A DNA stretch of 64,000 nucleotides, taken from the NCBI GenBank assembly GCA_000182565.2, contig KQ257450.1. One strand, given 5' to 3'. A program made the translations under genes and the position numbers. Below, piece by piece: positions 1 to 64,000 of the stretch (position 1 is the stretch's first letter; every line of letters starts with the position of its first letter). Source of the stretch: Spizellomyces punctatus DAOM BR117. Lineage: Eukaryota. The notes below the pieces were generated by a model. It was not told the origin of the DNA. It did not search any database and saw only the letters and a program-made list of their open reading frames with translations.

Positions 1-48
1 TGCGAGTGCATCTTCGACCTCCGAGACGAGTTGCTGTAGTGGTGGCAT
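1..48 (-). CDS. Possible 5' end of a gene running off the left edge (MPPLQQLVSEVEDALA...)
   Basis: ATG at 48 in an AAAATG context, with an open helical-looking frame to position 1 and an AT-rich upstream region. Too short to identify. Confidence 0.3.
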   Translation of the reverse strand, partial: MPPLQQLVSEVEDALA

Positions 49-288
49 TTTGTATCGCAAGTTTTATAAACAATAGTTTTTATGGCTTTGACTGAGGGGA
101 TTGACTGCTGTCTTTGTCATCCGCGTCCTTATCACCAGACGCGTCCCTCAGATCGAATGGTTTGCTGCAACAAACGAGTTGTCAATGTGTGTGTAGGGTG
201 GGGGTTTGTATTGTAAAATATGCGATATGCAAAACTACAAAACTGGAACGACAGCAAGTGTAAAAACACAATTTGCAACTATCTCGGC

Positions 289-775
289 TTAACCTCTTGA
301 TCGACTCCTATTGGCTTTTGAGATATCAACATCGTCACCCTCCGCAGTGTCCGCCTCCCAGGCTACAGAATCATCTGTTCCACGCATTGATTTCATGACT
401 TCATCATATGCCTCCTTGGAAGCCTCTAAATATTCCTTTGCCTTTGGGTCCTCAATTTGAGCAATCTCCTCTGCAATCCGGGTGGAAAGTGCAGGGTCTC
501 CTGGATGGGTAGAATGGTCGGCGGGGACATGACCAGGAATTGTGCGAGGATCCTCATGATCAGCAATAGAGAGGGCTTCAGTGTACTTGTCAAAAGCAGA
601 GTGGAGGGCTGCTGCAGGGCTACCGCGGGGAATGCGACTGTGTGTGCGGACAGTTTCCTGTGAGTAGGGACAGTTTGCTTACACGTCTACGAGTACATTA
701 CCCCAGCTCTCGCTCTGTCAAAGAGTCCAGCTCTGCTTCTTGTCCTTTGAGTTTTGCAAGCGTTTCTTTAGACAT
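289..775 (-). CDS. Small two-exon hydrophilic hypothetical protein (140 aa) with a weak SMP/LEA-like motif
   Basis: Exon 1 is 775-702, the intron is 701-638 (GTAATG...CACAG), and exon 2 is 637-289 ending in TAA. The product reads MSKETLAKLKGQEAELDSLTERELGRIPRGSPAAALHSAFDKYTEALS...EEIAQIEDPKAKEYLEASKEAYDEVMKSM...SRSRG. The total is 423 nt, in frame. It is absent from the ORF track. Confidence 0.65.
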
Positions 776-2789
776 GGTGTTGCTCTCTTCCTATCGCACG
801 GCTGCACTGTTGCGTCAAAAACTCAACATCCCCAAAGCTGAGTTTCCCGTGACGAGTGTCGTAATTCGCGTGGGTGGCACAGCTTTCCAAAGCTCTGGTG
901 GCTTGGCACTTTGCTGCTTGGGACGTTTTGCTTTGCAGGATATTTCCTTACCGTCTACTAGTATTGCTTGACCAGGATATATATCCCTACCATATAACTT
1001 TCATACTTGACGGCGGTTAATCATCTCGTCAATAAGGTATGCCATGATCTGCGTTATTCAATCCTGTCATTATTTCCCGTCGATTCTCAACAACGGCTGT
1101 TGCTGCCAGCACAATGCTGTGGTCACTATCCTCCAGCAGGCAGGACACAGGCATACCCAGGGTACGGGTAATGACAAACCGCTGAGGCGCAATGCTTTGA
1201 TTAACTGGATCTATGGAAGAGCTCTCCACCTCGACCACAGCACAATACGGTCTTACACAAGTGCTTCTCAAGACGATCGTCATCTTTTAATAGGCCCGAC
1301 TTCATATATGCACCTCGCGATCGTGGGAATCTTGAGGTATTAAAGGCAAAGACTGGTCTTGAGCAGTTTGCCATCAATTCGTTGGAATAGGGCCTCTTTG
1401 TCTGCATGCGCAAAAAGAGGGACTCTTTTCCGGAATCCGGCCCTCTCATTAAGTAATATGACACGTTCAGCAACTATACTGCCATTAATAAAGATACGTC
1501 CTTTTCCATCTTGAGGGACTGCAAAGATGGCACATCGGTTAGCGACGTTATACCATGTCCATTCACAAGCCGCGTCAGAATACACTGGTCGCAGTCTGAC
1601 AAACGTTTCTAGCGTTTCAATACGTGCTCTCAGGTGAGAAGACGGGTCAATGATGCTCTGAGCAATATGCTTCTTTTACTTGATGCAAAAGTAAAGAGTC
1701 GGATGGAATTGGTTTTTCGGAACTCCTGGACTGCCCAGTTCAAGATGAAGGACTTGTTTCCGTCCGGTTGGTGGTATCAGGATTACAGCGTCATTTATAT
1801 CCTTCTCTGAGCCTGACCTACTACTGCTTCTCGCAGGCTGCTCTCTTACATTGACGGGCGTAGCTTGATCAACCCTGGTGACGCTTTTATTGACGGTACG
1901 CTATCGCTCATTTGTATGAACGCGGAAAGTAGAGCGACATTGAGTGTGTGCGGTTACGCATGTACTCATTCAATGGAGCCTTCCTTTGGTGAGGTACATC
2001 AGCCGGGCTCAGCTCGCACTGTGGGAGCGTGAAAGCGCTATAATCCATGGCCAGGCGCTATGATCAGCAAAGAGCGTCAATACTAAAATGACAACCTACT
2101 ATAACTCCCGGGAGACAAAGGAGAACCAGGTCAGAGAGGAGTTTGGCACACTCGGCAGGTCCTCGACGAGTCGACATGGTGTCACTCCCAAGCCAAGCGG
2201 AAGTCGCTCCATATGGTATGACTAAAACATGGCTAATTTCAGTAGGAGAGACGATGCTATGCTCGCTACCGGAGACCTCCATAGCTGCAGGTTGCTTGCT
2301 CATAAGCCGAAGCTCAAATCCTTTGGAAATAAGTATAAGGAGCAAAGACATGTCGCACAGATTACTTTCCGCTGCTTTCTGCTCTGAAATCAGGTATGTT
2401 TAGCATTGCAGCTTTAATGTCTTCCTGTTCGATGTGGAGGCCGATCGATACAGCAGCTTCTGTAAACCGCTGCCAAATGCACTCGATGGACCATTGGAAT
2501 GGGCCTTAATTCTCAGCAAGGAAGTGAAGAAGCAGGATGCCGGTTTTATGAAAACCAATGAAGTATTATTTACTTGTATATTTCCTCTGGACTATCTGAT
2601 ACATGCTCCTAATCTATGCAACTGTTGCTTCGACAATGCCACTGCTCAAAACGTTTGGAAACTGAAACATTCCCTCGAAGAGCAGCGGAACTTGAAAGTA
2701 GCTGAATCCTCTTGTCAACCAGCCTTCAGCATAATGACACATTGGAATATATCCAATTTTATCACGTTTAATATGCTTATGGAATGAAT

Positions 2790-4486
2790 CTATATACTAA
2801 AAACCAAGGATGTCCCATCATCCGATCCTGTTATAATGGTCCGTCCGTCCCGCGTCATGGCAAAATCTAAAATTGTTTCTTGATGCCCTCGGAATGTTTT
2901 TAGACATTCTCCTGTTCGCGCATCCCACACTTTGACAGTACGGTCAGCAGAGGCAGAAGCAAAAATGGGTTCAGACGAATGCCATCGAAGCTGTGTCACG
3001 GCGTCCTATCGTACATTATGGTTAGCAAAAAGCGGGATTGACGGTTAGATACAACAACTCGTCTACCTCGTGCCGAACAGATTGGCGAAGACGAAGACCC
3101 GTCACATCCCAAATGCTTATTGTGCCATCTACAGAAGCAGTTGCCGCCAATGGCATTCTGATAATACGACCAGTAGAGGTGAGCACCAAGTCAAGGATGC
3201 CATTTCAATCTTTAAAAACTCACGATCGACAGAATCCAACAGCTTCAATTGAATCGGAATGATTGTCAAAGGAGGCCAAGATCTGGGTGGCAAAATGTGT
3301 TACTGTCACGAAGGCAACAGCAAGGACGATGCACAATCGCGGCTTACCCGTCCATTGCCAATATGGACTAGTCGTGCAGTACCGTCCTGGGCGCCCGTGA
3401 GAACCAGTTGATTGTCGTGATGTATTGCAACAGCTGTTATAGGCGCATTGTGGAAACGTGCATCCTCTCCAGTTATTCTAAGATTCGCATTCGCCGTTTT
3501 GGGATCCCACACGATAATGGAACCGTCACTGGACCCGGACACTATAGTTTTGCCTTGAATTCATGCCGTGTCAGGAAGTAGATGAACAGAGAGCATTTTG
3601 ACCAACGCTGGCTCACCGTCTGGGGCAAATTGACCGCAGCTGACGCTATCAACATGACCACTAAACACATTCATGCAGTTTCCGGACGGAACTTGCCACA
3701 TCCACATTGTTCCATCTTCCGTACCAGCGAGGAGCACATTGCCTCGTGGATGCCAATTCAACCACTGGAGATGATCCAAAGTTAGAATAGCAGTCGGGTT
3801 TCGACGTAACATCGTCACTACCCACCGTGATCTCTGTGGGGCCATCCAGCGTCACAACCAACTCCCCTGTGGCCACCGTGAACACATTCACCTTCCCGTC
3901 CATTCCTCCGCTGGCAGCAAACTGCCCATCTGCGCTAAAGCCCACCGCAATGATAGAGTCTTCATGCTCTGCATTGAGAAAGTGCATCAGAAGGTCATCT
4001 CACGGGCCTCAAGTTTCCAATGGCGACAACTCACGAGCGAGTTCAAAAAGCTTCTCCCCAGTATCCGCGCGCCACAAGTAACTCTTATCGTCCCCTCCAC
4101 CCGTCATAACAATTGCTTCCTGTGTAGGATGTATTGCCACAGCATAAACAGGTTCTACAATATAGAATCGCAGTTCATGTCACACTTGTGGTTCTGAGGA
4201 AACAAGGACACAATAGGCTACGTACGACGATGGTCAAAGAACCCTTGTATTGAATCATCCACAAGAAGGAGCTGATTTTCTTCGCCTTCTTCGTTTTCTT
4301 ATTGCAGCATAGCATTCAGCAGTTGCACTAATTTCTATAGGTGGGCCACTGGGACGTACCATCCTCGTCCTCGCTCATAGGCTCTCCTGCTTCATCGTCA
4401 ATTACCTCGCCAACATCCTCTTCATTCAAATACTCGAGGTCTTCCTCTGTACTCCCTTCCTGAGTAGCTGGCGCAAGGTTGGCCAT
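2790..4486 (-). CDS. SQT1: WD40-repeat ribosome assembly chaperone Sqt1/AAMP (uL16/Rpl10 chaperone), multi-exon
   Basis: Acidic N-terminus (MANLAPATQEGSTEEDLEYLNEEDVGEVIDD), then DDSIQGFFDH, TGGGDDKSYLW, EHEDSIIAVGFSADGQFAASGGMDG, WLNWHPRGNVLLAGTEDGTMWMW and the final blade GHQETILDF...ITGSDDGTSLVF. These match the Sqt1/AAMP pattern and are joined by short GT-AG introns. Confidence 0.88.
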
Positions 4487-6774
4487 GTCGAAAGCGGATT
4501 TCTAGTGTGAATTTGCTTAATGGTCAAGGCGATCCTCAAAGAATTTGGAATCCTTTTTGTCACAGGTGGCTGTGCAATTATGTGACTGTGCATTTGTCAT
4601 TCAATTAGAACATATATGGATTAAATTGCAGATTACCCAATCACCCAACTGCCTTCCGCTGTCTGCATTGCAAAGCGCACAGCGTTCTCCATCGACAAAG
4701 CGGATACGAAGCAGGTGGCCATGCTTGATATTTCTGTCTTGCAAGTATGGTGTGGGTCGTCGGCATCAATAAGCGCTACTTTTGAGGATAAGAGGCCACG
4801 TCGAGGCGGCGTCTAAGGTTTGCGTTGCAAGTCGATTAGTGTGTTCCTTCCGCCTAGTGCAATCACGGATATGCCATAAATGACAGGTTGTGGTTCTGGT
4901 TCTGACGCACAGCCGTGCACCCTCCTCTGACTTTCCCTTGCCCATATTTACCGGTCCAACATAAGCCAACACTTCTTCCCCCAAAACTCAACAATTGTTT
5001 ACACAAGAGGGTGACGGGCCTTTCCTTGACCACATTTGGTTTTGTGAAATCACAGAGATTCTATTTGCAGTTCGATTTCTATACTACAAACGAAGGGCAT
5101 AATATCTGCCAGGGGTGCCGGACCTACCAGTAAAATAACGAGAACAAAATTCATGTGCACGCCATACTAGGTGATATCGTGTATCTCCCATCACTTAACG
5201 AACCAGGTATATCCATGGTTCAGATTCACTTTTAGGGCTTGCCACATACTCCCAACTATCTCACTATTTTCTGCGACAACTCGACGTTAACTAAGCAGTA
5301 CAACCTCCCGATCAAAGGACGGCAGCTCCCATTGACAGTAACCGACGATATAAAGGGCTCGCGAAGTGGCACTCCTGGAACCAAACCTTCCGACCCACGC
5401 AGAACGATCGATGGTCTCGGCGTATGCTCTTGCGTTTCCAGTGGCAGCGGTGTAACGGCAGTGTACGCATCCTTCTATCATTGTGGATTCCCTTTTCACC
5501 GTCAGATTCGAGCACGTTTAGCGATGTAAAGGTCACTTGAGGACCTGACACAATGAGCGGCACGATGCATAGAGTGGCCAGATAGGATGGTTCCATTTAG
5601 TGCTTCAAGGGGCAACACGCATGGATGTTCAATACCCTCTTTATTCCAATACAGTGCTATTTCTGTTTCTCGCGTTTGCGGCTTTCCATGTCTTGCCCAA
5701 TTCAGACTGGGGTGGGGACCATGAGGCAGATGCAGGTGGGATGCTTCGCCTCCAGCACTAATACCGCGCATGTGGATGTCGAAAGTTTGAGTTAAGTCAA
5801 CAATCATATTTTGCCCCACTTAAAAAGCAGAATACGTAGCGACGAGATACTCCGTGGTCTCGAGATCTGTGCAATTATTTCTGCCTTTTGCTCACGCAGT
5901 TGAGGTCGGCGACCATGTTGCATCTCGACAGTTCTAGCGGAAATCTTCATGATACATTTGTGCAAAATACGGGGCAAATGGAGAAAAGTGTATCATCGCC
6001 CATCCATCGAAAGCATTCCAGTTTCAAAGTTCCTACGACAAAGGCAGACGTCCGAATCCTTCCAAAAGAAAGCTCAAAACCAGGATCATCTACTCTGCTT
6101 GTTAAAGGCTTTATGAAGATCCCGATTTTTCTCCAAGTTCAAATACATATATTGTCTGCCCTTGCCGGATAACACTCCTATTCGGGTCTTCTTCTCATAC
6201 GAAAGGCATTCATTTTGATAAATCAGACCAAGAGTTCTTTGGGTTAATGGAAGATGCAAGAAGCCCAGAGTACCATGGCACTCTGTACGGAATGTAGCAT
6301 ATGGTCATGCCAGATCCCTCATGTAACTTTCGCTTTTCACAGCTCTTGGATGCTGCTTTTGACTGCGTGATTGACCTGTACTTGGAATATACTTTCGGCG
6401 TCTATATGCTGAGAAACTCTTGTATGTGGAAATGGACTTTTAAGACAGCATCCACTGGCCCGGTCAAAGACGCTTTTGCTGATTCGGACGATTATGAAGA
6501 GACAGCGTTGAAATACACATTGAAATACACACACAATCAGTCGCTCCAGGAATGAAATATCCAAAGCAAGCATGCCGTACAAAAAGGTCGCAAGCCCCCA
6601 CCATAACACGTATGACACAACGGTATGTGCAGGGACTTGACAGCTCTTGTGCAATCATCGCATGACCAACATGTTCTTTTGCACTTTTAAGCAGAATTGC
6701 AGCCAATTGTCTTTTCATACATTCCATCTACATTGCAGAGAGCTTTATTGATTGACTATATCAAAGTTAACAAT

Positions 6775-8233
6775 ATGCCCAAATCAAAGGTCTTTGTTTC
6801 CAACTCTGTAAACATTATCGGTGAGCACCCTTGGCATGATGCTACGAATCACCTCTAGGTCGTCCGTCCCCACCTTTAACCTCTCGTAGGCTTCCCAACC
6901 TGCCGCGAGCTAGCCAAAAAGAAAGATTTGGTGGAATTAGTTGCTCATGTTCACGACCAGCGGCATCCAAAGACAATGCAAAGACTGGAAGAGTTGGGTG
7001 CTCAGGTCATTATTGCCGAACACGACTTTGTGGAGCAACTCAAACAAGTCTTTGAAGGAGTGGACAGGGTTAGCTGGCTCTGTTCAGGCTAGTTGGATAT
7101 TTTGTTTTTGACAGAGAGTTGCATTTAGGCTTTTATCATACCCAAATTCGATTCGGGGTTGAAGCATCAGTTTAGGGAAGAGAAAGCAATGATTGAGTAC
7201 GTGCTTCCCTTACTGCCCTTCATGGCGGCAGATGGTAACTTTTGGAATTTGACTCTAGAGCTGCTCGGAAGGCCGGAGTAAAGTTTGTCCTCATGATGGG
7301 TTCATCTGTTAATGCTGATCAAATCGATCGTAAAGAGCCCTACAAGGTTATTCAGTATTTTCGTACTTATTGGTATGGCCATGTCTATGGTGAAAATCAA
7401 TGCTTGAGTTCATATCGTCTCGCCCACCACGGCAAAGGGAGCTTGAACGGTACTTGCGTCGCCAGGACTTTTTACCGGATGCCAAGGGAGAAGTCAAAAA
7501 TGCTATTCTGAGGGCCAATGTTTACCAGGAAGACCTTGTGAGGCATTAGCGTACTTTAACAGTTTCCTGGTGAATGCCACGACTGATCAGACTTGTCGTC
7601 GACTAGCTGTTATTTGCCGATCAGATCAGGAATAAGAATCTTTTACATCTCCCGATTGGCAGTGAAGCAAGGTTTGCACCGGTTTCGACTCTTGATGTTG
7701 CGCAGGTAATGATTTCAATGGCATTTCATCTATATACGCATTGACTTTTTGAATATAGGCTGCCGTTAACATTTTGACAGCCAACGAATCGGAGCTTCTT
7801 GTATTCCACCATCGGCATATTTACGAACTCACAGGTAACCAAAACCGATATTTCTCAGATTTGTGTAGGCGCCTTGCTTATGGAGCCAATGGTCGATCTA
7901 GGGCCGGAAAGCTTGTCCGGGCCGGAAATCGCCAGTATTCTGTCAAAGGTTACTGGCCGTAAAATCCAATATGACGGTAGCATCCCAGAGAACCGTGGCA
8001 AAGAGTACCTCGAGTCTCTAGTCGTTCCGCCGGACCGAGAACATCGGGAACGGCATCAAGTGCCCTTATCCGAGGCCCACGAGCTGATGGAGATGTTCAA
8101 GTTGGTGAAAGATGGACTCTTGAAAGATGTTAAAAGTGACTTGCGCCATTTGATTGGAAGAGATGGCACGACGGTGAAGGAGTTTGCAGAAAAGCTTCGT
8201 TCCAAGTTTGTGCCAGAGGAGGAGGAGGAATGA
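6775..8233 (+). CDS. NmrA-like NAD(P)-binding Rossmann-fold protein (atypical SDR), 8 exons
   Basis: The spliced product reads MPKSKVFVSNSVNIIGFPTCRELA...VFEGVDRAFIIP...MIEAARKAGVKFVLMM...AILRANVYQEDL...LPIGSEARFAPVSTLDVAQAAVNIL...YELTGPESLSGPEIASILSKVTGRKIQY. The motif order is typical of the NmrA family. Confidence 0.85.
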
Positions 8234-8585
8234 AAAGATCCCATTCGAAAGACAAAAAATATCAGCGCATGCACTCTTGAAACGTTGATACGATACAATG
8301 CAGTGTACGGAGAGTTAATCATATTTTGTCCAATTTGGCATCGTTTCTACGCAATGAGCCCATTATCTCTTCTGGCCCCAATTTCACACAAATAACAAGA
8401 AACCACATCGCAAACCACGTCCGCTTGGCCTATTGGAATACTCTTGTGTAATCTGACAGTTATTCTAACATAATTTCTGCATAAAAATAAATGACGTCTC
8501 ACGCTCGGATAAAAAAAAAACGATCAAAACATGAAAACTTGAAGAACCTCTATCCTACGACTTTCCATCGCAACCGTCAACTGCC

Positions 8586-10648
8586 CTACAACTTGGCCTT
8601 CGGGGCACCTGCACTAGCCTGTCCCGCCAACTCGGCTTCAAATACTGCCCGCATGTCCCGGAGTGCTTCAGCAAGATAAAAGTGCATCCGGTCTGCGCGC
8701 ATTTCGTTCAAAGAGGCAACATTCAGGTGGAGAGAGCGTTCCTTGACCATGTACGCAATACCAAAACCGTCTGGCACAACCTCTCCCCATCCGTAACCAT
8801 CGTAGTATTCTGAAGAAATCTGCGACGTTGAAAGGAACCAGTGCTTGGAGTACTCAAAGGCCGGGTCTTTGAAGAAGGCTGGCACTGGTTCTCCGGGCTT
8901 GAGAGAGAGCTTCAGCCCAAGCCACAAGCGGTCAACACCCTTGTTTTCAACGGCATCATTCATGTACTTGACGTGAGACCCTACAGCTTTTCTTCCGAGC
9001 TCGGCCTTCTTCAGTGGTGACACAGTAGGATCTTCCATAGCCTTGACCCAGTCAACACTCTCGATACTAACGGACCGGCAAGTTTCTGTGCGTCCGAACG
9101 CAAACTTTCTAGTCTGTGCACTCTCGTAAGTGGGTCTAGAAACACCGTGCATTTTGTAGTATGCGAGTTGGATCGCCATTTGCACATACGCGTCAGGAGA
9201 CATTTTGAACTTTTTGATAAGATCTTTGCCGTAGTCAAAGAAAGCTTGGACGCGCAAATCGTGGCGTGCAATGAGGGAATCAAAATGATTTTCTGCCGAT
9301 TCAATACGGCTGGAGAGGGAAGGAGTCAACTCAAACGCGAGCTGTTGTGGGTTAGGCAGTTTGGAGGTAGCGCTGGGCGATCCATGGTTGATCTTGTTGC
9401 GATCAAGCCCAGTGCATATCCAATCGCACATGTTGCTTGTAGGTGTACCGTCCATCATCGAGTGCTCGCCAAGGAAACCAGCCTTGCCATTTTCAAACAC
9501 AATGAACTGCAGAGGCTTGTCAAAGAAGCGGTTGCGTCCGTCTCCGTGCCAGCAAGCACGACTGGCTTCATCACGAGTGACGGGCGAACTGTCATCCAAG
9601 CAAACAACAAATGCAGCTCGCTCAATAATGTCCAAAGAGGCGCGATTTTTAGGGGACTGCACAAGCTCTTCCCGGGTCTTTGTCCAGATATCTCTGTGCT
9701 CAGAGGTCAGAACGCCAATGGAAGGCGCTGCTTTATCACCGGCTTGATCATAGATTGCCTGAATTTGTCTGGATCGGCCGAATGTGAGTGGAGACCGTCA
9801 TCAGCGTGCAACAACCGCCCAGCACATACCTTTCAATCTCAGCGGTTGAAAGTTGACGACCATCGGGATGACGGGTATCAAAGGTGAAAAACTGATTCTT
9901 GCGGATGACAACAACGTGAGTGTTTTGACGAGGATCCGACACCCGAGTGGTATCGGAGGGAATCTGAGGGATACGGCAAGCATTGAACATCCACTGATAT
10001 TGATCCATAGACAGAGCGCCGCCTTTAAACATTTCGGGCTTCAACTCCTCCTCGACGACAAGGCGCTTGAATTCCAGCGCACCAGTTATGAGGGCAGCGG
10101 CACGCGTTACAGGAGCCTTCCATTCCTTTCTCAACTCATCCTTAAAAACGAAAAAGTAGGAAACATTGATAACGACCGGGTCTCTGTAACCCATATAGGA
10201 CCAGTCGTTCCACCAATCATACAGCCAGCTGGTCGACGAGGTGGCAGCGCGCTCCTGCAGTCGCTTGTGCAATTCCTCGCCCTTTCCGCCAGGAGCAATG
10301 AATTCTCGTACAACTTTTTCAGAGTGTGCATATTCTGCGTCAGACAAGATGGGTTTCAAGCTGCGAAGGTACTTTGTCGCAGTTTCTTGAAGCGGAGCAA
10401 CCGGCAACTTGGGAACAGCATGCTGTTGCGCAAAGAGGGGCTTGTTTGGTCCCGAGGGAGTGAGAGGATGCATGTTCAAGGCGGTAGTGGTGGCAATTGA
10501 ACGGGTGCAAAGAGCTGAAAAAGAGTGCTAAAGAAACAAATCAGTTCCCGGGCAACTCCGTAGCAACCGAGACCATTTTGCCATTTACCTGAGTCGTCCG
10601 AGTCTGTAATGTGCGTGATAGCAATTGCGATGGAGCACGAAACAGCAT
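8586..10648 (-). CDS. CAT2: Carnitine O-acetyltransferase with an N-terminal mitochondrial presequence and a C-terminal PTS1 (AKL)
   Basis: Exons are 10648-10589, 10527-9830 and 9768-8586. Motifs include PKLPVAPLQET, SWLYDWW, NRFFDKPLQF, catalytic GEHSMMDGT, SPDAYVQMAIQLAY, YESAQTRKFAFGRTETCRS, LSTSQ and GWGEVVPDGFGIAY. The protein ends in AKL. Confidence 0.95.
10544..10567. promoter_or_regulatory. Tandem RFX X-box-like sites in intron 1 of the carnitine acetyltransferase gene
   Basis: GTTCCCGGGCAAC (10544-10556) is followed by TCCGTAGCAAC (10557-10567). Both carry the RGCAAC half-site of RFX/Crt1-family sites. Confidence 0.4.
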
Positions 10649-10837
10649 TCTGCGCGTCCCCCGCAATCAAGATGGGAGACTTTAAAAAAAGTTTGAAATC
10701 GACGACGGGAAAAGCTGCTTGTCTCTTTTTATATTCGGAACTAATCCTCCCGAAAGACGCGGACCTTTTTGACTCGAACGTGTGTCACCCTCCATCGGAA
10801 TTTAAAATTGCCTTCAAGCCGAAAGTTTTTATTTTCA

Positions 10838-10912
10838 AACAACAACGACGAGAACAACAACGACGAGAACAACGACGACGACGACAACGAGGACGACGAC
10901 GACGACGAGGAC
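10838..10912. repeat. Compound trinucleotide repeat (AAC/GAC/GAG units)
   Basis: The sequence aacaacaacgacgagaacaacaacgacgagaacaacgacgacgacgacaacgaggacgacgacgacgacgaggac is read directly, between the zinc-finger stop codon and the CAT2 start. Confidence 0.9.
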
Positions 10913-10932
10913 AATGTGTTTTCAACGTTGAA

Positions 10933-10948
10933 ATATATATATATATAT
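10933..10948. repeat. (AT)8 microsatellite
   Basis: atatatatatatatat is read directly. Confidence 0.9.
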
Positions 10949-10971
10949 TATGTGCAAAGCAAGGACACAGA

Positions 10972-12191
10972 CTAGTTTAGCAAATCTTGAATTCTGAATC
11001 GGTGTGCTTCGCTGGCCTTGGCCCCACTATTCTCCTCCTCCATGTCCCAGATAGTACCCATGTCTATCGATTGGGGTGCGCGAGCCAATTCTTGTGCGGC
11101 ACAATGTGCCAAGGTCAACAGTGATGCATCGTCGCTGTCCGTCGCTGATTTGGGCGACGGCGCTTGTATGCTACCAGCAAGAACGGCATGGAGAGAAGAA
11201 CGAGAGAGTTCCACTTGTGCTGATTCCAGTGGGTCATGGCAAGCTGGAATCACGCACGGAGCATTTTCTACAGAATAGTAATCGCCACGGGTATGGTCCG
11301 TTTTGCAATCTTGGAAGCGTATCGTTGTTAGCAGCTTTTCCCCAAAATTTCATACTGTCATGACCATGCTTATCATACCTCGACAAAATTGTTGCATCGC
11401 ATGTCGACTGTAAATGTGGTCAACAAATGTCACCAAATCTCGAGTGCCGATGGCTGTACAGCCCTGAGAGTGTTTCTCAGGCTCGTGAGCATGTCGCCGT
11501 GCTTCTAAATGGTGCGACAAGTGATGACTGGTGAGGAGCGTTTTGCATCCCTTGACTGGACACTGATATAATGCTCGGTCTCCGTTTGCCACAACCACAA
11601 CCGCCGCCGAGGCAAGCTCTCGAAGGCGTGCGGGGCATATAACTGGACCTCTAACGGGAATACTTTTCGATGGTGAAAGTGATACAGAGGACGGTGATGA
11701 CTCTGAGGTCATGGAGACACTTGGCCGAGGTGAGGGAAGAAGGGCAGGATAGGGACGTGTGCGGGAACGGGAGGCTGAAATCAAGACGTGTGGGGAAGGT
11801 GCTTCAGACGAATTTGGGGCTTCTCCAGAAGCTGAGGGTATGACAACATTCGGACGAAAGCTGTGTATCCGATAGTGACGTTGAAGTGCATCCATTCGGG
11901 AAAACCTGCAAGTTACCAGATAAGGATTCCTGGAAATAGCACTATATCCATTTTGCAAGCAGCAACATACCCTCTGCAGCATATTGTGCATGGATAGGGC
12001 TTCTCTCCGCTGTGTGTTAGCTGGTGGCGAACCAAGTGTTCCGTGCGCCGAAACGAAAGGTTACAGTCTGAGCATTTGTATCTCCTCTGCTGAACGGTGG
12101 ATATGACGGTGTTGTCCATAGAACCAACGTCGTCCGTCATTGATGCGTCAACCTGTTGGTCGGTCTCTGCGCCGTCGGCGACACCGGCCAT
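10972..12191 (-). CDS. C2H2 zinc-finger transcription factor, 3 exons
   Basis: ZF1 is YKCSDCNLSFRRTEHLVRHQLTH, followed by the linker SGEKPY. ZF2 is CTICCRGFSRMDALQRHYRIH, restored by removing intron 11970-11906. Degenerate fingers follow (CPVKGC...HLEARRH), then a second intron at about 11378-11268 and the C-terminus FRIQDLLN. Confidence 0.85.
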
Positions 12192-12488
12192 GGCTACTAT
12201 ATGTCCTTTTCCCAAACCTCTTGCAAGCGGTGAAATCAAAATGTTGAAAAATCAAACCCTCCGGGCCGTGTGGGGAAGCCTTCCGCCAGCGATGCGCAAA
12301 TAGCTGTGGCGATTGGCGAAATTTCGTGATTTGGAATCGAACTTTGTGTACACATTAATCCGCATTATGCATTCGAATGGCATTCCAAGCTTACATTCGG
12401 ACGTTGTCGGACACGCTTGGTCAACTTTGCATCTCGTTCACGACGTTAGAATGCAGCCAGTGTTCTCGCCTTTCCAATCCCCGACAGA

Positions 12489-14821
12489 ATGGCAAGGGGG
12501 CCATCCAACGACAGCCTGTCTTCGCCATACCGTGTTACCGTGTCTCATGGACAGCTAGATGCAGCTCTGCTTGCAAGTCCTGCTCCCGATACGTCGTCAG
12601 CAGAATTGAGGCGAAGATTGAGGGAAGCACAATGGGCTCTCAGGGAAAAGGACGAAGGTGCAAAAGAGTTTGGATTTGTCCAATACGATTTTATGAGTAA
12701 CCTTTGTTTTCTCTAGCACTTGAAAAAAAGGATAATGGTACCTCATCTACTGTTTTGTGTAGCATGATATGAGCCGTTAACGTTTCGGTTCTGGCAGATT
12801 TAGTCATTGCAGCTGAACTGGGGTCGTCGCTATTGGAAGACAATGAGCGTCTCAAAGCTGAATGTGCAAAATTACTGGCAGAATACCGATCGACATCCGC
12901 AGTGGCTGTCGCCATAGCCGCCCATCCGCCAACAGCTTTTTCGCCAACCTCTCTCCACAAACCGTCCACACCAGGTAGTGCGTCCTCTACACCCATCTCT
13001 GCGTCTCCTGGCACCAATCTGCTTGAAGAGGCCAAGCGTCGAACAATAGCCATTGAGGCTGCGGCCTCTGCTCGTATTGGTGATCTTGAAGCTACCATTT
13101 TGGACCTGCAATCTCACGTGGATCGACTGAGGGCTGACATTCGCGCCTCTCAGGACGCCGAACGCGCACAAGAGCGTCGTTCGCAACGTCTAGAGAGTGA
13201 GAACGAGGTAATATCACGAGACTTGGACGCCGCTGTGTCCAAGTGTCAAGAGTTGGAAGAGGAACGCAAGAAAATAGCAAAAGAAAAGGCGGAGCTCTTA
13301 CGTCGGGTAAAGGACGTAGGGGAAAGGGATAAGGAGTTGGAGGAACTAGCAGAGTTGAGAGATCGGTCCAAGGCATTAGAAGAGGTGGTGGTGCAACTTA
13401 CTCATTCACGGGCAGAAATGGAGGCGGAGCTAGCCGAGGCTCTGCAAGACCGACGGCATGTGGACCAAAGATGTGAGGAACTGGAAGCAGTCGCTGAGGA
13501 CTACCGGATGGAGAGCGAGCGACAGGCTGCTAGAATGGATGAGCTGGTTTGGGAATTAGAGTCATCAAGGGACTTGATCGCTAAATTACATTCACGTCTC
13601 GCCGTCCTGGAGCCCGCCAGGGATGGGCCGGAGGACGCAGGCGACCGAACTCTTTTTAGCGAGGTTGAAGATAGGCGACGAGAATTGGAAAATAGGCACC
13701 AGAATCTAACGCAAAAACACGCAGGGCTGCTTAAAGCACATTCCGTAACAATACATCAACAGGAACGAATGCGAAATCACATTTCAAGGTTGACTCAGCT
13801 TACAAGTGCTCGACAGGGAGAACTCCGAATCCGTTTACTGGAAGAAGCTCTGGGGCAAGCAGAGAGCGAAAAGAGGGAGATGCAAGCAAAACTCGCCCTA
13901 TTAGAGAAGGGGAGAGGGATAGAAACTGATTTAATCGGTGTGGAGGGGAGCAACGGACCAGATATGGGAACAGTCTCCCCAAGTCAATATGAAGTCCAGC
14001 TCGAGTGCCTTCGTCTGCGAGTTTCTCAATTGACTGAAGAGAACGACGATTTGAAACGAGAAGCCCGAACGGGTCGTATGCTAAAGTCTTTTGAGACCGA
14101 GAAATTGAGAAGCGTGGAAGCGGTCTTGAGAGAACGTGAAGAAGAGCTTTTAAGACTGAAATCAATTAATGCTCAGATCAAGTTTGATTTGGATGAAATG
14201 AAGTCGAGGTTCAAGAGAGCTCGGGGCCTGGATGCCGAGGGGTCAGACAAGGCGGCTACCGACGGCAAAGCAGTTGGGGCTAATACATCACCGACCAGCA
14301 AGTCGACCGGTGTCCAGACACAATGTCTCGTGGAGAAGAGTTTACATGATAAGGAAAGCCCTCCAAGAGAGGATCCCCGAAAATCACGAGACGTTGTATC
14401 TGAGCCATTGAATGCTACTCACGGAAACAATACCTCTAGTTCCAACCAGGAAAACTCTGGTCCTTTGCCAACGGGCCAGAGTCTGCACGATAAGCCGTGT
14501 TCAAGCGCATCTTCTGAGGTTGACCCAGACGCATCCATTTGTTCCAACGCATCAACGATATCCAAGGCCAGTCAGCGTAGCTACCTAGCTACTGGTCGTG
14601 GAAAGTTACCACTACAAGAAACACAACCCGTGGGAAAAATCATAACCAGCAACAATCTGAATGAGATCCCGCCATCCGCTTCACCGGGTGATTTGAGTAG
14701 CAAAAGCACAGGAATTCTTAGTAAACGCGATGGGCCAGGAGGTCAAAAGGCAGGACCAACACAGGTGTACGTGGGACGCGAAAATGTTCGATCCGATGTA
14801 AATCAATGTAACCAGCAATAA
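12489..14821 (+). CDS. SPDL1: Spindly-like coiled-coil dynein-dynactin activating adaptor
   Basis: Exons are 12489-12657, a 21-nt microexon 12717-12737 and 12798-14821. It has a CC1-box-like DLVIAAELGSSLLEDN, a long coiled coil, the Spindly motif GDRTLFSEVEDRR (about 13640-13680), a disordered tail and the C-terminal CaaX box CNQQ (human Spindly ends in CPQQ). Confidence 0.8.
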
Positions 14822-14956
14822 TAGAAAGTCTAGATTCGCCATTACAGAACACTATCGGGAATGCGCATGTGCATGAGGTCCCAGCTCGTCCTACCGGAAA
14901 CCGCATTGTCCGGCAGACACTACGGCCTACGCTATGTACTGGGGGCTACACAAGTT

Positions 14957-15868
14957 TTAGACTGATGCTGACTCTGCTTTCTTGAGGGCATCACGCTCGG
15001 GGACCGTCAATGGGCCGCATAAGCCATGATACGACTTTACAAACTCATCAAACACCTTGAGCAGACAATGTAAGTGACAAGCAAGTCCTCACGTTTCACT
15101 TGCAGTTTGACGTACCACGCCAGCGTGTTCTGGTCCGAAATGCTGCCCTGTCAATTCCCGTAATCCTTTCCAGAAAGCAGGGTTCCTTCCTTTTATTTTA
15201 AAGACATCTGTTGGTGAAGTAGATGATGTGTGGGTAGCTTTGGATCGACTATGTGCGGTGTCGGTTGGCGCTTCCTCATGCTTCTCCTGCGATGCAGCAA
15301 CTGGCTTCTTCAAAAGATGGATGGTCGCTCCAGAGACGATTTCGTAATCCAACAAAGTCTTTGTGTCCACTAGTCCTTTGCCATTATAGACCAGCCGTTG
15401 CGCCGCAATGGGTATACCAGCTTCAGTGGCTATACGGGATTTGATATCACCGATAGGTTCTAACCGTGCGGCACGGATAGTAAAAGCCTGTCCACCCTTT
15501 AATGGTTTGATGTTTATTTCTACTTCGTTTGCGGCAGGGGAAGTGGCCACATCGTCAGGCTCCTACGAGTACGCGGAACTGGTATTAGGTTTCCCTTTTG
15601 GTTATTCCTATGGGAATCTCAATCTGTCAAGATCTTACTCTTAGTGGAAATGGGCGGCTCGCGGGTGGAAGGGTAGCGTGGCAGTTTGCGAGGGGTGGCT
15701 CAAAATTGAGTTGGTACTGAATTGGCTGTGATGCTAGTTGATGGAGGAAATGAGTGGCAAACTTGAGCTGCAACAATGAAGAAGCACGCAATCAATGACT
15801 TTTGGTTTTCCCAGCTGCAAGTCTATCTGACACCTTACCTCCTCCGCTGGGCTCATTATAGTCGTCAT
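14957..15868 (-). CDS. GET5: Get5/Mdy2/UBL4A ubiquitin-like protein of the GET pathway, 4 exons
   Basis: The N-terminal segment ELKFATHFLHQLASQPIQY is of the fungal Get4-binding type. The central UBL domain includes IKSRIATEAGIPIAAQRLVYNGKGLVDTKTLLDYEI. The C-terminal helical domain reads PAFWKGLRELTGQHFGPEHAGVVFDEFVKSY. An alternative start lies at 15856. Confidence 0.8.
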
Positions 15869-16125
15869 CTTGGCGAACGGTAGTTTATTCATTCGTCAGT
15901 GGCCAGCAGGTGGTCGCCCGTATGCGCTACTGGATGACTCATCATCACCATGGCAAAGCGCAACCCTCATCCGTCGACTTGCGACGCTTCTCGCCGTTCG
16001 GATTGCAAAAGCGCGACGAGCACCTAATAAAAGGATTAGACAAGTCTCTACGTTTCTCTGCCCGTCTGTCTGGAGGACATTAGCAAACACGTTATTACCC
16101 CCGTCAATCGTAAAGTTACGCAGCC

Positions 16126-17337
16126 ATGGATAAAATGGATCTGGTACAGATCGGTTTCTGCGGACGGTGCCTACAGCTCTCGTGCCACAGAAAAGTAGAT
16201 TAACCTGTGCGTTATACAGTCCCTAGATGAGATCATTGTCAAACGTCCAGGAAAGGGATCTCAGCGAGGAGGTCGTAACCAAAGAGGTCGCCGTACGCAA
16301 CGTGCAGCACCCTATCAGGTAAGCGTGGAATGACGGGAATCAACTCGTGGAGGTACGGCTCTCTTGCGTTCTAAACAGGTTCTCTGGCAGAGACCAACAC
16401 GCCCTGGAAATGCTGATGGACAATGGAAACATGACCTTTTCGAAGGTGGAAGACGAAAGACGGGTGACTTGAGGACTCAAATTCAGCGTCCAGCTGTGTC
16501 CGGGACACTTAGCGACCGCGTACGTGGACTTGTGTCTGACACGATAGACACACCTCGACGAACCGTGCAACGGAACAATGCCGGTGGAGTTATGGTGGAT
16601 CGGCTCGGACCTCCGGTTCGCTCAGTATCCAGTAAGCAAAATCCCATTGGATCATCCGGAAGTATTTCAATCAAAGGCGGTGCTGGTCCAGCCGTCATTC
16701 AAATTGAGAACTTGCACCCTGCAGCAACACCCGAGGACATCAAAGTAAGGCGTCACTTTAGAGACAGCGTTACGCGATCCACGGCATCGTCTAACATGTT
16801 TTGATGATTTGCCAGACATCCCTGTCTCCATATGGAAAGATTGTGGACTGCACTCTCACGTTCGATGCTCAAGGGCGATCATCTGGCGTGTGTACTGTGA
16901 CGTTTGAAAGGAGAGATTCGGCTCAGAATGCAATCAACAAGCTAAATGGGCAAATTGCAGATGGTAATTCGTGTTGCATGTCAGAGTACTCGGCAATTGC
17001 GGAATTCTAATGGCGATGGATACCAGGTCGAGTGCTAAGGGTAACGGAGCTTCAATCCAAATTGACTATTGCGGGTGCAGCTTCAGTACAAAAGGCCAAC
17101 AACACTGCGACCAGCACGTACGTGACTCATGTGAATCAATTATTCAGGAGAAGGTATTAACAGTCTTTTCTTCTTTTTAGTACCGTGTCGAACGGTGGAA
17201 CAATGTACGCAGATAGGTTAGGACCGGCAGTTCCTGCGAGTGGTAGAATAGTGCAACGTGGACAGGGTGTGTTGAGTCGTGTCGGTGGAAAAGCCAAGAG
17301 TGGGCGAGGTGGTACGACGTTTTCAGTGTCGATTTGA
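16126..17337 (+). CDS. ALYREF/Yra1/POLDIP3-family RRM mRNA export adaptor, 6 exons
   Basis: N-terminal UAP56-binding motif MDKMDLSLDEII, an RG-rich segment, a WKHDLF motif and an RRM (IQIENLHPAATPEDIK...FDAQGRSSGVCTVTF...AINKLNGQIADGRVLRV). The protein ends GGTTFSVSI. Confidence 0.8.
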
Positions 17338-17666
17338 AAATACATACGGATGTTTACGGTTTTGGTGCGTCTATTTGACTGGGACTGAACCCAATTTGGT
17401 TCAATCAGAACTGGGGATCTATTCAAACGACGCTGCCCTTTCTTGGTGGTGCCGTGAACTCTCCCAGATAATGTATTCCTTCCGTGACTTTCTGATGCAT
17501 CTATTTGTGTATATCGCTCCATATGATTTTATTCATCCTCCTATCTCTTGTATGGCTGTTTGGTCGTCACTAGAATTGCTCCTTTTCCATTGGCTGTCAT
17601 CTGCTTGTTACAAGGTGAAATCCATGGGTATTCGTAGGGTGGGATACGTTTTGAAACAGCGGCTAT

Positions 17667-18066
17667 TTACATGTCTTCATCATCCATCACATATCCTCCG
17701 AGAACTCCCGCCAAGCGAAGTGCACGAGTTTGGTATGTTACAGATAGAACATCGTGCGCCAGCAATGCTTCCTCCTTCTAAAAACTAGTCAGGCTACAAG
17801 TCAGAGGCGAAAGCACAAAAGAACATGTCGCATACCAATCGGGATATTGCGTGTCGACAAAAGGTAGCTCCACTGAGGTCTTCGTAGCTGTGTCGGTCTG
17901 TGTTGCTTGCTGGTTGTCCTTTTGGAATTCCAAACTGTTTCGGTATTCTTCCTTCAGGACTAGGAGTTGCTGAGGAGCATCGCATGGTTGGATATTGACT
18001 TGCAGAGAGGCCAAAGGCCTTGCATGTGGAGAATGTTGTCCGACATGCTCGTCGAGGCAGTAGCAT
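17667..18066 (-). CDS. Small two-exon hypothetical protein (113 aa) with a presequence-like N-terminus
   Basis: Exon 1 is 18066-17836 (77 codons, MLLPRRACRTTFSTCKAFGLSASQYPTMRCSSA...). The intron is 17835-17778 (GTATGC...CTGAC...TTTTAG). Exon 2 is 17777-17667 (KEEALLAHDVLSVTYQTRALRLAGVLGGYVMDEDM-stop). The phase is preserved. Confidence 0.5.
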
Positions 18067-18148
18067 TGCTTCGTTTTTTGCAGAGTGTTGTCGAGAGGTT
18101 TTTTGGATCAAAACCTAGGATTTGACTTGCCCGAGAAATCAACCATAT

Positions 18149-18162
18149 GTTTCCATGGCAAC
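18149..18162. promoter_or_regulatory. Near-perfect palindromic RFX X-box
   Basis: GTTTCCATGGCAAC fits the GTTNCCATGGNAAC consensus. It lies in the 204-bp divergent spacer between the small orphan gene and JJJ1. Confidence 0.65.
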
Positions 18163-18270
18163 AAGTCGCCGAGCAGAGTGGAACAGTGACATTTCACCTT
18201 GCGAACGACTTGACTATCGAACTGCACCTAGAATGAACCCAGGTACACTTTGAGTATTGGTCTTTCAAGT

Positions 18271-20186
18271 ATGCGCACCTGCTATTATGAACTACTGGGA
18301 GTGGATAGAAAGGCCACTGCCGATGACTTGAAGAAGGTGAAGCATTGAACATGTCGTTTAGGGACGATAAGCTTGCAGCTAACAATATCCGTGATGTTTG
18401 TAACCTGTAGGCTTATCGGCGGAAGGCACTAGAGTTTCATCCGGACAAAAACATTGATAGAGTGGAAGAAGCAACTCGATTATTTGCAGAGGTACAGCAA
18501 GCCTATGAGGTTTTGTCGGATGAGCAGGAACGGGCTTGGTATGTGTATTTTTGAACCGGGTCGACATGATTGGTTCGGCACCTGATATTTCATGTCCGCA
18601 GCGTTCAAGTTGACACTTGAATTTTCACCAGGTATGACAGCCACAGAGAGGCCATTTTGCGAGGCGATGACGAAAGCGCCGCTGCTGGCGGTAGCGCGGC
18701 ATACATGGACATTACAACGGTGGAGACTTTGATGCAGTACTTCAGCGCTGCTTGCTATAGTGGTTACGGTGATAATGGCAAAGGGTTTTACGCTTTGTAC
18801 GGCGCTATCTTTCGCCGTCTCGAAGAAGAGGAGGAAGAAGCTGCTAGGATGGATTCGGAATCATTGGTCGACGATGAGGATTCCTTGCTAGGAAGCAGGG
18901 CCGACTTTGGGACCTCCAGAGATCCATATGATGAACAACCCCGACTATTTTACAACAAGTTCCTGCACTTTGCAAGTGTCAAATCTTTTCGTTGGCATGA
19001 TAAATACCGGCTGTCGGAAGCCCCGGATCGTCGTGTACGACGATTAATGGAAAAAGACAACAAACGCGCAAGAGAAGTTGCGAGAAGGGAATTCAATGAA
19101 GCCGTTCGTAATCTGGCAGCATTCGTGCGGAAACGAGATCCGCGATATAAAACATGGAAGGATGAACAAGAGAAAATTAGCAAAGAAAATGCCGTGGAAG
19201 AAACTAAGCGTCGAGCGGAGGAACGAAGAAGGGAGCGCGATCGACGAGCAGAAGAGTACGTGGTTCCAGAATGGGCCAAGGTTGCTGATGCGGAAAGGGA
19301 TGCGGTTGTGGAAGCCGCTGCAGAACTGGAATTGGAGGAATTGTTCTGCCTGGCCTGCAACAAAGCTTTCAAAAGTGAGAAGCAGGTTAGTTTCGCAGAT
19401 GTGTACTACTCCTGCCGAATGATTTCTCAAGTCAGTCTTTCTCCCCAGTTTGAAAACCATGAGCAATCCAAAAAGCATTTGCGCAATGTGGAAATCCTAC
19501 GTGAGCACCTATTAGAGGACGAGGAGAATAATGGATGGCATGAAGAGATATCAGTGGACGACATTGATCCCGCTAGTGGCGAAGAAGAGCTTGAAGATGG
19601 TGGCGAGGGCACAGAGGGAACTGATAGTGATAATGACTCTCAGGATCCTATCACGACAGAGAAAGATGATAGCCTTAAGCACTTGCAGGAGGATGTTTCG
19701 GAGGAAGAGGAGGAAGGGGCAAATGAACCAGAGATCTCCACTCGCAAGAAGGCTGATAAGAAGAAGCGGCGAAAGCAGGCGCAGCGATTTGGTTGGGCTC
19801 AGTCGAACTCTGAAGATGAAACTTTGCCAAACGAGACAGGCGAAACCCGGGATCAGAATATGGATGCGTTGGTGGCCGGTGTGGAAAACGTGAACCTGGA
19901 GGGCTCGATTACCGAGAGCCTATCATTAGATGACCAGGCATCAGAATCAAACTCGAGTACAGTCAAGGGTAAAAGCCGAGCGAAGGAAAAACGTGCGCAG
20001 AGGGAGGCAAAGCGGGCTGCTGCGGTGGCTCTGGAGAAGGGAGGAGGCACTACAACCTGCAATGTCTGCGGTGAGGGGTTTCCATCCCGGACTAAGCTTT
20101 TTGATCATATCAAGCGATCGGGTCATGCAAATGCTGGTGGGCCAGTAGCTCCAGCTGGAAAAGCTACAAAGAAAGGACGGCGATAG
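18271..20186 (+). CDS. JJJ1: J-domain and C2H2 zinc-finger co-chaperone Jjj1/DNAJC21 (60S maturation)
   Basis: The J domain reads [11 protein letters not shown]...[14 protein letters not shown]...[20 protein letters not shown] zuotin-homology-type region follows ([44 protein letters not shown]). There are two zinc fingers, [24 protein letters not shown] (after removing intron 19386-19448) and [23 protein letters not shown]. Confidence 0.93.
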
Positions 20187-20922
20187 TAATTAATCATGAT
20201 GTACATAAGACTCCCAACCCACCTTGCAAAGGGGCACTTTGAACCGCGGCAGATAGTACCGTTGAGGTAGCTGGGAAAAGAGTGGTTGCGCTCATTGCAT
20301 ATTGTTATGGTCCCATGGTAATCTAAAATCCGCAATGAAGACGGCGAATTTTCACGCTGGAAACCCAGGAGAAGGGTGATTGCAAGCCTATCCTCCACCT
20401 GTACCAGTCAAATGGAAGTTGGTTCTGGTCTTTGTTGTACCATACTTGATTGATCAGCGGAGCTAGAAAGGGATGTCATCCTGTTCATGGAGCAACTGGT
20501 TAAAGAGCAGAATAAACGCATACTTCAGACATTCCCTTAACCGGCGTTTATTGCCAGTGCACTAGAAACATTGGTGAGTATTCAGTAGCCCATCCATGAC
20601 ACATCTTTGCCCGGTGCACCAAATACCCAACAGGCAATTGTGAACAACAAGAGTTACAAGGCTTTGTGACGCTCGGTCCATGCCAGGAAATCCACCGTTG
20701 CGGTCTTGCTCTTCAAGATAATCCCAAGGCAGCAGTTTAGAAAGTTGCTTTACTTTCAATGGGTTGGCCAACGACCTGATTGTCAACTAAGCCATTGGGC
20801 GTGTCATAGATGAGAGTCATCGCCTGGTCGGGACAATTTCGAAATGGGTCCATCTTCCTTACCAACAGAACCTTTTATTTGACGTAATGATCTAGTTGGA
20901 ATTCGTTTCGGCATCAATAGCC

Positions 20923-23063
20923 ATGGAGTCGCAGCAGGAGAAGGCTTCAAGGGAGTCTAGACTCCTCAAGCAGAAAGTTGACGCACTCGAGAAGGTTAGT
21001 GCCCGAGAGCAACTTGAAAAGTGAACTGAAAAGGTTGCCAGCGTATTCCAATCCATACATACTTGTCAATTAAATAGGAGAATATGGCATTGAAAAAGTC
21101 TTTATATGAGCTCTCAACTCGCTTCAATCTCATGGCACCCAAAATATCACCATTTTCGCTCGACTCGTTGGAAGGATTTGACGCTCCGTTCACCTCCGTA
21201 AGCGACGCCGTCAAACCTGCTGCTGAAGATCAGGATGTCTTTGGTACACTCCATGCGAAAACTATGTTTATGGCCTCCCCCGCAATTCTAAACTTCGCGA
21301 TCACTAATAGCCGGGGTGTCCCGCGAGGCTCACAAGGACGGAAAACAGTTCTATCTCAAACATGAATTAAAGGTTTGCATAACTCGGTTATTGACTGCTG
21401 GATTTTCGCATCTGCTAAATCCACGAAGGGACACGCGGGGGCCGTCTACGCAGTCCAATTCTCTCCTTGCGGGAAGCTCTTGGCTTCGGGGTCATTTGAT
21501 AAAACTGTGAGGATTTGGGATGCTGTAGCGACGCAAAAGGAGGTAAATGTCCTCGTGATGTTTTAGGGCCTTGATATTTTGCGACCTTGCTGACAGATAA
21601 TCAGATCCACTGCCTGAAGAACCATTCCTTGAATATATCGGATCTATCGTGGTCAAGAGACTCTACTGAGCTGCTTTCAGGAGGATATGACCAAACTTGC
21701 AAAGTTTGGGATGTAGAAAGCGGCAAATTAGAGGCCTCATATGCGACCGAAGGCTTTGTACAGTGCGTCATGTTCAATCCGCAAGGTTTGTTGTGAGTTG
21801 ACCAATGAACGGCAACGAACTGTTCTGATGGACTATCCCCTATTTGAATGAACAGATCGCAACATCTTCTTCAGTGGGACATCAAGGAACACTCTGTGTA
21901 TGATCGATCGGCGACAACCCGATGCCGGTCTTATCTTCCGAAACGAGGCTATGGTGAACACATTGTATGCGTACCTTCTTTCACAATGGGTCGGCATTTG
22001 TCTCATCACCTCATTGTTGTTTTTGCAGATATGTGTACAGGGATGGGACGAGCGTTCTGTCAGGTGATGCTGCTGGCTATCTCAAAACCTGGGACGTGCG
22101 AACAGGTGCGATGGCGCAGGCCAATGAGCCCACTATGCATGTACACAAACACTAAATCCCGAAACTTTTGTCATATCAATCTTGTTTTAGGAAAATGCAT
22201 CTCTTCTTATTTGAACGAACCCACGAAGAAGCCCATTTCCCACGTCACCGTCTGCTACAGCGATAGAGGTATGCCCGAAATTTGGCTCTCTTATATTGTC
22301 AGATTATAACTCGTTTCCATTCCCGAAATGATAGATGAAGAGCCTCGATATATGACCGTCAATAGCTACGATAACGGTATATATTTCTCGTTTGTCCTCT
22401 ACCTGTGTTCTCAATTCTAACTCTCTCTGGTAGTCATGAGGGTCTATGACCGTGGATTCTCTCCTCCGCATAGCGAGCAACGTCTGATTCATGCCTTGAA
22501 GGGGTATAAAAACAAAAATTGGCCCATCAAGAGCTCTTTTTACCAACTCAGAGAAGGTATAACGCTTAGTCTTTACTTGCAACCCATGAAATGGGCAATT
22601 GAATTGTTTATCAGTAAAACAAGGTTTAAAAAGAGGAGGCAGTCAGGATGAGATTTACAGCAAAGGAGAGCTTCCCACAAATTCGACGGACAATATTAGG
22701 TGAGGAGAGTCGTCATTTGTTTTGATAATGTGTGACATACTGACGTGGCAAAATAGCCAAGAGAAGGACAGATCAGGAGAATCTACTATGCTACTTGCCA
22801 CGGGCAGCGCGGATCCGTTTGTTTATGTATATAGTGTCGGGGGCACAGAGGTGAGCCTTCCTGTATGGTCCAACAACAAAAGACCTGGACAGCTTACCAC
22901 ATCCTCATTACAGGGAACGGGGGAACTTGTGCAGCGATTAGAGGGACATACAGATCGGGTGTATGCTGTGAACTTTCACCCGGTTGAGCCAATTCTTTGC
23001 TCTTGCTCAGCAGACTTTACGCTGAAGATATGGTATTCAAACGGGAAAAAAAAGAAAGCGTGA
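20923..23063 (+). CDS. WD40-repeat protein with an N-terminal coiled coil, distantly WDR5-like, multi-exon
   Basis: MESQQEKASRESRLLKQKVDALEKENMALKKSLYELS is followed by WD blades GHAGAVYAVQFSPCGKLLASGSFDKTVRIWD, HSLNISDLSWSRDSTELLSGGYDQTCKVWD and GHTDRVYAVNFHPVEPILCSCSADFTLKIW. The protein ends with basic KKKKA. Confidence 0.8.
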
Positions 23064-23322
23064 CACATAAGACACCCCTGGTTTGCGTTATCAGCCTGTC
23101 GCTGCAGCGGCGACTGTTTTGATTTATCCGTCAGGCACTCCAAGAGCCTGGCACTGTGTCTTGGAATCTTGGCACCCTTTCGCACAGCGATGGCAACAAA
23201 GGGCCAAGTCGATGTGCTTCTTAGTACTCAGTCCCATATACAGCTCCTCCAAGCGCAGTATGATGGATCATTTAACCCCACGTACAACTAACTTATATAG
23301 AAACTATACACATAGGACTTGT

Positions 23323-24347
23323 TCAAAAAGTATCATCCTCTTGCTCCCCTTCAACACCACCCTCCGGAATCTCAAACCCCTCTTCAGTCTACAATGAAAC
23401 ACCCATCAGCTGTCGAAGAGCTTCATCGCGTTCGCTCTGAGAGCTTACCTTATACATAATACCCGAAATGTAGTTCAAAATCGATTCTGTCTCTGGCCCT
23501 GGATGGCTTTCCAGTTGTTGTTGGACGTAGATTTCGATCTCTCTCAATTTTGAAAAGTAAAATTCTCGCTCTTTCTCAACTTGCTCAACGGTAACCTTCG
23601 CCTCCATAATCTGTTGCTGCATCTCTTGCAGTGCCTTTTGGTATTCGGCCTCGATCTCTGCTGTTCGGTCACGGCCCGCCCCAACAGCGGGACTTCGTGC
23701 ACCGCCACGTGTGACGGTTCTTGCAGCCTTGCTCGCAGGTGCACCGACTGATGAATTTGAAAGTGACTTTTTAATACCAGCAGAAGGTGTGCCGGCCGGT
23801 CCCTTAGCCATAGAGCCATTCCTCATCGAAACATCAGCTGGCTTTCCACCTCGTCTGCCAACCGCGTCATACGGGCCACCAGGGTAATATTGGTCCCAGA
23901 ATCTGGAATGAAGTTGATGAGCTTTGTAAATACAAGAAGACTTATTTGACCTAAATTGTGTACATACTTTTTCATCCATTGGAGGAATTCCAAGTTATCC
24001 TGAAACCTGCACTTGATAAGACGTTCCACGGGAATAGCATTGTCTATCTTGTGCTTGTCAAAAACGGTTTGTAGAATTTTGAAATTCGCAACATATTCGT
24101 ATTCATGCTTCGCTTGGAATTTAACTTTACTCAAAGGCACCTGTAGAAGAGGAAAAATGTCTGAATATGTAATACTGCAGCGTGTCGCAGCGTGATTCAC
24201 AGGCATGTTCCCGTTACGCACGTTTTGATAGATCGAGTCCATAATCTGACAGTGTGCCGCTCCAGTGCCACACTGCTCAATTTTCGTATAGCCCAGCTGG
24301 AGCAGATCGTTTAACCAGGCCAAAAGCTCTGTACGTGATTCGCCCAT
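23323..24347 (-). CDS. BIM1: Microtubule plus-end tracking protein EB1/Bim1/Mal3, 4 exons
   Basis: CH domain MGESRTELLAWLNDLLQLGYTKIEQCGTGAAHCQIMDSIY...RFQDNLEFLQWMKKFWD, EBH domain VEKEREFYFSKLREIE and acidic tail TEEGFEIP...EDDTF. Confidence 0.96.
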
Positions 24348-24714
24348 TGTGTTGCTTTCTCAAAAGTTGACTGCAAGTGCGGGACACGGTGTTAATGGAT
24401 GCTGCTGGCGCCCGTCAGATAAACTAAATCACCAGCGCAAAAACTATTCGCGATATCTCCTTTTGCAGAAAACCTACCGTAAGCTCGCGTCAAGTCAAAG
24501 CAATGTAAAAGATTTGGGCAGAAGGAAGGCGATGGCGCGACGAGGGGAAACAGCGTGAGGGTTCGTTGGGATTTCTCGCATTCGTCCGAATGTTGGCGTA
24601 TCGGACTCGACACGTGATCTCAGAGCTATGACTCATTGTTTCGACAGTTGGGGTCGCAGCTTTGGTGCTGTCGAAGCAGCCGCCGGACGAGGGAGATCAG
24701 TCTTGAAGAAACCC

Positions 24715-27019
24715 ATGTCGTCGTCAAGTCCCTCTGACCCATACGCGCAAGGTGCGACTGATCCCCATGATTACGACCCGGATGAGAGACGGTCATCTGC
24801 CGTGGACGACGCTTTTGAGGAGGAAGACCTGGAAACGGCCGAGGAGAGAATAGAAAGGGAAAATGCCCCCTCTGCAGTGGATTACTATGCAGTGCTAAAT
24901 GTTGAGCGCACTGCAACTGAGGAAGACATTAAGAACTCATATCGGCGCCTATGTCTCACGTTTCACCCCGACAAACATCACCGCCCGGAAGATAAAGCAA
25001 CGGCAGAGTCCCGCTTTGAAAAGATACAGAAAGCCCACGATGTACTCAGCGATCCAGTAAAACGCCACATTTACGACACTTATGGACCAGATGCTGCAGA
25101 AATGTCTTGGGAGGTTGGTGCAAGGGGTCAATCACGGGAAGAAATACGTGCAGAATTTGAACGCCAAAGTCGACAGCGACAAGAGATCGCAGCGGAAACC
25201 TTGGTCAAATCAAAAGGAGAGATTCTTTTGAGTCTTGACGCCTCTCCAATCTTTGATGCGGATGTATGGAGGAGCAGACATCGTCGGAGATTACCGCTGG
25301 GTAGATTCGAGCCTGTGAATACTCAATCTCGAGGTTTGGCGGACGTGCTTCAATGGCCTGAGGTGACGCAAGCCTTTGTTAAGCACTCATGGGAGGTGTG
25401 TTTGTCTACGTTGAGAAGATAGCACATTTGAGCAAGATCTCACGCGACTCTGTTAGACCCAAATAACTCAACAGAGTACACTCATCGTTAATGGGGACGT
25501 GATGGCTAGAAACGGAATCGGAGTTGGGAATGTAACTGGAACTTTGCGGCATATCATCTCGCCATTAATGTGGGGCGAGGTACGTTGATTCAATATGATC
25601 CTTTGCTAGTCTATCATGCTAAAATCATTGACAGGTATCAGGCACAATAGGGCAAAGCCCGATGATGCAGGGCAAGCTAGTCAAAAATTTCTCTTCCGAT
25701 AGGTACCACACACGGTTTTGTTGCTGGGAAACAGTATTTTCTATCCCAAAAAGTACTGAACTCTTCCTAAACTAGCTTCGCCACTATAACAGCAACAAGC
25801 CAGACGATATCTGGTCCGCCAACATTAGTCGGTGTTCTCGGACGGCGAATTACCACAAAAACGACGGGCTACCTCACGTACCGTACGGGTGAATGGCAAC
25901 TTGGTCCTTGGGGCGCTGATCAAGATTTCCGCGAACGGAGTGCTTGTTCACTAGGAGTGATGCGGCAAGTAGAGCGTGGGCAGTGGAATGTAGATGTACA
26001 GGTTGGAGTGGCGCACTCGCACATCAGCCTGAGCTATTTCAAGGTGCTTCCTCGGAGCATTCGCGGCCGATTTTCACTTACGCTCTCAACACTGCTCGGC
26101 GCCCAGGCATCTGTTGCCGGTGATAAAAAGATTACAAAGTATAGTCGTATCGGGCTCGGGGTCGATTGCGTGAGTATGGGTGGAGTAACATTCCGCCTGA
26201 AACTTGCTCGGCTCGGTCAGAAATTTGTGCTCCCTATCATGCTTTCTCCACAGTTCGACATGAAGCTTGCGTTTTGGGCTGCCGTCCTACCCGTGTGCGT
26301 ATCAGTGGCATTGGACAAATTTTATTTCAGTCCACGTCGAAAGCACAGGCTCGCTCAAAAGCTCTCCCAAGTACGTGCTGCAAATGCCGAAATTCTCGCG
26401 CAACGAAAAAAAGAGGCAGACGATGCAGTTAGAATCATGAAGGATTCGGTTTTGAGGAAAGTGGAAGCGGAAGAGAGTCGTAATGGGTTGATCATTGTGG
26501 AGGCGTTGTACGGAAAGCTGCCACCGTCCGATCTGGCGCCTATACGAGCGTTGTCAATGCAGGGCATCAAGGATATTTTTGAAAATCTTGGGCCGATAAG
26601 CGAAGAGGGCGCGAGCGGAAATGATGCCCACCTCGAGTACATCGACGTGACAATGGCTGTGCAGTCACTCGTCAACAACTCGCAACTCCATGTCAGTGGA
26701 GGCCATTCCAAGGTAATATCAATACATGACCTTTGCTGACAACTGAACCGACTTGCTAAAGACTTTGTTACAATCGAGCAGGTTAACATCATTGGGTTTT
26801 ATGATCCCTGCCTGGGGGAGCAAAAGCGGCTACGGATTACATACAAGTTTCAAGGCAAATTGCACCAAGTTGAAGTAGATGACCAAGCTGCCGTCGCAGC
26901 GCCCCTGAGAGGTGATTTTGCCTTGCTCGTTTATTCCGTAAGAATTGCTGTCTCATTCTGCTTGTCCTGTAGCTCACCTTGTTCCTGATCGGCCAAACTC
27001 CCGTGCCACTGCGATTTAG
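24715..27019 (+). CDS. DNAJC11: DnaJ homolog subfamily C member 11 (J domain plus DUF3395), multi-exon
   Basis: The J domain reads DYYAVLNV...FHPDKH...VLSDPVKRHIYDTYG and is followed by SREEIRAEFER. The C-terminal region includes RLGQKFVLPIML, GLIIVEALYG, IDVTMAVQSLV, IGFYDPCLGEQKRLRITYKFQGKLHQVEVDD. Confidence 0.92.
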
Positions 27020-27750
27020 CAGATCCGTTGGAATTGTACATTGAAGGCCGAGCTATCATTTTTAAATTTCACTTGCATCATCCCTGTATAGTAAAGAGGC
27101 TGCGCATACAATGAAACATAGATCATAGAATGCGGTTCTTAAGACTAGGATGACGAGGCGGGTGTTGCATCAACATGTGGTGTAAATCAGCGACAAATCT
27201 TGGCAAATGCATCTCACATTTGCCAGTTGACAGTCGCCCCACAAATCCTCCTTCATGTTACCGACGCATCATCATTTTTTATCCTTGCAACTTTTGGCAT
27301 TTCCATTACAGAAAGAGTCTCAGAATATCCAAGCTACTTCATGCACATTGTGGATGAACTCGTCGGCCCACATGCATCCCTATGCCCGCGTCCCCACTCC
27401 TCCGTCGGCCCAAATGCGCCCAGTCTCCAACATCGCACGCCCGCATCCGATTCCTTGGCACCAAGACATCGCCCCCGCGAGCACCTGAACCTTTCGGGCC
27501 ATGATGGCCCCTCGGGCCATCTTGGCTACCTCTGTCGTCCCTACCACCCCGTGCGATTCACTTCGATCGACGCCGTCGTTCCGAATTTCCCGTGGTACGC
27601 ACTTGGCCGGACTCTTTCATCTCTCCATGAGCATCCGACCCCGTCGTGCGATCTACCTCATGCGACCGAACTCTCTGCTGTCTTTCTATCGATGATTGGT
27701 CAGTGTGCGAGATTGTTTTGTAAAACATCAAGGAGTACCAAGCACCTGGA

Positions 27751-28983
27751 TTACGTCATGAACCTGAACGTATAGCCGTATTTCTTGTGCGTATATCTAC
27801 CCAGTAACAACTCTACGTTCTTGAGCAGCATGTGATCGTGCACCTGTTTGTTGGCAATTTCCATGTACGGCATCACGTACTCCGTAATGGGATTCTCAGC
27901 TGGGTTGTACTCCCCAGTGACTGGCCTAAGTCTGACGCATAGTTCCAGCAAAGGTATCGACTCTTCGGCAAGTTCGTCTATGTTCTCACATCCTTTCCTG
28001 TGCATGTCCCGCAACCTGGCTGACCGCGTAGGTGACCTCGCCAGAACTACGTCCTCTGCCGTCAGTAGGGTCACATCTCTCATGCACATGCAACCCTCGC
28101 ACGCCACAACTTCTGCGCCCCCTCGCACGCCGCGTGATGGAGTGGTTCTATCCAGGGAGGCCAACCACCAAGGAGACTTGGACTCCAGCATGTATTTGTC
28201 TCTGCGATACAGGTACCACGCCCTGCTTATGGTATCTGCGAAGAACTTCACCATTGTCCCCTCATCTTTCAGGGACACCCAAGCAAACCCGTATCCTTCT
28301 GTGTCATCTAGGTTTGGGTGCTCCACTACCGCTATGGATAACATCGAAGCCAGGCTCGAGTGGTATCCGTTGCATATTCCCAGTCTGTCTCCGAGAATCG
28401 TATCTTCCCTGGCCAGCGACGTGGGCCCCATCCCATCTGGATGGCAGATGACCTGTATTCGGTATCCGTTTCGGTGAGAGTCGTCTGGCAAGTAGAGGTT
28501 TATGTGGTGACCAGGCATACAGACTTGTTTTAGCAAGATCAATGCATATGGTAGGCAGGTGGTATATGTGAACGATATGCATTCGTCGCGTGTCCCGGCC
28601 TTGGCGTAGGCGATGGTGGGAGTCTTAACGGCATGTAAGGAACTCGCATTCAGATCCCTCAGGCGTGTCGCTCTACCCCACTCCAGCATGCCAGCCAGGT
28701 CGGGTGACTCATAGGATCTTACGTTGTCATCGGGATCTTCCACCTTCAGAATGACATACCAATCTCGACGCAGTGGAGACCCGTCGGCACCACGGTGGTG
28801 AGCGTAGTCGCATTCGTCGGGACACGACCTCTTCGACTCGACAATCGAATCGCTCAAGATCCTCATGATCAGTCGACCACGCCTCCGTGCGTCACGGGGA
28901 TCGTACACGGATTCGCCATCCCGCAGTAGTTCTTCATCATGTGGTAGATCGTCGCGGTAGTGGGGCTCTATTATCACGTACAT
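27751..28983 (-). CDS. Intronless orphan ORF, 410 aa, unknown function
   Basis: An uninterrupted 1233-nt ORF from ATG to TAA with globular-looking composition and Cys/His clusters (CPDECDYAHH, CEGCMC). I recognise no family. Confidence 0.7.
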   Translation of the reverse strand: MYVIIEPHYRDDLPHDEELLRDGESVYDPRDARRRGRLIMRILSDSIVESKRSCPDECDYAHHRGADGSPLRRDWYVILKVEDPDDNVRSYESPDLAGMLEWGRATRLRDLNASSLHAVKTPTIAYAKAGTRDECISFTYTTCLPYALILLKQVCMPGHHINLYLPDDSHRNGYRIQVICHPDGMGPTSLAREDTILGDRLGICNGYHSSLASMLSIAVVEHPNLDDTEGYGFAWVSLKDEGTMVKFFADTISRAWYLYRRDKYMLESKSPWWLASLDRTTPSRGVRGGAEVVACEGCMCMRDVTLLTAEDVVLARSPTRSARLRDMHRKGCENIDELAEESIPLLELCVRLRPVTGEYNPAENPITEYVMPYMEIANKQVHDHMLLKNVELLLGRYTHKKYGYTFRFMT

Positions 28984-29079
28984 ACTTCGTTCAGCAATGC
29001 TTCATCCGCATCTGCACGTCCACTCAAGCATCCACAGTATGTTCTATCTCCGAGCGTCGATTCCAACTGCTAAGTGTCG

Positions 29080-29106
29080 TTACGTAAGCTTAGGACGCGT
29101 ACGCGT
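29080..29106. promoter_or_regulatory. Palindrome cluster: TTACGTAA plus tandem MCB-type boxes ACGCGTACGCGT
   Basis: TTACGTAA is at 29080-29087, and ACGCGT is at 29095-29100 and 29101-29106, in the 176-bp divergent spacer between the orphan ORF and the permease gene. Confidence 0.5.
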
Positions 29107-29159
29107 AACATCTGGGCGGAACTGGCATAGCAAACGGTAATGGTGTTCACCGCAGTGCC

Positions 29160-32100
29160 ATGGCAAAGACCAGTTCAGTAAGGCGGACCTTACTGCCCCG
29201 GCTATGGTGGCAATTAGGCAGCATCCGGCTTGTTGCCGAGTATGTCATTGGAGAAACCGCCAAGAGGAAGCGCTCATTCTCGATCGGCTTGTTAACAGTG
29301 TTTTTAACGGTTGCCTTCTTGAGGTACATCAGAAAAGACGAGGACGTCGTCAGCTGCGTATCTAGTACCTAATGTTCTGCCATTAGCTTAATTCAGAATA
29401 TTATTGATCGTGCATCTGTCATATTTATCAAATTTTCCGAAGATTCGGTTAGTGCTTGATGTCGCTTAAAAGATGTAAACCTCGTAACCATAGCTAATGT
29501 CGAATAGGCAGGACAATGGGACTTGGTGAGGCAGAGCTGATATAGCTTTGAAGTTCATTATGATGTCGACCTAAACATCTGTAGCGAATGCCCTGTAGCT
29601 CCTCTCACCCACCTTGAGCAGTGGTTCACCGTCCATACTGCTCAATTACACAGTTATAAACACATCCTTAAGCTCAGCACCGCATGTTGCAGGTGCAGCG
29701 CCACGCTGGATACTTCCAGGCAGTCTTCGTAAAGCGAATCAACCGGACAATCCAGTATATGTGATGGCCTTCGACTATGCACTGGAAAAGGTTTGTTTGT
29801 TTGACGATTGGTCTGGCCGTCAGCATGAGTATCTAAGATCTTCGCTAAATATTATGATGGAATTATTGCTGGAAATAGGAAATAGGGCTTGGTTCGTCAT
29901 GGCCGTACCGCGATCTTAAAGAAGGAGAGATCTCTGTCACTGCATCTTTATTGCAGAAAATGAGAGTAAAACCAAATTCAGGTGAACGAATGAATTTGAC
30001 CGTATCTCTGGCGGATGTTGTAAAGGTGAGGGAGTTTTCTGATCTTTCGAGATACTCATAGCTAACATGTGACAAGTCGTTGTCTGGCGTCAGTTCCAGC
30101 AGCTCGTCGACGAATAGTGGAACGTCTCAGACAGATGTCAATAATGGTACCGCATCAACAAATCCCTCCTCCACCAGCGGTAGCAATCCGTTTGCAGGGT
30201 TTATACCGGCATCGGGATTCATTGTGTCAAACACTACCCTCTCACTATTGCCACCTTCTCAACAGAGTTCTATTTCGAATTCGTTTCCTAAAGGTGAGAA
30301 CCGCTTGCTCGAATATATGACGGACTGTTCTTATAACGATCTCTTTTTAGATTCAAATGGGAATGTAAATGTCACGTCCGATCAAGCATGGGCAATTGTA
30401 ACGGCCGCATTGACCAATTTCACACAGGAGTTTACAGGTGAGATGTCGATCTTATAACATATACAATGAGGGTCTCCATGCTGAATTTACCGAGATATAG
30501 TTGTGGATGCAATCAAAGCCCCTCATGGGAAGTATCCAAGTGCAATGGGAAATGTAGCGATAATGGGCCTCGAGGCAGTGGAGAAGATGATCAATGATTT
30601 TATCAGCGGCAGTCAAATGACTAGCAGCAACCCTGATAGCCAAGTAGCTGGACTGCTTTTGGGCTCTTTAGTTGCTCAAGGGAATGCCGTATCGTTCCAA
30701 AACATGACCGTAAAGTTGCGGGTACGTATCTAGTTTACCGCCCTCATGGCCGTTTAGAATGCATAAATGATTCATTCACTGAATGAACTAGGAGCATGTA
30801 ACCTCGGTGATTGCAGTCATGAAAGATCGCATGGCGACCTACTCGAAACAAGATCAGTCGCGGAAATCCGATGTTGTAAGGTTCTCCAATGAAGTTGCGA
30901 CTAATATCGGTCTGGGAGCGCCGGTCGACTATACAGCAGTACTCTTGACAGCCTTGGAAGCCACTAGTTTTATGCAAATTTTCCTCGGAGAAGTAAGTCT
31001 GAACAGGGATGAAAGTATAGCTAAGTATAATCCTAACCCTAACCCTGATCCAAGGTGCTCTTAACGGTCATCATCGTCCTTCTGGCTTTAGCAATCCTAT
31101 TGATTTTTTCACTGCTTCTAACGGATGTGGAGGATAAGACATTTGAGTACGGGATGCTTCGGAGCCTTGGAATGCGTCAACGCAACTTGATCAATCTGCT
31201 ATTTTTTCAGGTATGAGGACCGCTTCGGTCTCGTTTTGACGCTATCCACCTTCCCCCTCCTTAACGTTTCTCAACGCAGTCTTTGTATTTTTCGGTGCCG
31301 GCCATTCTGATTGGGCTTCTCGTGAGCTATGTCGCCTTTATTCCGATATCGTACGGGTTATCCCAATTCGCCAACATCCCGCTAGATGCATCTTTGAGTA
31401 CCGCGTCCATCTCGTTGGGAGTTTGCGCTGGCATTTTGTTACCCTTATTGGGAATGATTCTGCCCACTCGCCGGGCACTGGGGAAGACGCTCCGAGACGC
31501 CCTGGACGTCTTCCGCACCTCTATCAATGATGTGTCCGTCAGGGTTGAGAAACTGGAAAAATTGGGATTGTCGCCGATCGAGATGATAATCGCATTGGTG
31601 TTGATTGTCGTTGGCTTTCTCGTGTACTATATCGTGCCTCTTAGCTTCGTCTTCCAAGATTTGCAAATATTCTTTCGCATCATGACTATTATATTACTGG
31701 GTAAGTTGGGACTCCGTCTTCGCGAGATCAGAGTGGAACGCTAATGCTTGTAATCTAGGCATGTTGCTTGGAGCCATTTTGCTAGGGCAAGTTCTGCAGC
31801 ATTGGTTTGAAGTTACCCTTGCGCATGTGATCGTTCGAGGAGTCGATAAAGCCTTGGTTCACATTGTTTGCAAGAATTTGGCGGCCCACAGGCGACGGAA
31901 CAATAAGACCACGTTGATCTTCACGTTGTGCTTGGCATATATCGTGTTTGCATCGACGATGTTTACCCTACAAGCAACCTCATTGAGAGAGCTGGTCGAG
32001 TGGCAATATGGGGCTGATATCTTGGTGACGGCTCCCGAGTGGTCAACTCCCTTACCAGAACAGAGTTTGAGACGCTATCTGGATGATGCCGTCTCTGGAG

Positions 32101-33620
32101 CCGCCAATCAAACCCAACGAACGGTGATCAAAGGATACACGTTTGCAACTGTAAGTTCAGATTGCCCGTGGGCGTTTCTAGTGCGAGCGTAATGATCTAA
32201 ATCCAATACATCGGTAGTTTGATCTGAATGAGTTCTGGGCAGTCAGCTGGACCGACATTTACCCTCTTGTGTCGTTGAGTACACCAAACGCTCAAATATA
32301 TGGGCTGGAGCCGAATTTTCTCTCGGGTTCATTGCTGCACTATTACATGCCAGACCAGATCGATCAAAGCGTTGGCCCTATCAAATGCGTGCAAGGAAAT
32401 TGCGACCATCGAGATGTAGTGGAAGCACTCACGTTCGAAGTTGATCCAAGGAGTTACCTTGACCTACCGAGGGACCTCGCCGAAAGGCTGCCTGTTCCTA
32501 TAGGTGTTACGACGGCTTCTTGGGCGAATGAACAATTTGACACGAATACCACTCGGCTGTACCGCACCGCCATGCCCGTTCTTGTGTCGAAAGCGCTCGA
32601 GGATACCTCCTATGTTGATGTTGCCAATCTACTTGAGCTCACCATGATGTTTACATCCAGCAGTGATGGTGGCGGGAACTCATTTTGGCGTTCGTATCTA
32701 TGCAAGCCAATTGCCTTCCTTAAAAAGCTCCCTTCCTTTACAAAAGTAGGGTCAGACGATGGCCAACTGTTTATTTCAATGCAATCGTACGAGCGGCTAC
32801 TGGGAGATATTGGGCATTTTGCCTCTGTGACCACCGGTATGAATGGGACGAAAATCCCTCTAGAGAAACTCTTAGTCACAGTGTCCTCTGACGCGACGGA
32901 TACCGAGATTGGCACTCTTGCGAATGATTTGACGAGCGTCATAAACAACGACCAGATCAAAGTCGCAGTACTGAAGGAGCAAGTTAAAGGGACTACGTCG
33001 GCGTCGACCTATATTATGTACTTGTTCTACATTGGTAGGCCCAACCCGTCTGTTTTATAATTGGGTTAGATACGACTACTGATGCGATCGGCCCACACCA
33101 CAGTTGCGATCGTTGGCTTAATATTCTGCTTTTTCGTATTATGGCTATCATTTTCAGCCAACATACGAGAAAACTCTTGGGAATTTGGCGTTTTGCGGGC
33201 TATAGGATTTTCGGTAAAGAGATTCGGCGTGGTGGTTTGTGGTTGTGGTTGCGTTCGTCGAGACTCACAGTGCGATTTCTTTTACAGGTGACAAGTGTAC
33301 AGCGTGTCTACATTTACGAGGCAGTCTGTATCATCTTATCGTGCGCGATCATCGGAACAACTACAGGTGCGCACCGGAAATGAGTTTCTACCGTTAGCCC
33401 TTCCTCTGATGGTATTGCAATGTTGTTAGGTGTTTTAATCGCGCTAGCTGTGGCCCTGCAATTCAACCTCTTCACGAGCCTACCGTTCAGCTTCACGTTC
33501 CCTCTCCCGTTATATTGTATTGTGCTTGGTTTATCCTTTGCTGTATCTGTGGCGGGATCATACCTTCCCAGCAGACCCTATGCAAAGGAAAAGATTGCAT
33601 CGGTATTGAAGGGTAGATGA
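29160..33620 (+). CDS. FtsX/MacB-family (type VII ABC) permease with a duplicated FtsX domain, about 10 TM helices, about 15 introns
   Basis: The order is TM1 (RSFSIGLLTVFLTVAFL), a large loop, a TM plus coupling motif DKTFEYGMLRSLGM, further TMs, KNLAAHRRRNNKTTLIFTLCLAYIVF, a second large loop, a second coupling motif ENSWEFGVLRAIGF...VYIYEA and terminal TMs ending SYLPSRPYAKEKIASVLKGR. It includes an 18-nt microexon at 29508-29525. Confidence 0.85.
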
Positions 33621-34360
33621 TGCTGTTCTTTTATAGTTTTCCATTGTACGTAGTTGCATCTGTCACAATTTGCCATAACTTTATGTTCCAGCATTACCTT
33701 ACTCTGTGCTAAATGCCCATACCCCAGTCGTGATAGTACTGCCTATCAGAGTATAGAAATGGAGTATTGGTTTGGTTTTGACACAGTCTCACGTATGATG
33801 GCATAATCATATTTGTAAGAGTAGATACAGCGGAAAAGCAAGTACGGACTATCATGGATTAAGTGTCCTGTTTTACTGTTTCTGTGTACTGCTACGCAAT
33901 TTGGTTAAGGAACTAGGTCGTCCTGTCGGTTCATTCGCCGCCATTTAGGTCACCTTACTGGCGGTCGAACCTCTATTGAAATCTATTGCAAGATCAGGAA
34001 CGGGGAATGCTTGAAGTGCCCCAGCGGAGGGCGAATGGATCTCATCCAAGGAATAACTGAATATCTTTTGCTTTATATTGCTTCTTTAACCAGATATCTG
34101 CTTGAAGCGTTGGAGGAAGATGGGATGCGTTGGTGGTTGGCAGTCGCGCTTTTAGGACGACGCGACGCGCCTTAGGTCATCCGCCAGAGGGCGATTCCTT
34201 CACCGTTCTTCAAGGCGACCTTTTTTGCCCACGAAGGGTTTGGCGAATGTTCACCCCCTTTCGTCGAAGGGACTCGGACAAAGCTGCCGCAAGCAGCGAG
34301 TATCTGCCAGGCGGTCTTGTTGGAGATGCGACTCTGAGAATGGTAGCAGCTCAGAATGCC

Positions 34361-37300
34361 ATGACCTCGCAACCCAATAGCATAAACGTGTCGAAACGAG
34401 AGACAGTTGAATTCGTGAGGAGATGCCTTGCTACTACTAGCAGCATACCTAAGGGGAGACGATTGGATGCTTTAGTGGGCCTTGAAAGGCTGGACGAGAA
34501 TTTCCACGTGCGTTTTCTACGGACATTCTGGTCAATTCCTGGCGTTCTTCTTCATAGCAAATTGACATATTTAAAGACAGCGATATGCATTCGTACGGCA
34601 TTTGCAGCGTCGAATAGATGCTTTCATTTCCCCAGCATTGGAAACCCATCTTCGCTTGACGCAGGATTCCGCTGGTAAGAGTTTCCCACCAGAGAGGAGG
34701 CAGGGAAAATTGGCCGGCCTTGGAGCAAAAACAGGTTTTCACAGCTCCTTCGGTCTAGACTAATGTTTAAGAGTACATCTGCATCCAGTTGCTTCAAATC
34801 TAGAAAGAGTTGTCCCTGCCGTCGTGGAACAGATTATGACCTCGCCGGACTATGCCGCATTGGTTGCAGAAGTCACTGATGAAGCGGCGGCCACTGTGAC
34901 CGACATTTTGCATTCTGAGAACACTTTGAATGCCATTCCTGCAAGAAACGAAGAGCCCTGGCAGCCACGCACTTCTGAAAACAGGCGGGCGAGCTTTGAT
35001 TTCTCCACTCAGAGCAATTCAACGAATGACAGCACTTGTGGCTCAATATCCTTCATTCTTTCTCCGCTAGCTCAGTCATTACTATTAAATATTCTAACAA
35101 AGATGATAGTTATCCTTAACCTGGGTTTTGATTTCTTTACCTCTCCTTGACGCATTCGCCGGCTTTAGACGATATTCGCACGGTGACGTCGAATTTGCTG
35201 GCGCATAACTCGGTCGACACCCGAGTGGCCGCGATTCACGTATGTTCCATGGGTTTGAGATCTGTAAATCTGAGACTTAATTATTTCCCTTTTCAGAGAC
35301 TTGCATCGTATCCATCGGCAGACCTGTTATGCGGAGAGTTTTGGAAAGATACAAAGGAAGGTCTCGCCATTGCCTTGAGCGACGCTGATCCACGGTAGGC
35401 CATGCAACATTTGTTAACGCTACGTCTGTAAAATTGTATGCGAGCTATCTTCCTCTTACCAGGGTTGTGATTGTCGGTTTACGAGTGTTGGCCAGAGCGT
35501 TCAAGGCGGCACCGCCCCATATGACAGGAGATATTTATCTATGTCTGGTGATGCATCTAAAGAACGCATTCACCACAGGACCACACCGCAAAATTGCTGA
35601 TGGATTGCTTATTGAGGACCCAAAAGTGAAACTCACACTGAGGAAGGTTAGCTCTAGAACTGGTATGGGATTGAAACTCGACAAGGATCTTACTTCCTTC
35701 ATCATACATGTGCAGTTTAGGCTCTTGAATCAATTCCAGAAGGAAATCACGTCCTGCTGGATCCGCTATCCTGAATCTCACATTAAAGACATCATGATAG
35801 CTACATTCCAGCTTCTAAGCCCGTCGTTGTCACCAGGAAAACCTTCTGGTACCTTTCCTTCCGCCATAATTGATGCGACCACAGATACTAGTGCGTTATA
35901 CATCACACCTTTGCATTACTTGAGCATTCTTGATACACGAGCCTCGTGGTTTGAAAAATGGATGATTAGCCAGTTCGGACGGTCGCAGGTCATTTCGGCG
36001 TTCGTGGAGACCGGTCTGCTAGCGAATTTTGCCGCTCAGTTCCTCGGGCATGCCGCTACTTTGCTGCATACTGCATCTGCTCTGGCCCAAGCGTCCGATG
36101 AAGTCCTTGTAATGGACGTGGAAGCGACGGAGGATCCAGATGACCTGGCCCTGCGGAAGAAAATTATTATGGATGATATAAAGTATGCACACTTCCTGCA
36201 TGTGCTTGTTGTTCTGAGCAAATTATCAGTTTTCGATGGAGGAAGACAGTGTTTTCCTATACGAGTGGAAAAGGGACTGTTGGGGAGTGGCGGACCGGCT
36301 CTCATTGGATTGCTCACAGATTCAACAAATGCGGAATTGGAGTTTGGGGAGGGAACCTCAATTTCTCTTTCTATTCGCGGGTTCACAAAGATCTTGATTA
36401 AACTTATGTGCCATTGTTCAAGAGCTGGTCTTAGTGTCAATGGGCAGGAAGACATTGACAAGCACCAAGACGTCGAAGGATTGAAGTTGTCCAAATTTAT
36501 TAGTCGATTACTAAAGGACGTGACTGTAATTGACAAGGAGTGCGATCAGAGGTTGTTCAAGGTAAGATTCGACGCCCATCTTGAATGCGCGATTCTTTCT
36601 GAACTGGGACATAACACTTAGAATGATATCTTGCAAGAGTTGATCGAACCCCTTCGACTAGTGACTGAAGGGAAGAAAGGAACACGGCTACTAGAAGAAG
36701 GCTCTCTACTTGACATAGCCGAAACTCTGTCCAATATAGTAGCGACGGACGATGGTCGACGATTCGTTCTTCAGATGGAAGGTGGAAACGTTTGCTCTGA
36801 TAACAACGCCGACACTAGTCTTCCTGTGCACAAAAACCCCAATCCCACGAGCCTTTTGGAAGCCGTAGTTGCATTAGTAAAACAAACTGTGTCCACCGCC
36901 TTCTCCTCACCGAGATTCATCAAGTTGGTTGGAGCTTATGTCTTTTTCCTGCGTCAGTTATATCGAACGTGTGATGGACTACGACGCTTACAGCAGTACA
37001 AGCTGCACGAGGTACTGGCAAAAACACTTGAGGATGCAAAGTGGAAGAATGATCAACACGCAGACATATCGATGTTGCGAAAGGAGTGGAGTGCTATTGC
37101 CGTTGATAATCTGCTGAACTTTGCTGGAACGCCAAAGGGTGTTCTGCTCTTGCAACTCAGTGGCTCAATGGTGCCATGCGTTGCCTATATGTTTCATAGG
37201 TAGGTTGAATGCTATTGCAAAGTGTCCACCTTTCGTGCCATTTATTTTTGAATTGCGCAGATATGAAAAGAAGATGCAAGTCAGCAAGTGCGAAAAGTTT

Positions 37301-39381
37301 GGTTATGGGGTTTTAGTGTCGCAAATATCGACAACAAAACCAGGAATGCAGGCCTTGTATGCGACGGGATTAATCAGATCCTTTTTTTCCGATTTGTGGG
37401 CCGTACTGGAATACGACGGCTCTCTCGACACGGCAATACCTCATGCGGAGCCCCTGGATGACCACATTACAAAGAAAATGATCGCAAATTTGTTGAAAGC
37501 ATTTGCATCTTTCCCCGGCTTGATTGCCATATTGGAAGCGGAACATGGAAAAGCGATGGGAAAGGAGACATTGCATTATCTTATGAACTGCATCATATTA
37601 GGCAAAGCTGACAACCATGCTGGCGACGGACCGGCTGATGTTATTGAGGAGTCACATTTGGTAAGTTGCATCGAAATAAACCGGTTGCAAACAACACGCT
37701 AGTGGATTCTAACCCCGCTGAAGATCGGATTAAGGATTCTGAAGCTGTTGACCTCGTCCCTGGATTCCTTTATTCTCTTACAGTCATATTTTAAATTCCA
37801 AGAGTCTCTTCTTGCGATGCAGAGATTTGCCCATACTGGTAGGTGCTCAGGTTTCGGATCATTCGCTCACATCGCGCGCCGCTAAATGAGATAAATAGAT
37901 GGAACATCCACATGCGTCATCGACGAAGCCACTCTATTGAGAACACATATACTCGTAGCCACTTACGCAGTCGGCGGACCAGAGGAACGCATCCTACCTC
38001 CCACGCAACTGCACGAAGCCTTGAGCAGAGCCACCTGTATGGTCACCCAGTTTCCTATCCCAAAGCAATACATGCCGGACAGAACTATACAATCAGTAGC
38101 CTCGCTACGAGCATGGTATGATATAACTAAAGGTCATAAAGTCGAATCTGGGCCATAGAAGACTAACGGTCTCACCTATCGAATACAGTTCAGAACTACG
38201 GGAAGCCGCATTCAAACTCGATACTAGCCCGACTGATATCGCACTAAGCGACATGCAGGTGAGGTCCCTGTGTAAGCTGACGTTCTTGAAGGTTAAGCTG
38301 ATGCATCTGGTATAAAGAAAACAGCATGGAATCTTATTAGGAACGGAGCCCTCAGTGCCGATTATTTGGGATTGGGCTCTGTTTTGCTAGAAATTCAGCG
38401 GGCTCTCAAAAAACTACCGGAATCCAAAAGGGCGGCGTTCGGCTGGAATTTGCTGCCAAACGGCATAGGGCCGGATGGCAATGTGAAAGTCACCTGCGAG
38501 GTAGAGAAAAGCTTTACTAAAGGCGTTACCCTCGGCTTAAATTAAATTTTGTTCAAGAAGGTTACAGAGTGCGACATAATAGGTGTTCGTTTAGCGACTC
38601 GTTACGCTATGCGATACCTTCCTTCGAAGTCCGAAGAAGCGGTGCATCAAGATCTGACGGATTTGCTGCAGCGCTGCAGAAGCATGCTCAAGTCGTACCG
38701 CATCCCACAACCGATGCTCGGCAGCGCTGACACGGGATTTAACGGATTTGACTGGTTCTTATCCACCATGTACATCCTCACTGATGGAAATGTGTCCACG
38801 GTGACGGAATTCGCTATAGGCTTTCTTACTTTTATGCCGTCCATGTATGTCTGGCCGCAGCGATCGTATGGATGTACACCTTCAACTGGAGACCGGGTTG
38901 AGATACCGTTGATATATTCGACATGCTGTCATTTGATAGAATGGATTCTTGAGACAGAGCTTCCCAGCGTGTTTTCTGCATTCACCCTCAGTGGATGTAC
39001 ACCAAGCCAGGTAAGAATAACAGCGCTTGTAATTTGCGTACGGTGATGGTACCATTTACGCTTCTGAAGATATGTCAACGTTGGCTTCGAGAATTATTTT
39101 GGAACGTGCTTCCACTCTCCGAAATCGCCAATTACGTTCTACTCTGTATGGCTTTAGGCATCGATTATCAAGTGTACTATTGTATTTCTCTCCTCCGCCA
39201 TAACGCATCTCATGTGTTGCGCGCGACAAGGGAGCAAGAGTTGATCACCTTTTTGAACGAAGGGCACCACGTTGGGGCCTTGTTTAGCACGGGACAATAC
39301 CTAATGTACATGGGAGACTTGGAGAAGAAGTATAGACATATCGTTCTTCAAGAAATGACAAGCGCTGTGGGTCTTCATTGA
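34361..39381 (+). CDS. TBC1D32: Protein broad-minded (BROMI/TBC1D32), ciliary regulator, multi-exon
   Basis: It has N-terminal LERLDENFHRYAFVRHL, DLLCGEFW, DNLLNFAGTPKGVLLL, KKMQVSKCEKFGYGVLVSQI, VGGPEERILPP and GFDWF. The C-terminal TBC-like segment reads [32 protein letters not shown]...LGIDYQVYYCISLLRH. All match recalled BROMI motifs. The start could also be 34340. Confidence 0.9.
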
Positions 39382-39460
39382 GGTTGTATTTAATCAGTGC
39401 GTCGCCTTACATCAATTCGTCGAATCTATTTACAAATTACATTACAAACATTCTCATCCG

Positions 39461-42400
39461 CTACCACCCTGAGCCCAAAGACATGACCAATGCGACGCCA
39501 CGCTTGATCCAATGCGACTGGGGCATGTCTGTTGGCATTTCTATGGTCAAAACATAGTTGGTAGAGTGCCCGGTCGTTGAGAGAGTGCCTACGGATGCAG
39601 TTGTCAGTGACGAGTGTCAGCGACTTGGTAAACTATACTGTGAACGAAACTGTACCTGCTCGTGTCAACGTTTTATATACAGGGCAGTCATAAATGCCTG
39701 CTTCGGGTTTCTTTCGATTAGGTTTTGGTAGCAACCATAGCACGCTCATTTCAGTGTAGAGTTCCTTGGGTCTGCTCTCCGATAGCGTTCGCTTTGTAGC
39801 ATCCCATCGTGCACCTTCCAAGTATAGTCCCCTGATGTAGCATCCGTCGCCCGGTTTCGTGTGGATGTCCTCCCATCTCATGTCGACAACTTTGAAGTCA
39901 AAACTTAGGACATCAATTGATACTACGTATTTCCTCGCATAGTTTTGCAATGTCCCGGTCAGGAATGCTTGCGGGAAAAAGAATCCACTAATCCAGAATA
40001 CCGTTGGTATACCGTTGTCAATCCACTTTTGAATAAAATCACATCGTGCAACTAGATCAATCACCCATGAAGAAAGTGATTTTAGGGATGGATACGCTTT
40101 CGCTGCCCACACTAGGGGAACTTGGTTGATGTAGATGTTGTTGCACATTGTATCCAATGCCTCGGACATGACAACCAATCCCTTCAGTGCCTTCATGAGC
40201 TCAACCAAGGTCGAATGAATTGTCGCAAGGAGCCGATTGTAGCGTATAACTTCCTGAATAAGCACTGTCGACATCTAGGAAATGCTGAGGTCAAACAGTG
40301 CTCATCATTACAGCATCGTAATGAAGCCTACTCACAGATTCTTTGTACTCGATCGGGTACTTCGTAAGAACAACATCCAAGGGGAAAGGTTTCGGAACCC
40401 GGCTTTGAATTGACATTGCTGTATCTGTGAGCTGCTCCTCACGCGATTTGGCCCCTGCGCTCTTGCTCGTTTTGGGCATCAGAGCGAGAAGGGTATCAAA
40501 CAAGGTGAAGGTTTCCTTCTGGGCAAAGGTGATATTTGCATTTTCATGCATCGAAAAAACTTCCGTTGTTTCCTCAATCGGTAGTCCTCGAATATAGTTT
40601 CTATATGCATTGTAGTTGTCCGCCGGGATGGAATAGTAGAGATCGCTTGACGAAAACCTGTACCCGTCCTCCAGAACCTTGGCATTACAGTAGTCTTCCA
40701 GTATATTCATGATAAGGCGCCGATCCCAGTCATCCGTAACTCGTCCACCGTAGTTGATTTCTCCAACAGTGTACTTTAACACCTTGAATGGAACCTCTTC
40801 ATATTCCTCGAGGAACATATTCAGCTGGCGAATGCAAATGCGCATATCACCACTATTGGATGAAGACAATATTAGAGCTAGTTGCGTAGCATAATAAATA
40901 TGAAAAGACATACTCTGTAAATTCATATGGAATGTTGAAGCCAAGCGATCCAAACTTGCGCCTCTCCTGAACCACTGCATGGAAGAATGATACTGAAAAA
41001 AGTAATTTCTTCCATTCTCTCGCTTTGGTACAGGAGTTCAGATAGTCCTCATTAAATGTAGCATATGTTCGAAGTAAATTTGCTTTGATACCGTTAGGCG
41101 GCTCCACAGTCGTCTTCACCCCATTCTGTAGAATGCTCACAGGGAACTTTGGTGTTGGCATCGAGGTTAACCAAATCCTACAGTCTCGATGCACTTTATC
41201 CGGAGTCATGCCGTCAATGATACGGTCCAGAGTAGGCATCCAAGAAGGAGCCAAGTGACAGTTTTGCAGCAAAATCCAGAGGCCTCTTTCCATGCCTTCC
41301 TTTATCAATGCCTCGGCGCGTGGACCTTGCCCTTGTCCCAATGAAACGGAGTTCAGCTTCTTACTGAAGCGCATCTCTTCTGCAAATTTGAACAAAGAAT
41401 TGGCAGGATCGGCACCAGGAGAAAGCACAAATATGAGAGGAGTAATTGGAGTAGACTCCTTGTACAGTGCCAGTAAGTCAGACGTTTGAGGTTCAATGAA
41501 GCGCTCGCCCAGCTGAGTCGCAACGAAGTCTTGTACAGCCGACGTTATTCGATCGGGTCGGATGCATCGAAGAACGAGTAACTTTTGAAAGGCAGATAAA
41601 GCATTGTTCCATCTCCCCGGCAAAGGTTCCTTGTGCGGTTGCGAGCTATCGAATATCATCCGGAAGCTTTCGATAAACTCTGCAAAATCCTGCTCAAAAT
41701 TACTGAAATTCGGTAAAGTTGATAAACTCTGTATCTGAGCCCAAGTGTTTCCAGCGAGCCAGTCAGGTGCCGGATTCTGCATCTTCTTGTCGCTACCGGT
41801 TCCGCCGGTAAGCAGGAATCTCCATTCATCTCCATCAATTTTGTCTCCATTCATCAAGATTCGAATGATCAGTAAAAATGAGAAGAGAAGCTTATGCCGT
41901 TCAAATAGCGACCGACAGACGTTGGAAAACAGCGAATATGTAAAGTATTCGTTGACGTTGGCAACACGCTGATCGATGTCATCGCTCTTTTCCGAGTGGG
42001 TAATTGCGGACACGAAGAGATTCATGAACCAGTTGAGAGAGTACTGATACATTGGATCGATGTTCGCCAACTCCGTGATGCAGAAGAAAAGGATGCGTGT
42101 CCGGACGGCAACCGGTGTATATTTATTTCTCGTAGTGTCGATATCCTTTTCAGTTTGTTCAGCGGCGGCTACCTTGCGTTGAATCTCTTCTGAGGTTTCC
42201 TTCGAGGCACCTAGCGTGTCAATCAAGCGTTCATCGTCGACAGGACTACCCTGAACAGATGACAGCAAGTATAGAATCTTATCCTCAATATCTTTGAGTT
42301 CTTTCTTCATCTAACCCATTTTCCAGCAGCAATTGTTTAGCACGGAATTCCAATGAGTTGCCAACAATCCATAGCTTTACTTTACCTGGGCGTTATTTAT

Positions 42401-45400
42401 TGTCAGCTGATTTTTAGCTTCTTCCAAATCAGGCCGCTCATTTGCCACGACGATGGCCAATAACTGATCTTCCAGTCCACTAGCCGCGAGGGTGAAGTTC
42501 AGCAGCGTTACTGTTGCGCTGATTTCGGGTGAGTAAAGAGGGTTAGGGAGGTTTGTTGTTATGTAGAAGCGGAAATCGTCATGGTAAGGAAGGATGCTGT
42601 CGCCGATCTACATTGAGCCAGTCTCCAGTCAGTGTCTGCTGACCCAAGGTAAACGACACCATCACATAGACTATTTTCACCTTAATGACTGTGTTGCCTC
42701 CTTGCTTGAAGGTCTGCTTTAGCAGAATTGGCTCCAGAGCAGGATCAAGTCGTTCTCCAATATTTTCTAATAACACTGGTTTTCCGAAGCGGATGGCGTT
42801 CTCCAGCGTCCGCAAAAAGTCCTTGTCAGTTAATTTAATGATATCTAGGCTGTTCGCTTTCTCCATATTCCGAATCCACTTGTTACCCTGACCTTGGGGA
42901 TCAATGAGCAATGGCCATCGTCGGGAATTCTGGACGATTATAGCATTATCCCTGCTGAGAGAATCTTTCGGCAACCCACTCAGTTCCCATTCCCGTAACT
43001 TCACATGATCTCCGAGGGCATCGTACAAGGATATGCTCTCCGAATGCGGGATCTTGAGCCGCAACAAGGACCCCGTCCACTCGTTGATCAATTTCGTCCG
43101 ATATTCTGCTGTGAACGGTCCAAGGTATGCGATAGCTCCTGCGGCCAACAAAATATCTCCTATGACGTTGCTAATTTTGGTGTCCAATTGATCGACTGTC
43201 AAGGCCCACCGCTGCTTTTCTCCACCTAGACCACTTATGAGCTTGCCAGCCCGAGAAAGTTTTACGTTGCATTCTTCCACTTTCCGGGATAGCTCCTCCT
43301 TTTTGGCAACAGATTCACTGTATCTCTTTTCCATTTCCTTGATATTGATTTCCGATTCTCTCATCTTCTTTTTAAGTTCCGCCAACACTTTCAGCGTAGC
43401 GTCGAGTGACTGTTGGGCCTCCTGTAGGCGGGCCCGCTTTGGAGCCACGGAACGAGAGACCCAATAGTACTTTTCCATTGCTCTAACCCAGGCACACATC
43501 GAAGTCGCTGCTTTTGATACGCGAGAAATAACGCTAACCTAAGGCGTACGAAGGCAAGATTGATTAGAAAAGGATGACCGCCCGTCGATCAAAAATATTG
43601 ATGAGACTCCGAACCTGGAAATCCGGTGAATCAATGTACGGTTTAATTTTCTGAATAGTTGCCTCAGAAATATTGTCCTTATCGAAATTAATAAGGCCGT
43701 CCAGAAACTTCTGCGGCTCCGCCAACAAGGCTTTTCCTGGCTCCCAGTAGTCATCAATCTTTTTTCCAGGTTTATCGCCGTCGACCTTCTTTGGTTTGAC
43801 GCCCTTCATGATGCAGACGGCCTCAATGACAAGCTTTACACCCTCTGGAGGGCGCTGCATTGAACGGACTTCAATGACATCGTTCTTAGATAGGGAGTTG
43901 AGGGATTCCAGCGCGGCATCAAGAGCAGGTAGAGCCTCATCCAGATCTCGCTTGGCATCATCAGCAATAGCCTTGGTTTCTTCTGCTTTCTTGTTGGAGG
44001 CTGCCTCCTCCGTAACAACATTTTCTCGTATTTCCTCTGCCTTCACCTTGTCCACCGCAATCTTTTTCATCGTGTACTCTGTTTCCTGACTGGTTTGCAG
44101 AAGCATGGGCTGCATTGCTTCCAACTCTTCTTGCAATATCTCTACTTCTTTGGTTGCGTTGAGTAGTTTTTCCAGACCTGTGGCGGTACGCTTCCGAAGA
44201 GCCAATAATTCGTTTCTCTTCTTGTCAAGCAACTGCTTGTATAAGCCCAAAAGCTCGAGGTAGGATTTTGGCGTCACATAATTGTTTCTGTTCAGTTCAG
44301 CTTTGTACTGCACGCATCGCTCGCGTACAGACTCGTGCATTACCACACATAGATTCACGATCCCATCAATGACCTGCTCAGAGCCCAAATCGTTGATTTC
44401 TGCAGAGCAACGTCAATTTGGTATTAGATGAAGAGAAAGAAGGAATGACTTACCAGCAATAGAATTCGCTGCGACGCTCCGCAAGGCTTCTTCGGGCCAG
44501 GTGGAAAACCAGTCAATTGTACAGCAATTAACGAGACTGGGAAACATACGTAGCCGTGTTCTGAATGCGTCGCCTATTGGACTCATGCAAATGATCAGAT
44601 GCATATTCTGTTTCACACGACTGATGTAGAGTGCAAAGAGGTTTTCGCGCGTGGGTGTAATAGCCATGTCGTTAGCCAGAGGTCTCATGGCGTTGAGGAT
44701 GCGATCCATTTCTTCCCCAGTATAGATGTTTGGTACATCCGCGCTATTTAACAGATTGTTGATATCTTCCAAACAACTCTCTGAGATGATTTGCGTATCC
44801 GTGTACAGGAAAACCGTGGGCTTTGCGTCTAATCCAGCCCAGAAGAGAATCTACCCACAGCATCTTTTAGGATTAACGTTGTGGACACCGTGACAAAATG
44901 TGATTACCTTTTTCAAATCTTCTTTCCACTCTGTTTGACCATAGCTCTTGGTGATCTCGATTTGGTAAATCTCGTACTCTTCCATGAAGGTGGCTAATCT
45001 GCTGAGACTTTGTCGCCCACTACCGCCTACACCAAGCAGTAGGGCATGTCCTCCCGGTTGACGAATGATTCGACATATTCGACTGACATGTTCAATGGCG
45101 TCCAAGAACATCACGAGCCGCATTGGGTTTGTTGTAGTGCTATTATAGTCATCGAGATACTCTTCCGCTAGTTTCACCAATCGCTTCATATCCTAGAGGT
45201 TGTCGTCAGGAGTCTTGTTATACACACTCATGAAGCTGACGGTATGCATACCTTGATCTCCGTATAGACCTTTGGGTCTGCCCCTGGGGTCATGTAGTCG
45301 CCGTACAGCAACGGCTCTGTAGTAACCACCTCACTATAATTCATTCCAACATGACTGTTCATGGACTGCTTTACGAGAGAAAGGAACCAACTCTTATCGG

Positions 45401-48400
45401 TTGAGTCCACTAATCGATCTTGAAACACTCGCAAGCATTCGTGCACCCAAAGGCGAACTATGTCGGCAGAGGTCGTCACAGTCTTCTGATCTGCGCTGAG
45501 GACACCTAAGACGACCTTGGCCAGATCCCGCAAATTGAACGTATAATGCGATTTTGCCGGAGTAGGTAGCAATTCGGTGCGAATTGTGTTATAGATGCTA
45601 ATGGATGCTGCAACAATGGGATCGGTCTGCTTTTGTACATCCGGGTTGAACCTATTGAGGAAGGATCCCAAAATTGTGCTGAAAATGCGTTGCAGTGATG
45701 GGTTATCCATCTCCACAAAGGTCAAAAGGTTAAAGTGCCGTGTGAACCTCGGGGTTACCGGATTTCGACCACCTCCGGGAGGACCCATTGCACAAGCAAA
45801 CGTGATGTCGACAATCTCCATGAACTTCCCAACATTCTTTCGGTCATACCATCCTCCACAGTCCATCCATTGACGTAGGAGCTCAATAGGAGGTTGTGCT
45901 CCACATATATCGAGAGCGGGCATGTTGAGATCGTCGACAAACAGAATGTAATGTTTTCCGACCGGCGGGCCAAAAACACCCTTTCGTCGCTTTTCCATTT
46001 TGCTGTCAATTAGATCTTGAGTCTGATTGGCACTGGTGCGCGCTGAGAAGTTGAAGACGAGTGGCATGAATGTCTGGTCCATTCCTCGCATGAGTTTATC
46101 CTGAATGGTTACGGTCTTCCCCGTGCCGGTGGGCCCAGTGGTCAGAACATGACACCCATGATGGAGCAGGAGATGCAACAGGTACGTGTTCCGTATTGTG
46201 TCGATAGTTGGCACAATTACTTCGCTTGGGTTGAGCTTCGGATTCATCTGAAATTCGGGGGCGAACGACATCCAGTCAATCCATATGCTTTGCTCTTGAT
46301 CGAAAATGTAGTCGTAAACTAGGCCCTTATCCGGGAAAGGTGTGCCCAACGGTCGCTCAGCCATTTGTATCTTCATCCACGCATCAAACTTCTTGCGGCC
46401 TTCCCTGTCCACAGTCGCTCCCACTGACCAGACGAATGAAAAAAGAAAGAAGGGCTCAATCATTTGTACGAATCTCTCCAATGCATCTGCCTGTGGTCAG
46501 CACCATATGAGCATAAAGTGTGTAGGCGCAATGTAGAGGAACAGATTGCTGTGTGGTACACTACCTGTGTAGTTGCGGCATTTGCATTTCCACCTCCTGG
46601 AACTTCGACCTCCGTTTGCATGAAGGGCGTAATCATGCAGTAGAAAATCTTCATCAGATTCGTCGCTAGATGGCCGTTCGTCGTGGGTACAGCTTCTTTG
46701 AGATTTTTACGCAAGAACTGCAGGCCTCTCTCCAACCAGAAGTCAAAGAGGGGCTGGACAGTAATCCGGAAAACGCTTGCAAGCTGACTAGGAAGATGCT
46801 GCTCCTGGCTAGCTAGCCAACTTTTTACTAACGGCAGCACGCCAAGAGCTTCCGGTTCCATATATATCATTCCGCAGCGGGAGACTGTTGCCGGAGAAGC
46901 ATAAGCTAAATCTTGCACTTCGAACATCATTGTTTGTGTAGGAGCCATCTTGATGATTTCTCCGCTTGTCAAGCACAGCTTCTTGTTGTCGTCGAGTAGA
47001 GTATTCATTGTCTCCACCCAGACAGCATCAACAGGCCCGTCAAACACATACCACTTTTTGTCTGGAGTCGTGTCTTCGACACCCTCGCGCATCAAAGCGG
47101 AAAGTATACCATCGGACCACTCGTGGGTTTGCGGGTCAAACTCACCGTACAGTTGACCCATTGTGATTGACTTTGGATTCAGCACATGAACTCGGACCTG
47201 GTTGCAGAAAAGAGATAAGAAAAGAACCGAGTCAACGATTCCCTTTGTGATATTCTCCATTTCCAATTGCATGTCTTACTTTTTGAAACTCTTTTCCATT
47301 GGGCGCTTTTTTACCCTGCAATGCACTCAGACTCTTTGCAAGCACTCTACAGCAACTCGTTTTTCCGCCTCCAGTAGGTCCGACCAGCATTAACCCGTGT
47401 CTAACGACAGTAGTTTCGTACAGCTGTATGCATTTATTGATGAAAGAGTCCTCGGCCTGGAGTCCGAGTTTCTCGCACGTCGCATGGAGCGATTGGAGCA
47501 GGTCTCCGTAATTTATTTTGGGTAGTTCCGCGCCAGGGAACAAGTCGCTGATGATTCCATTAAACAAAGGAACATCATCTGCGAGAAACTTGGGCAAGTT
47601 ACAGTCCATCAGGGCTCGAAGCATAATGATGTCTTCCGCCGCATTTGGTTGCTCGCGTTTGAGGTTTCCAGCAGCTGAAATGACGGATTTGACAGCACGC
47701 ATTCCAAAATCGTAGTGGTCTTGAGATGACAATTGCTCGGAACTGAGCTTGAATGTCGCAACCATCTTCTCTGCAAGCACTTTGGCGTTGCTGAAACCAA
47801 AGGAGAACAAAGAGATCTCCCCAATCATGGCGTAGTTGGGAATCATCATAGCAACCTACAAAAGACCAACGTTTCTTGTGAGATCACTGTTTGCTGAAAT
47901 ACATTTCTTTGAGCTTACCGGTCTGAACAAAGCCTTCAGGTTATCAGGAAGCTCAGTACGTCCAGCATATCCGGGATTCATGGTAATGAAAATGGCATTC
48001 GTGGGATCCAGGGGCAGATCCACACCCTCAAACATAAATCTGTTTACTCCTAACGCGACAGCCTTCTGTATGGTGGTAATCTGTTGAGCGACGACACTGA
48101 GGACCTCAATGTCAATCCGGTTGAATTCGTCAAAGCATGCCCAGGCCCCACTTGCTGCCAGCCCTTTGAAGAATTTTGCCATTGCCAAGTAATCCAACTG
48201 ATCAGAGCAGTTGAAGACCACGCATTGTTTGGCTAATGATTTTGCAAGGTCCTTGACAGTCTCGGTTTTTCCAGTGCCTGCAGGGCCGGCTGGTGCCCCA
48301 CCCATACCCAAGTGCATAGCTCCACTTAAAGTCAGGTAGCAACGATCGGTAAGGGGTGTGATGACAAGACGACCGGTGTTACCGAGATATTCATAGCCAT

Positions 48401-51400
48401 ATCTAAAGACCAGTTATTTAGAAACATATCGAAGGGTCTAAAACGGTGAGTACTCACCGAAAGTTTGCGTTCACAATCTTCACTCGAAGGTCATCTTCTT
48501 CCCAATAATACCTCAGCTGACTTATCCATTCGAAATCATTCTCGTTTGTTACTCCAGCGTCGATAAGTTTCTTGACGACGTCACGGCTGTGTACGTCGAT
48601 AACAATCAAGTCGCCCAACACCAATCGGGACAAGAACGACAGCTCCCCTCTTACCAAACCAACCAAACCTTCGAGCTGACCAAGTAAACGCGTGTACATA
48701 GACTTGACGCCGCTTTGCCCGGCCTTCAATGCTTCCGTCACTTCCCGAGTCCAGTAGGTTTGCGAGCAAGCAATAACAGCCTGCCCAGGCCAATCCAAAA
48801 CCCAGGACGTACGTGGCTTAAGGTGATAGGAGGCCAGCCCATCAATAATAACTTTCTTCACGCTACGACGCATCTGATCCTCAACGCGCAAGAGCCAATC
48901 TTCCACAGGACCTTTCGGATAGAAAGGCTCTGCCAGCATGATCTTTTCCCCTTCTGCGGAATACATGGCTATTATCAAATTGTCCTCCGCAAACTCTAAG
49001 CTGGCCACATTCTCGAAACACTTTCGCAAATGTGGCTGAACCGCGGTTGGATCTTTCGTTTGCGATAAGATTTGTAACAGTTCGTCATCACTAAGGAAGA
49101 AGAATCGGGGGAAGGCGATACGCTTGCTCTCCAGATACGCAGATAGACCTTTGGATACCAGCTCCAGAAGCTTATTGCACTCCTTGAAGGAGTCTAAGAG
49201 CTTATAGTCGCTACAAAATTCAATGACTCCAGGCCTTTGCTTTGCTTGTGACATGATTCTTCGCCACGTTCTATCCATTGTAGTAAAGCGCTTACTTTCG
49301 ACGGGAAGTTGCGTTACTATATCGTCGCTGCTAAAGATCGGCTCCAAATAAAGCCAGGATCGTTGACAGGCCATCCAAGCTTCCACCACTTCCTGGACCG
49401 TTCGGAGTTTGCTTTCCCATAGGGCAATTCGTTCCGCAAAAGGCTTCTTGTACGGACTAAAGCTCATACTTTGCGTCATAACAATATGGTCATCCAAAAG
49501 GCGGATCACTTCGTCCGAGATCTTCATGATGAATGTGCCCGTATCTTTATAGGAGATGATCTCAAGACTGATATTCTTCCATTCATTGTCCATCTTATCC
49601 AAGGCCGCTTCAATGGAGTACTCTTTACCGGCTGTGTCGCAAACTTTTGCAATGCTGTCTACCCTTTCGAGAAGGTTCAACTTCAAAATGTCAGTCAAGG
49701 TCAAGTTGCTGTCAGGACGAATTTTCATGTTGAGTTCTTCGCTAAGCCTTTCCCAATGACGATCTCTCATTCCCGGGTTTCTCAATGCTTGAATAAGGGG
49801 TAGATATGGCTTGAATTCGTCCATTTCATCCTTCATCTGTGAAAGGGGTTTCGAAATGGTCAAACACAATAGTACATGAATGCGTGAAAAGCAAATGTCA
49901 AGCAGCGTACCTGAGTAGCTACTGCCAGGCACCCAGGTTGGTTTTTAAAGTGTTTGATGCTTTTGAACATTGTTCTCCAGGCGTTCATTAAGTTTTTTTC
50001 TACCTCTTCAGCGTTGAGATCCAGAAAGCTGCCGTTGAGCCACTGATTCCTCCACTTGGTCCAGTCATTAGCGGCTAGCCATAAACTTTTGTAAGGCTCA
50101 AAGTCCTTCCCCAGTTGCGTGACCTCATCATAGTGAGTAACCTCCAAATTAAACAATCGTTCTCTACTGTTAAAGAGCGCAACAAGATTCTGGCATTCTT
50201 TGAGTTCGAGTGACGTTTTGTGCACCTCCAAGACAATGTCAGCCAGTCGCCCAAGGTCCGTATGCTTGCTGAAATCGACAATAATGGTGCCAAGAGTATG
50301 GACTCGCTCCTTAAAGATCTCTTGGTCGGCAGAGAGATTGCGTAGGAATGCTTGCTCATCAACTTCCAGAGCTGACTCGGTTTGTTTGACAAGCTCATCA
50401 ATTCGTATGGGCCAAGTATATGCCTGCCATCGTGCTCTGAAATCTTCGTTTGAAAGCTCATAGCGATGTTTTTCCAGAATTTCGTAGTTATGCAACATCT
50501 CGCTGATGCGACCATTTTGTGTTCGAACAATTTCCGGAATTAAACGCATGTACTCGCGAAGCTCCGTGAGTTCTTCGATCTTCACCGGCCGTTCTTTCAG
50601 CCTTGATTGGACGGCACCAAAGGCTTGTGAGATGCTTTGAGCCAGGCGAGAGCTACGCTTGCTGAGAATGTCCAATACAACTTTGCTGAGATCCTTGCGG
50701 AGAGCGCTTCTAATGCTTTCACAGTTTACCCAGAACAAACCGAGCGAGAGATGACTAGGTATCTCCTTGTCTAGAATTTCCCATTCCTGCAAGTGCTTCG
50801 CAATATCACGTTCCATCTCATCAATAGTGTGTTCCTCGGCCTCGTACTGCTGTGCATACTGAGCAATATCCAAATTCAGCATTTTGAGGTGGCGATCATA
50901 TTGCTTTTGATATTGCTGCAGTGGGGAGATGCCGTCACGGAGTGCCTGCACCAGGCGTTGACGGAGCTGCACAATGCCAACTTCCCTGGAGTGCGGTATC
51001 TGTAAAGTGGGCTTCGCCGCCCAAAACATTTGATCAAGTACCAATGGCTCTAACTCGGGGAGCCCTTCCACAGTCGACAGAGCTTTGTCAAAAATCGACA
51101 GAATAACACTTTCAAAGTGCTCAAAGTCGATTCCGTACTGCAACTTGCCGTTTCGAAATACGAGGTCAATCATGAATAAGGGCTTTCTCGTGCTGCTCTC
51201 GCCGGCCATAATTTTGTTTACGAAGGGATCAATGATTTTAACATCGTTGGTTCCGTTTACAATGACTCTTTGGCAGCTGATTGAGCTGATGAGCCGAATG
51301 TAATCCCCAAGGGAGTTCAAAACAAGAAACCGTAACGAATCTTGCATGATAAATTTGACCGTAGTCATAAACTTCTTCAGTTTGCTGATCCTGTAGACTT

Positions 51401-53720
51401 CCAAGTTGGTCTCTCTCATATTGTACCATCCTTTTCCAACATCCTTGAAGCCGGTTCTCAAGGCAGTTTTCAGCATGTTAACCCAGCTAAGTGAAATTGG
51501 TTAAGTGCATATCAATAAGTCTATGGTAGCAAGTATTGAAGTTCTCACCTATCCTTTAGAAATGCCTTCATGTTCTGCAAGCTCTGATTCTGCGTCTGTT
51601 CAAACTCATCCAGCCGAACAGTTTTCGTGATGTTCGCAACAAACAGGCTCCCACTCGCGAGCTTGTCGCACTCAATCCTTATCTTGGATAGAGTGCGAAT
51701 GACCTCTATGCTGCTAAGGAATGTCGAAAAACTGAAATCTTTCTGGTGCTTTGTGTAATCGTATGCAGGCACAACACAATTTCGGATCCTGAAGCAACGA
51801 TAAAGTCAGGATGAATTGACATACAGCATATGGGATTTCACTTTGTCCTTACGCCGGTACAGATTCTGATTGTTGCAGGTCCGGCAGTGATAGAGACTCA
51901 TATGCACCCTTTGTTTCTGGAGACGTAACCTACTCAGAACATCCAGACAATTAAACCGATGTACATCTAGCGCGCGAACTGAACGTCAGCTACCTCGACG
52001 TCAAAAAGCTGCTTGTTCATAGCCCGTGCGTAGTCTCGCTTGACTTCATTCATTATCAGGTCAACAGCTGGCTGGCTGAGAGTGCGCCTGAGTTGCTTCT
52101 CTGTCTGCATGGCAATCTCAGATATGCGAGAGAGCTGAGACCCCGGTATTTGAATAGACTGCTCGGTGGGCATGCAATCTATAAAAAAGTTATATCGCTG
52201 CATGAACAGAGAGCTCGATAAGCCATCAACCCCCTCGGACCAAGGCGTAATTAGATATCTACTTACTAGGCTACGCGCAACTTGCTCACGAAGGTTATAG
52301 GCGGCAGCAACACGCCTTGCAAAATTGAAAGGATCTTCGGCAAGAAAAAAGAGATTGATACTATCCGTGATAGAACGTTAAGACTATTTCCACGGCCATC
52401 TAAGGTGAGCATCATTAAACCTTACCGATGAACCCATGCCTCCCTTCGATTTGTCGCACTTTTCATTCGGCTCCCACTCCCCTCGGTTTCAATGGGTTCA
52501 TCTTGGTCCTCACCCTCGATCTCCTCCTCCTCGTCGTCGTCCTCTTCCTCTTCTTCTTCTGTCTCATCTGTGTCATGACTTTGCGCGAGTTCCCATCCGC
52601 TAAAGTTTCGCCATTTCACCTTCCACAACCCAGACCTCTCATTATATGCGATCATAACACAATCTCGCCAAGTCTCGCCTTGGAACGCTTTGGCCGGCAC
52701 CGGAATTGTGGCGTAGTGGATCGAGTTTTCCGTTTTGAAAGCGGTCCTCTGCCTCTGTGCCTTTGATCTCGTTGATTCGACCTTTGATACGAGTGGCTCT
52801 TCTTGAACACCGTATGTTTCCATATCAAGCCATTCATGGAGATCTCTGCTCTCAAATTCCGTGTCGTCGAAGATCTCCAAAGGCAAAAAGTCCCCAAAAG
52901 TCGTAGATGCTACAGGACTACTAAGCGACTGTGACAGCTTTGAATTCGATAGGTCTTTTGCATTATCCTTGACATCTTCTAAATGCGTGACGCTGGCGGT
53001 TTGCCCGATGGGAGCAATAGCATTGTGAATCAAGTCGCCTATGTTTTGTTGTGAGAACAGCCTTTTCTTTCTCTCAATCTCAATCTTTCGTGGGGTCTGC
53101 CCAGGCCGAGACGCAAATGGCAACATAACTTTTGGTTCTAATGCCTTGATGTAATCTGAACGTCGCAACTTTTTGACGATTCTTTGTTGAATAGAGCTGG
53201 TGGGTCGTGACGACTGGCGAAATGCGTCTGGTTTCCCTGCGCTTGCTGGCCGCACGTCTGTTTCCGTTACAGTTGATTGAATTTTAGGGAGCGCGGGTTG
53301 TCCTTCAGCATCCATAGCGGGAAGCATTGGTACTTCTCCAAAGTTAGCACCAGCCAAGCCCCCAAGCGCTGGTTGCCCTTCAATTTTAACCTCTGAATCT
53401 GTAATGGTGGCACGAGAAGGCCTTTTGAAAGAGCGAGTTGTTGGTATGCCGTCAGTAGTTGGCCAGTTCAGCACCGGAGGAGGCGGTGCCTCTGATTCAT
53501 CCTCATCAATAAAAGCCGATGGATGCATAAGAAATCCACTAAGCATTCCTTCGTTTTTTTGAATCTTTGATACTCCGGCAGGCTGATGGTTTAGAGCCAT
53601 ATTCAGTGTGACGGGTGTTGGATCTGTGCTCGCTCCTGCTTTGAGTATTGGCTGCGGCCGGTCTCCCATCGCGGCGGGAGCCACATTGAGAGGCAAATGG
53701 ACTCTCTTGGCGTCTCTCAT
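39461..53720 (-). CDS. DNAH1: Axonemal inner-arm dynein heavy chain, DNAH1-like, multi-exon
   Basis: Four P-loops ([33 protein letters not shown]), a linker with [13 protein letters not shown], the stalk/MTBD, AAA5-6 and the C-terminal motif TTGHSTNYV...HWIKRGVAL. The N-terminal motifs [23 protein letters not shown] and [14 protein letters not shown] resemble DNAH1. The start codon is uncertain; 53720 is the first in-frame ATG. Confidence 0.93.
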
Positions 53721-53891
53721 TGCGACGTTGGCCACAAGGCGAGGTGACGGGGCAAACTGCAGCGCGCCCACGCAAACAAGTGTAGTTTCGAGGCGAGACG
53801 ATGCGACGACGATCTACCGAGCGTGTTTTGCTTAGTAAGCGAAATGTCCGACACACCCAGTATCCCTGAATCATTGTTAATCCCTCACTTG

Positions 53892-53938
53892 ATTGCTACG
53901 ACAAAATTCCCCGATGATGGTGGACCCCAAGTAGCAAC
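53892..53938. promoter_or_regulatory. Two RFX X-box-like sites in the DNAH1/SPAG6 bidirectional promoter
   Basis: ATTGCTACGACAA at 53892-53904 (reverse complement TTGTCGTAGCAAT) and GTAGCAAC at 53931-53938, in opposite orientations. Both are imperfect matches. Confidence 0.35.
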
Positions 53939-54099
53939 CCAACATTTATCTACGTATGGGTGACGATAGTTTTCTTATCGTCCGCACTCTGTGAACGTTT
54001 TCGCATTAAACCAGCTTCGGCTAGTGAAGCATCCAATTAAGGACACTCTGGCGCGACTGCGGCATACCATTATCTGCAATTCCAGATCAGAATTTATCG

Positions 54100-56309
54100 A
54101 TGGCAGCCTCTCCAACTGCCGCAAACACCAGGGCGGTGTTTGCCGTGTTTGAGAAATACCAAAAGGAAAGACTCATGTTTGTACAGACCGTGGCAGATCT
54201 CGCTTCCCGAGAAAGCAATATTGATGCGCTCCAAGCCGCGGGCGTCATGTCGCTGCTCCGTCCACTGCTTTTGGATAATGTTCCAGCAATTCAGCAGGCT
54301 GCAGCTCTGGCACTCGGGAGACTCGCAAACTACAATGAGGAGATGGCCCAGGCAGTTGTGGACTCAGATATCTTACCCCAGTTGGTTTATTCTTTGAGCG
54401 AACAGAATGTAAGTCAGCAAAGATTTGACATAATGAGACGCCAACTAAGAAATCTTCCTCAAACTTCCAGCGCTTCTATAAGAAGGCCGCCGCTTTCGTT
54501 CTTCGAGCTGTGGCGAAGCACTCTCCGGAACTGGCGCAATCCGTAATCGACTCTGGAGCTCTCACGGCTCTTATAAGCTGTTTGGAAGAGTTTGATCCTG
54601 GCGTCAAAGAGTCTGCTGCATGGGCATTGGGGTATATAGCCAGACACAATGGTGGTGAGTGTAACTTGATTGCAGCCTGATAGAAGGTTGATCTCAACCT
54701 CATCGCACTTTTTTCGATGGTCAGATCTATCACAAGCGGTAGTCGATGCCGGTGCCGTACCTTTACTTGTACTATGCGTCCAGGAACCTGAATTATCCCT
54801 GCGACGAATTGCTGCTTCAGCTTTGAGTGATATTGCAAAGCACTCGCCAGAGGTAGGGCTTCGAATGTTGTTACTTCCGTCATTATGAGCATGGTTTGAC
54901 GTTTTGTTTGATCTCCAGCTGGCTCAGGCTGTTGTCGACGCTAATACAGTACCCATTATTGTTCCCCTGTTGGCCAACCCGGATGCAAAGCTCCGGCGGC
55001 AGGTGTGCTCTGCGCTTGCACAGATTGCAAAGCACACAGTCGATCTTGCGGAAACAGTTGTTGACGGGGAGATCTTCCCAAATGCGCTGAACTGCTTAAA
55101 GGATGTGGATGGATATGTCAAGAAGAATGCAGCGACCTTGATCTGCGAAATTGCCAAGCATACGCCAGAGGTAGGACCATAGTCGTCTTCGTTGATAAGC
55201 TGATATACAGGAATTAGGATCTTACTTACTGAACCTTGCCGCTACCAGCTGGCTCAGCTCATTGTTAATTCTGGCGGCATTGCAGCTGTGGTTGACTACG
55301 TCAACGAAACCAGGGGTAATGCTCGCCTGCCTGGAATAATGACATTGGGCTACGTGGCTGCTTTCTCAGAAACTCTTGCACTGGCCGTGATTGTCGCCAA
55401 GGGAGTGCCCCCACTCACTCAGGCTTTGACTGTCGAGAATGAAGAGCACATCAAGGTGACAACTGATGGATTACAAACATATGTGACGATGCATAGTTTT
55501 CTTATTTATCCAGTCGCTTTTTCTAATAGGCTGCATGTGCATGGTCGCTGGGACAAATTGGTCGTCACTCTCCCGACCATGCCAAGACCCTTTCTGATCA
55601 TGCAGTACTGCCCAAACTCCTCAAGATACTTACCAGTTCAAATGCCGGTTCATCCCCTTCGAATGACGAAGGCTCTAGTGGCCCGGGAGCGGACCTAAAA
55701 ACCAAAACCAAACGAGCCTTGAAATGCATCCTCGAAAAGACGTTGAGCATCGACGCCCTAGACCCTCTACTTCAACCTCATAGCACTCCACCAAATATTC
55801 TCAAGTATGTCGTTGGACAGTTTGCCAAAATCCTGCCGCATGACGTTGCTGCTCGTCGCGCGTTTGTGACTAGCGGGGGATTACAGAGAGTTCAAGAGAT
55901 TGCAAACATCTATGCTGGCACAGCGCCTGGCGTGCCCGGTACTTTGGCCCAGCAGCAGGCTCTTGAGAGAGGAAGCGTTACGGTTCAGCAAGGTGCGAAT
56001 GCATTGACGGGCACAAAAATGGGAGAATACATCAGGACAATCAACGAATGTTATCCGGAGGAAATCGTGCGATACTACTCACCTGGGTATTCAACAACGC
56101 TCCTGGAGAAGGCAAGTGCTTTCTGATTTTGGGACAAGACTTGATTTTGATTTCTGACTTGCTCCACGCTTTATTAGATTGACGAATACAGTAGACAACA
56201 AGACTTTGCCGGTGGCAGTGGACACATTCAACAACAACCCTTTTCACGACTGTCATCCGCTGGTGAACAAGTACCTCCTCAGCTGCAACCTCAAGGGATC
56301 ACCGCGTAA
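54100..56309 (+). CDS. SPAG6: Central-apparatus armadillo-repeat protein SPAG6/PF16, 7 exons
   Basis: It contains VFEKYQKERLMFVQTVADLA, LLRPLLLDNVPAIQQAAALALGRLANY, RFYKKAAAFVLRAVAKHSPELAQ, ARLPGIMTLGYVAAFSETLALAVI and INECYPEEIVRYYSPGYS. The last intron, 56112-56177, is GC-AG. Confidence 0.96.
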
Positions 56310-56642
56310 CCGACCTTGTTGATTTGGACATGTTTTTTGCTGCCGCTCTCATAAACCAACCTGAACTTTTGCCCCTTTATCAGTTTTAAACTTAGAACTA
56401 GCTGATGGAGATGAGCATAAATGACCAGTACTATCGTCGTGCTCTTCAATGTGCAAAGGACGCCAATTTGTTTGAATAGTGATTTTTAAGTTTGATCATG
56501 TTATGAAGTCGTAAAAACCAAATTGAGCATCATCTGGGCGCTGTAGACCCGAATTTGCCATACGCAAAAACTCCTGCTGCTGCTGCACGAAAAACACTCT
56601 AGATCCAGGACTTGCATCTGGCGCTGTGATGAGGTCGTCGAT

Positions 56643-56656
56643 GATCACGTGACAAC
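56643..56656. promoter_or_regulatory. Extended E-box (TCACGTGA) upstream of TRAPPC13
   Basis: GATCACGTGACAAC lies about 135 bp upstream of the ATG, in a CpG-rich stretch. It is a bHLH-ZIP (Cbf1/USF/MiT-type) site. Confidence 0.35.
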
Positions 56657-56789
56657 ATCTCGTTCGCGGCCGCCGCGGTCGTTCCGCTCGGCCATCGCGA
56701 CGCTCCATCGCGGGCGACGATCCAGCAGCAAACGGGTTGATTGGGCTTCAACCCCATGCCGCTTTCTCTCTTCATAACACACGGTCGAA

Positions 56790-58208
56790 ATGAGCGAGGC
56801 AACAAACACCGCTCCTCACCTGCTCTCGCTCAAAGTGATGCGGCTTTCGCGCCCATCCTTTGTGCAAGTCAACCCAATACCTTTTGAACAAGCTCCCACT
56901 CTGCCAGCGAACGCGGCGCTTACACAGGCCGCGGAAAATGACATTACTAGTCTCTCAGAACCCGTGCAACCTCCAATCGCCGATCTTCTCAATCTCAACT
57001 CCCCAGTCCTCCCACCTTCCAGCCTCAACATTCGCGACTTTGGTCTCAGCGACCTACTCACGGTTCCTTCCTCATTTGGGAACATTTATTTAGGCGAAAC
57101 ATTTTCTAGTTATCTATGCGTCAACAACGAGAGCGGTTCTGCCGTTCAGGATGTCGGAATCAAAGCCGAACTTCAAACCGCCTCACAACGATTTACGCTA
57201 GCAGATACGCTTGGTGGAGCCACCCCGCGAGCGAGCGTCACCTCGGTTGCATCGTCCAACTCTGCCGATACATCTTTCTCTTCATCCATTGCCACTCGAG
57301 TCCCTCTGCTGCCCACTCAGTCCGCAGAGTTCATTATACATCACGAAATTAAGGAGCTCGGAGTTCACATTCTTGTGTGCTCCGTTCACTATTCCACGAG
57401 CAGCGGAGAGAGAAGATTTTTCCGCAAGTTTTATAAATTTCAAGTTTTAAACCCTTTGGCAGTGAAAACGAAGGTCAACAGCTTGCAGGACGGACGAGTA
57501 TTTCTGGAGGCGCAGGTGCAGAATGTTGCTAATGAAACGATGTATTTGGAAAAGATGCGCTTCGAAGCAAACGAACTCTTTCAATTCCACGACCTCAACA
57601 CAATCATTACGGTCAATGACAGCGCAGCAGTGGATGGTCCTCGCGGCATCAAAGCTGGACCCGTTGTGGGTGCTACCGAAGATGGCGCTGTGTATCTCAG
57701 CCCACAAGACACACGACAGTATTTATATATGCTTCAGCCAAAGAAGCCACAGGACTCGGTGGCCAGAACGACACCGACATTAGGCAAATTGGATATCATG
57801 TGGCGAACTCATCTGGGACAAACAGGAAGACTACAGACGGCCCAGCTAAGCCGGAAGGTGCCGCCTATCGAACCATACGACATTGCGGTCATCGCTACCC
57901 CAGACAGGATTCATGCAGAGCGGCCGTTCTCGGTCACCTGCAGACTTCGCAATAATTTGGTTTCTGAAACCCTTCGATTGAGTATCCATGGCGTAAAGAG
58001 CAAAATGAGCAGTGTTTTGCTAATGGGTCCAAGTGAACGTTCCTTTGGCAATATCGGTCCTTTAGAACATGTTGATTTCGAGCTGAACTTCTTTCCACTC
58101 TTGGCTGGACTGCATAAAATATCAGGGTTTCGATTGAACGAAATGGTCTCTGGAACAAGCAGGGATGTGGATAATTTGGTAGATGTATATGTATGGCAGA
58201 CGGCATGA
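56790..58208 (+). CDS. TRAPPC13: Trafficking protein particle complex subunit 13 (DUF974), single exon, 472 aa
   Basis: It contains HLLSLKVMRLSRP, SFGNIYLGETFSSYLCVNN, HHEIKELGVHILVCSVHY, FFRKFYKFQVLNPLAVKTK, FLEAQVQN and LGKLDIMWRTHLGQTGRLQTAQL. Confidence 0.95.
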   Translation: MSEATNTAPHLLSLKVMRLSRPSFVQVNPIPFEQAPTLPANAALTQAAENDITSLSEPVQPPIADLLNLNSPVLPPSSLNIRDFGLSDLLTVPSSFGNIYLGETFSSYLCVNNESGSAVQDVGIKAELQTASQRFTLADTLGGATPRASVTSVASSNSADTSFSSSIATRVPLLPTQSAEFIIHHEIKELGVHILVCSVHYSTSSGERRFFRKFYKFQVLNPLAVKTKVNSLQDGRVFLEAQVQNVANETMYLEKMRFEANELFQFHDLNTIITVNDSAAVDGPRGIKAGPVVGATEDGAVYLSPQDTRQYLYMLQPKKPQDSVARTTPTLGKLDIMWRTHLGQTGRLQTAQLSRKVPPIEPYDIAVIATPDRIHAERPFSVTCRLRNNLVSETLRLSIHGVKSKMSSVLLMGPSERSFGNIGPLEHVDFELNFFPLLAGLHKISGFRLNEMVSGTSRDVDNLVDVYVWQTA

Positions 58209-58314
58209 TCATAATCAACGACCGCCATAATCCGTTGTAGAGTATTGGCGCTTTGTACAAATCTAATAGCTACCATTACATGTATATACATATTTACATG
58301 CCCTCGTGCTTGTT

Positions 58315-61300
58315 TCAAGGGTAATTCTGCTCTGCTGTGGGGTAATTTTCTTTTTCTGAAGTATTTGCTGGACCAAATGGTGGAGAGAAGAACTGAGGAT
58401 CGAGGATACTCGGCGAGCGAATTGTGAGAGGCATGTTTTCCGCCTCGCCGCCTTCGGATGGCCGAGATTCCGGCCTATTTTGCACCTCTACATGTATAGA
58501 TGGATCACCTGCTGCTACTCGCACAACAGTTGCCCCCGCATCGTCGCCAACGTCCTCGAACGCGTCTTCGACGGCAGTACCGAGATCGGAGATCACGTTC
58601 TCCTCCGCAACACGCTCATCCGTCCCGAGCTTGGCATTGAGGGAATCGCTTTCTCCGTCGCTCTTTGCGCTGCCAAACATTTCCTTAAACTTTCTTCTCA
58701 CCTCCTCCCAAAACTCCTTCACCTGGTCAGCACTTTCGCAAAAGTCTGTCAGCGCCTTCCGCAATGTTTCTGGATCTGGATTCTTCTCAATGGCACCCTT
58801 TAGGTCTTTAGCGCTACCACCTGATCTCTCCAAACCAGGCGCACTGCCTGAGCCTGTCAGATGCATTCGATTGGCCACCCACCAAAATCCACCACCCTCT
58901 TCAGCTGTACCAATCTGTACAAAGGCAACGCCGCTCCGATGTACCCATTGAGTGCGTTTGTAGCCTCGCCCTCGATCATAGGACCAGGTAACAGAACCCG
59001 GCGGGAAGGCTGAGTCAGCCTCCACATCCAGCACAAAATTAAACTTCCTTACTAATTCTGTGAGATAAAAAGTGGATGGAAGCGATGAATGCGGTAACGG
59101 TGGTTGCTCAGCAGCGGGGATTATCCGGGTGACAGATTGGAATGGGTTGTCGTCAGAAAGGGGTTCCGCCTAGGAAAAGGAGATTGGAATGTCCGCAAAG
59201 GGTAAATGAGCAGCAGTCCATGAAGCTTACCTGTTCAATCCCGGCCTCTACCATTTTAAAGCCGCATTTCTCCGCCACTCTCGCCCAGCCGCCAACAAGG
59301 TCTTCTATCCACCTCGGACTGCATACAAGCCAATGCAGTTGAAAGTGAAAACAGTTACGAGGATTATGCACCGTATCATAATGCAACACTGCAGTCTCCC
59401 GCCTCGGCGACCGTCGCTGAGGGTCTAAATCGATCACCATTCGACGAGATAGCCGATATTGCTCTGGTTTCTTTGGGATATGCAGCTGAGCTTGTGACGT
59501 ATGAATAGGTGTGGCGGTTCCAGACGACGTCCCCGATGCGCCACTACTGCTTTCAGATACCTCACCATCTCCCGGCGTTCCGGGCTTTCCCCTCGTCGCA
59601 AACCATGACTGTCCCTTATCCTTCTCCCTTAATGTCCCGCTGGATGACTTCAGATGCTGCGTGCGGATTCGGTAGAAGTAATGTCCGTCCAAAAACCTAT
59701 GCTTCCTGTTGGCATGCTCAAACAGACCCTCTTTCAATAGGAAATTGCCGAATTCGACAGCCTCTTCTCTAGTGTCAATATCGGTGAAATTCCGGATTAT
59801 CCAATCAACGCACTCGCTACCAATGAAGACACGCTCGTATAGCCTAAAATGCCACCGGCGGTCACAAAAAGCGACCCCAATAGGTGGAGGTGCTGCAATT
59901 GCTTGAGCAATCAATTGGATTGGCGTGGTTCGTGTCAATGCACTGGTTGGAGAAGGACAAACACTTGGATGAGCCGGGATGTTTGTTGATGTGGCGGGCG
60001 TCACAGGAGTAGCATTTGCCATGGAGCTGATCGACCCACGTCGTATCAATGGCACTTGTAGGAGATGCTGATGTTGCGACTGCGGATGTCCTGACGTAGT
60101 AGGGGAGACGGCTTCAGTGCCTCCCAACACTTCATCCCTGACAAATCTTGCAGTATTAAAGGTCGTCAATTGAATCTCCAGTCTATGTCCCCCTTTCACG
60201 TTCTTCATCTTCTTCGAGGTGACTGGTGTCTTCACTCCGACGCCATTGAAGCCACTGATTTTTGCCTCTTCTTCTTCCCACGGGGAAACCCATCTCGCAC
60301 GCTCAAACACTTCAATAAACTTTGCAAAGCCAACAAGTCTCACTTCCTCCTCATCCAGGTTTTCCCCTTGTGGGTTCAAAAATGGGCTCATAACCGCCAC
60401 GGTTTCGAGCGGAATGAGGAGAAAGCGCGTACGCCAGAACCGCAAATTCTCCGTCATTTCCTCTTGATAACCCGATATGAGGTGATCAAGGTAGTTCCAG
60501 TTGTACATAGTCACCGGTGGGTAGGTAAAAGTCATGCGTTTTGGACGGTAAAAAGTGTCATGCTTAGGCCATATTCCACATGCGTAAAGGATAGGGAATG
60601 TAGAGTAGGTGACTTTGCGAACATAACGCTTTACCTCAACGTTTTGCCCAGAGGCATCATAAAATAGCCGGTGAACATGATCGCCCAGACTTAGATGATA
60701 CGGAATCGAGACTGGTATAGTTGAAGCTGCGTCGTTGGACGGTACATCTGGCGGTTGCACCGGATGCTGCGGTTGCTGTGCAGGGTGCCTTTGCCCTTGA
60801 GCTAAAGGACGTTGGTGACGCGGCGCGACGTCAGCAAATGACCCAATGAGTCTCTTGTTTGCCTGCTTATCTTGGCTCTGACGGCCAGCGACAGGACTTA
60901 GTGTTCCTCCAGAAACATTGCCTTCTGGCCTTTCGGCGGTGCTGGTCGAAGCCCCCAGCCCTGAGGCTATCAACTGAAAACCTTGTGCCAACCGCTGACC
61001 AACGAGTTCCATCAGAAGCGCCTCGACCTTGAGTCGTCCACTGTTCACACCCGCCCCATCTTCACCTCGCGACTGATACGGCGTTGCGTCATCCGCAGGA
61101 GATACCGTATAGGTATACTCTTCGTAAAACTCCGATAATTCTTCGGCGGTGGGGAAGAAATCGGTCGTCAGCGGCAAGCAGGCAGGCGTGGACAAGCTCT
61201 TCCAATGCATAACTATATCATTATGCGTAGGTGCAAGGATCTGCGGGAAAACATGTTGCCAGCGAAAAAGCTGACTGGTAGCTCGAACAACATTCCGGCT

Positions 61301-64000
61301 CGGGTTGCAGGGATTAATAAGATTCGGTCGTAGGGAAGACTGCAAAAGAAAATTTCGGGCGGCAAGGCCAGTCGCTTGTGCTTTCCCAGGGGACAGCTTG
61401 GGGTACTGGCGCAGATATTCATAGTTGGCGAGCGGCGAATGACCGCCTTTATAGGAGCCAGAGCCGGAGAAACCGTCACGAGTTGCCCGCACATTCATGT
61501 GGCCCCCAGAATGAATTCGAATAGGGGCTAGCGATGTGGAGGCCGGTCCCGCGACACTATCCTCTACATCAGCGCCCTGACTGGAAATGCTGTGCTCGGC
61601 CGGAATTTCAGGTCCTTCAAAAGATGCAGAGCCTGTGATTGGATGGTATTGATTCCCTCTCAGGTCCGGGGTTCCTGTGGAACCATCTGATATGTTCCGG
61701 CTCCCCTTCCTGCTTCCCATGCCGGATCCGGAAATCGTTGACTGTTGATTTGCAAGCCACTGTGGTCGTTGACCCTTCTTGTCCGCGGATTGCCCGTCAA
61801 CTGATCCAGTTGCAGATTTTGCTCCGGGAAACGCATGAGCGAAGGATCCATGGGAAGGAATTGGTCGTAGTTGACTAACAGTGCCGCTTCCACCGGGCGC
61901 AACTTGACGCGCTTGTTCAATACGAGCCTTTGCTCTCAAAAGCGCTGCACGTTCATCGACGTTGAGAGTATCGCCATCCTCCCAAGGGCAGTAATACGTG
62001 GATCCTGGATGCAATGCCCGGATTCCAGCTCCATCCGAGTCCACACTCCGGACGGTATCCCCCGGTGCTGGGCGATGATACCCTGACCTCGCTACGGCCG
62101 CCAACGTGGCAGACGCTAGGCCCTCGGGACTTACCGAAATCGCATTGCCTGTGATTGCGTTACGATTTGGCCCTATGCTTTGCTGGTGCCCATCGGTGCG
62201 CTGCCCTGTTCGCCCGGCCTTAACGCCGGCTGTTGCATCATTCTCCAGCGTTATAGTGTTGACAGTGGAGTTTGATCGGTGCTTGAGCAAGGGTTTATGT
62301 CGGTTGCTGGGCGCAAAAACAAGCTCGTCATAACGATCGCAATCAAAGGGGCTGTCAGATTGAACGGACACGGCTGGGCTGTCATCGTCATCTTCGCCCC
62401 CAATTTCAAACCTAACTCCGCCTTGTCCGGCTCGTTCAGGATGTCCAGCAGAACGCTCCGAACGATTTACAACTGCGTCTAAGGCTAAGGGTTTACTTTC
62501 AGATATTTCGTCGCCACTTGCGTTTTTGTCAAAATACGGTGCTATAATGGCGGAGCCAATCTGTTCCATTACACCCATCATCTGCACTTCATACATCTTA
62601 CAGCGCAGCGTAAATCCGGATCGTGAGTTTTCGTCGTCGCGCGTCCAAAAGCTACACATCACCCAATTAGGCATCATAAAAAAGGGGCGTTCAGGATTGC
62701 TTGGAGACGGATCGTCATAATAAAGAGGATCCCACGCTTCCAATCTTCGTTCCGCACCGGGAGCGGTCCCACCTCCAGCCATTCCCCCTCCGGCAAAATT
62801 AACCCCGGCACCGCCAACCCCAAGCCCTACTTTTTCAAATGACCGATCGACTAATCGACCATTCGTTGCGCCAGGACCAGGAGTAGCCCATCGTTTTTCA
62901 CCGCTAATCGCACTTTCTGTGTCAGCGCTTGTTCCACTGTTGCTCATCGCCCAACCCGAGATCCCTGCCCAGTCCTTTGAGAGAAACTGAAAGAGAGGGA
63001 CTGTGTACAATGGAGGTTTACTTAAGCAAACCAGGTCTAAGCCTATTCCGTTGTCCACCATTCGCTGCGCGGTGAGTCTGAGGAGCTTTTTATCCACTTC
63101 GAAGGTACCCGAACCAGGGGTTATAATAACAATACTCAGGCCGGTGCGGGATAAATCTCGGTCAATGTAGTGGCGATCAAAGGGATTTAGAGCCAGGTTA
63201 ATCGCTTCGAGAATGTTTCCCTCACATGCTGGTGAATTCGAACCGGACAATACAGTTGAGCCGTCTCCGGTAGGTTGCTGGAGCACATCGCGTTGAAAAG
63301 AAATGAATTCCTTCTTCAAAGGGATGAGCACCTGTGACCACTCGCTCCGAATCTCCCAATCAACCACGACTCGATAGAAGTCTCGATACGCTCGTCCAGA
63401 GGTGTCTACGAGTATTGGCACAGCGTGGTTATCGCCGTTTTCAGCTTGATCCTCAAACAAAGAGGACCTCTTATCTGACGCAAGCTCCTCTTGGTTATGG
63501 TAATGGATACGTGCAAATAAAACGATGGATACTACGTGATTTGTTCCGCCTTCCTTCCACTTTGAAAACAGTTGCGGTAAAAATCCATGCACGCACTTTT
63601 CGAAATAAAGTTCCCCGTCTTCATCGAATTCCCACATTTCTTTGCTCATTTGAATGAAGATGAAATATTTGGCCGTTTCGGATCGAAAGATTGTCTTTGT
63701 ATTTTCCGTAATATACCCGCATGCAAACTTCCCAAAGAATTCTAATTATTAAAACAGTTAATTGCTGAATGTCCGTATGCGGTGCTTACCCTTTTTCCTG
63801 CCACTACAATATCCTTGATCTGGGCGCGAATGCCGAGTGAAGATAGCTTTTTGCCGTGATATACGCAACTGTTTGTTAGCATGGTCTTTAATCGCCACAT
63901 GTCGCTTCGTCCAACGTATTGATCTCGAAAATTCAGCTCAACGTAGTCTGCAGCTACAGTGTCCTTGTCAATCTGCGACACGCAGCAAGTTAGCATGACG
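58315..64000 (-). CDS. IML1: GATOR1/SEACIT subunit Iml1/DEPDC5, 5'-truncated by the window edge
   Basis: It contains FRDQYVGRSDMWRL, IFRSETAKYFIFIQMSKEMWEFDEDGELYFEK, GNILEAINLALN, WKSLSTPACLPLTTDFFP, QRLAQGFQ, WNYLD, the DEP domain DRRWHFRLYERVFIGSECVDW...FLDGHYFY and the C-terminal FVLDVEA...QWVHRSGVAFVQI. Confidence 0.95.

What the first reader, a model, noticed from the sequence alone, without database searches (positions are those of the whole stretch)
12489..14821. Fungal Spindly-like protein with all three animal hallmarks, including a CxQQ farnesylation box
Seen: a CC1 box (AAELG) that only appears after splicing through a 21-nt microexon, the Spindly motif TLFSEVEDRR, and C-terminal CNQQ at 14807-14818. 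Established: human Spindly uses the CC1 box for dynein LIC, the motif (GNSLFAEVEDRR) for the dynactin pointed end, and farnesylated CPQQ for RZZ binding and kinetochore corona assembly; budding and fission yeast lack it. Inference: a farnesylation-dependent RZZ-Spindly corona may predate the animal-fungal split and still operate in this fungus. Automated pipelines would probably call this a hypothetical coiled-coil protein.
Basis: partly seen in the sequence, partly recalled or inferred. Interest (0 to 1): 0.72.

Follow-up and report, generated by a model that had tools for sequence, protein, structure and literature searches.

The report
Chytrid Spindly, already published
This is the chytrid fungus's copy of Spindly, the protein that links chromosomes to the dynein motor during animal cell division; the gene is real, but it and the idea that this machinery predates the animal-fungal split were already in print, and only its working in a fungal cell remains untested.

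Summary
One detail is wrong: AAELG lies wholly in exon 3, and the 21-nt microexon is frame-neutral; it only adds one heptad upstream. Orthology holds: coelacanth Spindly finds this gene alone in the genome, and the Spindly-specific CC2/CC3 region scores 60 bits on an animal profile. ROD, Zwilch, ZW10, LIC, p62 and p25 are present.

It is not new. This protein is listed as SPUN000835_Spindly, with Rod, Zwilch and ZW10, in van Hooff 2017's dataset. The chytrid farnesylation motif is in Holland 2015, and Wu 2023 already places RZZ-Spindly and its CAAX before the fungal-animal split.

Added here: ROD's farnesyl pocket looks intact (by-eye alignment), but the fourth animal motif (CC2 box/HBS1) is missing, and the listed CENP-E lacks a CAAX. 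Whether a corona forms is untested. Two look-ups of this scan's notes found nothing on it.

The parts
12489..12657 (+). Exon 1 (disordered N-terminus and start of the first helix)
12717..12737 (+). 21-nt frame-neutral microexon; adds one heptad just upstream of the CC1 box
   Evidence: splice sites, skip model in frame; extra 7 residues in 9 of 38 measurable proteins; no RNA junction seen
12798..14821 (+). Exon 3, carrying all named motifs and the stop codon
12809..12823 (+). CC1 box (AAELG, aa 68-72), inferred dynein LIC helix site
   Evidence: aligns with the BICDR1 CC1 box too
12923..13015 (+). Ser/Ala/Pro/Thr-rich disordered insert (aa 106-136) where animals have the CC2 box/HBS1
13649..13678 (+). 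Spindly box (aa 348-357), inferred dynactin pointed-end site
13652..14236 (+). CC2 and CC3 coiled coils (aa 349-435, 458-543), the Spindly-specific region, with R387-M-R389 at the place of human R295-M-K297
14237..14806 (+). Disordered tail, ending in a conserved P-x-x-V-x-V-like stretch before the CAAX box
14807..14818 (+). C-terminal CNQQ, inferred farnesylation site (Cys734)

Best explanation
The gene encodes the Spizellomyces punctatus orthologue of Spindly. Most likely it works as in animals. It is a parallel coiled-coil dimer, folded back and autoinhibited through CC2. Cys734 is farnesylated and the lipid docks in the ROD beta-propeller, which with CC2/CC3 ties it to ROD-Zwilch-ZW10 on unattached kinetochores. 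Once opened, the CC1 box binds the dynein LIC helix and the Spindly box binds the dynactin pointed end, so dynein strips RZZ-Spindly and checkpoint proteins polewards. Shown here: gene structure, orthology, motifs, predicted architecture, presence of the partner genes and conservation of their binding surfaces. Inferred from human work: dimer, farnesylation, binding, localisation, stripping. Whether the complex polymerises into an expanded fibrous corona is open (about 0.4).
For: Coelacanth Spindly P0131 (named) gives one match in the genome, this gene, E 8e-9, 17 of 17 candidates scored. The fungal and animal Spindly profiles align over 421 columns from CC1 box to CC3, probability 99.9. The region after the box scores 60.4 bits on the animal profile and -4.3 on the closest non-Spindly family; d'Amico 2022 says Spindly diverges from BICD adaptors there. 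The AlphaFold model has the human layout of CC1a/CC1b/box/CC2/CC3/disordered tail. F350 to R387 is 37 residues, as in coelacanth and human F258 to R295 (counted by eye). 93 of 106 non-seed relatives with the post-box region end with Cys at -4. The genome has Zwilch, Rod_C, two Zw10_middle loci, DLIC, p62, p25/DCTN5 and three Prenyltrans loci. The LIC helix-1 is conserved. All 11 hydrophobic ROD pocket positions named by Raisch are hydrophobic, and the helical hairpin has human length (residues 148-198 aligned by eye). The published dataset assigns this protein to Spindly.
Against: No experiment on the fungal protein was found. The CC2 box/HBS1 is absent: QE[KN][YH] is seen in 3 of 84 CC1-bearing hits, all three animal, and a disordered insert lengthens CC1-to-box spacing to 281 against 231-237 in six animal proteins. 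The best PDB match of the fungal profile is BICDR1 (E 7e-6), with no Spindly chain among the 60 shown. The N-terminal half scores higher on a Mucorales family without CAAX (104 bits) than on animal Spindly (18 bits). In ROD the L110 position is Phe, one of the three substitutions of an occluding human mutant, and both polar pocket residues differ. The one CENP-E listed for this species ends FSKS, without CAAX. Which Prenyltrans locus is FTase beta was not determined.
Confidence: 0.8

Rival explanations
1. It is a Spindly orthologue that binds RZZ at kinetochores but is largely uncoupled from dynein, acting as a structural or checkpoint scaffold, because the heavy-chain site (HBS1) is lost and the coiled coil is broken after the CC1 box.
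For: No QE[KN][YH] motif and a 31-residue low-confidence insert after CC1; spacing between CC1 box and Spindly box varies from 219 to 328 among fungal full-length hits.
Against: The CC1 box and Spindly box are among the best-conserved parts of the fungal alignment; LIC helix-1, p62 and p25 are present; CDR2 has a divergent HBS1 and still binds dynein-dynactin (passages).
Confidence: 0.1
2. It is a Spindly orthologue repurposed as a prenyl-anchored membrane or nuclear-envelope dynein adaptor outside mitosis.
For: A CAAX box is usually a membrane anchor (established knowledge); a related Mucorales family keeps the N-terminal half and ends in a hydrophobic tail, so retargeting has happened in fungi.
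Against: ROD and Zwilch are kept with it in this genome and co-occur with Spindly across species (r 0.73 and 0.80); CC2/CC3 and the ROD pocket are conserved.
Confidence: 0.08
3. It belongs to another CC1-box adaptor family (BICD, BICDR, TRAK, HAP1, CDR2) and resembles Spindly only through shared motifs.
For: BICDR1 is the best PDB match; Pfam HAP1_N matches 5 of 18 fungal relatives, though not this protein.
Against: Those matches stop at the Spindly box; an animal Spindly also hits HAP1_N below cut-off; the post-box region and CxxQ end are Spindly-type; the reciprocal search returns this gene alone.
Confidence: 0.02

Closest known systems
Spizellomyces punctatus Spindly, SPUN000835 in the supplementary ortholog archive of van Hooff et al. 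2017 (PMC5579357) = SPPG_00843
   Same: The same protein: three typed motifs from its start, middle and end each matched once, in this entry. The same dataset lists Rod, Zwilch, two ZW10, Mps1 and Ska1-3 for the species.
   Different: Nothing in sequence that I could see. The passages I read do not discuss this gene's microexon, insert or ROD pocket.
Human Spindly (SPDL1/CCDC99)
   Same: CC1 box, Spindly box, CC2 with R-M-K/R at 37 residues from the box Phe, CC3, disordered tail, CxQQ end.
   Different: No recognisable CC2 box/HBS1; a disordered insert after CC1; CC1-to-box spacing 281 against 234; a longer N-terminus with one extra heptad; no experimental data.
Batrachochytrium dendrobatidis Spindly and other early-diverging fungal Spindlys (Holland et al. 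2015, PMC4436830; dataset entries for Coemansia, Allomyces, Catenaria)
   Same: All 6 fungal entries in the dataset end CxxQ; Holland 2015 names the chytrid motif.
   Different: Most lack the extra heptad (25 of 38 measurable hits, some of them the Mucorales paralogues, have the shorter spacing).
BICDR1/BICD/TRAK/HAP1/CDR2 CC1-box dynein adaptors
   Same: CC1 box and a Spindly-box-like motif about 230-290 residues later.
   Different: No match to CC2/CC3 after the box; no CxxQ end in the aligned region (the match stops at the box).

Membership tests
Spindly (SPDL1 orthologues) | CC1 box AAxxG in an N-terminal coiled coil | tested here: met
   AAELG at aa 68-72 within helix 37-105; aligned to the animal box
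Spindly (SPDL1 orthologues) | Spindly box after a coiled-coil break | tested here: met
   aa 348-357 after loop 335-348
Spindly (SPDL1 orthologues) | Spindly-specific CC2/CC3 region after the box | tested here: met
   60.4 bits on animal profile, -4.3 on the Mucorales family; 64.1 bits on a post-box-only profile, against 2.8 or less for 11 non-Spindly hits
Spindly (SPDL1 orthologues) | C-terminal CAAX-like box (CxxQ) | tested here: met
   CNQQ-stop; reads cover the stop without a joint
Spindly (SPDL1 orthologues) | Reciprocal best match with animal Spindly | tested here: met
   Forward search reaches coelacanth Spindly at E 5e-4; reverse search finds this gene only. Single-protein query; no tree built
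Spindly (SPDL1 orthologues) | Co-occurrence with ROD and Zwilch | tested here: met
Animal-type Spindly motif set (Sacristan 2018: CC1, CC2, Spindly box, CAAX) | CC2 box/HBS1 (Qxx[HY]) about 30 residues after CC1 | tested here: not met
   Absent, replaced by a disordered insert. It is a motif shared with other adaptors, and the published Spindly ortholog set includes fungal members without it, so this marks a fungal variant and not exclusion from the ortholog group
Farnesyl-dependent RZZ-Spindly corona | ROD beta-propeller farnesyl pocket with full-length helical hairpin | tested here: inconclusive
   11 of 11 hydrophobic positions hydrophobic and hairpin ungapped against human, but Phe at L110 and L120 positions, weak tool alignment (E 0.09) for 82-134 and by-eye alignment for 148-198
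Farnesyl-dependent RZZ-Spindly corona | Farnesylated CENP-E supporting expansion (Wu 2023) | tested here: not met
   The one CenpE entry for this species in the 2017 dataset ends FSKS; the 2023 figure was not visible and may use another orthologue
Farnesyl-dependent RZZ-Spindly corona | Actual farnesylation, kinetochore localisation and MPS1-driven polymerisation | not testable with these tools
   Needs cells or purified proteins; Mps1 is listed for the species, but the ROD T13/S15 region could not be aligned
BICD/BICDR/TRAK/HAP1/CDR2 adaptors | Match to the family beyond the shared CC1-to-box segment | tested here: not met
   BICDR1 match ends at the box; no Pfam family for this protein at E 0.1; CDR2 was not compared directly

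The most novel reading that the evidence does not exclude
Spizellomyces builds a true, farnesyl-dependent RZZ-Spindly corona during its few-minute, fenestrated, synchronous mitoses, and does so without a farnesylated CENP-E and with a rebuilt dynein arm (no HBS1, a disordered insert, one extra heptad from a possibly skippable microexon). It would be the first corona shown outside animals in the papers I could search, in a transformable organism.
Probability: 0.3. Interest if true: 0.5.

Novelty: already known. Interest (0 to 1): 0.13.

Why it matters
As a sequence finding it matters little: the protein, its partners, its CAAX box and the evolutionary inference are published. What remains is an open experiment that Wu 2023 itself names, whether a fibrous corona exists outside vertebrates. 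S. punctatus can be transformed and imaged in mitosis, so it is a practical host for that test. The missing HBS1 and the apparent lack of a CENP-E CAAX would show which parts of the human mechanism are ancestral.

Tried and rejected
RNA check of the microexon: 4 runs laid, 508 reads from the one raw-read run, 3'-biased, no joints; one run gave nothing and two gave only unspliced or short contig pieces. Inconclusive. Metagenome scan for relatives' exon structure: 3 loci, all distant, none informative on the microexon. Pfam and PDB with the single protein: no family, no significant chain. PF28219, precomputed on all 19 hits, is not in the library here, so its name is unknown. Zw10_N found nothing, but Zw10_middle found two loci. 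A full-length chytrid ROD for a proper pocket alignment was not obtained: the hit P0141 lacks the propeller, and the hairpin exon alone did not hit human ROD. A search for 'CC1 box' + 'Spindly motif' + 'fungal' + 'adaptor' gave 0 papers. No complex prediction was run, because CC1-LIC is a solved pair and the ROD propeller was not available as one sequence. No tree was built. The supplements of Wu 2023 could not be read and figures are not held, so its species-level table was not seen.

Full report
OBSERVATION. The gene starts at 12489 and has exons 12489-12657, 12717-12737 and 12798-14821, with GT..AG introns of 59 and 60 nt. The spliced frame is 737 aa without internal stops and is identical to P0001, annotated as uncharacterized protein SPPG_00843 of Spizellomyces punctatus. 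Of 631 stop-to-stop frames of 50 aa or more in the window, 16 have Cys at -4 and only this one ends CxxQ.

THE MICROEXON. The box is encoded wholly in exon 3 and is in the unspliced 682-aa frame. Skipping the 21-nt exon leaves a 730-aa in-frame protein with the box intact. The exon adds seven residues, one heptad, inside a continuous predicted helix (aa 37-105). Nine of 38 proteins in which the upstream spacing could be measured have the extra seven residues, 25 have the shorter form and 4 have other spacings. Seven of the nine are named Spizellomycetales records; two are unnamed. One Geranomyces model has the heptad and another lacks it, which is either skipping or a missed exon. RNA did not settle it: four runs were laid, the raw-read run gave 508 reads concentrated at the 3' end, and no joints were listed. 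Those reads do cover the stop region without a joint (mean depth 35 at 14722-14818 in one read direction, taken as the sense strand by inference from a poly-T loose end), which supports CNQQ as the true end.

WHAT IT IS. A search of 1.84 billion representatives returned 134 proteins at E up to 0.001. With five further hits, 139 were examined: 105 have Cys at -4, 104 end CxxQ, and 59 match all three motif patterns. The list reaches coelacanth Spindly (P0131, E 5e-4) and a hemichordate Spindly (P0109), both named. In reverse, P0131 finds one place in the genome, window 13073-14215, E 8e-9. A profile of 18 fungal proteins aligns with a profile of 7 animal-type proteins over 421 columns from the CC1 box to the end of CC3. 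Two of those seven are named Spindly, one matches the Trichoplax entry by eye, and four were chosen by their GNSLF box. The region after the Spindly box is the diagnostic part: it scores 60.4 bits on the animal profile, and d'Amico 2022 states that Spindly orthologues diverge from BICD adaptors there (passages). Of 132 non-seed hits, 106 score 20 bits or more on a post-box profile, and 93 of these end with Cys at -4; 9 of the 13 exceptions are under 420 aa. The AlphaFold model (mean pLDDT 64, pTM 0.22, so only local structure is usable) shows helices 37-105, 138-234, 242-334, 349-435 and 458-543 and a disordered tail, the layout described for human Spindly. R387-M-R389 lies 37 residues from the box Phe, as in coelacanth and as human R295-M-K297, the autoinhibition patch (counted by eye).

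RESULTS AGAINST. The best PDB match of the fungal profile is BICDR1 (E 7e-6), and no Spindly chain is among the 60 of 62 shown; that match ends at the box. HAP1_N matches 5 of 18 fungal relatives, as it does an animal Spindly below cut-off. A family of nine hits, three of them named as Mucorales records, has a CC1 box and a degenerate box but no CC2/CC3 and no CAAX. The N-terminal half of the window protein scores 104 bits on that family and 18 on animal Spindly, and one member also finds this gene first in the genome. So the CC1 box and even the N-terminal half are not diagnostic. The CC2 box/HBS1, a fourth conserved motif in Sacristan 2018 (passages), is missing: QE[KN][YH] occurs in 3 of 84 CC1-bearing hits, all animal. 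In its place is a Ser/Pro-rich low-confidence insert, and the CC1-to-box distance is 281 residues against 231-237 in six animal proteins.

PARTNERS. The genome has Zwilch, Rod_C, two Zw10_middle loci (Zw10_N found none), DLIC, dynactin p62 and p25 and three Prenyltrans loci, not assigned to FTase or GGTase. The LIC C-terminal helix matches the human LIC peptides of the CC1-box structures (weak E 0.12-0.21 for a short motif). For ROD, Raisch lists 11 hydrophobic and 2 polar pocket residues and reports that worm and fly, which lack the Spindly cysteine, have a hairpin three residues shorter (passages). In this genome's ROD the equivalents are L100V, L108I, L110F, L119V, L120F, F124L (phmmer alignment, E 0.09) and M153L, I164F, L167M, L169M, I191I (by eye, ungapped, with exons read). 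All 11 are hydrophobic and the hairpin has human length. But N122 and S193 are Arg and Met, and L110F is one of the substitutions in an occluding human mutant. This is suggestive, not proof. The one CENP-E listed for the species ends FSKS, whereas Wu 2023 finds farnesylated CENP-E necessary for full corona expansion in human cells.

MECHANISM. Shown: gene, orthology, motifs, architecture, partner genes. Inferred from human work: farnesylation of Cys734, docking in the ROD propeller, kinetochore loading, release of autoinhibition, LIC and pointed-end binding, and dynein-driven stripping (confidence 0.8). Expansion into a fibrous corona is a separate and weaker inference (about 0.4), since the CENP-E input appears absent and mitosis lasts only minutes with a fenestrated envelope (passages; 4 min in the example shown). 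Rivals: RZZ-bound but dynein-uncoupled (0.1), a membrane adaptor (0.08), another adaptor family (0.02).

WHAT IS KNOWN. van Hooff 2017 (PMC5579357; passages and supplements read) lists this protein as Spizellomyces_punctatus_SPUN000835_Spindly, along with Rod, Zwilch, two ZW10, Mps1 and Ska1-3 for the species, and defines a co-evolving Rod-Zwilch-Spindly module. Its Spindly file, read in full, has 6 fungal entries from 5 species, all ending CxxQ, and no yeast entry. [quoted passage not shown] Other papers seen as passages: 10.1101/279398, 10.1101/2021.12.03.471119, PMC9481740, 10.1101/2024.11.06.622207, PMC11153136, 10.1101/2023.05.10.540161, PMC7213984. Searches that found no experimental study of a chytrid corona: (open-access library only). 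Two look-ups of this scan's notes found nothing on it.

VERDICT. The identification is correct and the gene is real, but the protein, its partners and the evolutionary inference are already published. Novelty: already known. Interest 0.13, for the small additions (ROD pocket, missing HBS1, CENP-E without CAAX) and because the open experiment is feasible in this species.

Noticed in passing
P0101, P0110, P0113, P0117, P0121-P0123, P0135, P0136 (alignment A3): An uncharacterized family (three members named as Mucorales records) with a Spindly-like N-terminal half, CC1 box and degenerate box, but no CC2/CC3 or CAAX and a hydrophobic, membrane-anchor-like tail. Possibly a Spindly-derived membrane dynein adaptor.
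   Followed up: partly
L015:2093-3655 (-), G000:C4 about 1,663,600-1,665,150: A second CC1-box gene (AAQVG) in this genome, the best HAP1_N match, with coiled coils and no clear Spindly box in this exon.
   Followed up: partly
L012, G000:C5:1305735-1306229 (-): Second match of the Mucorales family member P0101 in this genome (E 6e-6, coiled-coil region). Not examined.
   Followed up: no
window 14783-15562 (-): The convergent ubiquitin-like gene seems to polyadenylate near 14783 (8 reads with a poly-T loose end), so its 3' end overlaps the last codons and stop of Spindly.
   Followed up: partly
van Hooff 2017 supplement, entry TTRA002677: A Thecamonas kinesin labelled CenpE ends in a stretch that by eye resembles Spindly CC2/CC3 and in CNQQ. 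It may be a fused model or a sign of shared ancestry; not tested, and the passages read do not mention it.
   Followed up: no
window 14756-14773 (+): A P-x-x-V-x-V-like stretch 10-20 residues before the CAAX box recurs in many fungal and animal Spindlys, perhaps a strand that pairs with the ROD propeller.
   Followed up: no
window 11350-12251 (-): A C2H2 zinc-finger gene lies head to head with Spindly, its open frame ending about 240 bases from the Spindly start codon.
   Followed up: no
window 9748-10473 (-): Exon of a choline/carnitine O-acyltransferase gene; ordinary.
   Followed up: no
P0014: The 1128-aa Gonapodya 'Protein Spindly' looks like a fusion of an unrelated N-terminal part with Spindly, probably a gene-model error; left out of alignment A1.
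   Followed up: no
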